From an uncultured Eubacteriales bacterium (GTDB lineage Bacteria; Bacillota; Clostridia; Christensenellales; CAG-138): a DNA stretch of 64,000 bases. The DNA lies in contig CACXMS010000005.1 in NCBI GenBank assembly GCA_902768795.1, positions 18,492 to 82,491 on the forward strand, read 5' to 3'. The position numbers were made by a program, and so were the translations under genes. How positions within the stretch are numbered: position 1 is the first letter of the stretch; every line of letters begins with the position of its first letter. Under the pieces are notes generated by a model. The model did not search any database. It was not told the DNA's origin and saw only the letters and a program-made list of their open reading frames with translations. Below are positions 1 to 64,000 of this stretch, piece by piece.

Positions 1-2
1 AG

Positions 3-1349
3 ATGACGTACATTGTCGGCGATTCGTTTGATTCAACTGGCATGGTCATTTGCGGAAACGTGCAGTACGCGAACGGCGGCACGGGGGTCAATACGCTGGG
101 CGACAGTCTGTGGACCTGTTCGCCGAAAACGCTGTCTACGGCAGGGGAGCAGACGATTACGGTTACTGCAAAGATCATCGCCAAGAGCGGTTCGTATGAG
201 CAGTTCAAAACGACGTTCAAGGTTACCGTGCTTGAAAAATTCTCGACCAAGCCGATCAGCGACGGACCGACTTCGTGGACCAATTCCATCGCTGTGAAAA
301 AGCAGCCGACCAAAACCGAATATATGGTCGGGGAGCAGTTTGATCCGGCCGGCATGACCGTGATTGCCAACAACATTGTGGACGGCAAAAAGGCAAAGGA
401 GACAATTCCGAAGGCATACCTCAGCTATACGCCGAAAAAGTTCACCAAGACCGGAAAGCAGAAGGTCACGGTCAAGGCAACGCTGACCGATTCCGAAGGC
501 CATGACAAGGAGTTTTCGACGACGGTCTCGGTCGTCGTATACGACAGCATCGTGATCACAAAGAACCCGACGAAGGAGACTGTGAAGGAGGGCGGAAGCT
601 GCCTGTTCATCGCCAGAGCAGACAATGCAAAGGAGTGTCACTGGTACTTTGAAAAGGACAGCGTGAAGGTCGACGCAAAGAAAGCGGAGTCCTTCTTCAA
701 GGGACTGAAGCTTTCGGGCGCGACGAGCGAAAAGCTGAAGCTCTCGAAGATTCCCGCCTCGATGGACGGCTGGCGGGCATACTGCACGTTTTCGACGCCC
801 TTTGAGGATGTCAATTCCAAGAAGGCGCTGCTGACGGTTCAGGAGACCGAGAGCAAAGCGACCGAACAACCGACCGAAAAGCCCGAGGAGCAGCCGACGG
901 AAAAACCGACGGAAAAACCGACCGAAAAGCCGACCGCGGCGCCGACGGAAAAGCCGACCGAAGCGCCGATCGTATCGCCCGTTGAGCAGCCGACCGAAAG
1001 ACCGACGGCGGAGCCGTCGCATGTGCATTCGTTCGGGACGGAATACAAGAGCGACAATACGTCCCATTGGCATGAATGCTCGTGCGGGGAACGGCGCGAC
1101 GAGGAAGCGCACATCGTGACCGAGTGGAGGACGCTGACGGCGGCTACGGCGGACAGCGAAGGCGTCGAGATCGGGAAATGCCTCGTTTGCGGGCGGCTCG
1201 TGGAGCGTTCTGCTGCGGCGCAGACGTCCAACCTGAAGGTGATCGTTCTGGCTGCCGCCGTGGCGGTCGCGCTGCTGATCGTTCCGCCGCTGCTGGTCGT
1301 GGCGATCATTCTGATGACCAGGGATCGCAAAAAGCGCAATCTGCAGTAA
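3..1349 (+). CDS. Cell-surface protein, 5' partial. Ig-like (Big_3-type) repeats, Pro/Thr linker, Cys/His module, C-terminal TM anchor.
   Basis: ORF is open at the window edge. Repeated GxxFDxxGMxV...GxQxVTV Ig-like units. TEKPTEKPTEKPT linker. HECSCG...CLVCG module. TM segment VIVLAAAVAVALLIVPPLLVVAIILM followed by RDRKKR. Confidence 0.7.
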   Translation: MTYIVGDSFDSTGMVICGNVQYANGGTGVNTLGDSLWTCSPKTLSTAGEQTITVTAKIIAKSGSYEQFKTTFKVTVLEKFSTKPISDGPTSWTNSIAVKKQPTKTEYMVGEQFDPAGMTVIANNIVDGKKAKETIPKAYLSYTPKKFTKTGKQKVTVKATLTDSEGHDKEFSTTVSVVVYDSIVITKNPTKETVKEGGSCLFIARADNAKECHWYFEKDSVKVDAKKAESFFKGLKLSGATSEKLKLSKIPASMDGWRAYCTFSTPFEDVNSKKALLTVQETESKATEQPTEKPEEQPTEKPTEKPTEKPTAAPTEKPTEAPIVSPVEQPTERPTAEPSHVHSFGTEYKSDNTSHWHECSCGERRDEEAHIVTEWRTLTAATADSEGVEIGKCLVCGRLVERSAAAQTSNLKVIVLAAAVAVALLIVPPLLVVAIILMTRDRKKRNLQ

Positions 1350-1362
1350 GATATAAGCGACG

Positions 1363-1412
1363 GGAGCCGTTCAGACCCGCATTCGGGGCCGGAACGGCTC
1401 CTTTGCCGTTTT
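1363..1412 (+). terminator. Putative intrinsic terminator
   Basis: ggagccgttc ... gaacggctcc stem followed by tttgccgtttt, just after the stop codon at 1349. Confidence 0.4.
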
Positions 1413-1491
1413 GGAAATTGCCGGAATCCCGTTATGGACAAACAGTCCCAGATGGTATATAATGGCTGCAATCGAAGAAAAGGAGTTTATC

Positions 1492-3279
1492 ATGAGAGCA
1501 AGAAATGAGATCGATCCCAGGTACCAATGGGACTTTACGCCGATCTACCAGACCGACGAGGCGTGGGAAGCGGAGCTGAACGAAGTCGCGGCCGGGATTC
1601 CGAAGCTGGCAGCGTTTGAAGGCACGCTCAAAAACAGCCGGGAAGCGTTCAAAGCCGGCATCGACGCGGTCATGGCGGTCGCGCAGCGCGTTGAGCGCGT
1701 TTACGAATACGCGAGCCTGCACCGCGCGGCGGACGGAGGAGAGCCGGCGTATCAGGAGATGGACGGCAAAGCGACGAATCTGTACGTGCAGTTCAGCATG
1801 GCCGTTGCGTTTTTGGAACCGGAAATCCTCGAGATCCCGGAGGATACGCTGCAGGCGTTTCTGGCGCCCGAGGAAATGAAGCCGTACCGGCACTTTATCG
1901 ACAATATTACGCGCTCGCGCGAGCACAGTCTCGATAAAGCGCGGGAGCAGATGCTGGCCCGCCTCGGAGACGTTTCGCAGGCGCCGTCCGACGCATACGA
2001 GATGCTGACGAACGTGGATATGGCGCTGCCGAAGGTGCATGACGCGGAGGGCAACGAAGTCCCGCTTTCCCAGGGCAATTTCGGAACGTTCCGCGAAAGC
2101 CCGGTGCGCGCGGTGCGCGAGGAGGCGTTCAAAACCATGTTCGGCACGTACGGTAAGTTCAACAACACGTTTGCGGCGATGTATGCGGGCAGCGTGAAGA
2201 TGGATACGTTTTATTCCGACGTGCGCGGCCATAAGAGCGCGTGCGAGAGAGCGCTGTTCGGCACGAACGTGCCGGTTTCCGTGTACGACAGTCTGATCGA
2301 GGCGGTCCATGAAAGTCTGCCGGCGATGCGCGCCTATCTCGAACTGCGGAAAAAGGCGCTCGGGCTCGAAAAACTCGATATGTACGATCTCTATTGCCCG
2401 ATGGTCGCGGATGTGGATTTCAACATCCCGTTCGAGGAGAGCAAGAAGCTTGTGAAGGCGGCGACGCTGCCGCTCGGCGAGGAGTATCAGAACCTGCTCG
2501 ACCGCGCGTATGCGGAGCGCTGGATGGACGTTTATGAGAACAAGGGCAAGCGCAGCGGCGCGTTCAGCATGGGCGTGTTCGGCGTGCATCCGTATGTTCT
2601 TTTGAACTACACCGATACGCTCGACGATGTGTTCACAGTCGCGCACGAGCTGGGCCATTCGATGCACTCGTATTTTTCCGACGCGACGCAGGATTATCTG
2701 AACCACGATTACCGCATCTTTGTCGCGGAGGTCGCTTCGACGGTCAACGAAGTGCTGCTGACCAAATACCTTTTGAAGACCGAAACGGACAAGGCGCGCC
2801 GCGCGTATATTCTGAACCATTTTTTGGAGGGCTTTCGCACGACGCTGTTCCGTCAGACGCTGTTCGCGGAGTTCGAGCGCAAGGCGCACGAGCTGTATCA
2901 GGCGGGCACGCCGCTGACCGGCGAGGTGCTGAACAGGGTCTACCGCGAGCTGTGCGAGCTGTATTATGCCGGGGCGGAGGTACCGGAGGAAATCCAGTAC
3001 GAATGGTCGTATATCCCGCATTTCTATTCGGCGTTCTATGTGTATCAGTATGCCACCGGTTTTTCGAGCGCGGTCTCGATCGCGGATTACCTGACGAAAA
3101 CCGGCGACAACGCGGGATACCTGAAATTCCTGTCGCTCGGCGGCAGCGATTACGCGATGAACGAGCTGAAGATCGGCGGCGTCGATCTGACGACGCCCGA
3201 GCCCGTCAAAGCCGCTCTGAACGTATTCGCGGAATCGGTGCAGGAGCTGTCTGCTCTGCTCGACGAGCTGAACGCCTGA
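1492..3279 (+). CDS. pepF: Oligoendopeptidase F (M3B family)
   Basis: HELGH zinc motif (VAHELGHSMH). About 595 aa, typical for PepF. AAGGAG RBS 6 nt before the ATG at 1492; the track ORF starts upstream at 1411. Confidence 0.85.
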   Translation: MRARNEIDPRYQWDFTPIYQTDEAWEAELNEVAAGIPKLAAFEGTLKNSREAFKAGIDAVMAVAQRVERVYEYASLHRAADGGEPAYQEMDGKATNLYVQFSMAVAFLEPEILEIPEDTLQAFLAPEEMKPYRHFIDNITRSREHSLDKAREQMLARLGDVSQAPSDAYEMLTNVDMALPKVHDAEGNEVPLSQGNFGTFRESPVRAVREEAFKTMFGTYGKFNNTFAAMYAGSVKMDTFYSDVRGHKSACERALFGTNVPVSVYDSLIEAVHESLPAMRAYLELRKKALGLEKLDMYDLYCPMVADVDFNIPFEESKKLVKAATLPLGEEYQNLLDRAYAERWMDVYENKGKRSGAFSMGVFGVHPYVLLNYTDTLDDVFTVAHELGHSMHSYFSDATQDYLNHDYRIFVAEVASTVNEVLLTKYLLKTETDKARRAYILNHFLEGFRTTLFRQTLFAEFERKAHELYQAGTPLTGEVLNRVYRELCELYYAGAEVPEEIQYEWSYIPHFYSAFYVYQYATGFSSAVSIADYLTKTGDNAGYLKFLSLGGSDYAMNELKIGGVDLTTPEPVKAALNVFAESVQELSALLDELNA

Positions 3280-3323
3280 TCGCCGCGCGGATCGTTTGCA
3301 GCCCGATCGTGGAGGCGCTTCGT

Positions 3324-3344
3324 AAGGAGGCCGCCTCCTTTTTG
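3324..3344 (+). terminator. Intrinsic terminator after pepF
   Basis: aaggagg-ccg-cctcctt hairpin followed by TTTT. Confidence 0.6.
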
Positions 3345-3462
3345 TAAACAAAAAAGAGGCGAAAATCAGCTGTTTTGCGTCAATAATCAAGAAAAGCATA
3401 TTTTTGCGCTTTTCGCCTTTTTCCCGTTACGCCTGTTATTTTTTCTGTTTTTCCGCCTGCAC

Positions 3463-3825
3463 TTATTGATTGGATTCGATATTCTGCTTTGCGGTTCTGC
3501 AGGACGCGATGAGCATAACGCGAATGGAAGTGCACTGCTCGTTCAGAGTTCTATAGGTAGCTTCGTCAATATAGTCGGTTCGACGCAACAATTCAAGCCA
3601 ATAGCGTGTCTCGCTTGCTTGCTTCAATGCAATTTCAAGCTTGGAGATGAAATCCTTCTTGCCCTGTGCATAGTTGGCTTCGCAGATATTTGCGCCGATA
3701 GAGGTACCGGAACGACCGATCTGGTTGGAAATGACGGATTCGTGCTTTGCTTTCAGGTCTTGGACGAGATAAATAATTTGAAAGGAAAAATCCATGGACA
3801 GATCGGTAAGCTTATTCTTTTTCAT
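3463..3825 (-). CDS. Four-helix-bundle protein (23S rRNA intervening-sequence protein / Avd-like family)
   Basis: Family-typical core SNQIGRSGTSIGANICEA...KDFISKLEIALKQASETRYWLELL. About 120 aa from MKKNK. Visibly lower GC than the flanks. Confidence 0.75.
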   Translation of the reverse strand: MKKNKLTDLSMDFSFQIIYLVQDLKAKHESVISNQIGRSGTSIGANICEANYAQGKKDFISKLEIALKQASETRYWLELLRRTDYIDEATYRTLNEQCTSIRVMLIASCRTAKQNIESNQ

Positions 3826-3850
3826 AACAACACTGCCGGATGATAACAGC

Positions 3851-3879
3851 ATTTTATCATACAACGATAAAAGAATCAA
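3851..3879 (-). promoter_or_regulatory. Putative sigma-A promoter of the four-helix-bundle gene
   Basis: On the minus strand: TTGATT, 17 nt spacer, TAAAAT. Confidence 0.45.
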
Positions 3880-3992
3880 TGATGCTGCTCCCGACGGTCG
3901 CAATGATGCTGCTCCGCTTTGCTCCGAAATGATGTCGCGTCACTTCGTGCCGCAATGATGCGAATTGCACATCCTGTTCCGCGTAAGCGGAA
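3877..3992. repeat. Four tandem ~25-bp units, each starting (C/A)AATGATG, plus one inverted copy
   Basis: caatgatg at 3877 and 3901, aaatgatg at 3927, caatgatg at 3953, and inverted catcatt at about 3985. Lies between tRNA-Gly and the promoter. Confidence 0.6.
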
Positions 3993-4045
3993 CACATCAT
4001 TCAAAAACGCCTCTTTTGTCCGATAGACAAAAGAGGCGTTTTTGC

Positions 4046-4119
4046 TGGAGCAGGTAACGGGACTCGAACCCGTGACCTCAGCTTGGAAGGCTAATGTGTT
4101 TCCACTACACTATACCTGC
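4046..4119 (-). tRNA. tRNA-Gly (anticodon UCC)
   Basis: The reverse complement folds as a cloverleaf: acceptor GCAGGTA/TACCTGC, anticodon loop CTTCCAA, GGTTCGAGTCC T-loop, encoded CCA. Confidence 0.9.
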
Positions 4120-4122
4120 CCG

Positions 4123-4206
4123 TGGTGCGGACGAAGAGATTTGAACTCATACGCCTGTGGCACCGGAACCTAAATCCGGCGCGTCTGCCAATTCCGCCAC
4201 GTCCGC
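4123..4206 (-). tRNA. tRNA-Leu (anticodon UAG), long variable arm
   Basis: Acceptor GCGGACG/CGTCCGC, anticodon stem-loop CCGGA-TTTAGGT-TCCGG, long variable arm, encoded CCA. Confidence 0.9.
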
Positions 4207-4384
4207 CCGAAAACCGGATGACCCGTCGGAGATGACGGCGGCTTTTTCGATGTTTCGCTTGCCTCGTCCGGCGACATAGAGAATTATATGCATTCCCGCG
4301 CCAAAAGTCAAGCATAATCCGAAAGAAAGTCGGAAAACACAGCGGGCAGGATGCGTTTCCCGCCCGCCGAAAATGCGCTGCCGA

Positions 4385-5860
<1,476 letters not shown>

Positions 5861-5993
5861 GTTCGAACTCCCTTTTCCCTAAAAATTCGGATCGTGTTCC
5901 CACGAATCCCCATGCTCATCATACTCTTTTTTTTCGCATTTGTAAACTGGTTTCTAAAAAATAATTTGATTGAAAAAAAGTTTTTGTTATCAT

Positions 5994-6022
5994 TTGCCAT
6001 CCGTCCAAAAGGATGGTACAAT
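5994..6022 (+). promoter_or_regulatory. Putative sigma-A promoter
   Basis: TTGCCA, 17 nt spacer, TACAAT, 17 nt upstream of the ATG at 6039. The spacer contains the ccatcc...ggatgg hairpin. Confidence 0.45.
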
Positions 6023-6038
6023 AGGAACGAGGTGCGGT

Positions 6039-6839
6039 ATGCGAGTCGGTATTTCCACGGCAAGTTTCTACAATCACTATATGATTGAGGATCTCCCGGC
6101 CGTTTACGCCGATTGGGGCGTGCGGTACGCGGAGTATTTTCTGAATTCCTTTTGCGAATACGAGCCGGCGTTTATTGATCTGCTTGCCGAGCGCACAAAG
6201 CGGCACGGCGTAACGGTATGCAGCGTGCATCCGATGAGCTCGATGTTTGAATCGCAGCTGTTTTCCCTGCATCCGCGGCAGATCGACGACGCGTTTGCAA
6301 TCTACGAAAAGGTTCTTGCGGCAGGGCAAAAGCTCGGCGCGGGGCGGTATTGCATGCACGGCGCGGCGCATCTGTCGGGCGCGGCGAAAAACCTGGAGCT
6401 GTACCGGATCGCTCCGGTGTTCGACCGGTTGACGGCGCTGGCGGCGCAATACGGGATCCGGCTTACGCTGGAAAACGTGAGCTGGTGTTTTTGCCGCGAG
6501 CCGGAGTTCGCGCTGCGGCTGCTGGACGCGATGCAATCGGACGGTCTGCATTTCACGCTCGACGTCAAGCAGGCGATCCGGAGCGGCGTCGATCCGTTCG
6601 CGTTCGTGGAGGCGATCGGGGATCGCATCGACGCGGTGCATTGCTGTGACTGCGTTACGGAAAACGGCAGGACCGTCTACCGCTTGCCGCCGTACGGCGG
6701 GTTTGATTTTCGCCGTCTGATCGACGCGCTTCGAAAGAAGGGGTTCGACGGCGACGTGTTGCTGGAGGTATACAGCGACACGTACAGGGATCTTTCGGAG
6801 CTAAGGGAATCGTTTTATGCGTTTTCCAGGCTGTTTTAA
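6039..6839 (+). CDS. Sugar phosphate isomerase/epimerase (xylose-isomerase-like TIM barrel)
   Basis: MRVGISTASF start typical of the family. CMHGA and LENV motifs. About 266 aa. Confidence 0.6.
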   Translation: MRVGISTASFYNHYMIEDLPAVYADWGVRYAEYFLNSFCEYEPAFIDLLAERTKRHGVTVCSVHPMSSMFESQLFSLHPRQIDDAFAIYEKVLAAGQKLGAGRYCMHGAAHLSGAAKNLELYRIAPVFDRLTALAAQYGIRLTLENVSWCFCREPEFALRLLDAMQSDGLHFTLDVKQAIRSGVDPFAFVEAIGDRIDAVHCCDCVTENGRTVYRLPPYGGFDFRRLIDALRKKGFDGDVLLEVYSDTYRDLSELRESFYAFSRLF

Positions 6840-6899
6840 TGCCGCCGCCTTTCCGATACAATCCGGCTGCCCGAAAAAGAAGGAGGAACGCATCGTTCG

Positions 6900-8066
6900 A
6901 TGACGCGCAGAACCACGCGAATCAAAGCCCCGTATCAGGTGGATGTGATCACGCTCGTACTCGTATCGGGCTTGGTTCTGTTCGGTCTTATGACGCTTGT
7001 CAACGTGTTTTGCGACCCGTTTGACGGGAGCGAGGTCACCTTTGCCGATTACTATGCAAAAATGCATCTTGCTTTCCCGACGCGCCAGCTCGGCAACATT
7101 GCGATTTCGCTGCTGCTTGCCGTGCCGCTCGCCGTATTCGATTACGATCGCTATAAGCCGTTTGTCAAAACGGCTTATTTGGTTTGTCTGATTCTCTTGC
7201 TTCTGCTGGTCGTAGCCGGGGAGAACACGCGCGGCGCATTCGGCTGGTACACGATCGGCACGCGCGCTTTTCAGCCGAGCGAGATCACGAAGGTCGTTCT
7301 GATCGTTCTGCTGTCCAAGACCGCGTCCGAGCGGTATGAAAAGCACGGGGCGCTTTCCCGGCCGACGGACGTTCTGGTCTGTGCGCTGTATGTGATCGTG
7401 CCGTTCGTGCTGGTTTTGCTGCAGCGGGACTTCGGCACGGCGATGGTGCTGCTCGTGGTCGCCATTGCGATCCTGTTCTGCGTGCGGCTGCATTGGGCGT
7501 ACCTTGCGGTCGGCGCGGGCGGATTGGCGTCGGCCGCCGTGCTCGGCTGGCAGTTCTTTTTCTCGGAGGTGCAGAAGAACCGCATCCGCGTCTTCCTCGA
7601 TCCGACGCGCGACCTGAAAGGCGACGGCCTGAACGTTCTGCACGCAAAGCAGGTCATCGGCTCCGGAGGACTGTGGGGAAAAGGATATTTTGTGAAGGGT
7701 ACGCTGATTCAGACGGGGTATGTTCCGGTCTGGCACAGCGACTTCATCTTTGCGGGCATCGGGGAAGGGCTTGGCTTTGTCGGCTCCGTCGTGTTGATTC
7801 TGGTCTTTTTCGCACTGTTTTTCCATTGGTTCCGCACTGCGCTTCGCGCGCGTGACACCTATGGGCGCTGCCTTGTCGTCGGCTGCACGACGATGCTCGC
7901 GACGCACGTGTTTGAGAACATCGGCATGTGCATGGGCGCGATGCCGGTCACGGGCATTCCGCTGCCGTTTATCAGCTACGGCGGTTCGAACATGCTCGCG
8001 TCGCTTGCGTGCGTCGGAATCGTGCTGAGCGTCTTTGCGCGTGCGGGCGGGAGGCAGCGGCTATGA
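6900..8066 (+). CDS. rodA: SEDS-family peptidoglycan glycosyltransferase (FtsW/RodA/SpoVE)
   Basis: About 10 TM segments. Conserved C-terminal motif GxxPVTGIPLPFISYGGSNM. SDFIFAGIGEGLGF motif. Confidence 0.85.
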   Translation: MTRRTTRIKAPYQVDVITLVLVSGLVLFGLMTLVNVFCDPFDGSEVTFADYYAKMHLAFPTRQLGNIAISLLLAVPLAVFDYDRYKPFVKTAYLVCLILLLLLVVAGENTRGAFGWYTIGTRAFQPSEITKVVLIVLLSKTASERYEKHGALSRPTDVLVCALYVIVPFVLVLLQRDFGTAMVLLVVAIAILFCVRLHWAYLAVGAGGLASAAVLGWQFFFSEVQKNRIRVFLDPTRDLKGDGLNVLHAKQVIGSGGLWGKGYFVKGTLIQTGYVPVWHSDFIFAGIGEGLGFVGSVVLILVFFALFFHWFRTALRARDTYGRCLVVGCTTMLATHVFENIGMCMGAMPVTGIPLPFISYGGSNMLASLACVGIVLSVFARAGGRQRL

Positions 8067-8905
8067 TCATCCGGCAGATGCAGCCGAAGGACTGCTTTCG
8101 CGCGATGGCGCTGTGGCAGGAGATTTTCCGGGATACGCAGCCGTTTGCGACGTTCTACTTCGCGCACCGGTTCACGCCGACGCTGTCGTTCGGCGTGTTT
8201 GAAGAGGACCGCCTCGTTTCGATGGCGCTCGGCCGCGCGGTGCTGACGGAGCGGCCGGGACTGCGCGCCGTGCTGATTGCCGGCGTCTGTACGCTGCCCG
8301 AATTTCGCGGACAGGGGCTGATGACCGAAACGATGCAGCGGCTGATTGCGAATGCCGCGGCGCGGGGATTCGACCTTGCGCTGCTCTCTCCGGCGATTCC
8401 CGATCTGTACGCGCCGTTCGGATTCCGTCCGCTGTCGTTTGCCGTGGAAGCGACGGAGACGGCGGCAGCGCCCGAGGAATTGCAGCGCGTTTCGGTCGTG
8501 ACCGATTTAAGGGTGCCGTATCTGCTGTATCAGATACAGTCCGTTTCGCATCCGTTTATGCTGCACCGTGAAAAAAAGGATTTTCTGCTTACGCTGCGCG
8601 AATACGCCGCGGACGGCGGCGTGATGCTGCAGACGAAGGACGAGCTCGGCTATCTCTGCTTTCTGCCGAAGGAACGGGAGGTCGAGGTCGTTGAGTGCCT
8701 GGCCGCCTATCCCGAGCAGTATCGGCTGCTGCTGCGCGCCGCCGCGGTCTATTCTCCGTCGCAGAGCGCAACCGCGCTGCTGCCGGCGGATTGCGGCGTG
8801 CCGGGCAAAGTCGTCCGCCCGATCCACGCGCTCGGGCTGAAGCCCTCCGTCCGGCTCGATCAGATCCCTGAGCTGAGGAGAGCGTTTCTGGTGGAACAGT
8901 ATTAA
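8063..8905 (+). CDS. GNAT-family N-acetyltransferase (Eis-like, with C-terminal extension)
   Basis: GNAT acetyl-CoA motif LPEFRGQGLMTETMQRL. The ATGA start overlaps the rodA stop. Confidence 0.65.
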   Translation: MIIRQMQPKDCFRAMALWQEIFRDTQPFATFYFAHRFTPTLSFGVFEEDRLVSMALGRAVLTERPGLRAVLIAGVCTLPEFRGQGLMTETMQRLIANAAARGFDLALLSPAIPDLYAPFGFRPLSFAVEATETAAAPEELQRVSVVTDLRVPYLLYQIQSVSHPFMLHREKKDFLLTLREYAADGGVMLQTKDELGYLCFLPKEREVEVVECLAAYPEQYRLLLRAAAVYSPSQSATALLPADCGVPGKVVRPIHALGLKPSVRLDQIPELRRAFLVEQY

Positions 8906-8923
8906 GGTAAAACAGGCCGCCGT

Positions 8924-9132
8924 AAAAGGGGCCAGACCATTTTCGGCGGATTTTGGAAAAGAATGCTTGTAAGAGGAAAAGACGGAGGAATCCGTCTTTT
9001 CTTTGATCATGCGCCGAAAATTATCCGCGTTTTCACCCTCGCGGTAGCGTCAGTACACGCTTCGGGATGAAAACGCGAATTCTGCCACCCTTCCCGACGG
9101 CCTTTGTCAGCGTGTCAAAAGGTTTTTTGCAC
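8924..9132. repeat. Intergenic repeat element, full copy A (~209 bp)
   Basis: Aligns box-by-box with 46378-46585. Shared boxes: aaaaggggNcagaccNttt, hairpin plus ctttgat, atccgcgttttc...cgtcagta...gaaaaNgcgaattctgccNccctt, gtgNcaaaaggttttt. Confidence 0.75.
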
Positions 9133-9191
9133 CCAGCGCCGTTCGGATTCTCTTTCGGGTTTCCGAACGGCGCAGCTTTGTATTATGTGTT

Positions 9192-10409
9192 TTATGCCGA
9201 AAGCCGCTTTTTCAACCGGTCCGCGATCGCGTCGAGGAACTGCTCGGAATCGACGGATGCGGTAACGGCGTCCGGATTCGCCATCCGGACCAGGTCGGGC
9301 GTCATGATCCCGTCCTGCAGCGTATCGAACACGGCCTGCTCGAGACAGTCGCCGAACCGGACAAGGTCGGCGATACCGTCAAGCTCGCCGCGCTTTTTGA
9401 GCGCGCCGGACCACGCGAAGATCGTCGCAACGGGGTTTGTACCCGTTTTTTCGCCGTTCCGATAACGGTAATAGTGGTTGGTGACCGTTCCGTGCGCGGC
9501 CTCAAACTCGAATTTTCCGTCGGGCGTGACGAGAACGGAGGTCATCATCGCCAGCGAGCCGAACGCCGTGGAAACGAGGTCGCTCATCACATCGCCGTCG
9601 TAGTTTTTGCAGGCCCAGATGAAGCCGCCTTCGGAGCGGATCACCCGCGCGACCGCATCGTCGATCAGCGTATAGAAATACCGGATGCCGAGCCGTTCAA
9701 AGTCCGCGCGGTATTTTTCATATTCCTCCTCAAAGATCGCACAGAACCGACCGTCGTACACCTTGGAGATCGTGTCCTTCGTGCTGAACCACAGATCCTC
9801 CTTTTGCGAGATCGCGTAGGCGAAACAGGCGTCGGCAAAGTCGCGGATGCTTTCGTCCGTGTTGTGCTGTCCGAGAAAAACGGCCGGCCCGTCGGTGCGC
9901 TGCACGACGACGCGCTGCTCGGCGCCGCTGTCTGCGCGGAACACGAGGCAGCACTCGCCGGGCTCGTCGGTTTTCAGCTCGACCGCCTTATAGATATCGC
10001 CGTACGCGTGACGGGCGATGCTGATCGGCTTCTTCCAGCAGGAAACGACCGGGCGGATCGCGTCGATCATGATCGGCGTGCGAAAAACCGTACCGCCGAG
10101 AATCGAGCGGATCGTCGCGTTCGGCGATTTCCACATTTCCGTCAGCTCCGGGTATTCCTGCATACGCTTGCGGTTCGGCGTGATCGTCGCGCACTTGACC
10201 GCAACGCCGTACCGCTTTGCCGCATTTGCGGCGTCGACCGTAACGCGGTCCTGCGTCGCGTTTCGATGCAGCAATCCGAGATCGTAGTATTCGCTGTTCA
10301 GTTCCACAAACGGGCAGATCAGCTTTTCCTTGATCCATTTCCAAAGCACACGTGTCATTTCATCGCCGTCCATCTCCACGATGGGGGTCTGCATGCGGAT
10401 TTTTTCCAT
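9192..10409 (-). CDS. icd: NADP-dependent isocitrate dehydrogenase (dimeric, eukaryote-like subtype)
   Basis: N-terminal PIVEMDGDEMTRVLW motif. 405 aa. GAGGAAAA RBS. Confidence 0.9.
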   Translation of the reverse strand: MEKIRMQTPIVEMDGDEMTRVLWKWIKEKLICPFVELNSEYYDLGLLHRNATQDRVTVDAANAAKRYGVAVKCATITPNRKRMQEYPELTEMWKSPNATIRSILGGTVFRTPIMIDAIRPVVSCWKKPISIARHAYGDIYKAVELKTDEPGECCLVFRADSGAEQRVVVQRTDGPAVFLGQHNTDESIRDFADACFAYAISQKEDLWFSTKDTISKVYDGRFCAIFEEEYEKYRADFERLGIRYFYTLIDDAVARVIRSEGGFIWACKNYDGDVMSDLVSTAFGSLAMMTSVLVTPDGKFEFEAAHGTVTNHYYRYRNGEKTGTNPVATIFAWSGALKKRGELDGIADLVRFGDCLEQAVFDTLQDGIMTPDLVRMANPDAVTASVDSEQFLDAIADRLKKRLSA

Positions 10410-10452
10410 TTTTGTTTTCCTCGTATTCTTTTTGAAGTGGCGCGGCCGCTTT

Positions 10453-12687
10453 TTAAGCGTTTTGCGCGGCGTAGTAGTTCATCAGGCATCCCTCGGTCAG
10501 AATCCGCCGTTCCTCGGCCGTCAGAGCCGGGAGACGGACCGTCAGAGACCGTATTTGCCCGTCCGACAGGACAAGCGCTTTTAGCGATTCCTTTCCGGCC
10601 AGGATGCCGGCTCTCAGATCCGGCACACAGATCCAGTCGCCGACCTGCAGACGGTCTGCATCCTTCGGGTCGAGCGTGAACGGAACGATGCCCCAGTTGA
10701 TGCAGTTGGAGCGGTACCGCTTGGTCGCGTAATCGATGCAGAAATTCGCAAAGCCGCCGAGCACGCGCTGACAGGACGCCGCCTGCTCGCGCGCGGAACC
10801 GTCGCCGGGGCGGTTGGCGTAGATCGCGCTGCCGACCGAAGTGTTTTCCGGGGAGAGGCCGAGCCGCCCGGCCGCCTGCAAAAGGAGTTCGGGCATATGT
10901 CCCGCCTGCCGTTTCTGCTCCAGAGCGCGAACGTCCTTGCTGCGCTGCACGTAATCGGGACAGCGGCGCGAAAGCGCAAAATCGCTGAGCCGGATCGGAT
11001 TCGAGCGGTAGCTGGAGGTTTCGCCGGAGGGAATCAGCTCGTCCGTCGTCGTGACCTCGTCCCGGATGACCGCGCAGAGCCGGACGAGCAGGTTTTCCTC
11101 GAGCCGCGGGATCCTCGGCCAATCCGTAATGTTCGGCCCGAACCGCAGTTCGACCGAGGGATCGGGCCTGCCGAACCCGTTGTAAACCCGTTTCTCGTAA
11201 ATCGCGTCGGTATAGCGGTACGGCTGCGGGGTAAAGGCGTAGTCGACGTCGGTTGCCGCCGTCAGAACGCCGCCGTTTTTCGCGGTCGCGGCGATCGAGC
11301 GCGCGTCCATCAGCGCGACCGCCGCAATCTGACCTTCCGCGGGCTTGGAGCCCTCCCGGTTCGCAAAGTTGCGCGTCGCATGGCGGATCGAAAGCGTATT
11401 GTTTGCCGGGGTATCGCCCGCGCCGAAGCACGGCCCGCAAAAGCACGGCTTCAGAACCGCGCCGGAACGGATCAGCGTTTCCGCAATCCCGTCGCGGAGG
11501 ATCGCAAGATGGATCGGCATAGAGGCGGGGTATACGGAGAGGTCGAACGCGCCGTTTCCGATGCTTTCGCCGTCCAGGATCGCGGCGGCCTCCGCGATGT
11601 TCTCGTACATGCCGCCCGAGCAGCCGACGATTACGCCCTGCTCAACGCGCACCTGTCCGTCCGATCCGATGCAGGATACCAGGTCGAGCGAAACGGAATC
11701 CGGCAGACTCTTCTGACAGTCCTTTTCACATTCCGAAAGGATCCGGACGGGATCCTTTTGCAGCGCGTGGATCGGAACGGCTTTCGAGGGATGGAACGGC
11801 AGCGCGATCATGGATTCGATCTCGTCGAGCCGCACCGTGAACATCGCGTCGTAGTACGCGCCGTCCGCAAGCGTCAGCGGGCGGAATGCCTCGGGCCGGC
11901 CGATCGTTTCGTAGTATTCCCGTACGGCGTCGTCGGTGATCCAGACGGAGCTGAGACAGCCCATCTCGGTCGTCATGACGTCGATGCCGATGCGGTAGTC
12001 CATGCGAAGCGCCGAAACGCCGGGCCCCGCAAATTCCAGAATCTTGTTCTTGACAAGCCCTTTCGGAAACAGCTCCGCCGTCAGCGCGAGTGCGACGTCG
12101 TGCGGGCCGACGCCCCTTTGGGGAGCGCCTTCGAGCCAGATCAGCACGGTTTGCGGCGCGGCGATATCCCAGGTGTTCTCCAGAAGCTGCTTGACAATCT
12201 CGCCGCCGCCTTCGCCGACGCCCATCGTGCCGTAGCAGCCGTAGCGCGTGTGGGAATCGGAGCCGAGGATCATCCTGCCGCAGCCCGTGAGCTTTTCCCG
12301 CGCGTATTGATGGATGACCGCCTGGTTCGCGGGAACATAGATGCCGCCGTATTTTTTCGCGGCGGAGAGCCCGAACGCGTGATCGTCCTCGTTGATCGTG
12401 CCGCCGATCGCGCAGAGACTGTTGTGACAGTTCGTCAGCGCGTACGGCACCGGGAAGCGTTTCAGCCCCGAGGCGCGCGCGGTCTGAATGATTCCGACGT
12501 AGGTGATGTCGTGCGAAATCAGCGCGTCAAAGCGGATCCGGAATCCGCTTTCGGCGTGTTCGCTTTCGTGCGCGCGAAGAATGCGGTAAGCGATCGTCTT
12601 TTCCCGCCCCGCGGGGTCCGGAGCCGAAGGCGTCGGCAGTCCGCCAAAAAGACGAACGCCGGATGCGCTTGCGTAAATACCGTTCAT
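10453..12687 (-). CDS. acn: Aconitate hydratase (clostridial type)
   Basis: Aconitase family motifs GSDSHT, CGPCFG and NREGS. C-terminal swivel domain. The start overlaps the GntR stop (ATGA). Confidence 0.85.
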   Translation of the reverse strand: MNGIYASASGVRLFGGLPTPSAPDPAGREKTIAYRILRAHESEHAESGFRIRFDALISHDITYVGIIQTARASGLKRFPVPYALTNCHNSLCAIGGTINEDDHAFGLSAAKKYGGIYVPANQAVIHQYAREKLTGCGRMILGSDSHTRYGCYGTMGVGEGGGEIVKQLLENTWDIAAPQTVLIWLEGAPQRGVGPHDVALALTAELFPKGLVKNKILEFAGPGVSALRMDYRIGIDVMTTEMGCLSSVWITDDAVREYYETIGRPEAFRPLTLADGAYYDAMFTVRLDEIESMIALPFHPSKAVPIHALQKDPVRILSECEKDCQKSLPDSVSLDLVSCIGSDGQVRVEQGVIVGCSGGMYENIAEAAAILDGESIGNGAFDLSVYPASMPIHLAILRDGIAETLIRSGAVLKPCFCGPCFGAGDTPANNTLSIRHATRNFANREGSKPAEGQIAAVALMDARSIAATAKNGGVLTAATDVDYAFTPQPYRYTDAIYEKRVYNGFGRPDPSVELRFGPNITDWPRIPRLEENLLVRLCAVIRDEVTTTDELIPSGETSSYRSNPIRLSDFALSRRCPDYVQRSKDVRALEQKRQAGHMPELLLQAAGRLGLSPENTSVGSAIYANRPGDGSAREQAASCQRVLGGFANFCIDYATKRYRSNCINWGIVPFTLDPKDADRLQVGDWICVPDLRAGILAGKESLKALVLSDGQIRSLTVRLPALTAEERRILTEGCLMNYYAAQNA

Positions 12688-13358
12688 AGCGTGTTCCCCT
12701 CCTCCGAAGCGCTGTTTGCGACTTCGATCAGACGCTTGTGCGCCGCTTTTGCGTGTTCCGTGATCGCCCGGTCCGCCGCGTCCGGGTCGCGGGAAGCGAT
12801 CGCTTCCAGGATCCGGCGGTGCTCCGCAATCGATTCGTTTGCGCGGTGCGGATATTCGACCGCGTTTTTGCGGAACTTCTGAATCTTGTTGTGCAGCGGG
12901 AACAGCGTGTTGGAAAGGATGGAGCTTCCCGAGAAGCGATAGATCATCTCGTGAAACGCACTGTCCATCTCCTGCACCTTTTCGCTGTCATGCCTGGCTG
13001 CGTAAAACTCCTGCAGACTCAGCACGTCCGAAAGCGCGCGGATCTGTTCGTCCGTGATGTTGCGCGCGCAGCCCGCAGCCGCCATGCCCTCGATCCGCTC
13101 CCGGATGCCGTAAATCGCATCTGCGTCCTCCACGGTGATGCTGAGCACCGTCACGCCCTTCGGACAGCTTTCCACGATATGCTCCTGTTCCAGCATCCGC
13201 AGCGCTTCGCGGACCGGCGTGCGGCTGACGCCGAGATCCTCGCAAAGCCGCAGCTCCGTCAGGATCGTTCCGCGCGTATATTTCCCCGAAAGAATATCTT
13301 TTTCCAGACGCTCATAAACCTGATCCGCTAAAGAAACCGATTTGTGCATCATAGTCAT
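12684..13358 (-). CDS. GntR-family transcriptional regulator (FadR/FCD subfamily)
   Basis: wHTH LTELRLCEDLGVSRTPVREALRMLEQE plus a C-terminal FCD-like helical domain. Embedded in the citrate synthase-aconitase operon. Confidence 0.85.
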   Translation of the reverse strand: MTMMHKSVSLADQVYERLEKDILSGKYTRGTILTELRLCEDLGVSRTPVREALRMLEQEHIVESCPKGVTVLSITVEDADAIYGIRERIEGMAAAGCARNITDEQIRALSDVLSLQEFYAARHDSEKVQEMDSAFHEMIYRFSGSSILSNTLFPLHNKIQKFRKNAVEYPHRANESIAEHRRILEAIASRDPDAADRAITEHAKAAHKRLIEVANSASEEGNTL

Positions 13359-13362
13359 TTCC

Positions 13363-14739
13363 TCACAGCCGTTTCAGTTTTCCCGTGGAGAGCTTCTCCA
13401 CATGTTCTTCAATCTCCGCCGTGCTCAGCGCCGTCTGCCGTCCGCCGGCATATTCCGCGTCGATCCATTCCTTCAGCTGCTGCACCAGCGGATCGCTCTT
13501 TTGCACCTGGTTTTCCCCCGAAAGACCGTAGTTTTCGTTGATCCAGTACGCGATCCCGGCGAGTCCGGACGTTTTTCCGAGGAGCACGGACGGCTTGCGG
13601 TGCAGCAGCCGGTCCGTATCGAAGATGTTGTAAATCTCCTCGTCCTTCATCAGCCCGTCGGCATGGATCCCGGCGCGGGTCACGTTGAAATTCCGGCCGA
13701 CAAAAGGCGTCATCGGCGGAACGTCGTAGTGGAGCTGCTTGCGGTAATACTCCGCAATCTCTGTGATGACCGTCGGGTCCATGCCGTCCATCGAGCCGCG
13801 CAGGGAAGCGTATTCCATGACCATCGCTTCGAGCGGAACGTTTCCGGTGCGCTCGCCGATGCCGAGCAGCGAGCAGTTGACCGCGCAGGCGCCGTACAGC
13901 CACGCGGTGGAGGCGTTGGCGACGGCTTTGTAGAAATCGTTGTGTCCGTGCCATTCGAGCATTTCGCTCGGCACGTCGGAATAATGCTGCAGACCGTAAA
14001 TGATTCCGGGCACGCTGCGCGGCAGGGCGACCTCGGGGTACGGCACGCCGTAGCCCATCGTGTCGCAGGCGCGGATGCGGACGGGGATGCCCGCCTCGCG
14101 CGACAGTTTCATCAGCTCGTTGACAAACGGTACGACGAATCCGTAAAAGTCCGCGCGCGTGATGTCCTCGAGATGGCAGCGCGGCATAACGCCCGCCTCA
14201 AACGCGCACGCAACGGCGGCGAGGTATTGTTCCATCGCCTGTTTGCGCGTCATCTTCAGCTTGCGGAAGATGTGGTAATCGCTGCAGGAGACCAGAATAC
14301 CGGTTTCGCGGATGCCGAGATCGCGCACCAGCGCGAAGTCCTCCTTGGTCGCGCGGATCCAGGTTGTAATCTCCGGAAAGCGCAGCCCGAGCGCCTGACA
14401 CTGCTCAATCGCTTCCCGGTCCTTCTGACTGTAAACGAAAAACTCCGTCTGCCGGATGATCCCGTACGGCCCGCCGAGGCGGCTCATCATCCGGTACAGG
14501 TCGACAATCTCCTTCACGCTGTACGGCTCGCGCGATTGCTGCCCGTCCCGGAACGTCGTATCGGTGATCCAGACCTCCTCCGGCATGCCCATCGGCACGC
14601 GGCGATGGTTGAACGCAACGCGCGGCACTTCCTCATAATTATACAGATCCCTGTATAAATTCGGGTCAGGGACATCCTGAAGCGCATATTTATACGTCTT
14701 TTGCTCCAAAAGATTGGTTTTGCTTGATAATTCCAGCAT
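13363..14739 (-). CDS. Re-citrate synthase (homocitrate/isopropylmalate-synthase-like HMGL family)
   Basis: ITDTTFRDGQQS HMGL motif. About 458 aa. Context with aconitase plus IDH matches clostridial Re-citrate synthase clusters. Start chosen at MLELSS. Confidence 0.7.
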   Translation of the reverse strand: MLELSSKTNLLEQKTYKYALQDVPDPNLYRDLYNYEEVPRVAFNHRRVPMGMPEEVWITDTTFRDGQQSREPYSVKEIVDLYRMMSRLGGPYGIIRQTEFFVYSQKDREAIEQCQALGLRFPEITTWIRATKEDFALVRDLGIRETGILVSCSDYHIFRKLKMTRKQAMEQYLAAVACAFEAGVMPRCHLEDITRADFYGFVVPFVNELMKLSREAGIPVRIRACDTMGYGVPYPEVALPRSVPGIIYGLQHYSDVPSEMLEWHGHNDFYKAVANASTAWLYGACAVNCSLLGIGERTGNVPLEAMVMEYASLRGSMDGMDPTVITEIAEYYRKQLHYDVPPMTPFVGRNFNVTRAGIHADGLMKDEEIYNIFDTDRLLHRKPSVLLGKTSGLAGIAYWINENYGLSGENQVQKSDPLVQQLKEWIDAEYAGGRQTALSTAEIEEHVEKLSTGKLKRL

Positions 14740-14762
14740 GGCGCACCCGGCTTTCTGTAGGA

Positions 14763-14802
14763 TATATGTATACAATTATACACGGATTTCTGTATCTGTC
14801 AA
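14763..14802 (-). promoter_or_regulatory. Putative promoter plus palindromic candidate GntR operator
   Basis: On the minus strand: TTGACA (14797-14802), 16 nt spacer, TATAAT (14775-14780), then the perfect palindrome TGTATACA (14767-14774) at about +1. Confidence 0.45.
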
Positions 14803-14827
14803 TAAAAATATATAATACGCAGCCCCC

Positions 14828-14877
14828 AAAAAAGAACAATGCCCCGTTTGCCGGACTTTGGACGCCGACAAACGGGG
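14828..14877 (-). terminator. Intrinsic terminator of asnS
   Basis: On the minus strand: ccccgtttg...caaacgggg stem followed by cattgttctttttt. Confidence 0.5.
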
Positions 14878-14909
14878 AACGCTTTCGTTCGAAGCAGATC
14901 CTGCTTATG

Positions 14910-16292
<1,383 letters not shown>

Positions 16293-16327
16293 AGGTTTCC
16301 TCCGAAAATGTCCAAAAGAATACAGAG

Positions 16328-16355
16328 ATTATACCATATTTCGGCGCGATTGCAA
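16328..16355 (-). promoter_or_regulatory. Putative asnS promoter (extended -10)
   Basis: On the minus strand: TTGCAA, 16 nt spacer, TGgTATAAT. Confidence 0.5.
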
Positions 16356-16452
16356 GCGTTGATTCGACTTCGGAACAATTTCACGGAAATTTTCATTGTA
16401 TCGCGCGGAAAAATCTGTTATACTGCACGGGAACAAACGGGAGGACAGACGA

Positions 16453-17049
16453 ATGTTTTCTTTTTTTCGACGCGAAAAAGCGCCGTACGTGCAATCGGAT
16501 ACGGCGGCCTGGCAGGACGAATGGCGCGGCCTTGTGCCGCCCGAATGCCGCAACGTACCGGTCACGGCGGACGGCAAAACGGTCGAGGCCTATATCCTGA
16601 TCAACCACTTCGCGGTGATGCTGCAGGACGGGCTTCTGATGGAACGCGCCTTTTTCGACGTATGCGAGCATTTTCAGCGCGCGGGCTACCACGTCGTGTG
16701 GCTGATGCGCTGTACGCAGGACGTTTATAACGGCTATCTGAAGCGCGGCCGGCAGAGCGGCGAGGTGACCTTCTGGAAATGGAACAGCCCGACGACAAAC
16801 TTCGGCCGCTGGATCACGGACAACCGCGAAGCGACGATCCTGCTGCAGCACGCCGAGCTGCCGGGCGGCCCGATCGGCGAATGCGACGCGCCGATCCTCG
16901 GCCGCGTGATCTGGGCGACGAGCGACGACCCGACCAAAATGGTCCCGAAATTCACCGCGTTTCAGACCGTTCCGCTGCCCGCGTCTCCGAAGGATCTGCT
17001 GCGCTGGCTGGAGGGCGAATCGCTGCAAAGCATTTCGAAAAGCAGGTGA
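16453..17049 (+). CDS. Hypothetical protein
   Basis: GGGAGG RBS before the ATG at 16453, and a terminator follows. No confident family; see findings. Confidence 0.55.
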   Translation: MFSFFRREKAPYVQSDTAAWQDEWRGLVPPECRNVPVTADGKTVEAYILINHFAVMLQDGLLMERAFFDVCEHFQRAGYHVVWLMRCTQDVYNGYLKRGRQSGEVTFWKWNSPTTNFGRWITDNREATILLQHAELPGGPIGECDAPILGRVIWATSDDPTKMVPKFTAFQTVPLPASPKDLLRWLEGESLQSISKSR

Positions 17050-17063
17050 AAGAGCGAGATATG

Positions 17064-17095
17064 ACTCCCCTTTTTCGGGGGAGTTTTTCTTTTTC
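17064..17095 (+). terminator. Intrinsic terminator
   Basis: actcccc-tttttc-ggggagt hairpin followed by a T-run. Confidence 0.7.
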
Positions 17096-17295
17096 ATCCA
17101 TTTGATGGCACGCGCCGGGTCATCCGACAAAAGATCGAGTAAAATCCGAAAAAACCGTTCAAAATTTGTTTACAAACTGTTCGTAATATGGTAAAAAATA
17201 CGGACAAAAACAGTGCAAAAAACATCGGCCCGGCTGTTTTTGATGCAAAAATACGCCTGTCTTTGTTTTCAGTTTTTTTCAGCGGAGGGGACAAC

Positions 17296-18018
17296 ATGAA
17301 CCATCAGACCATCAGGAAGCTTGCGGCGCTGCTGCTGGCGGCATTTTTGCTGATCGGCGCGCTGTCGCCCGTGAGTTTCGCGAAGGAAGAGATTGGGGAA
17401 CAGCCGATCCCGAACGGTTCCGATACGGATTTGTCGGAACTGCTGACCGTCGAAAGGATCGTTCTTTCGGAGGAACCCGACGGGCCGCTTGCAAGCGTTC
17501 CCGAAAACGCAGCGGCGTTCGTTCTGATCGGGCTGTTTGACGCGAACAAAAGCGTCGGCGCGAAGGTGACGATCGAGCAGGACAGCGACGGAACGTGGGT
17601 CATCACCAACAAGAATTCCGAAAAGGTGAACGTTCCCGCCGAGAAGAAGTGGACCGGCGGACCCGCGCTCGAAAAGGTCACGGTCTACCTGCTGGCCGAC
17701 AGCGTGCAAAAGGACTCGTTCGAGCTGACCGAGTCGGTGAACTGGAAGCATACCTTCACCGACCTGCCGAAATACGACGGAACCGACGGGCATGAGATTC
17801 AATACACGATCCGTGAAACCGAGCTGAAGAACTTCAAGACGGCCATCACCGGAAACAGTCAGACGGGCTTTGTCGTGACGAACACGAAGAAGCCGAACGT
17901 CCCCTCGACGGGCGACAACAGCCCTCTGGCGCTTTGGATCGGCGTGATGCTCCTTTCCGCCGGCTGCGCGGCATGGATGCTGTTCCTTCTCCTCAAAAAG
18001 AGAACGCAAAAAGCATAA
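17296..18018 (+). CDS. Sortase-anchored surface protein with CnaB-type domain
   Basis: Signal peptide. CnaB-like motif (KKWTGG...VTVYLLAD...YTIRE). VPSTG sorting motif followed by a hydrophobic segment and a KKRTQKA tail. Confidence 0.75.
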   Translation: MNHQTIRKLAALLLAAFLLIGALSPVSFAKEEIGEQPIPNGSDTDLSELLTVERIVLSEEPDGPLASVPENAAAFVLIGLFDANKSVGAKVTIEQDSDGTWVITNKNSEKVNVPAEKKWTGGPALEKVTVYLLADSVQKDSFELTESVNWKHTFTDLPKYDGTDGHEIQYTIRETELKNFKTAITGNSQTGFVVTNTKKPNVPSTGDNSPLALWIGVMLLSAGCAAWMLFLLLKKRTQKA

Positions 18019-18034
18019 TCCGTAAGAAACGCAA

Positions 18035-18069
18035 AGAGCCCGCGGGATGCAGAACATCCTGCGGGCTCT
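18035..18069. terminator. Bidirectional hairpin terminator between convergent genes
   Basis: agagcccgcgggatg-cagaa-catcctgcgggctct. Confidence 0.6.
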
Positions 18070-18100
18070 CGGTATTAAATAGGTGATCGCCGGATTGCCG

Positions 18101-19411
18101 TTACGCAAACTTCCGGTAGATCGCTTCGATGGCGCGCTCGAAATCGCGCTGCTCGACGCCGATGATCACGTTCATCTCACTGCTGCCCTGGTCGATGATG
18201 CGAACGTTCACGTCCGCGTCGGCGAGGGCGGTAAAGATTTTCGCGGCGGTGCCGCGGCTGCGAACCATGCCGATGCCGACCGAGGCGATCAGCGCGATGC
18301 AGCTTGCGATTTCCACGGTGTCCGGAATGCACTCGGCCATGATGTCGTGGTAGATCGAATCCATCTTCCCGCGCAGCTGCGCGTCGGAAGCGACGATGCT
18401 CATCGTGTCGATGCCGCAGGGCATACACTCGACCGAAACGCCGTACCGGGCAAAGATGCCGCAGACACGGAACGCGAAGCCCGGTTCGGAGTTCATGTTG
18501 TCCTTCTGCAGCGTAACGACCGTAAAGCCGCGGCTGCCGGCGACGCCGGTCAGCGGACAGGCGCGGTCGGGGGAAGCCATGACGTCGGGCACGATCATCG
18601 TGCCGTGCACCTCGGGGCGGTTCGTGTTGCGGACGTTGATCGGAATGCGCGCCTTGCGAACCGGGAAGATCGAATCCTCGTGCAGCACGGTCGCGCCCAT
18701 ATAGCTGAGCTCGCGCAGCTCCGAATAGGTCACGGTCTCAATGACCTTCGCGTCGGGCACGATGCGCGGATCCGCCATCAGAAAGCCGTCAACGTCGGTC
18801 CAGTTCTCGTAGAGCGAGGACTCGGTCGCGCGGGCGACGATCGCGCCCGTGATGTCGCTGCCCCCGCGGGAGAATGTGCGGACGCTGCCGTCGCGCCGCT
18901 TGCCGTAGAAGCCGGGGATGACCGCGCGGTCGTATTTTTTCAGCGCGCGGGTTCGCGCCTGCGTCAGCTCGTCGTCGTAGGTTCCGTCGTCATGGAAGCA
19001 GATCAGCTCCGAAGCGTCGACAAAGCGATAGCCGAGACAGTCCGCCATCAGAAGCGCGTTCAGGTATTCGCCGCGGCTTGCGGCATAGTCCGGGCTTGCG
19101 CCGCTTTCAATGATATGATAGATGTCCGAAAGCTCGGATTCAAGGTCGACCTTCAGATGCAGCTTGTCGCGGATCTGCAGAAACCGGCGCTCAATGCGCC
19201 CGAACACGTGATCGAACGGCGCGCCGCCCTGCGCGAGCCGCTGGCATTCGTAGAGCAGATCGGTGATCTTGTCGTCGCCCTTATAGCGTTTGCCGGGCGC
19301 GCTGACGACGACGTAGCGCCGCGCATCGTCGGCAAGGACGATGTCTTTGACTTTCTGAAACTGTGCGGCGTCGGCAAGCGAGCTTCCGCCGAATTTTACG
19401 GTTTTATACAT
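18101..19411 (-). CDS. lysC: Aspartate kinase
   Basis: N-terminal KFGGSSLA motif, amino-acid kinase fold, C-terminal ACT-like region. 436 aa. Confidence 0.85.
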   Translation of the reverse strand: MYKTVKFGGSSLADAAQFQKVKDIVLADDARRYVVVSAPGKRYKGDDKITDLLYECQRLAQGGAPFDHVFGRIERRFLQIRDKLHLKVDLESELSDIYHIIESGASPDYAASRGEYLNALLMADCLGYRFVDASELICFHDDGTYDDELTQARTRALKKYDRAVIPGFYGKRRDGSVRTFSRGGSDITGAIVARATESSLYENWTDVDGFLMADPRIVPDAKVIETVTYSELRELSYMGATVLHEDSIFPVRKARIPINVRNTNRPEVHGTMIVPDVMASPDRACPLTGVAGSRGFTVVTLQKDNMNSEPGFAFRVCGIFARYGVSVECMPCGIDTMSIVASDAQLRGKMDSIYHDIMAECIPDTVEIASCIALIASVGIGMVRSRGTAAKIFTALADADVNVRIIDQGSSEMNVIIGVEQRDFERAIEAIYRKFA

Positions 19412-19442
19412 GGCTCCCTCCTCATGGGAAAAAGAATGATCG

Positions 19443-20756
19443 TTACGGCTCGATGCGGCGGCACTCGAGATAATAGCGCTTTTCGTTGGCCTCGCCCATC
19501 GAGAACGTCTTGCGCGGCAGCGCGCCGTCGAACACGACGGTCTGGAACAGCTCGCCCTTCTGCATGGCGGGAAGCAAAAATCCCATCGCGTCCGGCTGCT
19601 TGGAAAGCGACTGCACGACGTCCGCGCCGTGGATGTAATCGACCGAAGCGCCGGGAAGATCCCTTAGGAGCGCGTCGATCGCGTTTTGCAGCGTGCCGAC
19701 CGCAAGCTGCGCCGCGGGATCGGAAACGGTGACCGTTCCCGAAAGTTCCCCGGTCCGGAACGGAATCACGTGCGTTTTTCCGCCCGCGGCAGGCGCGCTG
19801 CCGCCGTAGGTCACGGTTACGCCGCCGTTTTGCGCGCGCATCTTTTCGGCAAGCGCTTCGACGCCGTCCCTGCCGCCCGCGCCGAAGACGACGCGATGGA
19901 TCGGCTCGAACACGATCCCGTCGTCGTGGACGTTTTCGACCTCGACGAGCGCCCAGCGCGCCGGATGCGTTTTCTGCTCCGCTTCGGAAAGCGTCGCCTT
20001 GATCTGTTCCCAGTTCGCCTTGGCGGTCGCAAGACTGTGGTTGCCGTCGCCCATCGCAAAGAGCAGCGGCGCGTGATCGCCGTATCTGGCGGAGAACGCC
20101 GCGGGATCGGTCAGCGCCTGCAATGCGTTCAGAACGGCCGTAATATCGTTGGGATCGTCGACGAGCCAGCCCGAAACGTGCCCGCCGCCGAGCATCAGAT
20201 CGGTGTCGTAAAGCGGCCGGAGTTCGTCCGTTTTTTGCAGCAGCGGCTCGATGACCGTGCGGCCCGGGTCGTCGATCAGAACAAGAATGTGCGGCAGCTC
20301 GACGGGCGCGCCGCTGCGGATCCGAAGTCGCGGAGGAATGCGCGAAACGATCGTCCCCTCGGTCGCGCGGATCAGCGTCGTCGAGCCTCTGTTGTAATCG
20401 TAGCATTCGAGGTCGAGCGCCAGCACAAGCCCGCAGCGCGTGTTGCCGGCGGCAGTTCGACGAACGAGCACAAACCCCTCGGGCAGCGTCTGCAGCACGC
20501 CGCGGTCGAGATAATCGCGCATCTTCCGCCGGATGCCGGCAATGCGTTCGGCCTCGTCCGGTTTGCCGAGGAAAGCCTCGGGCAGGATCAGATCGAGCGT
20601 GGAGGGCGCGTCGCCAACGAATGCGCGGGCGCGCTCCCAGTATTCGGGCTGCGAGGTGTATTGGTCGCACGCAACGACTGCCCATTTCGAAAAATCCGTT
20701 CCCGCCGGGGGAAGCATCACATTCGGCACCAGAACGCCGATGCTGTTTTCAAACAT
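19443..20756 (-). CDS. DUF1015-family protein
   Basis: 437 aa. N-terminal P..G.DFSKWAVVACDQYTSQPEYW region typical of the family as I recall it. 31 nt upstream of lysC. Confidence 0.55.
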   Translation of the reverse strand: MFENSIGVLVPNVMLPPAGTDFSKWAVVACDQYTSQPEYWERARAFVGDAPSTLDLILPEAFLGKPDEAERIAGIRRKMRDYLDRGVLQTLPEGFVLVRRTAAGNTRCGLVLALDLECYDYNRGSTTLIRATEGTIVSRIPPRLRIRSGAPVELPHILVLIDDPGRTVIEPLLQKTDELRPLYDTDLMLGGGHVSGWLVDDPNDITAVLNALQALTDPAAFSARYGDHAPLLFAMGDGNHSLATAKANWEQIKATLSEAEQKTHPARWALVEVENVHDDGIVFEPIHRVVFGAGGRDGVEALAEKMRAQNGGVTVTYGGSAPAAGGKTHVIPFRTGELSGTVTVSDPAAQLAVGTLQNAIDALLRDLPGASVDYIHGADVVQSLSKQPDAMGFLLPAMQKGELFQTVVFDGALPRKTFSMGEANEKRYYLECRRIEP

Positions 20757-20807
20757 AGCCGATCCTCCGATTCTGTATTCCGGGGGCGAAGCGCCCGCCT
20801 CTTTTTT

Positions 20808-20836
20808 ATTATACGAAAGAAACCCGATGTTTGCAA
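20808..20836 (-). promoter_or_regulatory. Putative promoter of the DUF1015-lysC operon
   Basis: On the minus strand: TTGCAA, 17 nt spacer, TATAAT. Confidence 0.55.
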
Positions 20837-21042
20837 GTCTTTTCGGATCCTTGCGTCCGCTTTCCTTTTATTATTATAGTATAATAGGGCGGATCGGACG
20901 CAAAAAAAGCGGGGAAAAGGCGGCTATGTAAAAACCGCTAAAAGGAAAAACATGCTCTGGCAGAAAATGTATAAAATAACGAATATTTGGCATTTTTATG
21001 CAAAGAAAAAAGTAAAAATGAAGAAAAAATTGGACAAAACGC

Positions 21043-21070
21043 TTGCATTTGAAAGAGAACATGGTATTAT
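21043..21070 (+). promoter_or_regulatory. Putative promoter of the Opp-type operon (extended -10)
   Basis: TTGCAT, 16 nt spacer, TGgTATTAT, inside an AT-rich 330-bp region. Leaves a leader of about 140 nt. Confidence 0.5.
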
Positions 21071-21218
21071 ATTGCATATATTATTTATCCCAAGGCAAAT
21101 ATACCGTTTTGCGGGAAATGCCGAAGGACGGATCCGAAAGGGATATGCCGATACGAAAAAAACGTGTCGATATATGAATAGGTAGAAAATACCGATGAAA
21201 AAACAGGAGGAAAAAAAC

Positions 21219-23354
21219 ATGAAGAAAATCATTGCTCTCGTGCTGGCAATGGTCATGGCTTTGGGCGTATTTGCCTGCACAAAGCCCGCTGTTACCACGG
21301 ATGAGCCGACGATCGAGACCCCGACCGCCGCTCCGAAGACCGATGACGAGCCCGTAGTGCCCGAAGTGCAGTATGAGCGCGGCGACGATGAAGAGCGTTA
21401 TGCGGCGGCCCTCGGCGATTACACCGAGCTTTATGCGAAGGCGAAAGCTGAGACGACCGATCTGAACAAGCGCTTCAACCTGATGGCGCAGGCGGAAGCT
21501 CTGCTCCTCGAGTCCGCGGTCATGATCCCGACCACGACCCAGGGCGGTGCTTACCAGATCTCCCGTATTGCCTACAGAACCGTTCCGTATGTTCAGTGGG
21601 GCAATGACGACGATCGTCTGAAGGGTCTTGTCATCTCTGACGAGTTCATCACCAAGGAAGAGCGTGAAGAGCTGATCGCGGCTTGGAACGCGGCGGTTCT
21701 CGGCGAAGCGGCTTATGATCCTGCTGCGATCCTGACCGGGAAGGGCCACACCATCCAGAACACCTACACCACGACGTTCGCCACCGCGCCGGTTACCATC
21801 GACTGGCTGAACACTTCTTCTCAGTCCGATACCGAAATCACGGTGAACTGCGTTGACGGCCTCGTTGAGTACAACAACCTCGGCCAGATGATGCCGGCTC
21901 TCGCGGAGTCCTGGGAGATCTCCGAAGACGGTCTGACCTACACCTTCAAGATTCGTCCGAACGTTTACTGGTACACCTCTGAGGGTGCCGAGTATGCGGC
22001 GGTTACGGCGAACGACTTTGTCGCGGGCTTCCATCACATGCTGGACACGCAGGCCGGTCTGGAGTGGCTGGTTGAAGGCGTTGTCAAGGGCGCGCACGAG
22101 TATCTCGGCGGCGGCAGCTGGGACGAAGTCGGTTACAAAGCGGAAGATGACAGCACGCTGGTTGTCACCCTCGAGCAGCCGACCTCTTACTTCCTGACCA
22201 TGCTGACCTATTCCTGCTTCCTGCCGATCTGCGATTCGTTCTATCAGGCGAACGGCGGTGTCTACGGCATTGCGGAATATGCGGCTGCGTCTGCTGACAC
22301 GAACACCTACACCTACGGCAAGTCCGAGGACGTCGCTTCCCAGGTTTACTGCGGACCGTTCCTCCTCCAGAAGCTGCAGAAGGATTCCGAGATCTTCATC
22401 GTGAAGAACCCGAACTACTACAAAGTTGACGAAGTCAAGCTCGAATCCGTCAAGTGGGTTGCGGACGGCGGTGAGAACCCCGACGCGCTCTACAAGGATT
22501 GCGTTGACGGCGTCTATGCGGCAATCGCTCTGACCGAATCCACCGGCTTGCTCGCCAAGGCGAAGGAAGACGGCAACTTCGATAAGTACAGCTACATCAG
22601 CGACACGACTTCCACCTCTTACTTCGGCGGTCTGAACCTCAACCGCGGCACGTTCGCTCTTGAGTCCGGCGCAGTTGCCTCCCCGAAGACGGAGCAGCAG
22701 AAGATCGACACCAACACCGCTCTCCAGAACAAGAACTTCCGCAAAGCGCTGCAGTTCGCGTTCGACAAGGGCACGTACAATGCGGTTTCCCGTGGCGAAG
22801 ATCTGAAGTACACGAACCTCCGCAACATGTACACGCACCCGAACTTCGTCCAGCTCGACGCTGAATACACCGACGAGAACGGCAAGACCTTCCCGGCGGG
22901 CACGATGTACGGTGAAATGGTTCAGTACTACCTCGAGCAGCTCGGCAGCCCGATCAAGGTTGCTGACGGTATCGACGGTTGGTTCAATCCGGAAGCCGCT
23001 CTGGCCGCTCTCGAAGCTGCCAAGGAAGAGCTCGGTGATTCCGTGACCTGGCCGATCTACATCGACAATGTCTACTACTCCGCTTCCGACGCGCAGGTCG
23101 CGCAGGCGAACGCTTACAAGCAGGTTATCGAGAACACGCTCGGTTCCGAGAACGTCGTCGTCAACCTCGTTGAAGCGACGACCCGTGAAGACTTCTATGC
23201 TTGCGGTTATCGTGCTTCCAACGGTGAGGCGGGCAACTTCGATATGTTCTACGGCTCCGGCTGGGGTCCCGACTACGGCGATCCGTCGACCTACCTCGAC
23301 ACGTTCCTCGGCGAAGGCGCGGGCTACATGACCAAGGTCATCGGCTTGTTCTGA
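21219..23354 (+). CDS. ABC transporter substrate-binding lipoprotein, peptide/nickel (family 5), unusually long (~711 aa)
   Basis: Lipobox LGVFAC. SBP family 5 features. First gene of a 5-gene ABC operon. AGGAGG RBS. Confidence 0.8.
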   Translation: MKKIIALVLAMVMALGVFACTKPAVTTDEPTIETPTAAPKTDDEPVVPEVQYERGDDEERYAAALGDYTELYAKAKAETTDLNKRFNLMAQAEALLLESAVMIPTTTQGGAYQISRIAYRTVPYVQWGNDDDRLKGLVISDEFITKEEREELIAAWNAAVLGEAAYDPAAILTGKGHTIQNTYTTTFATAPVTIDWLNTSSQSDTEITVNCVDGLVEYNNLGQMMPALAESWEISEDGLTYTFKIRPNVYWYTSEGAEYAAVTANDFVAGFHHMLDTQAGLEWLVEGVVKGAHEYLGGGSWDEVGYKAEDDSTLVVTLEQPTSYFLTMLTYSCFLPICDSFYQANGGVYGIAEYAAASADTNTYTYGKSEDVASQVYCGPFLLQKLQKDSEIFIVKNPNYYKVDEVKLESVKWVADGGENPDALYKDCVDGVYAAIALTESTGLLAKAKEDGNFDKYSYISDTTSTSYFGGLNLNRGTFALESGAVASPKTEQQKIDTNTALQNKNFRKALQFAFDKGTYNAVSRGEDLKYTNLRNMYTHPNFVQLDAEYTDENGKTFPAGTMYGEMVQYYLEQLGSPIKVADGIDGWFNPEAALAALEAAKEELGDSVTWPIYIDNVYYSASDAQVAQANAYKQVIENTLGSENVVVNLVEATTREDFYACGYRASNGEAGNFDMFYGSGWGPDYGDPSTYLDTFLGEGAGYMTKVIGLF

Positions 23355-23386
23355 TCGATTTCAACGGAACAAAGTTCTGAGTCTCA

Positions 23387-23421
23387 CGCATAGGAGGAGG
23401 ATCTCCTCCTATGCGTTTCTT
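23387..23421 (+). terminator. Intra-operon hairpin (attenuator or partial terminator) after the SBP gene
   Basis: Perfect 13-bp stem cgcataggaggag-gatc-ctcctcctatgcg followed by tttctt. Confidence 0.6.
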
Positions 23422-23576
23422 GAAATTTTAACAATATACGATTTTACGGCATTTTTGAATCCGAATGCAAAGGAAGTTCCGCACGGTTCCGGTCGAACCG
23501 TATCGAAGTTCCTTTGCAAAGAAAAAATCTACAAGAGAGGAAGGGTAAGGGGGAACCTTATTCGCATGGGAAAACG

Positions 23577-25160
23577 ATGAAAAAGTACATGCTGAAAAGA
23601 ATCCTGTTCTCGATCTTCTCGCTCCTCGTCGTCGTGATGGTGGTTATGTTCCTGGTGTACACCTGCATCAACCGCAGCGTAATCTTCCAGACGGACGACG
23701 TGTGGAACAAGAAGAACCTGAACGACCGCTCAATGTATGAATACATTCAGTACCAGAAGTACGGATACCTCGATTTCACGGATTACACGCAGTTCCTTGC
23801 TGCGAAGTATTCCGCAATCTACGGTGATTCGTACAGCACGGAGAGTGATTTCATCCGGGATAAAGCGGCCATTCAGAACGCAGAGACGTTCCAGGACAAC
23901 GAATCCGTGAAGGAGTTTGCCAAACAATACGCGGCAAAGGGGTATAAGCTCACGTACCTTGCGCCGGTTACGTTCAAATCCGGCAAAGTCAAACCCGGCG
24001 GAACGGGATACCTGATCGCGGAGCGGGAGCGCAGCGTATTCCTTCGTCTGTGGGACTATCTGAAGGGGTTCTTTACGGTGGAAACGATCAACGACGTGCA
24101 GGATCCGGAGCTGGTCGATCGCTATGTGCGCTTCGAGAAGGATCCGTATTCCGGCTTGTTTGCGATCGTGGGGTCCGGTACGCACCATAAGTACCTGCTG
24201 TACTTTGACGGACGTTTCCCGTTCATCCATCAGAACTGGATCCACCTGAACCTCGGCACCTCTTATACGACCTATCGCGGCCAGGAGATCACCGACGTTA
24301 TGAACAACCCGACCGGCGAGCTCAAGACGGTGCGGACGCAGTACCCGAACCAGATCGGAACGGACGAGTACGTTGAAACGGCGATCAATTTCCATTCGCT
24401 GCGCTATAACACCGGCGTTGTCAGCGAAGCCGACAAGAAGCTGTTCCCCGATAAGTACACGGTAATCAGCTATAACCGCGACGGTCTTTCGATTCTCGAA
24501 ACCTCGTTCGTGATCGGCCTTTTGGCGACCATACTGCAATACTTCCTCGGCGTGCCGCTCGGCATCTGGATGGCGCGGCATAAGGACGGCATCGGCGACA
24601 AGCTCGGCAACGCGTACATCATCTTCGTTATGGCGGTTCCGGGCCTGGCGTACATCTTCATGTTCTCCGCGTTTGCGACGACGGCGTTCAACCTGCCGTA
24701 TAAGTTTGCGAACGCCGAGGTCAAGGTGCTGGCCTATGTCATGCCGACGATCTCGCTGGCACTGCCGTGGATCGGCGGCCTGATGAAGTGGACGCGCCGC
24801 TACATGATCGATCAGATGAACTCCGATTACGTCAAGTTTGCGCGGGCGGAGGGTCTGTCGGAGCGTGAAATCTACAGTCAGCACATTTCGCGCAACGCGG
24901 TCATTCCGATCGTGCACGGCATTCCGGCAAACATTCTCGCCTGTCTGACCGGCGCGCTGATCACCGAGCGTGTGTACGGCGTTCCGGGCGTCGGCAACCT
25001 GCTCGTAACCGCTCTGAACCAGCACGATAACGGCGTTATCGTTGCCGTTACGGTGTTCTATACGACCCTGTCGATTATCGCATTGATTCTCGGCGACGTG
25101 CTGCTTGCCGCGTATGATCCGCGGATCAAGCTGTCCGGAGAAGGAGGTGGCGGAAGATGA
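23577..25160 (+). CDS. ABC transporter permease (OppB/DppB-like) with a large extracytoplasmic loop after TM1
   Basis: TM1 at aa 9-31, then about 260 hydrophilic residues, then the BPD-transporter core (EAA-like motif ...DYVKFARAEGLSE...). Start codon is less certain. Confidence 0.8.
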   Translation: MKKYMLKRILFSIFSLLVVVMVVMFLVYTCINRSVIFQTDDVWNKKNLNDRSMYEYIQYQKYGYLDFTDYTQFLAAKYSAIYGDSYSTESDFIRDKAAIQNAETFQDNESVKEFAKQYAAKGYKLTYLAPVTFKSGKVKPGGTGYLIAERERSVFLRLWDYLKGFFTVETINDVQDPELVDRYVRFEKDPYSGLFAIVGSGTHHKYLLYFDGRFPFIHQNWIHLNLGTSYTTYRGQEITDVMNNPTGELKTVRTQYPNQIGTDEYVETAINFHSLRYNTGVVSEADKKLFPDKYTVISYNRDGLSILETSFVIGLLATILQYFLGVPLGIWMARHKDGIGDKLGNAYIIFVMAVPGLAYIFMFSAFATTAFNLPYKFANAEVKVLAYVMPTISLALPWIGGLMKWTRRYMIDQMNSDYVKFARAEGLSEREIYSQHISRNAVIPIVHGIPANILACLTGALITERVYGVPGVGNLLVTALNQHDNGVIVAVTVFYTTLSIIALILGDVLLAAYDPRIKLSGEGGGGR

Positions 25161-26128
25161 CGAACGAACCCGTGGTGAACAACATGGATAAGAACGATAA
25201 ATTTGTCATTATCGGCAACGATGCGATCTCCTCGGAGAAAATCATCGCGCCGCGCTACTCCTACTGGAAATCGGTGGCCCGCGTGTTCTTCCGCAAGAAG
25301 ATCAATATCTTCCTGATCGTGGGCTTCATCCTGATCATGCTCTCCTCGTTCATCGTACCGCTGTTCTGCCCGTACGACGCAATGGAGAACGTGACGAACG
25401 CCGCGACGTTCAACCTGAGCCCGAAGAAGGCGATGGAGTATTTCGGCGGATTCTCCTTCAAGTGGCTTCTCGGCACCGGCGCGCAGGGCAACTCGATCTT
25501 CTACGGTCTGTTCTCCTCGGCGAGAACGTCGCTGCTGCTGGCGATCATCTGCGCGGCGATCAATATGACCGTCGGCATCATCATGGGCGCGATCTGGGGC
25601 TATTCGAAGAAGTTTGACGCGGTCATGCTCGTCATCTACAACATTGTGGCGAACGTACCGTATCTGCTGCTCGTTTCGGTGCTTGTGTACATCGTCGGGT
25701 CGGGCTTCGGCAGCTTCATCTTTGCGCTGACGATCACCGGATGGCTCGGCATCGCGTACTTCTTCCGTACGCAGGTCATGATCATCCGCGACCGCGAGTA
25801 TTCGCTCGCGTCCCGCTGCCTCGGCACACCGATTCCGCGCGTGGTTTCGAAGAACATTCTTCCGTTCCTCACGTCGGTCATCGTAACGCTGCTGGCGACC
25901 GAGCTGCCGGCCTACATCTCGATGGAAGTGTACCTTTCCTTCATCGGCATCGGCCTTTCCGCCACGGTTCCGTCGCTCGGCCGCATGATCTCGTCGGCGC
26001 AGACCGCGTTCCGCTCGTTCCCGTGGGAATTCTGGCCGCCGGTCGTCGTTGCGTCGCTCGTAACGATCATCCTGTACCTCTTGGGTCAGAACCTCGCGGA
26101 CGCGACTGACCCGAGAACGCATATGTAA
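25157..26128 (+). CDS. ABC transporter permease (OppC/DppC-like)
   Basis: ATGA overlap with the upstream gene. Six predicted TM segments. REYSLASRCLG EAA-like loop. Confidence 0.8.
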   Translation: MTNEPVVNNMDKNDKFVIIGNDAISSEKIIAPRYSYWKSVARVFFRKKINIFLIVGFILIMLSSFIVPLFCPYDAMENVTNAATFNLSPKKAMEYFGGFSFKWLLGTGAQGNSIFYGLFSSARTSLLLAIICAAINMTVGIIMGAIWGYSKKFDAVMLVIYNIVANVPYLLLVSVLVYIVGSGFGSFIFALTITGWLGIAYFFRTQVMIIRDREYSLASRCLGTPIPRVVSKNILPFLTSVIVTLLATELPAYISMEVYLSFIGIGLSATVPSLGRMISSAQTAFRSFPWEFWPPVVVASLVTIILYLLGQNLADATDPRTHM

Positions 26129-26141
26129 GGAGGGGACCGCT

Positions 26142-27941
26142 ATGGAACAAAAGGAAAGAAAAGTCCTTCTCTCGCTGAAAAACGTCGAAGTCAAGTTCAA
26201 CGTGCGCGGCCGTATCCTGACGGCGATCCGCAACGTTTCGCTGGACATTTATGAAAACGAGTCGATCGCGATCGTCGGCGAATCCGGCTCCGGCAAATCG
26301 GTTCTGACGAAGACGTTTGCGGGCATGCTTGAAACGAACGGCTTCATCTCAAACGGCAGCATCATTCTCGCGGACGACGAGATCGCCGAAACGCATGTCT
26401 CCCTGAACGGACACAACAAGGCGCTGAAGCGCTATTGCGTGCGGATGCTGAACAAGCTGTCCGTGCTGGAGCGCGGCGCCGCGGAGTACAACCGGTATCA
26501 GGAAAAGCTGCGCGAGATCCGGGCGAAGCAGGCGCTGAGCCAGGATGAGGAAGCGGATTACTCCACCCGCATCAAGACCCTGTCCGACGATATCGTCGAC
26601 AAGAACAACTTTCTCCAGACGCTTGATTCCAAGAGCCGGGAGGATGCGCCGCTGATTGAAAAGACCAAGGCGGACATGAAGGAATTCGCCGCGCAGCGCG
26701 AAACGCTGATCCGTCAGCGCAATACGATCATCAAGGATCGCAAGGCCTCGTATTCCGCGGACGCGGAGCAGCGGGCGGCCGATCAGGCCGAACTGGCTGC
26801 GCTGAAGAAGAAGCGCGCGGAGAAGATTGCCGCTGCGGACGTGGAAGGCAATCCGAACGGCCTGTCCGACGAAGTTCTGAAGCGGAACGACAAAATCGCC
26901 AACGAGATCGTTCTTTCGATTGCGCGTTATTCGATGCGGATGCAGGTGCAGTTTTTGATCAAGCTCCGCAAGGCGTTCCGTCTGGCGATGAAGACCGGCG
27001 AGAACCTTGAGGACGATACCGTTCTGAACAAAATCTTTGAGGTCGCCGTGTTCCGCGTGGAATTCCGCGCGTATCACGAGGATAAGAACGAGCTTGAGGG
27101 CTATGCGATTGTCGACTGTTCGAAGGTCAAGTACACGAAGGACTGGCAGCAGATCCGCGGACGAAGGATCGCGACGGTCTTCCAGGATCCGATGACCTCG
27201 CTGAACCCGGTCATTCCGATCGGCAAACAGATCATGATGGTCATCCTGAAGCATCAGAAGTGCTCGAACGAGGAGGCAAAGCGCCGCACGCTCGACATCA
27301 TGGCGAAGGTCGGCATCCCCGAACCGGAGAAGCGGTTCAACGATTATCCGTTCGAGTATTCCGGCGGCATGCGCCAGCGTATCGTCATTGCGATCGCGCT
27401 TTCGTGCCAGCCGAAGATCCTGATCTGCGACGAACCGACGACCGCGCTGGACGTTACGATCCAGGCGCAGATCATCAAGCTGATCAAGGACCTGCAGCAC
27501 GACCTCGGCTTCACGACCGTTTACATCACGCACGACCTCGGCGTCGTTGCGAACGTTGCGGAGCGCGTCGCGGTGCTGTACGCGGGTCAGATCGTCGAGC
27601 TCGGCATGGTTGAGGAAATCTTCTACGATCCGCGGCATCCGTACACATGGGCGTTGCTGTCGTCTCTGCCGCAGCTTTGCGAGCGCGGAACGGATCTCTT
27701 CTCGATTCCGGGCACGCCGCCGTCCCTGTACAACAAGATCGTCGGAGACGCGTTTGCGCCGCGCAACCGCTACGCAATGCAGATCGACCTCGAGGAAGAA
27801 CCGCCGATGTTCCAGATCAGCGAAACGCATTTTGCGAAGACGTGGCTGCTTGACCCGCGCGCGCCGAAGGTCGAAATCCCGACAAACATTCAGAACCTGC
27901 ATGAAAAGATGCTGCGGACGAATGTGAAGTTCGAAGTGTAA
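26142..27941 (+). CDS. ABC transporter ATP-binding protein (OppD-like) with a ~255-aa insertion
   Basis: Walker A GESGSGKS, then a long charged insertion, then [10 protein letters not shown], signature YSGGMRQR and Walker [13 protein letters not shown]. Confidence 0.85.
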
Positions 27942-27951
27942 GGAGGCCGGT

Positions 27952-28905
27952 ATGGAACAGAAGAAACAAGAAGTCCTGCTGTCGATCCAGAACCTGGACG
28001 TCGTTTTCGGCAGAGGCAAAAAAGCGTTCAAGGCCGTCGATAACGTCAGCTTCGATATCTATAAGGGCGAGACTCTGTCGCTGGTCGGCGAGTCCGGCTC
28101 CGGCAAGACCACGATCGGCCGCGCGATCATCCGCATCAATCCCTGCTCTTCGGGTACGATCTATTACAACGGCAAGCGCATCTCCGGCAAGCTCTCCCGC
28201 AAGGACGACCGCGAGGTCATCCGCAAGATTCAGATGATCTTCCAGGACCCCGCCGCATCGCTGAACGAGCGCGCCACGATCGAGTACATCATCTCGGAGG
28301 GCCTGTATAACTTCCATCTCTATAAGGATGAGAAGGACCGCATGGCGAAGGTCGAGCAGATCACGAAGGAAGTCGGCCTGCTGCCCGAGCATCTGACCCG
28401 GTACCCGCACGAGTTCTCCGGCGGCCAGCGGCAGCGCGTCGGTCTGGCGCGGTCGATCGTCATGGAACCGGAATTCGTGATTGCGGATGAACCGATCTCC
28501 GCGCTCGACGTTTCGATCCGCGCGCAGGTTCTGAACCTGCTGAAGAAGTTCCAGCAGGAGCGCGGCCTGACGTATCTGTTCATCGCGCATGACCTTTCGA
28601 TCGTCCGCTTCATCAGCGACCGCATCGTCGTCATCTATAAGGGCCGCATCATGGAGATTGCGGAGAGCGAGGAGCTGTTCCGCTATCCGCTGCACCCGTA
28701 CACGAAGTCGCTGATGTCGGCGATTCCCGTTCCCGATCCGAAGATCGAGAAGACGAAGCAGCTGTTCGTTTACAACCCGTCCGAGATGCACGATTACTCG
28801 GTCGAAAAGCCCGAGCTTGTCGATCTCGGCAACGGACACATGGTGTTCGGCAGTCCGACGGAGATCGAGAAGTACAGGAAGATCCGCTTTGCGGAGCAAA
28901 ATTAA
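27952..28905 (+). CDS. ABC transporter ATP-binding protein (OppF-like)
   Basis: [16 protein letters not shown] and [12 protein letters not shown] motifs. 317 aa. Confidence 0.9.
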
Positions 28906-28918
28906 ACTGAACGGAAAA

Positions 28919-28949
28919 AGCAGCCTGTCCCGGGATGGGCTGCTTTTTT
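28919..28949 (+). terminator. Intrinsic terminator after the ABC operon
   Basis: gcagcc...ggctgc stem followed by TTTTTT. Confidence 0.6.
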
Positions 28950-28959
28950 GGAGAGAAGC

Positions 28960-30162
28960 ATGAAGGAAATCAAAGTCAGCGGAAAGCATCTGAAGCTGCG
29001 CGTCGTACTGTTCATCGTCGCGCTTGTCGTCGGACTCAGCGCGTTCGGCGTGGTGTTTTATCAGCTTTCCAACCGGGCGCCGGGCTATTACGAAGTGACC
29101 GCCGTGCGGGACGAGACCGCGCCGACGTACGCGAGCGGGATCCGGTTCTACTGCTATCTGAACGGCAAATCCGGCGTCATTAAATCCGATCTAAAGGAGG
29201 CGGAAACGGTCTATTCCGAATCGCTCGGAAGGATCAGCCGGCTGCTCGACCCGTACACGCAGTACGAGGGGTATGTGAACCTTGCGACGCTGAACCAAAG
29301 CGTCGGCGAACCGGTCGAACTGCCGGAGGAGCTGTACGCGATTCTGACCGAAGCCGCCGCGATGGATGAGCTACGCGCCGGCGTGCTGCACGGATTCTGG
29401 CAGGATTTGTTGTATCTGTCCGACGCGGCCGCGTACGATCCGTCGGTCGAGGAAACGCAGCGGGAGCGGTTTACAAAGCTTGCCGCCGCCGTAAGCGAGC
29501 CGGATTCGGTTCGCCTGGAAATTGTCGACGCGTCGCGCTGCGCGGTGCGCCTTGTGATTTCCGATGCGCTTCGGCGCACGCTGCAGGAGCAGGAGGCGGA
29601 GTATCCCGTCGTTCATCTCGACCTGCTGGGCGAGGCGTACCGGGTGCAGTATGTCGCCCAAAAGCTGATCGCAGCGGGCTTTTTGAAAGGGTATCTTTCG
29701 ACGGACAGCGGCCTGTGGCTGCTGCTTCCCGAAACGGAACGCGCATCGACGTCGATGTACGGGCTGATCGGGGACGCGCCGAAGGAGGCCGCCGCTTTGA
29801 AGCTTGGCAGCGGCAGCGCAGGCGCGATTCTGCGGTCGTTTGCAATCGAGGAAACCGCCGGCTATTATACCGTAAACGCCATTTTGCGGCATCGGTATCT
29901 CGATGCGTCGGGCGAGCCGAACCGGGCGCTGCTTGCGGTCAGCACCGTTTCTCCCGACGGGAATCTTGTCGATGCGGTCCGTCAGGCGCTTCGCCTGTTC
30001 GACGCGCTGCCCGCGGAGGAAGAAACGGCTTTGCGGGAGCTGGACGCAAAAAACGCCCGCGCGGCGATGCTGACGGCGTCCGAGCCGCAGCGCATCCGGG
30101 TCACCGCGTCGATGCGATCGATTCTCACGCCGACAGAGGAAAACGGCTATTTTGCAGAATAA
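28960..30162 (+). CDS. Membrane-anchored hypothetical protein, divergent ApbE-like (FAD:protein FMN transferase fold)?
   Basis: N-terminal TM segment. Loose resemblance to ApbE blocks (LLDPYT..., HLDLLGEAY..., RHRYLDASGEPN), but the GGIAKG-type motif is not conserved. Confidence 0.35.
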   Translation: MKEIKVSGKHLKLRVVLFIVALVVGLSAFGVVFYQLSNRAPGYYEVTAVRDETAPTYASGIRFYCYLNGKSGVIKSDLKEAETVYSESLGRISRLLDPYTQYEGYVNLATLNQSVGEPVELPEELYAILTEAAAMDELRAGVLHGFWQDLLYLSDAAAYDPSVEETQRERFTKLAAAVSEPDSVRLEIVDASRCAVRLVISDALRRTLQEQEAEYPVVHLDLLGEAYRVQYVAQKLIAAGFLKGYLSTDSGLWLLLPETERASTSMYGLIGDAPKEAAALKLGSGSAGAILRSFAIEETAGYYTVNAILRHRYLDASGEPNRALLAVSTVSPDGNLVDAVRQALRLFDALPAEEETALRELDAKNARAAMLTASEPQRIRVTASMRSILTPTEENGYFAE

Positions 30163-30174
30163 TGGGAGAGAGTC

Positions 30175-30678
30175 ATGTATCTGGAAACGGAACGATTGAT
30201 CGTTACGGACTTTACCGAAGACATGGCAATGGACGTACATCTGAACTCGCTGGATGAAGACAACCGGCGGTTCGTGCCGGATGAGGTGTTCGAAACCCTT
30301 GAGGACGCGCAGGAAACGGTGTCCTTTCTGATCGGGCAGTACGGCGGCGAGGAAGGCCCCTATGTGCATCCCGTTCTAAAAAAGAGCGGCGAGAACATCG
30401 GGTATGTCCAGCTGGTGCCGGTTGACGACGGCTGGGAGATCGGATACCACATGGCGAAGCGATACACCGGCAACGGGTATGCGACGGAAGCTGTGCGGGC
30501 GTTCCTTCCGGCGGCGGCAAAGAAAAAGGGCCTCGACCGGATTTGGGGAATCTGCCTTGCGGAGAATAAGGCGTCGGCAAAGGTCATGGAAAAGTGCGGC
30601 TTTGTCAATGTCTTCCGTGGCGTCGGCCCCTATCAGGGCGAGCAGCGCGAGATCATCAAAAACATCTGGTTCGCATAA
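30175..30678 (+). CDS. GNAT-family N-acetyltransferase (RimJ/RimL-like)
   Basis: TERLIV start typical of the subfamily. YTGNGYATEA acetyl-CoA motif. 167 aa. Confidence 0.8.
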   Translation: MYLETERLIVTDFTEDMAMDVHLNSLDEDNRRFVPDEVFETLEDAQETVSFLIGQYGGEEGPYVHPVLKKSGENIGYVQLVPVDDGWEIGYHMAKRYTGNGYATEAVRAFLPAAAKKKGLDRIWGICLAENKASAKVMEKCGFVNVFRGVGPYQGEQREIIKNIWFA

Positions 30679-30730
30679 AGGGGACAGCATATGAAAAAGA
30701 CGGAAAAAATCCGTCTTTTCTTTGATCTTT
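30678..30730. repeat. Short fragment (copy D) of the intergenic repeat family
   Basis: aaaggggacag...gaaaaagacgga-aaaaa-tccgtcttttctttgatc matches box 1 plus the hairpin box of copies A and B. Confidence 0.55.
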
Positions 30731-30770
30731 TGACAAAAATGGTCCGGCGCCTTTGCAGCAGCCCCAGGTA

Positions 30771-31607
30771 TTACGGGATATCGTCGAGAACCGTCTCGGG
30801 CGGGTTCTCAAGCTCCTTCGGATTGCGAAGAAGCTGGTTGAACCGGCGGAACGCGAGCGCGTACTGCGAGCCGTTGCAGATGCGTTCGTCCATGACGATG
30901 CCGATCGGCATCGTGCGGATAAATTCGATCTCGCCCTTTTTGCGGACCGGCGTTTCGCGCGCGTTGCCCATTGCCATGAGCATCGTCGTCGTACCGAAAT
31001 CGTAGACGTGATGGTAGATGTAGTTTGTGCGGATCGAAGCGAGGTTCGTCACGGTCATGGTGCAGTGGAACGGCGACGCGTCGATCACGCCCTTCGGCAG
31101 CAGGCCGTGCTTGTCCATCCACTTGAAAAGATTGACGCCGAGGCGGCAGAGCCCGGGAACGGCGAGCAGCTTGCGGATCAGATCGTCGGTGCTGTTCGTG
31201 TCGCCCTTGGCGCGGTTTTCCTCGATGTAGCGGTCGATCGTCTTCTGCACGTCGAAGATCGTCATGCCGCGGTCGAAATACATCTTGTTCATCGTGCCTT
31301 CGTGCTCGCCGGGTTTGAGAACGACCATGCCGATCGCAACTTCGCTGCGCGCATAGATCGTTTTGTTGACGACAAAGCGGTTGAGGTACGGGAAGTCGCA
31401 GAGCGTGCGGAGAAAAGCCGCGAGAACGACGCCGAGGTGCGAGATCGAAACGCCCTCCTTGCGCTTTTCGTTCAGGTACTTCTGGATCGGCTCGAGCTCG
31501 ATATCGACCTCGGTCATATTCATCGAGTCGCTGCGGCGCGCCATGATGTGCGCGGCAACCTGGTACATCGGCTGGATCGTCTTGACCCGTCTTCCGTCTT
31601 TTCGCAT
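30771..31607 (-). CDS. 2-oxoacid dehydrogenase acyltransferase (E2 catalytic domain / CAT-fold)-like protein, orphan
   Basis: About 278 aa, CAT-fold-like. The expected DHRxxDG position reads DERICNG. AGGAG RBS before the ATG at 31607. Confidence 0.5.
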   Translation of the reverse strand: MRKDGRRVKTIQPMYQVAAHIMARRSDSMNMTEVDIELEPIQKYLNEKRKEGVSISHLGVVLAAFLRTLCDFPYLNRFVVNKTIYARSEVAIGMVVLKPGEHEGTMNKMYFDRGMTIFDVQKTIDRYIEENRAKGDTNSTDDLIRKLLAVPGLCRLGVNLFKWMDKHGLLPKGVIDASPFHCTMTVTNLASIRTNYIYHHVYDFGTTTMLMAMGNARETPVRKKGEIEFIRTMPIGIVMDERICNGSQYALAFRRFNQLLRNPKELENPPETVLDDIP

Positions 31608-31752
31608 ATTCGGTCTCCTTTTTGGATGCTTTCGGTATTTGCGGCGAAGCGTAAAAACTGTTTTACAAAACCGCGTTTGCATGTTATAATATCAAACAAA
31701 CATATCATACCATACGAATGGAAATATTACAAGCGTGGGAGGCTTTTTTAAC

Positions 31753-32499
31753 ATGGATCTCGGCGGCTTTTTAACGCAGGGGGGCTATTTGCTTTCGCAA
31801 TTTTCATTGGTGCAGTATCTGGAGTTTTTTGCGCGGATCCTTGTGGCGTGCGCCTGCGGCGCCGCGATCGGCTTTGAGCGCAGCAAGCGGTTCAAGGAAG
31901 CGGGCATCCGCACGCACATTATCGTCTGCGCGGCGGCGGCGCTGATGATGATCGTATCCAAATACGGCTTTGCGGATCTGACGGATGCGGCGGGAAATAT
32001 GTTTAACGGCACGCACGGCGCGGACCCGTCGCGCGTTGCCGCAGGCATTGTCAGCGGCGTATCGTTTCTCGGCGCGGGCATCATCTTCCGGAACGGCACG
32101 TCGGTCCGCGGTCTGACGACGGCGGCGGGCATCTGGGCGACGGCGGGCATCGGCCTTGCGGTCGGCAGCGGCATGTATATCCTCGGCGTTTTTGCGACGG
32201 TCATTCTGGCGGTTCTGCAGGTGTTCATGCACAAGTTCGTCCTGAGTGCCGACTCGATGATCCCCGGGCAGATCCATTGTACCGTCCTGCATCCCGACGT
32301 GTTCCGCGCGGAGTTCAACCGGTATATCGCCGAAAAGAAAATGCAGATTGTCGCAAGCAAGATCGCGTTCAACGAAGACGGTTCCGCGACATACGATCTG
32401 ACGCTTCGGATGAGCTCCGATTTCACGCTGAACGATCTCAGCGGATTTCTGGAATCGCAGGAAGGCGTTCGGGAAATTCGCTGCGAACTCGGTAAATAA
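31753..32499 (+). CDS. MgtC/SapB-family membrane protein
   Basis: GAAIGFER..., GIRTH..., SFLGAGIIF and LTTAAGIWATAGIGLAVG motifs, plus a C-terminal ACT-like soluble domain. Confidence 0.85.
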   Translation: MDLGGFLTQGGYLLSQFSLVQYLEFFARILVACACGAAIGFERSKRFKEAGIRTHIIVCAAAALMMIVSKYGFADLTDAAGNMFNGTHGADPSRVAAGIVSGVSFLGAGIIFRNGTSVRGLTTAAGIWATAGIGLAVGSGMYILGVFATVILAVLQVFMHKFVLSADSMIPGQIHCTVLHPDVFRAEFNRYIAEKKMQIVASKIAFNEDGSATYDLTLRMSSDFTLNDLSGFLESQEGVREIRCELGK

Positions 32500-32532
32500 T
32501 TCGATTTTTCCTACCTGGGAAAGGGCTTTCCT

Positions 32533-32559
32533 GGGCTTCGGCCTTTGGAAGCCCTTTTT
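32533..32559 (+). terminator. Intrinsic terminator
   Basis: gggcttc-ggcctttg-gaagccc hairpin followed by TTTTT. Confidence 0.65.
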
Positions 32560-32659
32560 GTCGGTTTACCGAAAAATCCTTGTAAGGATGCAAAGCTATG
32601 GGTTGCGAAGCCGACCGGGACGGGATATAATTGAGAGCAATGGAAACGGAGGGAAAAGT

Positions 32660-34090
32660 ATGCAGCTGAAGGTTTCGAATCGGGATCGCATCAAGCGTCT
32701 GACCGAGCTCGCGGTTCTGATTGCGATGGAGATCATCTTTGGGTTTACGCCGCTCGGCACGATCCATGTCGGCCCGGTCGCGGCGACGCTCGCGCATATC
32801 CCGGTCATCGTTGCGGCGATTGTGCTCGGCACCGCCGAGGGCGCGCTTGTGGGATTCGCGTTCGGCCTGGTGAGCTTTTTGTACTGGACGTTTCTCGGCG
32901 CAGCGGACCCGACGGCGATCATGTTCACGCCATTCTGTCAGTTCGGCGAGATTCGCGGCAGCGCATGGAGTCTGCTCATCTGCTTTGTGCCGCGCATTCT
33001 GATCGGCGTCGTTGCGGGCGAGACCTGCCGGCTGATCAAGAAAGCGGGCGGCAGGGACGGCGTCGCGTATGCGGTCGCCGGCGCATTGGGCAGCGCGACG
33101 GCGACAGTGCTCGTCCTCGGCCTGACGTTCCTTCTGATCGGCAGGCAGTATGTTGAGGGATACTCGGTCGCGGCGAAAATTCCCACGCCGGATAACTGGA
33201 TGGTCTGGCTGCTCGGCGGCATCGGCACGGTCGTGCTGACGAACGGCGTCCCCGAACTCGTCGTCGGAGCGCTTGCGGCGGTCGGCGTCGGCTACGCGCT
33301 GCTTCCGCATACGCGCGTCCTCGGCGTGGATATCGGCACGTCGATGACCAAGGTCGCCCTGCTGCGCGGCGATCGCGTGGAATGGACGATCCGCATCGAA
33401 AAGGGCGAGGATCTCGAAGCGGCACTTTCGAAGATGCCGCTCGGACGGATCAAAAAGATCTGCGTCACGGGCGTCGGCGCTTCGTACATCACGGGGAATC
33501 TTTGCGGGATCCCGACCGTGCGCGTCGGGGAGTTTCGCGCGATCGGCAAGGGCGCGCAGCTTCTGACGCAGAAGCGCAACATGGTCGTCTGCAGCGTCGG
33601 CACGGGCACGTCGTTTGTGCGCGTTCTTCCGTTTGCGATCTTCCACATCGGCGGAAGCGGCGTCGGCGGCGGCATGCTGAAGGGCCTCAGCGAGCGCTTG
33701 TTCGGCGCGTACCGGCCGGAGGAAGTGGCCGAGATGGCGCGCGCGGGCAGACTCGAGGAAGCCGATCTGACGCTCGCGGACGTCTGCGAAGGGACAATCT
33801 CGAACCTCAGGCCCGATACGACCGTCGCCAACCTTGCCAAGGCGGGCAGCGCTTCCGACGAGGCGCTGGCGCACGGCCTGTATAACGTCATTTTTCAAAG
33901 CATCGGCGTCATGGCGGCTTTTGCGGCCAAGCATCATTTTGTCCGCACGATCTTCGTGTGCGGCTCGATCCTGGAGCACGGCGCGCTTGCCGAAAGCGCG
34001 CTGGACGGCGTAGCTGCGCTGCACCGCGTACGCTTTGTGTATTCCCCGCGCGCGGCTTACGTTGCCGCGATCGGGGCGGCGCTTCTGTAA
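32660..34090 (+). CDS. Fusion protein: ECF-transporter S component (PanT-like) plus type II pantothenate kinase (CoaW-like)
   Basis: The N-terminal ~210 aa carry 5-6 TM segments of ECF-S type. The C-terminal ~260 aa carry ASKHA kinase motifs (GVDIGTSMTK, SVGTGTSF, GGSGVGGGMLKGL) typical of type II PanK. Confidence 0.7.
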   Translation: MQLKVSNRDRIKRLTELAVLIAMEIIFGFTPLGTIHVGPVAATLAHIPVIVAAIVLGTAEGALVGFAFGLVSFLYWTFLGAADPTAIMFTPFCQFGEIRGSAWSLLICFVPRILIGVVAGETCRLIKKAGGRDGVAYAVAGALGSATATVLVLGLTFLLIGRQYVEGYSVAAKIPTPDNWMVWLLGGIGTVVLTNGVPELVVGALAAVGVGYALLPHTRVLGVDIGTSMTKVALLRGDRVEWTIRIEKGEDLEAALSKMPLGRIKKICVTGVGASYITGNLCGIPTVRVGEFRAIGKGAQLLTQKRNMVVCSVGTGTSFVRVLPFAIFHIGGSGVGGGMLKGLSERLFGAYRPEEVAEMARAGRLEEADLTLADVCEGTISNLRPDTTVANLAKAGSASDEALAHGLYNVIFQSIGVMAAFAAKHHFVRTIFVCGSILEHGALAESALDGVAALHRVRFVYSPRAAYVAAIGAALL

Positions 34091-34148
34091 AATCCAACGC
34101 GCCTTGTTTCTTCCCGGTCCGATCCCGCCGCGGGCGCCCATAGCGCGC

Positions 34149-34175
34149 GCCCGTGCGGCAGGGACGGGCTTTTTC
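34149..34175 (+). terminator. Intrinsic terminator
   Basis: gcccgt-gcggcaggg-acgggc hairpin followed by TTTTT. Confidence 0.55.
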
Positions 34176-34434
34176 TTTCTCTTTTCTTTGTCTTTTTTCT
34201 CTTTTCTTTTTCTTTGTCTTGCTCTGATTTCAGACGGTATCAGACTGAAATCAGACCGGCGGCTTCGGCGCGATGCGGTCGATCTGAGATTCTGTCACTT
34301 TCCGGCTGCCCGTTTCGGTTTCTGTCCCGGTTTTCCGAAAATCACAGAATCGGAAAAGACCTGTCTTCGCCATTCCTGCGCTTTCAGTATAGCGGAAACC
34401 GCACGGATTCGTTTCCCGAAAACAGTTCACATTT

Positions 34435-34989
34435 TCAGGACACCTCGCCGCTTCCGAGCGCGAGCAGATCGTCGTAAAGCGCGTCGAGCAGGCGGCGGAT
34501 CGCGGTTGCGGGGATCGGAACCTTGGGCGGACGGCCGACGCGCGGCAGATGCGGATCGGGCATATAGGGATCCGGAGTTTGGAACCCTTCCTTTTCGAGC
34601 AGGGAGCGCATGCCGTTGATCCGGTCGGGACAGTTTTTCAGCATGGCGCGGTATTTGTTCTGGTAGCGCAGCATGCGGCGCGTATCGCCGCCCGCAAGCG
34701 CCATCGTGCAGGCGCGGACGGACTGTCCTTCCGCTCTTGCGAGCAGGACGGCGCGAATCAGCGCGTCGCTTTCGGAATCCGTGAACGGCGTGAAAAGCGG
34801 CTCGGCGTTTTCGCGCACGCGAAGCTCGGAATAGTAGCGGTTGCGGACGCTGTTCGGACGGCGCGCGGTGGCGTCGGCCACGGACTCGAACGCCGCCTGC
34901 AGGGGCGTATGCGCGCGCCTTGCCTGTTCGACGGCGTTCAGCAGCAGGTTGTCTTCCTCGGCACTCCAGCCGGTATGCGTTCTTTTCAT
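34435..34989 (-). CDS. Myb/SANT-like DNA-binding protein (RsfA-family sporulation regulator-like)
   Basis: GWSAEEDNLLLNAV...RPNSVRNRYY Myb-like repeat. 184 aa. Confidence 0.6.
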   Translation of the reverse strand: MKRTHTGWSAEEDNLLLNAVEQARRAHTPLQAAFESVADATARRPNSVRNRYYSELRVRENAEPLFTPFTDSESDALIRAVLLARAEGQSVRACTMALAGGDTRRMLRYQNKYRAMLKNCPDRINGMRSLLEKEGFQTPDPYMPDPHLPRVGRPPKVPIPATAIRRLLDALYDDLLALGSGEVS

Positions 34990-35196
34990 AGCGTGTTTCC
35001 TTTCTGCTTTGTGATGGCAAGCATTTCCGTTTTCGATCGGATATATACCACTCTATGCGGCCGCTTCCGAAAATAGAAAGATTTCGAACATATCCGCGCG
35101 GCATTTTTGCGCTGCCCGAACGGAAAATGCGCCGATCCTCTTGACAACCGGCGAAAAACCGTACAAACTATAGAAAAAACACGGGGGAGACGGAAA

Positions 35197-35874
35197 ATGA
35201 CCTGGTGGGGGATCCTGATCATCGTGCTCGGCGCGGCGGGCGGATTGATTGCGCTGTATTATCTCGGACGGCGGCTCGTATCGTTTTTCGGCGGCTTTGC
35301 GCGAGGTTTTTTGAACGAGCTTTCCTCGTCTTCGCTGAGCGGAACCGAGCCGGAAAAGCCGCGCTCGCTTTCCTCGCTCGAATCGGTGCTGCTGCCGCGG
35401 GTGCGGCGCGATTTTCCCGAGTACAACGCCGAGCTGGTCGCCGAGCGCGTCCGGCGCGACGCCGCGGCGTACTATCAGAGCGGGATCAATGGCGCGCCCT
35501 GCTTTACGGACGGCGCGGTCACGTCGTTTTTGCAGTCGTTCGCGGCGGCGCTGCCATCGGACGTGAAGGGAGGAATCAAAGTCCACCGCGTTGCGCTGTA
35601 CGGGTACGACGCGTCGGGACAGGATCGGATGCTGACGTATCAGGCGTCGGTCGAATACGCGGACACGGCGGACGCCGTGCGCCAAAAGCGGCTTGTCCTG
35701 AAATACATCGCGGCGTTTTCGGCCGATCCCGCGTCGGACGTCAAGACGTGCAACTGTCCGAACTGCGGCGCGCCGGTGCCGGTCATCGGGAGCAAGAACT
35801 GCCGCTACTGCGGCGCGGCGCTGAAAACGCCCGCCGGACTCGGCTGGATGCTGCTCGACGCGCGGGAGGGATGA
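35197..35874 (+). CDS. Membrane-anchored hypothetical protein with C-terminal zinc ribbon
   Basis: N-terminal TM segment WWGILIIVLGAAGGLIALYYL. CNCPNCG...CRYCG zinc ribbon. GGGGGAG RBS. Confidence 0.55.
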   Translation: MTWWGILIIVLGAAGGLIALYYLGRRLVSFFGGFARGFLNELSSSSLSGTEPEKPRSLSSLESVLLPRVRRDFPEYNAELVAERVRRDAAAYYQSGINGAPCFTDGAVTSFLQSFAAALPSDVKGGIKVHRVALYGYDASGQDRMLTYQASVEYADTADAVRQKRLVLKYIAAFSADPASDVKTCNCPNCGAPVPVIGSKNCRYCGAALKTPAGLGWMLLDAREG

Positions 35875-35955
35875 AAGGGCGCCTGCCGAAAGAATTACTG
35901 CGTAAAAGGAGATCCGCTTCGCTGCAAAATTGCTCGTTTTTTGCCGCGAAGCGGC

Positions 35956-35984
35956 TTGCATTCTGTCCAATAAATGGGTATAAT
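35956..35984 (+). promoter_or_regulatory. Putative promoter of trmO-WYL
   Basis: TTGCAT, 17 nt spacer, TATAAT. Confidence 0.6.
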
Positions 35985-36025
35985 AAAAACGCTTGCCGAA
36001 GGCGGCAAAAGGAGGAGGACGCGCG

Positions 36026-36712
36026 TTGGAGCTGAAGCCGATCGCCTTTTTGCATACCGATTTTCCGACGAAGTTCGGCATTCCGCGGCAGAGCGGGCTT
36101 GCGCCGAGCTTGCGCGCCGAGATCGTCTTCGAGCCGGAATACCGCGACGCGAACGCGCTGCGCGGGCTGGACGGCTTTTCGCATCTGTGGCTGATCTGGG
36201 GCTTTTCGGGCGTTCCGCAGCGGGACGGCTTTTCCCCGATGGTCAAGCCGCCGCGGCTCGGCGGCAACACGCGCATGGGCGTTTTTGCGACGCGCTCGCC
36301 GTTCCGTCCGAACCCGATCGGCTTAAGCTCGGTCAAGCTCGAGGCGATCGAGCCGCGTCCGCAAAAGGGGCTTGTGTTGATCGTTTCCGGCGCGGATCTG
36401 ATGGACGGGACGCCGATCTATGACGTCAAGCCGTATCTGCCGTTTACCGACAGCCATCCGGACGCGAAGGGCGGGTTTTCCGAGGAGCGGCTTTCGTATG
36501 CGCTTGCGGTCGACGCGCCGGAAGAATTGCTTTCGGTCCTTCCCGCCGAAAAACGCGCCGCGCTGATCGAGGCGCTTCGGCAGGATCCGCGTCCCGCGTA
36601 CCGAACGGATCCCGACGAGCGGCATGGGTTTTTCTATGCGGGTTTCGACGTGCGGTTTACGGTTTCTGACGGGACCGCGCATGTGTGCGAGATCGTTCCG
36701 ATGGAGCAATAG
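36026..36712 (+). CDS. trmO: tRNA (N6-threonylcarbamoyladenosine37-N6)-methyltransferase TrmO (YaeB family)
   Basis: FPTKFGIPRQ..., GLDGFSHLWLIW and RPNPIGLS motifs. TTG start at 36026 lies 7 nt after AAAGGAGGAGG; the track ORF starts at TTG 35993. Confidence 0.8.
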   Translation: MELKPIAFLHTDFPTKFGIPRQSGLAPSLRAEIVFEPEYRDANALRGLDGFSHLWLIWGFSGVPQRDGFSPMVKPPRLGGNTRMGVFATRSPFRPNPIGLSSVKLEAIEPRPQKGLVLIVSGADLMDGTPIYDVKPYLPFTDSHPDAKGGFSEERLSYALAVDAPEELLSVLPAEKRAALIEALRQDPRPAYRTDPDERHGFFYAGFDVRFTVSDGTAHVCEIVPMEQ

Positions 36713-36715
36713 GGT

Positions 36716-37699
36716 ATGGCAAAGAGTGAAAATCAAAAACTGAAAATTCTCTATCTGAGGGAGCTGCTTCTGGAGACGGACGAGGACCATCCGATCACGA
36801 TGGATCAGATTCTGATGCGGCTTCGGGAGCGCGGCGTCGACGCGGAGCGCAAGAGCATCTATTCCGATCTCGAGGCGCTGCGCGTGTACGGGATGGATAT
36901 CGGGCTGAAAAAGCTCGGCCGTACGGCGGCGTATTATCTCGGCATGCGGGATTTCGAGGTTGCGGAGCTGAAGCTGCTCGTCGATTCGATCCAGGCGGCC
37001 AAGTTCCTGTCGGAAAAGAAGTCGCTGCAGCTGATCAAAAAGCTCGCCGCGCTTTCGAGCCGCCATGAGCGCGAGCTTCTGAACCGTCAGCTGTACGTGC
37101 TGAACCGCGACAAGTCGCAGAACGAGACGATCTATTACGCGGTCGACGCGATCCATGCCGCGATCGCAAACGACGCGCAGATCCGGTTTCGTTACTGGCA
37201 GTATAACGTGGAAAAGGAACAGGAGCTTCGGCACAACGGGAAGACCTATCAGGTCAGCCCGTTCGCGCTGATCTGGGACGATGAGAACTATTATCTGCTC
37301 GCCTATGACCCGGAGACGGGCATCTGCAAGCATTTCCGTGTCGATAAGATGACGCATATCGCCGTGCGGGACGAACCGCGCGACGGCAAGGAGGTCTTCG
37401 GGCTTCTGAATATGTCCGCTTATACGAAGCGGAATTTCTCGATGTTCGCGGGCAAGGAACAGCTTGTCACGCTGCGCTGCGACAATTCGATGATCGGCGT
37501 GATCATCGACCGTTTCGGGCGCTCGGTGTCCGTCACAAAGCAGGACGACGCGCATTTTTCGGTCAGCGTAAAGATCGCCGTTTCCCCGCAGTTTTTCGGC
37601 TGGCTGTCCTCATTCGAAGGCAAGGTCGTTCCGATCGCCCCGCAGGAGGTGCGGGAGCAGTACCGCGCGCACTTATTCAATGTTCTGGAATCATTGTAA
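36716..37699 (+). CDS. WYL-domain transcriptional regulator (wHTH-WYL-WCX architecture)
   Basis: N-terminal HTH (ITMDQILMRLRERG). WYL core YQVSPFALIWDDENYYLLAYD...HFRVDKM. 327 aa. Starts 4 nt after trmO. Confidence 0.8.
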   Translation: MAKSENQKLKILYLRELLLETDEDHPITMDQILMRLRERGVDAERKSIYSDLEALRVYGMDIGLKKLGRTAAYYLGMRDFEVAELKLLVDSIQAAKFLSEKKSLQLIKKLAALSSRHERELLNRQLYVLNRDKSQNETIYYAVDAIHAAIANDAQIRFRYWQYNVEKEQELRHNGKTYQVSPFALIWDDENYYLLAYDPETGICKHFRVDKMTHIAVRDEPRDGKEVFGLLNMSAYTKRNFSMFAGKEQLVTLRCDNSMIGVIIDRFGRSVSVTKQDDAHFSVSVKIAVSPQFFGWLSSFEGKVVPIAPQEVREQYRAHLFNVLESL

Positions 37700-37708
37700 A
37701 AGCAAAAT

Positions 37709-37741
37709 ACAAAGCCCGAAGCGCGCGCTTCGGGCTTTGTA
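37709..37741. terminator. Bidirectional hairpin terminator
   Basis: caaagcccgaagcg-cg-cgcttcgggctttg. Confidence 0.7.
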
Positions 37742-37750
37742 ACGGTTCGC

Positions 37751-39487
37751 TTATTTCGTCCCGGTCAGCGCGACGCCGTTCACGTACAGCGTATAGCCGT
37801 TGGAGATGACGTTGGATGCGTCGCCGGTAAACGAGGTGACATAGGTGTCCGCCGTCAGCGTCCAGGTGGATGTGCTGTCCAGCGTAACATGCACCGTGCC
37901 GACGTCGGTCGAAACGCTCGTTCCCTTGGCATTGGTGATGCTGCCCGAAACCGCGCCCGTAAAGGTCGAGCCGTCGGTGAGATTCAGCGTCAGCTCGGAA
38001 TCGCTGCCGACCAGGATCGTGCCGGAAAGCGCCTCATGGATTGCGTTCAGCGTCGCAACGTTGCCCGCGCCGCTCCATCCGTCCGCGCAGACCGACAGCA
38101 GAATGTTCTCGCCGTCCTCGTTGATCAGCGTGACGCCGGTCAGCGTGATGATTGCGTTCGTGTTCGTCACATGGAATACATGCCCGTTTTTGGAGGTCAG
38201 CGTGCCGCCGGTCATCGTAAACGAACTCGTGCCGGAATCGGCGTCGCCGGACATCGACTGGTAGATCATGATCGAATCGAAAAACGTGGCGTTGCCATTG
38301 CATTTGGTGTTGCTGGCGGTAAGGTTGCAGTCAACAAGCTCGATGCTGTTCTTGCCCTCGATGCACACGCCCTCGGACAGGTTGGAAACCAGCGTCGCGT
38401 TTGCAACATGAATCTCGGCCGTCGAATAGATCGCGGGCGAGCCGAGCCCGTTCGAGGTATAGGCGCCGCCGTTCACATAGACCGTTCCGCCGCCGCGGTC
38501 GGTGCGGATCGCAGCGGAGGACTGCCCGGAGGTGGTGACCGTCAGGTTGTTCGCATTCGTCACGCCGCCGCCCGTGGTCATGATGCCGCCGGAGCCGGAG
38601 CCGGTCGTGGTGATGACCGTATCGGAGATCGTCACGGTCGTGCCGTCGCCCGCCGCGCCGTTGCTGCCGCCGTTGCCGCCGTAGCAGAATACGCCGTTGG
38701 CGCCGGATGCGGAAGAAGTGATCGTGCCGCCGGTAATCGTAACGGAAGCGCCGTCCTTGACAAGCACCGCGGCGTTCAGCCCGTAAAAGTTGCAGTTGTC
38801 GCCGCCGTCGGAATCGCCGGTCTTCGTGACGGTCGGATTCGTGATCGTAACCGCGTCGCTTGTCGAGATCATCAGTGCGCTTTCATCCGCGGTCGTGCTC
38901 GCGTAGGTCTGATTTTCCTGCATGTCCGCGGAGGAAACCGTTACCACGCCGGCATAGCTGACGTCGGAAGCGCTGCCGCCGGGCTTGCCGCCGGGGTTGC
39001 CCGCACCGTCCGGTTTCCCGGAGGGTCGCTCGCCTTTTCCGTCCGGTTTCCCGGATGGCCGATCGCCTTTTCCGTCCGGTTTCCCGGAGGGTCGCTCGCC
39101 GGGTTTGCCGGGCATTCCGGAGGGACGCTCACCCGTTTCGCCGTCGGGCAGCGCGGGCGGCGTACCCATACCGTCCGGCAGCGCGGGCGGCGTGCCCATA
39201 CCGTCCGTCAGTTCGGGCGGCGCGCCCATACCGTCCGGCAGTTCGGGCGGCGCGCCCATACCTTCCGGCAGTTCGGGCGGCGTGCCCATACCTTCCGGCA
39301 GTTCGGGCGGCGTGCCCATACCGTCCGGCAGTTCGGGCGGCGTGCCCGACCCGGTATCCGGGAGAGCGCTTTCCAGGGCAGGGACTTCGGCGGCGGTTGC
39401 CGCGGAATCGTTCGGATCGGACGCAGCACACGCGGCCGAAAAAGCAAGAAGCAGCGCGGTGAGCGCAAAGCATAGAATTCGTTTCAT
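37751..39487 (-). CDS. Secreted lipoprotein with tandem Pro-rich repeats and a beta-helix (Cthe_2159-like carbohydrate-binding) domain
   Basis: Lipobox FSAAC. 7 x PPELPDGMGT and ~4 x GERPSGKPDGK repeats. Gly/Thr/Asn-rich beta-helix repeats (ITLTGVTLIN..., TITGGTITSS...). Confidence 0.7.
   Translation of the reverse strand: MKRILCFALTALLLAFSAACAASDPNDSAATAAEVPALESALPDTGSGTPPELPDGMGTPPELPEGMGTPPELPEGMGAPPELPDGMGAPPELTDGMGTPPALPDGMGTPPALPDGETGERPSGMPGKPGERPSGKPDGKGDRPSGKPDGKGERPSGKPDGAGNPGGKPGGSASDVSYAGVVTVSSADMQENQTYASTTADESALMISTSDAVTITNPTVTKTGDSDGGDNCNFYGLNAAVLVKDGASVTITGGTITSSASGANGVFCYGGNGGSNGAAGDGTTVTISDTVITTTGSGSGGIMTTGGGVTNANNLTVTTSGQSSAAIRTDRGGGTVYVNGGAYTSNGLGSPAIYSTAEIHVANATLVSNLSEGVCIEGKNSIELVDCNLTASNTKCNGNATFFDSIMIYQSMSGDADSGTSSFTMTGGTLTSKNGHVFHVTNTNAIITLTGVTLINEDGENILLSVCADGWSGAGNVATLNAIHEALSGTILVGSDSELTLNLTDGSTFTGAVSGSITNAKGTSVSTDVGTVHVTLDSTSTWTLTADTYVTSFTGDASNVISNGYTLYVNGVALTGTK
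38985..39346 (-). repeat. In-frame tandem repeats (7 x 30 bp, then ~4 x 33 bp) within the lipoprotein gene
   Basis: The near-identical unit ggcggcgtgcccataccgtccggcagttcg is repeated head-to-tail across 39137-39346. ccgtccggtttcccggaNggNcg... units span 38985-39136. Confidence 0.85.
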
Positions 39488-39670
39488 CGGTTCACACCTC
39501 TTTCTTTTTTTCGTATTGTATCCCGTGTACCTAAAACCAACCTAAAGAAAGCCGATGATTTTGAAAAAAATGCGGGCGGCGCTTTTTGCGCGGGATTCTT
39601 GACAGCAAAGCGGCGAAACGGTATGATTAATTGACAGACCGGAATCGGGGAAACCGGAAGGAAGGGGAAC

Positions 39671-40555
39671 ATGGAACACTATCGGGACAGAACCTTTGAC
39701 GAAGAAAGGGCGCTGTACGGAAGCGACGGCGTACTGCTGGAAAGCTGCCGCTTCGACGGGCCGGCCGACGGGGAAAGCGCGTTGAAAGAAAGCCGGAATA
39801 TCGAAGCGCGGGACTGTTGGTTCAATCTGCGCTACCCGTTCTGGCATGATACGCACGTGAAGATCGTCGGCGGCGAGATGACCGCGTTCTGCCGCGCCGC
39901 GCTGTGGTATTCCGAGGATATCGCGCTCTCGGACCTGAAGATGCACGGAATCAAGGCGCTGCGCGAGTGCGAAGCCGTGCGGATCGATCGATGCGACATC
40001 GCATCCCCGGAATTCGGATGGTCGGTCAGGGGCATTACGGCGCGGGATACGACCGCCGAGGGCGAGTATTTTATGATGCGCGCCGAGCGGCTGTCCTTTC
40101 GGAACGTCACGCTGAAGGGCAAGTATGCGTTTCAGTACATCCGGGACGCGGTCTTTGAAAACTGCACGTTCGATACGAAGGACGCGTTCTGGCATGCCGA
40201 AAACGTGACCGTCAAAAACAGCGTGATCCGGGGAGAATACCTGGCGTGGTACAGCAGAAACGTCACATTTGAAAACTGCACCCTGATCGGCACGCAGCCG
40301 CTGTGCTACTGCAAGGGGCTGAAGCTCGTGCAATGCCGAATGCTCGGCGCCGATCTGGCGTTTGAAAAGTCCGAGGCGGACGCAAGCGTCACGACGCCCG
40401 TAATCAGCATCAAAAACCCGAGAGCGGGCAGGATCGTCGTCCCCGGCGTCAACGCGCTGATTTGGGACGATCCCTTGGCAAAGGGGCAGGTACTCATAGG
40501 CGACGAGGGCAGGCAGACAGCAAAAGCATCCGATCCGGAGGGAGGAATCATATGA
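39671..40555 (+). CDS. DUF3737-family (beta-helix) protein
   Basis: 294 aa. Repeated FENCT/LxNVT-type beta-helix rungs. N-terminal FDEERALYG. Confidence 0.55.
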   Translation: MEHYRDRTFDEERALYGSDGVLLESCRFDGPADGESALKESRNIEARDCWFNLRYPFWHDTHVKIVGGEMTAFCRAALWYSEDIALSDLKMHGIKALRECEAVRIDRCDIASPEFGWSVRGITARDTTAEGEYFMMRAERLSFRNVTLKGKYAFQYIRDAVFENCTFDTKDAFWHAENVTVKNSVIRGEYLAWYSRNVTFENCTLIGTQPLCYCKGLKLVQCRMLGADLAFEKSEADASVTTPVISIKNPRAGRIVVPGVNALIWDDPLAKGQVLIGDEGRQTAKASDPEGGII

Positions 40556-40977
40556 TTCACAATGCGACAAAACTGATCGAAGCAAAGTTCAGAAGCGAAG
40601 GGCTGAAGGTTCAGATCGAGGACGCCGGAGAGATTTCGGCGGTTCTGTGCGGTCTTGGCGGCAAGAACTGCGCGCTGCGCGTCAACTGGCTCTCGCTCGG
40701 GGAGGAGAACGATGCAAAGATGCTGAGCGCGCCGATCGCGCGCTTCCCCGAGGAGAAGCGCGACGCGGGATATCGCCTTGCCAACGATCTCAACGTCCGG
40801 TACCGGTTTGTCCGGTGGGTGATCGATCCGGACGGCGATCTGCACGTCGAGTACGATCTGCCCACCGGCACGCCCTCGGTCGTGCTGGGCGAGGCCGCGT
40901 TCGAAATCACGGTCCGCGCCCTGAAGATCGTCGACGAAACCTATCCTTCCATCATGCGGACGCTCTGGGCCGAGTGA
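40552..40977 (+). CDS. YbjN-like (putative sensory-transduction/chaperone-like) protein
   Basis: 141 aa. ATGA overlap with the upstream gene. Strong GGAGGGAGG RBS. Family call is tentative. Confidence 0.4.
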   Translation: MIHNATKLIEAKFRSEGLKVQIEDAGEISAVLCGLGGKNCALRVNWLSLGEENDAKMLSAPIARFPEEKRDAGYRLANDLNVRYRFVRWVIDPDGDLHVEYDLPTGTPSVVLGEAAFEITVRALKIVDETYPSIMRTLWAE

Positions 40978-41071
40978 TCCGTTCCAACCGATCGGCACAA
41001 AAGCGCCGCTTCAAAAGCCCGGCTTCCGGAACGCTTTTGAAACGGCGTTTCTTCTTTTTCGGCGGTCGGCG

Positions 41072-41791
41072 TCAGGAGACGGGGAAGCGGATGAACGCGC
41101 GGAACGCTTCTTCGGAGCAGTTCAGAATCAGGGATTCGTCAAACCCGGCCGCGTCAAGGAGCGCGATTGCTTCGTCGAATCTGCCGACCTGACTCGGATC
41201 GTGCGCGTCCGAACCGAGAAACACCGGCACGCGGTATTGCATGCAAAGCTTCAGATAGGTGCGGATGTTTTCCAGACAGTTCTTTTTCCAGCCGCCCCGT
41301 ACCGTCGCGTTGTTGACTTCGAGCGCGACGCCGTACTCCTTTGCGGCGCAGACGAGCCGCTCATAGTCCAGAGGCCACGTTCCGTCGTCCGGATGCGAAA
41401 GGAAGAACGTCTTCGGGTGCTTCATGCAGCGGATCAGATTGTCCGTGTTCTTTGCGACGCCCTGATCCGTATAGCAGGCGCCGTGAATGCCGACGATGTT
41501 GTAGTCAAGCCCCTCGAGGATCCGCTCCGGAAGCGCCATCGTCCCGTCGGGCAGGACGTTGTTTTCCACGCCGAAATAGAGATGGACCCCGTACAGCGTG
41601 CGCGGGATCGCGCGCAGATTTGTGAAATGGATCGGATCGCAGGTTCCCGGCGTGCCGGGCGCGTGATCGCTGATCCCGAGCGCCTTCAGCCCGATCTCCT
41701 TTGCCGCGAGCGCATTTTCGCGCACCGTTCCGTACGCGTGCCCCGACGCGACCGTATGCGTATGGATGTCCAAAACTGCCTGCCGTTTCAT
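41072..41791 (-). CDS. PHP-family phosphatase (YcdX-like)
   Basis: LDIHTHTVASGHA metal-binding start, SDHAPG, GSDAHD. 239 aa from MKRQ. Confidence 0.8.
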   Translation of the reverse strand: MKRQAVLDIHTHTVASGHAYGTVRENALAAKEIGLKALGISDHAPGTPGTCDPIHFTNLRAIPRTLYGVHLYFGVENNVLPDGTMALPERILEGLDYNIVGIHGACYTDQGVAKNTDNLIRCMKHPKTFFLSHPDDGTWPLDYERLVCAAKEYGVALEVNNATVRGGWKKNCLENIRTYLKLCMQYRVPVFLGSDAHDPSQVGRFDEAIALLDAAGFDESLILNCSEEAFRAFIRFPVS

Positions 41792-41893
41792 CTTGCCGCT
41801 CCGTTTCTTTTTTCTCATTATGCTATAAACTCGCTTCGCTGTCAAGGGAGCGGACGGCGCGCCGCTTTTGCGCCGCAGGGCGCGAAAAACGAA

Positions 41894-41922
41894 TTGACCG
41901 GCGGAACCGAATGTACTATAAT
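41894..41922 (+). promoter_or_regulatory. Putative feoAB promoter
   Basis: TTGACC, 17 nt spacer, TATAAT. Confidence 0.55.
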
Positions 41923-41954
41923 AAGAACACAAATGCAAATCGGAGAGTGGTTGT

Positions 41955-44300
41955 ATGAACCTAAAGGAATTAGGCGTCGGGAAGTCGGCTGTGATCGGGC
42001 GCGTCGGAAACGAAGGCGCGCTGCGGCAGCATCTGCTCGATATGGGCGTACTGCCGGGCGCCCTCGTCACGGTGACCAAGCTCGCGCCGCAGGGCGACCC
42101 GATGGAGATCCGCATTCACGGCTATGAGCTGACGCTTCGCCTTGCCGACGCGGAATTGATCGAGATCACGCCCGCAGGGCCGGCCGCGCCGGAGGGGGAA
42201 AAGCCGCGCACCCGAAACAGTACCGCGCACCCCGGTCTCGGAGAAGAGGGCAAGTTCCATCCGAAGGGCAGCGGCGATCCGCTTCCCGACGGTACGACGC
42301 TGACGTTTGCGCTCGTCGGGAATCAGAACAGCGGCAAAACGACGCTGTTCAATCAGCTGACCGGCTCCAACCAGCATGTCGGTAACTTTCCCGGCGTCAC
42401 CGTCGACCGCAAGGACGGCGCGATCCGCGGCTATCCGAACACGCGCGTGACCGATCTGCCGGGCATCTATTCGATGTCGCCGTATTCGAATGAGGAAATC
42501 GTTTCGCGCAACTTCGTGCTGGAGGAAAAACCGCACGCGATCATCAATATCATCGACGTAACCAGCATTGAGCGCAGTCTGTACCTTACGATGCAGCTGC
42601 TCGAAACGGAGATTCCGCTCGTCGTCGCGCTCAACATGATGGACGAAATGACCGGCAACGGCGGTTCCGTGGACGTCAACGCGATGGAAGCGCTTCTCGG
42701 CGTTCCCGTCGTTCCGATCTCCGCCGCCAAAAACCAGGGCGTGGACGAGCTTGTCAAGCACGCGATGCACATCGCCAGGTACCGCGAAAAACCGCTGCGG
42801 CAGGACTTTTGCGACAGCAGCGACAACGGCGGCGCCGTGCATCGCTGTTTGCACGCGGTCGTGCATCTGATTGAGGATCACGCCGCTGCGGCGCAGATCC
42901 CTGTCCGCTTTGCCGCAGCCAAGCTGATCGAGGGCGACGAACAGATTCTTTCCCGCTTGAAGCTCGATACAAACGAACGCGAGCTGCTGGATCACATCGT
43001 TTTGCAGATGGAAAAGGAGCGCGGACTCGACCACAGCGCCGCAATCGCGGATATGCGGTACACGTTCCTCTATAAGGTCTGCGACCGCAGCGTCCGAAAG
43101 CCGACGCAGAGCCGCGAGCGCGCCCGCAGCGAGCGCATCGACCGCGTTCTGACGGGGAAATGGACGGCGATCCCGTTTTTCCTTCTGATCATGGGGCTGG
43201 TCTTTTACCTGACCTTCGGGCTGATCGGGCCGTTTTTGCAGGACCTTCTGCAGAGCGGGATCGACGCGCTGGCCGGCCTTGTCGGAGGAGCGATGGAGGC
43301 GGGGAACGTCAACGCCGCGATCCGGAGTCTGGTGCTCGAGGGCGTCTTTGAGGGCGTCGGCAGCGTCGTGAGCTTTCTGCCGATCATCGTCACAATGTTC
43401 TTCTTCCTCTCCATGCTCGAGGACAGCGGCTATATCGCACGCGTCGCGTTCTTCATGGACAAATCGCTTCGGCGGCTCGGGCTTTCCGGCCGCAGCATCG
43501 TTCCGCTTCTGATCGGATTCGGCTGTACCGTACCGGCGGTCATGTCCACGCGCACGCTCCCGAGCGAACGCGACCGCCGCATGACGATCCTTCTGACCCC
43601 GTTTATGAGCTGTACGGCAAAGCTCCCGATCTACGGGTTCTTCATCAGCGCGTTCTTCCCGGGGCAGGCATGGTGGATCGTGATCGCGCTGTATCTATGC
43701 GGCATCCTTGTTGGAATTCTGGTCGCGCTGCTGTTCAAGAACACGCTGTTTCGCGGGGAAGCCGTGCCGTTTGTCATGGAGCTGCCGAACTACCGCCTGC
43801 CGAGCCCGCGCAGCGTCCTCCTGCTGCTGTGGGAAAAGACGAAGGATTTTCTGCACCGCGCCGTGACCGTGATTCTGATCGCGTCGATCGTCGTCTGGTT
43901 TTTGAAGAGCTTTGATTTCCGCTTCAATCTTGTGGCGGACGGCGACCGCACGAGCATCCTGGCAACGCTTTCCGGCCTGCTCGTTCCGGTCATGCGGCCG
44001 GTCGGTCTCGGAGACTGGCGGATCGTTACGTCGCTGATCAGCGGATTCATCGCAAAGGAGAGTGTCGTTTCGTCGATGAACCTGCTGTTTGCCGACGGCG
44101 TAACCGCGATCGGCACGCTGTCCGCGGCGTCGATGCTTGTGTTCAGCCTGCTGTATACGCCCTGCGTCGCGGCGATCGCCTCGATTCGCCGTGAGCTCGG
44201 CCGTCGGAACGCCGCGCTGCTGGTGCTTTGGCAGTGCGCGCTTGCATGGATCGCCGCGCTGCTTGTGCATCTGGTTGGAATGCTGCTCGGAGGTGTGTGA
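41955..44300 (+). CDS. feoB: Ferrous iron transporter FeoB with fused N-terminal FeoA domain
   Basis: FeoA-like SH3 domain in aa 1-75. G-domain GNQNSGKTTLFN and DLPG. Polytopic C-terminal permease. Confidence 0.9.
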   Translation: MNLKELGVGKSAVIGRVGNEGALRQHLLDMGVLPGALVTVTKLAPQGDPMEIRIHGYELTLRLADAELIEITPAGPAAPEGEKPRTRNSTAHPGLGEEGKFHPKGSGDPLPDGTTLTFALVGNQNSGKTTLFNQLTGSNQHVGNFPGVTVDRKDGAIRGYPNTRVTDLPGIYSMSPYSNEEIVSRNFVLEEKPHAIINIIDVTSIERSLYLTMQLLETEIPLVVALNMMDEMTGNGGSVDVNAMEALLGVPVVPISAAKNQGVDELVKHAMHIARYREKPLRQDFCDSSDNGGAVHRCLHAVVHLIEDHAAAAQIPVRFAAAKLIEGDEQILSRLKLDTNERELLDHIVLQMEKERGLDHSAAIADMRYTFLYKVCDRSVRKPTQSRERARSERIDRVLTGKWTAIPFFLLIMGLVFYLTFGLIGPFLQDLLQSGIDALAGLVGGAMEAGNVNAAIRSLVLEGVFEGVGSVVSFLPIIVTMFFFLSMLEDSGYIARVAFFMDKSLRRLGLSGRSIVPLLIGFGCTVPAVMSTRTLPSERDRRMTILLTPFMSCTAKLPIYGFFISAFFPGQAWWIVIALYLCGILVGILVALLFKNTLFRGEAVPFVMELPNYRLPSPRSVLLLLWEKTKDFLHRAVTVILIASIVVWFLKSFDFRFNLVADGDRTSILATLSGLLVPVMRPVGLGDWRIVTSLISGFIAKESVVSSMNLLFADGVTAIGTLSAASMLVFSLLYTPCVAAIASIRRELGRRNAALLVLWQCALAWIAALLVHLVGMLLGGV

Positions 44301-44503
44301 TGCATCTTTGGGATTATGTGATTCTCGCAGCGATCCTGCTTGCCGTCGCCGTCGCCGTCGTTTCCGTGCTGCTGCGCCGTAAGAAGGGCTGCGGCTGCGG
44401 CTGCGAAGGATGCTCCGCTGCCTGCCCGCTGGCGGGCGGCGCCGATCCGGACGCAAAGGACGGGGAAGCGAGCGCCCAAAAGAAACCGCCGCGCGGGGAA
44501 TAA
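44300..44503 (+). CDS. FeoB-associated Cys-rich membrane protein
   Basis: One TM segment followed by GCGCGCEGCSAAC. The start overlaps the feoB stop. Confidence 0.7.
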   Translation: MHLWDYVILAAILLAVAVAVVSVLLRRKKGCGCGCEGCSAACPLAGGADPDAKDGEASAQKKPPRGE

Positions 44504-44553
44504 ACCGATTGCCGATAAAAAGCGGAGCGTAATGCTCCGCTTCCGGCTGCTGC

Positions 44554-44642
44554 AAAAGGGGGCAGACCGTTTTCAGCGGATTACGGAAAGGAATATTTGC
44601 AGGCGGAAAAGACGGAGAACTCCGTCTTTTCTTGGATCATGC
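44554..44642. repeat. Truncated copy B (5' half) of the intergenic repeat family
   Basis: aaaagggggcagaccgttttcagcgg...gaaaagacggag-aac-tccgtcttttcttggatcatgc. Same orientation as copies A and C. Confidence 0.7.
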
Positions 44643-44766
44643 TTTTTTTTGCAACGAAACAGGCGCTTCGGCGGTATTATTGGCAAAGGAACCGACGGCG
44701 GCTTTCCCGAAAGGGAATCGTTTCCGACGGTTTGTTCCCAAAAACAAGAGATACGGAGAAATAAAA

Positions 44767-46041
44767 ATGAAACAAATGCTTTGTATTCTGTTTGCGATGA
44801 CGCTGTTGCTGTGCGGCTGCGTTCCTTCGGGCGGATCCGTTTCTTTGGGGGAGGAGGAACAGCCCTCCGCTGTGACGCCGACCGAAGAACCGATGTCGCT
44901 GCCGTCCTTTATGGACCTCGGGATCACCGGTTACGACGGATTCTGCGACGTGCTTGCCGCGAAGCTGATCGACGGCTCGAAAAACAGCAACCTTTCCCCG
45001 ATCAGCGTTTATCTTGCGCTGGCAATGGTCGCGGACGGCGCAAGGGGCGAGACGCAGACCGCTATGCTGAACCTTCTCGGCTGCGACAGCGTTGAGGAAT
45101 TGCGCGGCGTCTGCGGCGCGATGCTCCAGGAGCTTTCGGTCGAAACGGAAGACAGCACGCTTGCGCTTGCAAATTCGATCTGGATGGCGGGTCAGGAGGA
45201 AACGGTTTCGTTCAACGGCGCGTATCTGAAGACCCTTTCCGACGTTTATCGCGCCGAAGCGAATGTCGTGAATTTCGGAAAAGAAGAAACGAGCCGGCAG
45301 ATCGCGGACTGGATCACGGAACAAACCCGCGGCAAAATCAAAATTTCCGAGGACGCGATGCAGTTTACCCCGGATACGATCGCCGTACTGATCAACACGA
45401 TCTACCTGAAGGCCGCGTGGATCGATGCGTTCCCGGAAGGCGCGACGGAGGCGGGGACGTTCTTCGGCCCCGAAGGAGAATCGACCGTCGATTACATGCG
45501 CCGCACGGATTACGGGAAGACCGTCGTGCAGGGCGACGGGTTTATGCGGTATTCGATTCCGCTGCTCGGCGTCGGGCGCATGACGCTTATCCTTCCGGAC
45601 GAAGGCACGGCGTTTTCCGATCTCCTCGGCAGCCCGGAACGGATCCACGCGCTGCTGCACGGCGGACAGGAGATCCGCGCGAACGTCCATGTGAAGCTGC
45701 CGAAATTCAGGTTTCAGGATCGCTTTGACCTGAACGACACGCTGAAAGCGCTCGGCATGGAGATTGCGTTCTCAAACGGCGCGGATTTTTCCGGCATGGG
45801 CGATTTCAACGCAAAAATCTCGCGCGTACTGCAGGAATCCTTCATCGGAGTCGATGAAAAGGGCGTCGAAGCGGCGGCATATACGATGGTTGTGATGGAA
45901 AAGGCGGCATTCTCGATGCCGGAGGAGCTGCCCGAGATCGATTTCTTCCTGACGCGCCCGTTCCTTTACGCGATCGAAGCGTATGACGGTACGGTGCTGT
46001 TCATCGGCTCGGTAACCGCGCCCGATTCGTCCGCCCGTTGA
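44767..46041 (+). CDS. Serpin-family protease inhibitor, lipoprotein
   Basis: Lipobox LLCGC. Serpin N-terminal motif NLSPISVYLALAMVADGARGETQ. Hinge EKGVEAAAYT. C-terminal FLTRPFLYAI. Confidence 0.85.
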   Translation: MKQMLCILFAMTLLLCGCVPSGGSVSLGEEEQPSAVTPTEEPMSLPSFMDLGITGYDGFCDVLAAKLIDGSKNSNLSPISVYLALAMVADGARGETQTAMLNLLGCDSVEELRGVCGAMLQELSVETEDSTLALANSIWMAGQEETVSFNGAYLKTLSDVYRAEANVVNFGKEETSRQIADWITEQTRGKIKISEDAMQFTPDTIAVLINTIYLKAAWIDAFPEGATEAGTFFGPEGESTVDYMRRTDYGKTVVQGDGFMRYSIPLLGVGRMTLILPDEGTAFSDLLGSPERIHALLHGGQEIRANVHVKLPKFRFQDRFDLNDTLKALGMEIAFSNGADFSGMGDFNAKISRVLQESFIGVDEKGVEAAAYTMVVMEKAAFSMPEELPEIDFFLTRPFLYAIEAYDGTVLFIGSVTAPDSSAR

Positions 46042-46107
46042 AAAACGCTTTTGAAAAGGCGGCACGCCGCGAATCAGACGCAGTTCGGTTTCAGTTTGGA
46101 TCGGGGT

Positions 46108-46329
46108 TTATTTGGCCGCCTTTTTCCGACAGAGGATCGCCAGTACGATGCTGATCGTAATACCGACGGCAAAGGGAATCGCGTAGAGAAAAGCGGTGTC
46201 GGCCGGCGCGCTGTACCCGGCGTACTTTCCGCCCCAAAGCAGATCGCAGTAGTTATACGCCACGACAGCGCACATACAGTCCGACAGAAGGGCTGCCAGC
46301 ACCCAGAAAACAACGGACAGTTTTTTCAT
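46108..46329 (-). CDS. Small two-TM membrane protein, hypothetical
   Basis: 73 aa. GGAGG RBS. Two hydrophobic helices and a KKAAK tail. Confidence 0.5.
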   Translation of the reverse strand: MKKLSVVFWVLAALLSDCMCAVVAYNYCDLLWGGKYAGYSAPADTAFLYAIPFAVGITISIVLAILCRKKAAK

Positions 46330-46377
46330 ACAGTTTCCTCCCGGACAGGAGCCGCATCGGCTCCTTCAGACTGTCGC

Positions 46378-46585
46378 AAAAGGGGTCAGACCGTTTGCGG
46401 CAAGAAAATTTGATAGAACTGCTGCAGGTTGAAAGGGCCGGAAAGCCCTTTCTTTGATTGAAAACTCGCCGCAAACGATCCGCGTTTTCGCTCCGTCGCA
46501 TACGTCAGTATAGCTCCGTTGCGAAAAAGCGAATTCTGCCTCCCTTATCAACAGTCTGTGCAGCGTGCCAAAAGGTTTTTGGCAC
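46378..46585. repeat. Intergenic repeat element, full copy C (~208 bp)
   Basis: Collinear with copy A. Flanked by the 18-bp direct repeat caggagccgcatcggctc at 46346-46363 and 46590-46607. Confidence 0.75.
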
Positions 46586-46737
46586 GCTGCAGGAGCCGCA
46601 TCGGCTCTTTTTTTCATAGGATAGACAGACGCGCATTTGCTTGCAGAGCGCGGCCTGCGGATAACCTTTCTGAATGCGGCAGGCATCCGATTCAGCGCAT
46701 GATCGGCGAACCCGGTTGGTAGCGGATCCCCGGAACG

Positions 46738-48033
46738 TCAATCCGCCCGTTTCAGCTCCATTGCAAGAATCGCATCTTCGTCAAGCGCATTTCCGTCACG
46801 GTCGTGTACGGAAAGCTGTATCTCGTATTCCGGATCCTCCGCATAGCCGAACAAGCGCCGGATCGTATTGCCTTGAAACTCGCATCCGAAAACCGTGATC
46901 TCTCCGCTCCGGAACAATCCCTCGATCGTATTGCCGCGAAGCGACGTTCCCAAAAGCGCGATCTTCGTTTCGGAAAGCCAGCCCCTGAGGAAGCTTCCGA
47001 AGCTGTTATCGTGAATATCGCAGTCCGAGATCGTATAGCTGCCGGGAGCGTCGGAGGTCGCATCAAAGTCGAACAGAATGTCCGCTTTGTTGCCGTGCAC
47101 GGTCACCCGCGAAAGATCGATACGGAGGGGATTTTCAAAGCAGAACAGGTAGGTGCAGTCGTTTCCGAAGAGCTCGCAGTCTTCGAACCTGGCGCTGCTG
47201 CTGCGGCCGTCGATCGCAATCCAGACGGATGCGTCGCCCTGCTCTTCATCGGGAAGCGGTTCTTCACAGTTCCGGCAATCGTGCAGACGGCATTTGGACA
47301 CCAGAATGTCCTCGCATTCGGATAGCGACAGCGCCATGCCGCAGTCATGAATGTCTGCGCCCAAAACGGCAAAACCCTTGCAGTTTGCGGCAAACACCGC
47401 CAATACGGATCCGGTGATTTCGGCGCCTTCCAGCGAAACGTTTTCGCAGCGGTTGGCATAAACCGCGGTGCTCGCCAAAAATCCGCAGCGCTCCAGGCGA
47501 ACGTCCGTACAGTCTGTGATGCGGATTCCTTCTTCCTTCGCTTCAAAGGTGATCCCGACGAACGTCAGTCCAAAGCAGGATTTCGCGTCAACGGCAGTCT
47601 CGCTTTCCTTTGCGGAAAGAATGCATGCGGCGTTCTCCTCGGCCCGGATGCAGAGACCGTCCGCATGCTCGACCCTCAGAAGCAGGCGATCGCTGTCAAC
47701 GATAAATTCGCTGCGAACGAACGCGCAGTACGGATTGTCGCCGGCATAGGACTCCGACGCCGCGCCCAGATCGTATGTGCCGCCGGCAAGGATGATCTCC
47801 GTATCCGGAGCGATCGCCGCAAGCAATTCTTCGACCGTCGAAGCATGAACCGTTTTGCGCCTGGCAGGCGCTTCGGTCGGCTGTTCCGCGGGAAGCGGCT
47901 CCGCGGCCGGGGCTTCTGTGATGAGCGGCGCCGCGGTCGGGGCTGCGGCCTGTCCGTTCGGCTGCTTTGCGGTGCAGGCAGCTATGGAAAACGACGTCAA
48001 TCCGGCAAGAATCAGGCAAATAAACTGTTTCAT
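46738..48033 (-). CDS. Lipoprotein with right-handed parallel beta-helix repeats
   Basis: Lipobox SIAAC. Repeated (C)xDVxLExC / GNxIxxLF rungs. ATG at 48033; an alternative TTG lies at 48039. Confidence 0.65.
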   Translation of the reverse strand: MKQFICLILAGLTSFSIAACTAKQPNGQAAAPTAAPLITEAPAAEPLPAEQPTEAPARRKTVHASTVEELLAAIAPDTEIILAGGTYDLGAASESYAGDNPYCAFVRSEFIVDSDRLLLRVEHADGLCIRAEENAACILSAKESETAVDAKSCFGLTFVGITFEAKEEGIRITDCTDVRLERCGFLASTAVYANRCENVSLEGAEITGSVLAVFAANCKGFAVLGADIHDCGMALSLSECEDILVSKCRLHDCRNCEEPLPDEEQGDASVWIAIDGRSSSARFEDCELFGNDCTYLFCFENPLRIDLSRVTVHGNKADILFDFDATSDAPGSYTISDCDIHDNSFGSFLRGWLSETKIALLGTSLRGNTIEGLFRSGEITVFGCEFQGNTIRRLFGYAEDPEYEIQLSVHDRDGNALDEDAILAMELKRAD

Positions 48034-48206
48034 CCTCAAAAAATCCTCCCTTGATAATCAATAATACCCCGCATATTCCGGTTCCGTTGCAGCAGCCGGA
48101 CTCGGGAGGGATGGAAATCTTTTCCGTATCCGTATCTCCTCTCGAAAAGGAGAGAAAAACGGAGAGAGTTTCCGCTCTCTCCGTATTCTTATTCGGCGTT
48201 CCGTCA

Positions 48207-48896
48207 TCAGAACTTCAGGGAATTGAATTTGACGCCCGGGCCCATCGTGGAGGACACGACCATGCTCTTGATGTAGGTGCCCTTCGCCGCCGCCGGCTTC
48301 GCCTTGATGATGGCTTCCATCAGCGTGGTGAGGTTTTCTTCGAGCTTTTCAACGCCGAAGCTCTTCTTGCCGATCGGGCAGTGGACGATGTTCGTCTTGT
48401 CGACGCGGTATTCCACCTTACCGGCTTTGATATCGGAGATCGCTTTTGCGACGTCCATCGTGACCGTTCCGCTCTTGGGGTTCGGCATGAGGCCCTTCGG
48501 GCCGAGGATACGGCCGATGCGGCCGACGAGACCCATCATATCCGGCGTTGCGACGCAGACGTCGAAATCAAACCAGTTTTCGGTCTGGATCTTCTTGATG
48601 GTATCTTCATCACCGATGTAATCGGCGCCGGCTTCCTTCGCTTCGCGCGCCTTGTCGGCCTTTGCGAAAACGAGAACGCGGACGGTCTTGCCCGTGCCGT
48701 GCGGCAGAACGACTGCGCCGCGGACCTGCTGGTCGGCGTGACGGGAGTCGACGCCCAGACGGACGGAAACTTCGATCGTTTCGTCAAACTTGGCCTTCGC
48801 GGTCTCCAGAACCGCTTCAAGACCTTCCCGCGGATCGTACAGCTTGCTGCGGTCGATCAGCGCCTTGCTTGCATTGTAATTCTTTCCGTGTTTCAT
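48207..48896 (-). CDS. rplA: 50S ribosomal protein L1
   Basis: MKHGKNY...VRLGVD...[13 protein letters not shown] motif. GAGGAGG RBS. Confidence 0.95.
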
Positions 48897-48909
48897 GTTC
48901 CGTACCTCC

Positions 48910-49335
48910 TCAGTCCGCAACCACAACGCCCATGCTGCGTGCGGTGCCGGCAACCATGCTCATCGCCGCTTCGACGCTCGCCGCGTTCAGATCGGGCATT
49001 TTGAGCTCCGCGATCTCGCGAACCTGCGCCTTGGTGATCGTGGCGACTTTGGTCTTGTTCGGGGTGCCGGAAGCGCTCTCGATGCCGCAGGCCTTCTTGA
49101 TGAGGACTGCCGCCGGAGGCGTCTTCGTGATGAACGTGAAGCTGCGATCCTGGTAAACGGTGATAACGACCGGGATGACCAGACCGACCTGCTTGTTGGT
49201 ACGCTCGTTGAACTCTTTGCAGAAGCCCATGATGTTCACGCCGTGCTGACCGAGTGCGGGGCCGACAGGCGGCGCCGGCGTTGCTTTACCGGCGGGGATC
49301 TGCAGCTTTACATAACCTGTGATCTTCTTTGCCAT
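48910..49335 (-). CDS. rplK: 50S ribosomal protein L11
   Basis: [36 protein letters not shown]. Confidence 0.95.
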
Positions 49336-49417
49336 TGCTGTTTCTCCTTTTTTCTTTTAGGTCGTGGTGCGGGGTGCCTCCCCTTCCACAATGTCAAACC
49401 GCTTTTTGCGGATTGAT

Positions 49418-50002
49418 TCAAAGTTTCTGTACCTGGATGAAATCCAGTTCCACCGGCGTTTCTCTGCCGAACATCGAAACGGAAAGCTTGACCTTCTGGC
49501 GTTCGACGTCGATCTTGTCCACGCGGCCGATGAAGTTTTCGAGCGGGCCGGAAACGACGCGCACATTCTCGCCTTCCTCGATATCGAGAACGATCGGGAT
49601 CCGTTCAACGCCCATTGCGACCACTTCTTCATCCTTCAGCGGGATCGGTTTGCTTCCCGGACCCACAAAGCCAGTTACGCCGCGCGTGTTGCGAATCACG
49701 TACCAGGCGCGCGGATTCATGACAAGATCGTACGTTTTGCCGCCGCCGAGCTCCTGGGGGCGCTCTTTTTCCACGACGTCCACGTTCATCTTGATCATGA
49801 CGTAGCCGGGGTAGACCTTGCGGACGACGGATTTACGCTTCCCGTTGGGCAGGATCTCAATGGTTTCCTCAGTCGGATACATGACCTCGAGAATGATATC
49901 CTGCAAACCGGCGTTTTCGACGGCCTTGATGAGGTCCTCCTTGACCTTGTTCTCATACCCGGAATAGGTATGAACCACATACCATTTTGTTTCCTGACTC
50001 AT
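49418..50002 (-). CDS. nusG: Transcription termination/antitermination factor NusG
   Basis: KWYVVHTYSGYENKV NGN domain plus a C-terminal KOW domain. Confidence 0.95.
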   Translation of the reverse strand: MSQETKWYVVHTYSGYENKVKEDLIKAVENAGLQDIILEVMYPTEETIEILPNGKRKSVVRKVYPGYVMIKMNVDVVEKERPQELGGGKTYDLVMNPRAWYVIRNTRGVTGFVGPGSKPIPLKDEEVVAMGVERIPIVLDIEEGENVRVVSGPLENFIGRVDKIDVERQKVKLSVSMFGRETPVELDFIQVQKL

Positions 50003-50009
50003 GGTGCCG

Positions 50010-50330
50010 TTATCCGATCAAAAGCTTTTCCATCACCGAGAGCATGGACTCCGGCGAAGCCGAGGGCGCGGAGGCGCCCAGCAGAAGTTCCATCGGCTTG
50101 CCGAAAGCGAAGTCCAGGATATAGATGATAATCGTAACGGCGATGACGACGACGATTACAACGCCTGTATTCTTTGCCAGCTCTTTCGGGGAAAGCCAGG
50201 TCAGCTTTTTGACCTCGCCCCACATCTCCTTGAGATATGCGCCGAGCTTGAACTTCTTTTCCTTCTTCTTTTTGACTTCGGGCTTCTTGCCTTCCGCTTT
50301 CTTTTCCAATTCTTTTGCCATCTTGTTCAC
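50010..50330 (-). CDS. secE: Preprotein translocase subunit SecE
   Basis: Lys-rich N-terminus, EVKKLTW motif, single C-terminal TM. Start is ambiguous: GTG at 50330 or ATG at 50321. Confidence 0.85.
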   Translation of the reverse strand: MNKMAKELEKKAEGKKPEVKKKKEKKFKLGAYLKEMWGEVKKLTWLSPKELAKNTGVVIVVVIAVTIIIYILDFAFGKPMELLLGASAPSASPESMLSVMEKLLIG

Positions 50331-50333
50331 CGA

Positions 50334-50483
50334 TTACTTGGACTCTCTGTGCAGGGTGTGCTTCCGGCAGAAACGGCAATACTTGTTGAACTCAAGACGA
50401 TCGGGATCGTTCTTTTTGTTCTTGAAGGTGTTGTAGTTTCTCTGCTTGCATTCGGTGCAAGCCAATGTGATCTTAACGCGCAT
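50334..50483 (-). CDS. rpmG: 50S ribosomal protein L33
   Basis: Not in the ORF track (49 aa). My translation is [59 protein letters not shown]. Canonical rpmG-secE-nusG order. Confidence 0.9.
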
Positions 50484-50545
50484 GGATTAAAACCTCCTCA
50501 GGATTTTCACATCAAAAACAGCCCCCCTGTGGGGACGCCTTTGTT

Positions 50546-50574
50546 AGACTACCACAAACGGGCTGACTTGTCAA
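50546..50574 (-). promoter_or_regulatory. Possible promoter of the rpmG-secE-nusG cluster
   Basis: On the minus strand: TTGACA, 17 nt spacer, TAGTCT (weak -10). Confidence 0.35.
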
Positions 50575-50684
50575 TGAAAACTTTTGATTTTTCCGCGGTT
50601 TTTCCGCATTTTTTCAGTTGCTTTTCCGCTGCGGCAGGGGATTTGCCGGTAAGTCCCGCTGCTTCGGCCCGTCCTGTCCGGCCG

Positions 50685-52007
50685 TCATTTGCCGGCGACG
50701 GACAGAACGGAGATCAGAAGACTCGGGCTTTCGATCGCGCCGTACACCGTAAACGCGGGATCGGCGCCGACCGCTTCGATTTCATTCAGCAGCGCGTAAA
50801 TGTTTCCGGCGATCGTGATGCGGTCCACCGCGCGCACCGGCTTGCCGCCCCGGATCAGCGCGCCGGACGCCATGAGCGAGAAGTCGCCGGAAATCTGGTT
50901 CACACCGGCGTGCAGTCCGCCGAAGTCGTCGAGCATTAGGCCGTCGCCGAGCTTTTGCAGCATTTCGTCATAGGAACCTTCGCCGCTTTCGACCGAGAGA
51001 ACCGTCGGCCCGACGCCGACCGGGCTTGCGCCCCGGCGCCTGGCGTTTCCGGTGCTCTCCGTACCGGCTTTCAGCGCCGTCTTGGTGTTGTGCAGCATCG
51101 TTTGGAACACGCCGTTTTCGACGATCGCTTTTTTGCGCGTCGGATAGCCCTCGCCGTCGAACGCGCGCGGCGCGTACGGATGGAACGGATCGTCCCAGAG
51201 CGTGAAGCAGTCCGAGGCGATTTTTTCACCCTCGCGCCCGGCGAGCAGCGACCGCCCCTTCTGCGCTTCTTCCGCACTGAACAGAGGGACGAACGGGAAC
51301 AGGAACATGGCCGCGGCGCTGTTCTTGAACAGCACGCGGTACGTCCCGGTTTCGACGGGCGCGGCCGACAGCTTGAACAGCGCGTTTTGCGCCGTTTCCC
51401 GCACCAGTCCGTCCACGTCGTCGGCGCGGCTGTTCAGCCGTGCGGCAAACCCGTCCTTCACAACGCCGTCGCTTTCCGCGACCGCCGACAGCACAAGCGC
51501 GGCTTCGTTCGATTCCCGCTCGGCGCAAAGTCCGAGCGTATTGTGCAGCTCGAACCGGGAATGTCCCGTTTCGACTTCACACGTCTGCACGCGCCGGATC
51601 CGCGGATCAAAAGCAAGCGCCTTTTGCTCGATCCCGAGCGCCATCGCGATCTTATCGGGGACCGAAACGCCTTCGAGCGGCGTGGCGCGGACGGCAACCG
51701 GCGCATAGCTTTGCGCGCCGATCATCGGATGCGAGTCGGTCGATTCGATCACGCGCGCGTTGTCGATCGCGCGGCAAACCAGCGCCCGGGGATCGTCAAA
51801 CGATTCGGTATAGGCGTAGCCGTCCTTTCCGCCGTACTTGACGCGAAGATTCAGGCCGCACTCCTTTGCGACTTTATATTGCTCCAGCTCCGCGTTCAGG
51901 ACGGAAGCGGAAAAGTTCTCGCTTTCTTCATAATAGGTTTCCGCAGCTTCGCAGCCGAGTTCACGGGCAATGCGAAACAGCTCGTTCCGAAATTCGCTGC
52001 GCTCCAT
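50685..52007 (-). CDS. pmbA: TldD/PmbA-family metallopeptidase, PmbA/TldE-like subunit
   Basis: About 440 aa from MERSEF. No HExxxH motif. The start overlaps the tldD stop by 1 nt. Confidence 0.8.
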   Translation of the reverse strand: MERSEFRNELFRIARELGCEAAETYYEESENFSASVLNAELEQYKVAKECGLNLRVKYGGKDGYAYTESFDDPRALVCRAIDNARVIESTDSHPMIGAQSYAPVAVRATPLEGVSVPDKIAMALGIEQKALAFDPRIRRVQTCEVETGHSRFELHNTLGLCAERESNEAALVLSAVAESDGVVKDGFAARLNSRADDVDGLVRETAQNALFKLSAAPVETGTYRVLFKNSAAAMFLFPFVPLFSAEEAQKGRSLLAGREGEKIASDCFTLWDDPFHPYAPRAFDGEGYPTRKKAIVENGVFQTMLHNTKTALKAGTESTGNARRRGASPVGVGPTVLSVESGEGSYDEMLQKLGDGLMLDDFGGLHAGVNQISGDFSLMASGALIRGGKPVRAVDRITIAGNIYALLNEIEAVGADPAFTVYGAIESPSLLISVLSVAGK

Positions 52008-53395
52008 TACAGTTCGCCTCCTTTGCCGCCGACGGTAATGCTTGTAACGCGGATCACGGGCTGGCCGACGTTTGTCGGGACGCTGCCCGAAACGGATCCG
52101 CACATGCCCTGCGCCATCCACATGGACGGCCCGACACGGTCGATCCGCTGCAGGATTTCGGCGCCCTTGCCGATCAGCATCGCGCCGCGGACGGGGCAGA
52201 CGATCTTTCCGTCGCGGACCCAGTATCCTTCGGCGACCGCGAAATTGAATTCGCCGGTCAGCGGGTTCACCGAGCCGCCGCCGAGCGTCGCGGCGTAAAG
52301 ACCGGTTCCCATCGTCCGGATCATTTCGTCCGGATCGTCCTTGCCCGGACAGATGAACGTATTCGTCATGCGGGACGTCGGCGCAAAGGTGTAATCCTGC
52401 CGCCGACTGCTCCCGGTCAGCGGAAGATGCAGTCGCTGCGCGCCGACGCGGTCGACCAGATAGCTTTTCAGGATGCCGTTTTCGATCAGCAGATTCTTTT
52501 GTCCGGGCGTGCCCTCGTCGTCAATGTTGATCGAGCCCCACTCGAACGGGATCGTTCCGTCGTCCATGGCGGAAACGCAGGGCGCGGCGATCTTGGTATT
52601 CAGCTTGCCGCAGAATTCCGAGTTGCCGGGGCCGACCGACGTTGCCTCCAGACTGTGTCCGCACGCCTCATGGAAGATCACGCCGCCGAATCCGCCGGAG
52701 ATCACAACCGGCATATTCCCGCCGGGGCAATCCTTGGCGGAGAGCAGCAGCACGGCGCGCTCCGCCGCTTTTCTTGCCGACGCTTCCACGTCGATCCGAT
52801 CCCGGTACGATTCGAATCCGCGGCAGCAGCCCGGCGCTTCCAATCCGCGCTCCGCGGCGGCTCCTTCGCTTGCGACCGCCAGAATGCCCATTCGCGTGCG
52901 CGGCCGGACGTCCTCGGCCCAGACGCCTTCGGTGTTGCAGATCAGAACGCGCTGCACTTCGTCCATGTACGACAGCGTGAACTGCCGGACCTTTTCGGAA
53001 ACGGCTTTCCCCGCCGCGTGCGCCTGATGCATCAGGGCGACGCGCCGGTCGTTCGTTACGCCGGAAAGCGAAATCTTTTGCGGCGTCGCGTATGCTTTTT
53101 TCATAAACTGCAGCGTGTGCGGCTTTGCGCTGCCGCTCAGCGCGGCGGCTGCGGCGCGGGCGGTGTCGATCAGCGCCGCTTCGCCTGTGTCCGCGGTATA
53201 GGCATAGGCGGACTGCGCGCCGCGCATCACGCGAACGCCTGCGCCGTGCCGGTGCGAGGACAGACTCTGCTCGATGCGGCCGTCCGACATCGTGAGGCGG
53301 TTCCGGTCGCAATCCTCCGCAAACAGCTCCGCAAAATCGGCTCCCGTTTCGAGCGCGGCGCAAAGAACGCGCTCCGCCGATGAATTCGAAATCAT
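52007..53395 (-). CDS. tldD: Metalloprotease TldD
   Basis: HEACGHSLE (HExxxH) motif. 462 aa. Paired with the PmbA-like gene. Confidence 0.85.
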   Translation of the reverse strand: MISNSSAERVLCAALETGADFAELFAEDCDRNRLTMSDGRIEQSLSSHRHGAGVRVMRGAQSAYAYTADTGEAALIDTARAAAAALSGSAKPHTLQFMKKAYATPQKISLSGVTNDRRVALMHQAHAAGKAVSEKVRQFTLSYMDEVQRVLICNTEGVWAEDVRPRTRMGILAVASEGAAAERGLEAPGCCRGFESYRDRIDVEASARKAAERAVLLLSAKDCPGGNMPVVISGGFGGVIFHEACGHSLEATSVGPGNSEFCGKLNTKIAAPCVSAMDDGTIPFEWGSINIDDEGTPGQKNLLIENGILKSYLVDRVGAQRLHLPLTGSSRRQDYTFAPTSRMTNTFICPGKDDPDEMIRTMGTGLYAATLGGGSVNPLTGEFNFAVAEGYWVRDGKIVCPVRGAMLIGKGAEILQRIDRVGPSMWMAQGMCGSVSGSVPTNVGQPVIRVTSITVGGKGGEL

Positions 53396-53492
53396 AGGAC
53401 CTCCTGCTGTACCGTAATTGTGCTTAACAATATATCACTTTATGCCGTTTCTGTCAATCCGCCGGAGGGCCTTTTGAAAATGATTTTCCGTC

Positions 53493-53521
53493 TTGACAGT
53501 TTCGGTTTCCTGTTGTAAAAT
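53493..53521 (+). promoter_or_regulatory. Promoter of tRNA-Val
   Basis: TTGACA, 17 nt spacer, TAAAAT, 12 nt before the tRNA 5' end. Confidence 0.65.
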
Positions 53522-53533
53522 GACATTTGTTAC

Positions 53534-53610
53534 GGGGATGTAGCTCAGCAGGTTAGAGCGCTGTGTTCACATCGCAGAGGTCTAGGGTTCGAGCCCCTAC
53601 ATCCCCACCA
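53534..53610 (+). tRNA. tRNA-Val (anticodon CAC)
   Basis: Acceptor GGGGATG/CATCCCC, D-loop AGCTCAGCAGGTTAGAGC, anticodon loop TTCACAT, GGTTCGAGCCC T-loop, encoded CCA. Confidence 0.9.
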
Positions 53611-53617
53611 GAAAAAA

Positions 53618-53643
53618 GGACTTGCTTTTGCAGGTCCTTTTTC
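53618..53643 (+). terminator. Intrinsic terminator after tRNA-Val
   Basis: ggacttgc-tttt-gcaggtcc hairpin followed by TTTTT. Confidence 0.7.
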
Positions 53644-53742
53644 AATGATGTGTGCCCTGCCGGCCAAATGATGCGCGCCTGCAGGACGTGAGGGCAAACA
53701 TCGCTTCCGAAGGAAATCGCCCGGAAACGGTCGGATTCGCCG

Positions 53743-53771
53743 TTGCGGGACGCTTCCGGATATGCTATAAT
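53743..53771 (+). promoter_or_regulatory. Putative promoter
   Basis: TTGCGG, 17 nt spacer, TATAAT, upstream of the DUF3006 gene. Confidence 0.45.
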
Positions 53772-53799
53772 GAACCGTATCCGAGGGAGGGGAAACGGT

Positions 53800-54000
53800 A
53801 TGTACTGGACGGTGGATCGGATCGAGGAAGAAAAAGCGGTGCTGCTTGCCGACACGGGAGAATCGTTTTCCGTGCCCAAAAGCGTGCTGCCGGATGCGCG
53901 CGAGGGCGACGTTTTTGCGCTGCGCCGGGACGAAGCCGAACGCGAAAGACGAACCGGGGAGGCGCAGGCGTCGCTCAAAACGCTGTTTTCGAAGCGGTAG
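53800..54000 (+). CDS. DUF3006-family small protein
   Basis: MYWTVDRIEEEKAVLLADTGESFSVPKSVLPDAREGDVF pattern typical of the family. GAGGGAGGGG RBS. Confidence 0.6.
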   Translation: MYWTVDRIEEEKAVLLADTGESFSVPKSVLPDAREGDVFALRRDEAERERRTGEAQASLKTLFSKR

Positions 54001-54111
54001 CGGAGCAGAAATTCCTTAAATCGTTCACATTCCCGTGCATACTTTTTCGCTTCGGTTTGCTATACTGTTCGTATCGGACGCGGCGGGCGCGGGGAAAGAG
54101 AAGGAGCGGCT

Positions 54112-54756
54112 ATGACGGAGAAAATTGATCGGACAAAATGGAAACGCAGCGCGCATTGCGACTTTTTCGGCGCGCTGGACGTTCCGTTTTACAGCGTAAC
54201 GGCCCGGCTCGACGTGACCGGTCTGCATGCGTACTGCAAGGCGAACGCTCTGTCGTTTTACGCGGGCATGATCTGGATCACGATGCGGGCGATCAACGGG
54301 CTGGAGCCGTTTCTGTATGAGATTCACGGCGAAGACGTGTACCGAAACGATGTGCGCGATCCGTCCTACACGTACCCGTACGACGGCGATCTGTTCGGTA
54401 TCTGCACGGTGCCGTGGCAGGCGGGCGAATCGCTTGCGGCGTTCGATGCGCGCCGCCGCTCGGCGGAAGCGGCAAATCCGTCGCCGCTGCCGACCGCCGA
54501 AGCGGACGCTGCGGGACACAATGTGTATCTTTCGTGTCTGCCGTGGATCGATTACGAACATGTCGCGCAGGAGTTTCCGCTCGACCGCGACGACAGCACG
54601 CCGCGCGTCCTGTGGGGAAAATACACGGCCGCTGCGGACGGAAAGCTGACGCTCGCCTATACCGCGCAGGTCAATCACCGCCTGATCGACGGCGTCCATC
54701 TCGGACGGCTGTTCGAAGCGCTGCAGCGCGACCTGGATACGTTCGCAAACGCATAA
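54112..54756 (+). CDS. Chloramphenicol-acetyltransferase-family (CatA-like) O-acetyltransferase, substrate unknown
   Basis: 214 aa. KWKRSAHCDFF N-terminal pattern. Catalytic-site equivalent QVNHRLIDGVH, compared with HHAVCDGFH in CATs. Confidence 0.65.
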   Translation: MTEKIDRTKWKRSAHCDFFGALDVPFYSVTARLDVTGLHAYCKANALSFYAGMIWITMRAINGLEPFLYEIHGEDVYRNDVRDPSYTYPYDGDLFGICTVPWQAGESLAAFDARRRSAEAANPSPLPTAEADAAGHNVYLSCLPWIDYEHVAQEFPLDRDDSTPRVLWGKYTAAADGKLTLAYTAQVNHRLIDGVHLGRLFEALQRDLDTFANA

Positions 54757-54768
54757 GGGAGAAACGCC

Positions 54769-55503
54769 ATGGAACAAAAGAAATCAAACGGAAAGAAAGG
54801 GCTTCGCGTCCTGCTGCTTGTGCTCGGGGGCATTCTGCTGCTCGGGCTTGCGATGGGAGCGACGGTTCTGATTCAGCAGAGTCTTCGCCCGAAGCGCCCG
54901 GCGGCCACGCCTACGCCGGAGCCGACGGCAACGCCCGAACCGACGCCGATCCCCGATCGCAGATATGACGTTCTGGATCCGTCCGCGTTTACGCCCGAGA
55001 CGGAAAAGCTCGGACTGACGGAAGCGGAGCTCGACTATTACGGCGAGGAGAACTTTGCGCCCGGGATGTGGATCGATCTGACGCCGGAGGGCTTTTCGGG
55101 CGCGGTCATCCGCAACATCGCGGTCGGATATTCCTACGTTGTGCTGGACGGCGCGTATTACCGCCTCGGGGAAGGCGACGACGGAAAGGGCCTGATCGAC
55201 GCGGTGCTGTGCGATCTGAACGGCGACGACGAGGAGGATCTGCTCTATACCTACCATTTCGGAACGAAGGAGGACGGAGAAACGAAGGTCGGCTGGTTTG
55301 ACTGCGCCGAAAAAACGAACGCGGTTTCTTCGTTTGGAATTCGAAACGATTATCTGGCGATTTGCGAGGAGAACGGCGCGTATGCCGTTTACCGCTGCTC
55401 ACGCGCGGTCGACGCCGCTTCGGGCGCGTTTTCGCTGCATTTTACCGACCGCATCGGCGAAATGCTCGAGCAGGGCGGAACGCTGTACCTGATGCTGCAG
55501 TGA
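54769..55503 (+). CDS. N-terminally membrane-anchored hypothetical protein with Pro/Thr linker
   Basis: TM segment VLLLVLGGILLLGLAMGATVLI. PTPEPTATPEPTP linker. DLNGDDEEDLL (FG-GAP/calcium-loop-like). Confidence 0.55.
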   Translation: MEQKKSNGKKGLRVLLLVLGGILLLGLAMGATVLIQQSLRPKRPAATPTPEPTATPEPTPIPDRRYDVLDPSAFTPETEKLGLTEAELDYYGEENFAPGMWIDLTPEGFSGAVIRNIAVGYSYVVLDGAYYRLGEGDDGKGLIDAVLCDLNGDDEEDLLYTYHFGTKEDGETKVGWFDCAEKTNAVSSFGIRNDYLAICEENGAYAVYRCSRAVDAASGAFSLHFTDRIGEMLEQGGTLYLMLQ

Positions 55504-55633
55504 GAAATCGCTTTTTCGGGCCGCGAGGCAGACGCTTCGCGGCTTTTTCTTTTGCCCGCAGGCCGATCGGACGGTTCTTTTTGCACTTTTTTCCCGAAAC
55601 GGCAATTTAATCCTTTTCGTTTTGCGTTTTTTG

Positions 55634-55642
55634 TGATATAGT
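55634..55642 (+). promoter_or_regulatory. Extended -10 element (TGaTATAGT) 7 nt upstream of the ATG; possible leaderless start
   Basis: No Shine-Dalgarno sequence between this element and the ATG at 55650. Confidence 0.35.
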
Positions 55643-55649
55643 ATTTTGT

Positions 55650-57131
55650 ATGAAAAGATGGATACTCGGAATCTGCATCCTGCTTTGCGTTCTGCTCTGG
55701 TGCGTTCCCGCGGCGGCGGAGGAAGCCGCGGCGGAGGATTATACGCGCTCGTGCAGGATCGTGATCGGTGACGGAAAAGAAAAAACGACAAAACTGCTCG
55801 ATAAGAACGTGGACTCGGCATTGAAGATCGCCGCCGGAACGACGGTCTCGGTCAGCTGGGACGACAAGGTGAAGGCCGACCGGCTCTGTCTGCAATGGAA
55901 GGAGCTGCGGGAAGGGATCACGGTGACGGAATTCGACGCCGAAGGAACGGAGCTTGGGACTTCCGTTTTGCCGATGCTGCCCGAAAACATCTGCCCGCTT
56001 GCGGAGCAGACGCGATCGGTCGTGATCAGCGGCGGCGAGAGCGAAATGCTGCTTTCCTGCGTGCGCGTATACGGCGCGGGCGAATTGCCGGATCCGTTCC
56101 ACGAATGGATCGAAACGCCGAAGAACCTGGATTATCTGCTGATTTCGACGCATCCGGACGACGATGTGCTGTTCATGGGTTCGGTCATTCCGATCTACGG
56201 CGCGGAGCGCGGCTATACGGGAACCATCGCTTATGTGACTTGCGGAAAGCGCGTCCGCATGTCCGAGGCGCAGAACGGCGCCTGGGCGATGGGGCTTCGG
56301 TACCGCCCGCTCTTCTGGGGGTTCCCCGACGTCGGAATGGATGCGGATAAGAAGCGCAAGGCGACGTTTGTCTACGACGAGGTTTTATTGAAGACGGTGC
56401 AGACGTACCGCGAATACCGCCCGCTCGTCGTTTTCGCGCAGGATGAGAACGGCGAGTACGGACACTGGCAGCATGTTCTGACGTCGAAGGCCGCGGTCGA
56501 AGCGTTTACGCTTGCGGCCGATCCTTCGTACGATCCGGCGTCCGCCGAGGCGTTCGGGATCTGGCAGGTGCAGAAACTGTATCTGCATCTGTACCGGGAA
56601 AACGAAATCATTCTCCCGCCGAACGAGCCGCTTTCCGCGTTCGACGGCAAGACGGCGTGGCAGGTTGCCAAGATCGCCTATCAGAAGCATGAATCGCAGC
56701 AGCATCTCGGGTTCAAGGTGCATCGTTACGGCGACGCGCGCAATCCGTTCAACCAGTTCGGCATGATTCTCGGCGCTGTAAAAGCGGGGAACGACATCTT
56801 CGCAAACATCGGGGACTCTCTGCTTGCGGCGAACGTAACGCCGACGCCCTCGCCGACCCCCGAGCCGACGCTGACGCCGGAGCCGACGCCGACGATAGCG
56901 CCTACGCCGGAGCCGACGCCGACGACGGAACCGACGCCCTCGCCCACGCCAACCGCTCCGCCTGCGGAGCCGACCGTGACGGAAACGCCCGTCGAAACGG
57001 CCGGGCCGGAAGCGGCGAAAGAATTCCGGTTCCCGGCATGGGGACTGTTTGCGATCGCCGGCGTACTGGCGATCGGCGCGGGAATTCTGATCGCGGCGGG
57101 CCTTCGCGGAAGAAAGAAACAGGGGCAATAA
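55650..57131 (+). CDS. Surface-tethered PIG-L/LmbE-family deacetylase, paralog 1
   Basis: Signal peptide. Beta-rich N-domain. STHPDDDVLFMG plus GEYGHWQH zinc motifs. PTPSPTPEPT linker. C-terminal TM plus RGRKKQ. Confidence 0.75.
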   Translation: MKRWILGICILLCVLLWCVPAAAEEAAAEDYTRSCRIVIGDGKEKTTKLLDKNVDSALKIAAGTTVSVSWDDKVKADRLCLQWKELREGITVTEFDAEGTELGTSVLPMLPENICPLAEQTRSVVISGGESEMLLSCVRVYGAGELPDPFHEWIETPKNLDYLLISTHPDDDVLFMGSVIPIYGAERGYTGTIAYVTCGKRVRMSEAQNGAWAMGLRYRPLFWGFPDVGMDADKKRKATFVYDEVLLKTVQTYREYRPLVVFAQDENGEYGHWQHVLTSKAAVEAFTLAADPSYDPASAEAFGIWQVQKLYLHLYRENEIILPPNEPLSAFDGKTAWQVAKIAYQKHESQQHLGFKVHRYGDARNPFNQFGMILGAVKAGNDIFANIGDSLLAANVTPTPSPTPEPTLTPEPTPTIAPTPEPTPTTEPTPSPTPTAPPAEPTVTETPVETAGPEAAKEFRFPAWGLFAIAGVLAIGAGILIAAGLRGRKKQGQ

Positions 57132-57134
57132 AAA

Positions 57135-58619
57135 ATGAGAAGAGGATGGAGAGGCATTCTGCTCATCATTTTGGGTATATTGCTGCTGCCGACGGCGGCG
57201 CTTTCGGAGAAGGAGGACGGCGACGCGCAGGAGATCACGCGAATGTGTTCCGTGACGGCGCCGGGGCATCCAGACCTGAGGTCGGTGATCCTGGATCCGT
57301 GGCTGGAGGGCGCGGAGCGGTTCACAAAAGCGGAACCGGTCAAAATCACATGGGATCCCGAGGCCTATGCGCCGCGGACCCTGTGCGTTCAGTGGGAACG
57401 CCTTCCGGACGGCATAACGCTTCGGCAGACAGACGCCGACGGCGCTGTGCTTATGGAGGAACCGGTCGCCCACAGGCACGACTTTGCGGCCGAGCTGCTG
57501 CCGGAAGCGGTCCGGGCGGATCTGATTCCGGGAGAATCCGGGATGGCGATCGACCGGATTGCGATCTATGAGGAAGGAACGATTCCGCAAAAGTACCTGC
57601 TTTCGTGGAAGGATACGCCAAAGAAGCTCGATTACCTGATCATTGCCACGCATCCGGACGACGACGTTCTGTTCATGGGAACGGTCCATCCGGTTTACGG
57701 CGCGGAGCGCGGCTACCTGGGGACGACGGCTTTTGTCACGACGCCGAACCGGGAACGGCTTTCCGAGGCGCTTGCGGGCGTCCGGGCGGACGGGTGTGAG
57801 AATTATCCGATCTTTTTGGGGTATCCCGACGTTCCGCAGACGAAGCGCGCCGAGCAGGAATCCCGGTTTCCGAGCGCCGAGGTGACGCGGTCGATCGTTC
57901 GCACGCTGCGGCAATACCGTCCGCTCGTCGTGTTTACCCAGGATTTCATGGGCGAATACGGACATTGGCAGCACCGGACGGTGGCAAATGCGGTTCAGAA
58001 AGCCATTCGGCTTGCGGCGGACCCGACCTATGACCGAAAGTCCGAGGAAGCGTTCGGAACCTGGCAGGTGCAGAAATGCTACGTGCATCTCGCCGGGGAG
58101 AATCCGATTGTGCTCGATATGGATACGCCGCTCGATTCCATGGACGGAAGGACGGCGTACGAGGTTGCCGTAAGCGCGTTCGAGGAGCACCGTTCGCAGC
58201 AAAGCGGGCGGCATTGGGTGCAGAGCGAAACGGACGAGTATGCGTCGAACCGGTTCGGCATGGTTTTCGGAACCGTGGAAGCCGGGGAGGATGTGTTCGA
58301 CAACATTGACGAAACGCAGCTTTCCTTCTACATTCCGCCGACGCCTTCCCCGACGGAAGAGCCGACGCCAACGCCGGAACCGACGCCGACGCCGGAACCG
58401 ACGGAGGAACCGACGGCTTCTCCAGCGCCCGTACAGGTTGAGACCCGAACCGTTTCCCCGGCGCCGACCGAAGCGTCCGCGACGGAAGCGCCGTCGCCCG
58501 TTCCGACCGCCGTGCCCGCGGCGGGGAACACACGGACAATCTGGTTCCTTCTCGGCGGCGGGGCGCTGTTGCTTGTTCTGCTGACGGGCATGATTTTGCT
58601 GCTGAAACGAAAACACTGA
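57135..58619 (+). CDS. Surface-tethered PIG-L/LmbE-family deacetylase, paralog 2
   Basis: Same architecture as paralog 1: ATHPDDDVLFMG, GEYGHWQH, PT linker, C-terminal TM. Starts 3 nt after paralog 1. Confidence 0.75.
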   Translation: MRRGWRGILLIILGILLLPTAALSEKEDGDAQEITRMCSVTAPGHPDLRSVILDPWLEGAERFTKAEPVKITWDPEAYAPRTLCVQWERLPDGITLRQTDADGAVLMEEPVAHRHDFAAELLPEAVRADLIPGESGMAIDRIAIYEEGTIPQKYLLSWKDTPKKLDYLIIATHPDDDVLFMGTVHPVYGAERGYLGTTAFVTTPNRERLSEALAGVRADGCENYPIFLGYPDVPQTKRAEQESRFPSAEVTRSIVRTLRQYRPLVVFTQDFMGEYGHWQHRTVANAVQKAIRLAADPTYDRKSEEAFGTWQVQKCYVHLAGENPIVLDMDTPLDSMDGRTAYEVAVSAFEEHRSQQSGRHWVQSETDEYASNRFGMVFGTVEAGEDVFDNIDETQLSFYIPPTPSPTEEPTPTPEPTPTPEPTEEPTASPAPVQVETRTVSPAPTEASATEAPSPVPTAVPAAGNTRTIWFLLGGGALLLVLLTGMILLLKRKH

Positions 58620-58658
58620 CGGGAATTCCGGATCAATCGGATCGGAAAGGATATCAAT

Positions 58659-59603
58659 ATGAAACGCCGCTGCATTCCGCTGCTTCTTTGTCTGCTGCTA
58701 TTGCTGCCGACCTGGTCTTTTGCGGAAATTCCGGACGAAAAATTCACCTCCGAAGAGGTTTATTCGGCGGATTACGATCAGGGCGTCTGGTCGTACAGCA
58801 ACGAGGAACTGGCCATCGAAATCAAACGCTATCATTCGACGACGATCGCTCCCGACAAGAAACCGAAGGAGCAGCCGCTCGTCTACTATGTCGCGCACAT
58901 CTACGAACGCGGGATCAACAGCTTCCGTTCGGGCTTCGGCAACCGGAAGAATCCGAACCAGCTCGTCCCGCCGACGTTCCTTGCGCGGCAGGAACGCGCG
59001 GTCCTGGCGATCACCGGCGACAACGTGACGCAGCAGGAAGCGCACATGAAGGGCGCGATCATCCGTCAGGGCAAGGTGTATAACCGCTGGAACGGCGAGG
59101 CGCTCTTTGCGATGAAGGACGACCTTACCATGCAAATCTTCCTCGCGGGCGAGGCGACGGCGGAGGATCTGCTGGAAATGGGAATCCGCGAAACGTTCTC
59201 GTTCGGCCCGTGGCTGATCAAGGACGGCGTTCCGAACCCGGATGTGGCCAAATTCCGGGTGAATCGCGTGAATCCGCGCGTCGGCGTCGGCATGGTCGAG
59301 CCGGGGCATTTCGTCGTAATCGTTGTGGACGGCCGGCAAAACGGCTACAGCGAGGGACTGAACCTCGAACCGTTCCGCGATCTGTTCGTCGCCGAGGGAT
59401 GCGTTCAGGCGTACAACCTGGACGGCGGGTGCTCGGCGGGAATCGTGTTCATGGGCGAGCTTCTGAATCTGCACGACGGCACGCCGGGCGCGGCGGATTA
59501 TCAGCGCCCGTGGCCGGACGCTCTGATGTGGGGCTACTCCGAGTCGGTTCCGACGACAAAGGACAAGGTTTATCACGACGGAAACAGGAGGGCGAGAAGA
59601 TGA
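58659..59603 (+). CDS. Phosphodiester glycosidase family protein (DUF2233/NAGPA-like), secreted
   Basis: Signal peptide LLLLPTWSFA. AITGDN..., RVGVGMVEPGHFVVIVVDGRQ..., AYNLDGGCSA blocks typical of the family. Confidence 0.7.
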   Translation: MKRRCIPLLLCLLLLLPTWSFAEIPDEKFTSEEVYSADYDQGVWSYSNEELAIEIKRYHSTTIAPDKKPKEQPLVYYVAHIYERGINSFRSGFGNRKNPNQLVPPTFLARQERAVLAITGDNVTQQEAHMKGAIIRQGKVYNRWNGEALFAMKDDLTMQIFLAGEATAEDLLEMGIRETFSFGPWLIKDGVPNPDVAKFRVNRVNPRVGVGMVEPGHFVVIVVDGRQNGYSEGLNLEPFRDLFVAEGCVQAYNLDGGCSAGIVFMGELLNLHDGTPGAADYQRPWPDALMWGYSESVPTTKDKVYHDGNRRARR

Positions 59604-60886
59604 AGCCGATTCGAATGCTTGCGGCGATCCTTGCGCTGCTGCTGCTTCCGGCGGCTGCCCTTGCGGAGGAGTACGCCGTACCCGAGGCAAAGAAGGGCCG
59701 CGAGGCGTTCCTGCATGACGGAAACGAGAAAACCTACCTGACCGCCTATTCGCCCGAGGGGTTCACGCTGTCGGATCTTAGCGCCGAAACCAGGGGCGTC
59801 ATGCTCGCGTGGTTTACCGTCCCCGACCGGTGCGAGGCGCAGCTTCTGGATGAAACGGGGAAGGTCGTTCTGACCCGGACTCTGACGGGCGGCTCGCTGC
59901 ATCAGTATTTGCCGACGGACGGCGCGGCGGGCGTTCGGCTTACGGGATCGAAGCTCGAGCTTGCCGAGTTTTGCGCCGTGACCGATCCGGACGCGCTGCC
60001 GTTTACGGCGAACGATACCCCCTGCGACGCGCTGCTGCTTCTGACGCATGTCGGCGACGAGTCGCTCGCGGCCGCGCCGGCGCTGAAGGTGCTGACCGAT
60101 CACGGGCTGACCGTGCAGATCGTCTATCTGTATGAGGAACAGCGGGATCGCATGGGCGAAGCGATTGAAACGCTGCGCGCTTTCGGGATTTCGCGGGATC
60201 CGGTGTTCCTCGGCTGGAGCGCTCCGGCGGAGGATACGAAGGCGGCCGCAAACCGCGGATACAACCCCAAGGAAGCGAAACAGACGATGCAGACGCTGTG
60301 CGATACGTACCGTCCCAAAATCTGGATCACCGACGGGCTCGGCGCGGGAGAAGTGCTGGAGAACCGTTTTTCGGAGATTACGCCCAGGGTCGAAAAGCAT
60401 TATGTGCTTTCCGAAAAGGGATCGATTGTGCTGCAGCTTTCCGAGGACGAAGCCGCGCTCTGGAACGCGGCGTACCGCCTGCAGGAATCGCAGCGTCTGT
60501 TCCGGAAAACGGTTGCGACGGAAGCACGGCTGCAGCTGCTCAGCAAAGACCGCCCGGAAGCGCTGCTGGACGGCTTTTCGGCGGACGCGTTTTTAACCTA
60601 CGCAACGCCGACGCCGGTTCCGACCGAAACGCCCACGCCTGCGCCGACCGAAACGCCTGCGCCGATCGAAGCGGCGCCGTCCGCCAAAACGCAGGAGAAA
60701 CGTTCGGATCCTTCCGGAGAAACGGGATCCGAGGCGACGCCGACGCCGACCGAAGCGCCAAAAAAGACGACGGAGGCGGAGGAGACCGGTCCCCGCTGGG
60801 GCGCGGTGACGATCATCGGCGCGATCGTCGCGGCGGGCGCGGCGATCTGGATGCGCTGGAGAGCCAGGCAAAGGTACACGAAATAA
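59600..60886 (+). CDS. PIG-L/LmbE-like paralog 3 with degenerate catalytic motifs (predicted pseudo-enzyme), surface-tethered
   Basis: Same architecture as paralogs 1 and 2, but THVGDES replaces HPDDD and there is no HxxH. ATGA overlap with the upstream gene. Confidence 0.6.
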   Translation: MKPIRMLAAILALLLLPAAALAEEYAVPEAKKGREAFLHDGNEKTYLTAYSPEGFTLSDLSAETRGVMLAWFTVPDRCEAQLLDETGKVVLTRTLTGGSLHQYLPTDGAAGVRLTGSKLELAEFCAVTDPDALPFTANDTPCDALLLLTHVGDESLAAAPALKVLTDHGLTVQIVYLYEEQRDRMGEAIETLRAFGISRDPVFLGWSAPAEDTKAAANRGYNPKEAKQTMQTLCDTYRPKIWITDGLGAGEVLENRFSEITPRVEKHYVLSEKGSIVLQLSEDEAALWNAAYRLQESQRLFRKTVATEARLQLLSKDRPEALLDGFSADAFLTYATPTPVPTETPTPAPTETPAPIEAAPSAKTQEKRSDPSGETGSEATPTPTEAPKKTTEAEETGPRWGAVTIIGAIVAAGAAIWMRWRARQRYTK

Positions 60887-60946
60887 AACGGTCCGGCACG
60901 GAGCCGGATCGGACGGAAAAAGAAGGAGCGGGTACGGGGGATTCCG

Positions 60947-61654
60947 ATGAACATTTATCTTGCGATTACACTATTCACGTTTACGATCATTGTTTACGGC
61001 GCGATTGCCGAACTGTTCACCATGCTGTTCCGCTTTCAGGGACTGCCCGATGAGAAAGCGCGGTTTCAGGTCATTTCGCTTCTGACGGGCTGCGGCTTTA
61101 CGACGCATGAGAGCGAGATGTTTCTGACCTCGCGCTCGCGGCGCACCCTGGCCCGGTACACGATGCTGTTCGGCTACGTGTTCAACATCACGATCGTATC
61201 CGCGTTTATCAACGTTTTCTTTTCCCTGAAGATTTCAGAGATCCTTTCGGACATCATCGGTATTCTGATTCCGGTGATGATCATCGTGCTGCTCATGGTG
61301 CTGTTTCGGATTCCTTCGGTGCGCGCGGGGACGCAGCGGCTGTTTGAGCGGCTCGCGGGAAGATTTCTCAAGAAAAAAACGGATAACAGGGTTTTGCTGC
61401 TGGATTATATCGGCGAAGAAACAATCGCGCAGGTTACGCTGAACCGGATTCCGGAGGCCTTTGCGGGGAAGCCGCTTTCCGAAACGGGCATCAAAACGGA
61501 AAACAATATTCTCGTGATGCTGGTCGACCGCGGAAAGGCGGAACCCGCAACGGCGCAGACCGTATTTCAGACCGGCGATAAACTGACGGTTTTCGGAAAT
61601 TATGCCATCATCTGCAAGGCCTTTGAGGCAGAGGAACAGTTTGATAAAGAATAA
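60947..61654 (+). CDS. Membrane protein with M1-pore-loop-M2-like N-terminus and C-terminal TrkA-C (RCK_C) domain
   Basis: TM1 ITLFTFTIIVYGAIAELF. Loop LLTGCGFTT. TM2 and TM3. C-terminal beta-rich segment GKPLSETGIKTENNILVMLVDRG...GDKLTVFG. Confidence 0.55.
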   Translation: MNIYLAITLFTFTIIVYGAIAELFTMLFRFQGLPDEKARFQVISLLTGCGFTTHESEMFLTSRSRRTLARYTMLFGYVFNITIVSAFINVFFSLKISEILSDIIGILIPVMIIVLLMVLFRIPSVRAGTQRLFERLAGRFLKKKTDNRVLLLDYIGEETIAQVTLNRIPEAFAGKPLSETGIKTENNILVMLVDRGKAEPATAQTVFQTGDKLTVFGNYAIICKAFEAEEQFDKE

Positions 61655-61660
61655 AATTTG

Positions 61661-61697
61661 TCTGAGCCGGGCGGAACGCTTTTCTGCCCGGCTCAGA
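61661..61697 (+). terminator. Intrinsic terminator
   Basis: tctgagccgggc...gcccggctcaga 12-bp stem. Confidence 0.55.
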
Positions 61698-61734
61698 CGC
61701 AGTTTTTGGCCGTCAACCGATTCACGTCTCTCGG

Positions 61735-61763
61735 TTGCTTTTTTTCTCGCACAATGCTATAAT
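61735..61763 (+). promoter_or_regulatory. Putative promoter of the MBOAT-DHHW pair
   Basis: TTGCTT, 17 nt spacer, TATAAT. Confidence 0.5.
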
Positions 61764-61792
61764 AAAACGAATATCGCCGAAGGATGGCTTGC

Positions 61793-63226
61793 ATGGTCTT
61801 TTCGAGCACGACATTTCTGTTCCTGTTCCTTCCGGCGCTGTTGCTGCTCTATTTTATCGGAAAGGATATCCGATGGCGCAACGGCGTTCTTTTGGCGTTC
61901 TCGATCCTGTTCTACAGCGTCGGAGAACCGGTCTGGGTGTTCGGAATGGTCGTCGTCACGCTCGTCAACTGGTGGCTCGCGCTCGTCATTTCCCGCAAGA
62001 AAAACAAGCGCCTCAAAAAGATCCTGCTCGCCGTCGCGGTCGTCGTTTCGCTCGTACTGCTCGTCTGGTTCAAGTATTCCGCGTTTGTCGTGAACACGTT
62101 TGCGGGGCTGTTCGGCGCTTCGTGGCGCATGCCCGAGCAGCATCTGCCGATCGGCATTTCGTTCTATACGTTCCAGGTTCTGACCTATACGGTCGACGTG
62201 TACCGCAAAAAGGCGAAGCCGCAAAGGAACCCGGCCTACGCGCTTCTGTACATCTCATGCTTCCCGCAGCTGATCGCCGGCCCGATCGTACAGTATGCCG
62301 ACGTCGCGGACGCGATCACCGACCGCAAGACCACGCCGACGGGATTCTATACCGGCATGCGCCGCTTTGCCGTCGGACTGGCCAAGAAGATCCTGCTGGC
62401 AAACCTCTGCGGGGAAATGCTCGAGGCGACGCAGCTCGCGGGCAAGGGGGCGGAGGTCAGCTTCCTCGGCGCGTGGCTGTCCGCCGCGCTGTATGCGATG
62501 CAGCTGTATTTTGATTTTTCCGCGTACTCGGATATGGCGATCGGGCTCGGGCGAGTGTTCGGCTTCCGCTATAAGGAGAACTTCGATTATCCGTATATCT
62601 CCGCGTCGATCTCGGAATTCTGGCGCCGGTGGCACATGTCGCTGTCCGGCTTTTTCCGCGATTACGTCTATATCCCGCTCGGCGGCAACCGCAAGGGGAC
62701 GCTTCGCACGATTCTGAATCTTGCGGTCGTGTGGGCGCTGACCGGTCTGTGGCACGGCGCAAGCTGGAACTTCGTGCTGTGGGGCGTGTACTACTTCGCG
62801 CTGCAGGCGATCGAGCGGTTCGCGCTGAAAAACGCGCTGGAGCGCATGCCGAAGGCGCTGCGGCACGTGCTGACGATGCTGCTCGTTCTGATCGGCTGGG
62901 TGCTGTTCTATTATACCGACTTTCCGGCGCTGTCGCAGCATGTTCTGGCGATGTTCGGCCTTTCGTCGTCGAACGGCCTGCATCTTGCGCCGCTGTGGGA
63001 CGACAAACTGGTGTCCGCTTTGCAGACGTACACCGTGCTGCCGCTTCTGATGGCGGCGGCCTGTCTTCCGATCGTCCCGTGGCTGAAGACGTGGTTCGGA
63101 CAGAACGAGCGCCGCAAGCGCGTCGGCGACGTGCTCGGCACCGTCGCGGCGTCCGGCCTTCTGATTCTTTCGATCGTATTTTTGATCGGGCAAACGTATA
63201 ACCCGTTCATTTACTTCCGGTTCTGA
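61793..63226 (+). CDS. MBOAT-family O-acyltransferase (AlgI/DltB-like)
   Basis: ISFYTFQ, FWRRWHMSLS and WHGASW (conserved His) motifs. Polytopic. Confidence 0.85.
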   Translation: MVFSSTTFLFLFLPALLLLYFIGKDIRWRNGVLLAFSILFYSVGEPVWVFGMVVVTLVNWWLALVISRKKNKRLKKILLAVAVVVSLVLLVWFKYSAFVVNTFAGLFGASWRMPEQHLPIGISFYTFQVLTYTVDVYRKKAKPQRNPAYALLYISCFPQLIAGPIVQYADVADAITDRKTTPTGFYTGMRRFAVGLAKKILLANLCGEMLEATQLAGKGAEVSFLGAWLSAALYAMQLYFDFSAYSDMAIGLGRVFGFRYKENFDYPYISASISEFWRRWHMSLSGFFRDYVYIPLGGNRKGTLRTILNLAVVWALTGLWHGASWNFVLWGVYYFALQAIERFALKNALERMPKALRHVLTMLLVLIGWVLFYYTDFPALSQHVLAMFGLSSSNGLHLAPLWDDKLVSALQTYTVLPLLMAAACLPIVPWLKTWFGQNERRKRVGDVLGTVAASGLLILSIVFLIGQTYNPFIYFRF

Positions 63227-63234
63227 GGTGCGGT

Positions 63235-64000
63235 ATGGGACGTAAAATCTCCTTTCTTCTGGCCTATTGGTGGTGCATGCTCCTGCTTGTGCTGGGGCTG
63301 ATTCCGCTGTGCCTCGGCAACCGGGAAGGCGGCGTTTCCGAAACGGAAAACCGCAATCTGCAGGCCGCGCCGCAGTTTTCGCTTGCGGCATGGTTCGACG
63401 GCTCGTTTATGAGCGAGCTGGAAACGTATCTGTCCGATCAGATGCTCGGCCGCGACGGAATTCTGTCCGTTTCGCAGGGCATGCTCGACGTTTTTAACGT
63501 CACGAGCGAAAAGGATCGCATCGTGCACGCGGATATCGACGAGGAACTGGACGCGATGGCGAACGCCGGCGCGAAAACCGGTGTCGGAACGGACGCGGAG
63601 GAAACGCCTTCCGCCGGAACCGTTCTGAACGTTACGATCGTTGTGGAGGATACGCCGCTTCCCGAAAGCGCGCCGACCGTTCCGCCGACCGAAGCGCCGC
63701 TTGCGACCGAAGTTCCCGCCTCCGCCGCGCCGACTGCCGCCCCCGTGGATCCTTCGGTGAAGGACCTGTCGATCGTGCGGAAATTCGGCTTGATCCGCGT
63801 CGACGGTTCGTTTACGACACGGTTCAATTTCGGCGAGGACGCCATGAAGCGCACGATCGCTTCGCTGAACGCGTACCGTGCCGCGCTTCCGGAGGACGGC
63901 AGCGTGATCTTTACCTATATTCCGTATTCGTATGACGCGAACGAATGGCTGCTCGACACCGATCATTTTTCGGGCTGGCGGAGTGACGTTGAACCGACGC
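63235..64000 (+). CDS. DHHW-family (AlgX/AlgJ-like SGNH) protein, 3' partial
   Basis: Not in the ORF track. I translated frame 1 from the ATG at 63235 with no stop to the window end: MGRKISFLLAYWW... with TM, SETENRNL...W.DGSF...E.YLSDQ motif and PT-rich insert. Typical partner of AlgI in Clostridia. Confidence 0.65.
   Translation, partial: MGRKISFLLAYWWCMLLLVLGLIPLCLGNREGGVSETENRNLQAAPQFSLAAWFDGSFMSELETYLSDQMLGRDGILSVSQGMLDVFNVTSEKDRIVHADIDEELDAMANAGAKTGVGTDAEETPSAGTVLNVTIVVEDTPLPESAPTVPPTEAPLATEVPASAAPTAAPVDPSVKDLSIVRKFGLIRVDGSFTTRFNFGEDAMKRTIASLNAYRAALPEDGSVIFTYIPYSYDANEWLLDTDHFSGWRSDVEPT

Follow-up and report, generated by a model that had tools for sequence, protein, structure and literature searches.

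The intergenic repeat described here is a MITE, as judged by its size, terminal repeats, target duplications and copy number, and it represents a previously uncatalogued family of non-coding mobile elements of about 200 bases. It is a non-autonomous transposon, most likely moved by an IS1182-family transposase that recognises stem-loops. The fuller account, in which this enzyme acts in trans, the element lands at the hairpins of transcription terminators and its own arms replace the termination that is lost, is probably correct. The data show the repeat family itself, its ends, its covarying structure, the target context, the duplications, one empty site and the likeness of the termini to IS1182-family ends; we infer the identity of the transposase, the cruciform mechanism and the terminator activity of the arms. 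The window, i.e., the whole stretch of 64,000 nucleotides analysed, corresponds to C5:18492-82491 in the genome of an uncultured rumen bacterium, a MAG of 1.9 Mb in 44 contigs with 57% G+C and a completeness of 90%.

The initial annotation had reported four copies or fragments of the repeat in the window. All four exist, lie between genes on the plus strand and can be aligned with each other, and the conserved boxes described for them are real. Two of them are full copies (A and C), one is truncated (B) and one is internally deleted (D; Table 1). While the sites were correct, the boundaries were not: copy A had been placed at 8924-9132, and its true 5' end is located 11 nt further upstream, which is 7 nt past the stop codon (8903-8905) of the gene at 8063-8905. 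Also overlooked were the inverted repeats at the termini, the stem-loop duplications in the flanks and the size of the family. At fragment D, the stop codon (30676-30678) and the last codons of the gene at 30175-30678 lie within the 5' inverted repeat (30663-30689), so the present 3' end of this gene seems to have been supplied by the insertion.

Table 1. Copies of the element, their parts and adjoining hairpins in the window.
Feature	Position	Strand	Details
Copy A, whole element	8913-9137	+	core 8913-9106, then degenerate terminal palindrome
Copy A, core	8913-9106	+	covariance-model match C5:27403-27596, 187 bits
Copy A, left terminal inverted repeat	8913-8938	+	CAGGCCGCCGTAAAAGGGGCCAGACC
Copy A, right terminal inverted repeat	ends 9106	+	...CCCGACGGCCTTTG
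Copy A, arm 1	8939-9021	+	P2 around P3
Copy A, helix P2	8939-8948 / 9012-9021	+	ATTTTCGGCG pairs with CGCCGAAAAT
Copy A, helix P3, terminator-like hairpin	8973-9004	+	core stem GACGG/CCGTC, then TTTTCTTTGAT
Copy A, arm 2	9023-9081	+	P4 (ATCCGCGTTTTCACCC / GGGATGAAAACGCGAAT) around P5
Copy A, hairpin P5	9040-9060	+	inside P4
Copy A, terminal palindrome, degenerate	9108-9137	+	CAGCGTGTCAAAAGGTTTTTTGCAC...
38-nt hairpin abutting copy A	9136-9173	+	GCGCCGTTCGGA-TTCTCTTTCGGGTT-TCCGAACGGCGC; 83% match to G043:C1:68044-68083, inside L050
Fragment D	about 30663-30767	+	internally deleted; model positions 60-139
Fragment D, content		+	degenerate 5' inverted repeat (CTGGTTCGCATAAAGGGGACAGCA), P3 (30693-30721), part of the next segment
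Host hairpin beside copy B	44520-44542	+	AAGCGGAGC-GTAAT-GCTCCGCTT; 3' foot abuts copy B
Copy B	44543-44642	+	5' inverted repeat through P3 (CCGGCTGCTGCAAAAGGGGGCAGACC...CCGTCTTTTCTTGGATCATGC), truncated past P3; model positions 1-98
Copy C, target duplication, left	46346-46363	+	CAGGAGCCGCATCGGCTC, stem-loop
Copy C	46367-46589	+	core 46367-46558, 2-nt spacer, terminal palindrome 46561-46589 (CAGCGTGCCAAAAGGTTTTTGGCACGCTG)
Copy C, helix P3	46431-46452	+	part of the copy C core
Copy C, target duplication, right	46590-46607 (with the T-run, 46590-46614)	+	followed by a T7 run

The repeat family is real and much larger than the four members first claimed. In a blastn search of the whole genome, dozens of sequences on either strand matched copy A. 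With an nhmmer profile derived from 14 copies, 82 matches were obtained in the 1.9-Mb genome, about 31 of them near full length, and a covariance model found 68. The genome therefore holds about 70-80 matches, about 30 of which are full length, and this abundance is far beyond chance. Among congeners, the covariance model detected the element in 22 of the 24 sampled species of the genus, with at least 1 to 57 copies each, these counts being lower bounds based on 62 scored candidates per genome. With the same model, none of 16 other families of the order was found to carry it. A degenerate pattern scan of a species-representative collection yielded many matches in the goat-reticulum MAG 'Clostridia bacterium RGIG3246', one match in another Clostridia MAG, and three single matches in unrelated phyla, which are taken to be due to chance. 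No match to copy A was obtained by blastn in the plasmid collection or the phage collection. The repeat had been thought to match no Rfam family, and indeed a search of the window at gathering thresholds returns only three tRNAs, while copy A at permissive thresholds gives noise only (best score 16.8 bits, cut-off 45). Of the three tRNA genes (4049-4206, 53534-53607), two are adjacent and on the minus strand, and the third is on the plus strand.

The element-bearing genomes found by the pattern scan are all MAGs with contigs that often end in a copy, and their assemblies are frequently broken by the family. Several short contigs of RGIG3246, namely L024 (JAFSLH010000034.1, 5441 nt), L040, L029 and L036, start or end within copies. 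The copy-bounded small contigs L024 and L040 were considered as composite transposons. They encode ordinary enzymes and no transposase, and are thus products of assembly breaks. As the host genome is itself a MAG with contigs often broken at copies, the repeat could be regarded as an assembly artefact, or alternatively as a conserved regulatory sequence between genes that does not move. Such an explanation is hardly credible, however, and it is refuted by dozens of copies inside long contigs with unique flanks, by the presence of the family in independently assembled genomes of more than 20 species, and by an empty site in a congener, which is described below.

The element measures about 195-225 nt, and roughly 245-270 nt in a long form. 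Its exact termini are CAG...CTG, as established from the alignment of full copies and from junction listings. The terminal inverted repeats span about 25 nt and are imperfect. According to subfamily, the sequence of the 5' terminus is CAGACTGTCAATAACGGGCC, CAGGCTGTCGCAAAAGGGG or CAGGCCGCCGTAAAAGGGG. It recurs, inverted and with mismatches, around position 190 (...CCCATTCTTGCCAGTCTG), and where one side differs between subfamilies the other differs with it. An extra terminal palindrome of 29-30 nt, located 2-4 nt beyond the end of the core, is present in about half of the full copies. In intact copies this palindrome is CAGCGTGTCAAAAGG/TTTTTGACACGCTG, which is a further inverted pair of the terminal sequence. 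Since each of its arms is again the terminal motif of about 13 nt (CAGRCTGTCRNWAA), a full element has four such motifs, two as the outer and inner arms of the long-range stem P1 that closes the core, and two in the terminal palindrome.

Copies differ by indels of 1-2 nt and by paired compensatory changes, not in codon-like patterns. In eight copies an additional segment of 60-70 nt (GAGCGCGATAACTTTCGGCGCGCACCCGGCGGGTGAAGAAGCGCCGGAAGTGATTGACCGCTGTT) takes the place of P5 (e.g., C4:109446-109515). This segment, which was not found in the genome outside MITE copies, defines a subfamily of long elements (about 245-270 nt). Internal deletions affect many copies and leave, in the extreme, about 60 nt with both ends. 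Some copies abut head to tail (C12:45403-45748, C16:47819-48030, C12:22409-22602 and C12:31731-31931), with the left inverted repeat of the second, often partial copy lying 0-4 nt past the right inverted repeat of the first. This arrangement suggests repeated insertion at element ends.

Evidence of movement comes from the flanks. Copy C is 97% identical to the copy at C34:3726-3947, and the flanks of the two are unrelated. Direct repeats of 30, 28, 27, 18 and 14+ nt flank five to six copies in the host genome, and perfect flanking repeats of 23, 21, 27 and 23 nt were found in four other species of the genus. In total, duplications of 14-30 nt are present at nine loci in five species, each comprising a complete stem-loop. 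Their length follows that of the hairpin, as hairpins of 17-28 nt are associated with repeats of 18-30 nt. The duplication flanks the core and the terminal palindrome as one unit. A T-run follows one repeat copy at five of the nine loci (copy C, C5:92650, C34:3726, L010 and L012), and the empty site rebuilt for these five loci is an intrinsic-terminator-like hairpin with a T-run. At L012 this rebuilt site is AGGAGACCGCTTTTTATGCGGTCTCCT + GTTTTTTT, while for copy C a terminator scanner flags the hairpin 46591-46609 followed by T7. Long duplications constitute a minority, with about 6 of 31 copies in the host genome and 1 of 20 in the congener G011; at other copies one hairpin is kept beside the element.

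For copy C, an empty site is available in the congener G009, on its contig C11. The two flanks and one copy of the repeat align there in one piece (blast, 78% identity, query 169-475, spanning the junction at 414/415), and no element is present. Only copy C gave such a site; none was recovered in congeners for copy A and C5:92650, where the attempts are uninformative because synteny breaks in all congeners. Of the two readings offered initially, a MITE-like element or a multicopy ncRNA, the first is thus upheld by its terminal inverted repeats, target duplications, the empty site in a congener, nearly identical copies at different loci, many deletion derivatives and IS1182-like termini.

The family is hairpin-rich, lies between genes and reaches a high copy number, properties that it has in common with REP/REPIN-type palindromes. 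These are moved as single-stranded hairpins by RAYT or IS200/IS605-type Y1 (HUH) transposases, and Y1 transposase domains are encoded in 15 of the 28 genomes of the genus. The host genome, however, contains no Y1 transposase (PF01797). Moreover, Y1 transposition (IS200/IS605) produces neither terminal inverted repeats nor target duplications, both of which are present here, and the termini match the ends of the IS1182 family instead. An identity as REP/REPIN with a RAYT is therefore very improbable and was rejected, in agreement with the initial annotation, which had seen no REP-type element in the repeat.

The MITE identity also agrees with a published definition in size, lack of coding capacity, ends and duplications. 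According to Delihas (2011), as cited in PMC11578231, a MITE is smaller than about 300-400 bp, non-coding, bounded by terminal inverted repeats, accompanied by a target-site duplication, and associated with an autonomous partner with matching ends. The present element, at 195-270 nt, is non-coding and shows terminal inverted repeats and, at a minority of copies, a long target-site duplication, which corresponds to the definition on these points. Regarding the autonomous partner, IS1182-family elements in the genus and in gut metagenomes provide 13 of 13 identical bases in the terminal region and hairpin ends; none was found with identical CAG termini, and none in the host genome.

Gene context was derived from an ORF map of the genome scored by codon usage. 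Copies are present in 40 of 229 intergenic regions between convergent genes (17.5%), in 19 of 782 between co-directional genes (2.4%) and in 4 of 202 between divergent genes (2.0%), which amounts to a 7-9 fold enrichment between convergent genes. An overlap of more than 40 nt with a predicted gene was seen for only 5 of the 82 matches. A stop codon often precedes the 5' junction by 1-20 nt. The distance from this junction to the 3' foot of a strong hairpin is 0-4 nt in 26 of 71 cases and exactly 0 nt in 18 of those, compared to 12.7% of random intergenic positions that have a hairpin foot within 6 nt. At several of these hairpin feet, T-rich sequence follows the 3' end of the element, so that the element separates the hairpin of a terminator from its T-tract. 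The junctions and the preference for convergent genes together match the insertion into stem-loops and terminators described for IS1272.

A structure of five helices was written by hand, and its pairs were counted on 25 copies. P1 is the stem formed by the terminal repeats, P2 encloses the variable-stem hairpin P3, and P4 encloses P5. Standard pairs occupy 88% of cells, versus 40-51% when the partner is slid by 1-3 columns. Changes on both sides occur in 35 of the 57 pairs, and none of 500 shuffles reaches the observed pairing values. By helix, changes on both sides were counted in 7 of 10 pairs of P2, 5 of 7 of P3, 9 of 15 of P4 and 4 of 6 of P5. In P4, 94% of cells are paired, as are 87% in P1 with its 19 pairs. 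These counts, with the slid controls and shuffles, bear out the conserved, covarying structure proposed initially. Of the compensatory changes pointed out at that stage, the variable stem of the central hairpin is P3, and GCGTTTTCA/TGAAAACGC versus GCGTTTTCG/CGAAAAAGC is P4. RNAalifold recovered only part of the fold from the raw MAFFT alignment, as the subfamilies differ in the register of P2 and P3, and the hand-built structure was used instead.

The hairpin of the P3 region folds in all 55 copies that cover it, with a mean MFE of about -20 kcal/mol. Judging from its sequence, P3 is shaped like an intrinsic terminator of the plus strand, its core stem being followed by TTTTCTTTGAT in the consensus as in copy A. 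A simple terminator scanner flagged P3 in copy C and not in copy A, where the stem extends into the T-run and leaves CTTTGATC. For the minus strand, inspection of the sequence shows a short T-run after the arm of P4 and P5; in copy A, TAATTTTC comes next on this strand.

These features could also mean that the repeat is mainly a functional RNA module, such as a portable 3'-UTR element, a two-way terminator or a small RNA ending at P3, with helices that would be kept by selection on the transcript. Mobility would then be only the means of spread, and in this respect the proposal can be compatible with a MITE. Such a module is supported by the covariation of P2, P4 and P5, inner arms that a transposase would not need in order to bind the ends. 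It is also supported by the constant presence of the P3-region hairpin, the strong enrichment between convergent genes, and 5' ends that often closely follow a stop codon where there is no second hairpin close by. Overall, 69 G-T pairs were counted against 48 A-C pairs, and in P4 alone 21 against 9. This strand bias in wobble pairs is weak, however, and the copies are not independent; since the G-T excess on the plus strand is only mild, it does not decide which strand folds. Furthermore, no promoter-like site was found in the copies scanned (A and C), the orientation in co-directional intergenic regions is unbiased (10 versus 11), and many copies are truncated or internally deleted. The covariation may instead reflect selection on master copies for mobility. 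A mainly RNA-based function is thus considered rather unlikely, and the MITE moved in trans is the preferred reading.

Transposases of the IS1182 family (PF13751 + PF05598 + PF01609) are encoded in 6 of the 28 genomes of the genus and belong to at least three lineages that are about 36% identical. In the host MAG, which is 90% complete, neither an IS1182-family transposase nor a fragment of one was found with PF13751 or by tblastn with a congener transposase. A motif scan of the host genome for inverted-repeat pairs outside the known copies gave only short deletion derivatives and no autonomous partner. Across the genus, where the MAGs are incomplete, the presence of a transposase does not track MITE copy number: G011 has at least 57 copies and no transposase match, and G023 contains the insertion sequence and no MITE.

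In the IS1182-family elements of the genus, the terminal sequence makes up a hairpin at each end. The contig L055 (1,803 nt) is apparently one whole element, and its two ends consist of GGGCGCGTTGCAAAATAG and the complement of GGGCGTGTCGCAGAATGA. The ends of L050, L052 and L053 read GGAGCCGTTAAGA...TCTTAACGGYTCC, followed by a T-run in L052 and L053, and those of L054 and L051 are palindromes of GGGCGCTGTCTCAAAAC and GGGGCTGTCGCAAAAC. Scanning metagenome contigs with a transposase alignment provided 80 more loci, and in at least 18 of these 80 the MITE model matches a palindrome of 35-50 nt located 130-200 nt past the transposase ORF. The contig L079 (2,013 nt) is one whole element, and L071 and L086 are of the same type; both ends of these three elements are hairpins of GGGGCTGTCGCA. 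The L086 element is centred in an inverted repeat of about 45 nt (L086:560-620 and 2680-2745), with a left flank that is the reverse complement of the right flank, consistent with insertion at the midpoint of a large palindrome.

The reverse complement of the right end of the L079 type, GGGGCTGTCGCAAAA, has 13 consecutive bases in common with the MITE 5' end CAGGCTGTCGCAAAAGGGG. This stretch, GGCTGTCGCAAAA, is present at the right ends of L051, L071, L079 and L086 and agrees in 13 of 13 nt with the 5' end of the MITE copy at C34:3726. Across insertion-sequence loci totalling about 271 kb, the motif GSBTGTCRMAAAA is matched five times, in each case on the minus strand of the right end; by our own estimate, about 0.2 matches would be expected by chance. 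No insertion sequence with exact CAG...CTG termini, or with a likeness beyond about 15 nt, was found in the genus or in gut metagenomes. The four motifs of the MITE (outer-left, inner-left, inner-right, outer-right) are laid out like the pair of hairpin ends in these insertion sequences of gut Clostridia. Just within their left end, IS1182-family elements also contain a hairpin, which precedes a TATAAT-like box and may be the origin of P3.

A family of smaller hairpins, about 38 nt long, has eight members in the host genome, one of which abuts copy A in the window (9136-9173). The others are located at C1:52377, C2:32748, C14:41172, C15:23825, C17:23761, C21:15597 and C39:5373. They possess a conserved loop, TTCTCTTTCGAGTT, and covarying stems (CCGTTAAGA/TCTTAACGG, CCGTTCGGA/TCCGAACGG and others). 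Three of the copies lie beside MITE copies, and several are followed by T-runs. The hairpin resembles the right-end hairpin of a congener IS1182-family element (L050, L052, L053).

In the proposed mechanism, a DDE transposase of the IS1182 family (DUF772 + DDE_Tnp_1_6) would be supplied in trans and move the element. The enzyme would recognise structure, i.e., stem-loops or cruciforms, and not sequence, as described for IS1272, and the element would consequently land at the foot of intrinsic-terminator hairpins behind genes. An attack on both strands, at the two 5' feet of a stem-loop in its extruded form, would leave a full copy of this stem-loop (14-30 bp, according to hairpin size) on each side of the element. 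Otherwise, insertion would take place at the 3' foot, with the element between hairpin and T-tract and no long duplication. Both outcomes occur, as some insertions show a duplication of the whole hairpin and others a single hairpin and no long duplication. The P2-P3 arm, with its T-tract on the plus strand, and the P4-P5 arm, with its T-run on the minus strand, are proposed to restore the termination disturbed by insertion. Copies might be tolerated and accumulate between convergent genes because the arms restore termination for both neighbours.

Further points against this account are that IS1272 itself deletes part of the hairpin and does not duplicate it, and that transposase binding alone does not explain the covariation of the inner arms. 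Taking both parts together, the element may be a self-compensating, portable two-way terminator, in which the lengths of the duplications are set by structure, through cuts at the two 5' feet of a terminator cruciform, and in which two opposed arms compensate for the insertion. This combined proposal is tentative, with a chance somewhat below even.

If the combined proposal holds true, the family would provide the first genomic evidence for the stem-loop-duplicating branch that has only been hypothesised for IS1272, and a portable two-way terminator would have reshaped about 17% of the junctions between convergent genes in the host. Should the arms terminate transcription, the element would be a clear case of a mobile element that brings a replacement for the signal it disrupts, with a bearing on the evolution of the 3' ends of convergent genes. 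The model and the exact boundaries are useful in themselves, as the repeat fills many intergenic regions across a genus of uncultured rumen Clostridia and breaks their MAG assemblies. In addition, the family offers dozens of natural junctions for the study of the poorly understood, structure-directed insertion by IS1182-family transposases, some of which duplicate the whole hairpin.

Among known systems, Correia/NEMIS, ERIC, RUP and BOX elements are structured intergenic MITEs of high copy number that lie between or behind genes, form foldback structures and possibly affect transcript ends. Their terminal inverted repeats differ from those of the present family, as do their duplications, which are TA for Correia and ERIC. 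None of them is known to contain an internal pair of opposed terminator-like arms or to target hairpins.

IS1272 and TnSha1, members of the IS1182 family in staphylococci, insert into terminator hairpins without sequence specificity, their targets being stem-loops, mostly transcription terminators just downstream of genes (PMC4923244, PMC5678879). Their ends can form stem-loops, and the terminal repeats can be duplicated (PMC4923244, PMC5678879). The published model includes one hypothetical branch in which the whole stem-loop is duplicated (PMC5678879). The MITE resembles IS1272/TnSha1 in that its copies stand at hairpin feet and its termini are similar to IS1182-family ends. In contrast to the MITE, IS1272 is autonomous, about 1.9 kb long, and removes part or all of the target hairpin without duplication, whereas the present element is about 200 nt long and non-coding, and in at least nine insertions it has duplicated the whole hairpin. 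Loss of the hairpin without duplication, as known from IS1272, was not encountered, the hairpin being duplicated at nine loci and a single one kept beside the element in other copies.

A MITE with IS1182-like ends is already known in MITEPye1 of Paracoccus yeei (PMC11578231). Like the present element, it is small, non-coding and intergenic, with terminal inverted repeats similar to those of the IS1182 family and a fold consisting of a long stem-loop (PMC11578231). It differs in having 4-bp direct repeats and 1-3 chromosomal copies, in its occurrence in Alphaproteobacteria, and in that no hairpin targeting is reported for it (PMC11578231). The family described here, by comparison, shows structure-dependent duplications of 14-30 bp, about 70-80 matches in the host genome and a spread throughout the genus. 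Being neither REP/REPIN nor an Rfam family, it is a new family of a familiar kind of element.
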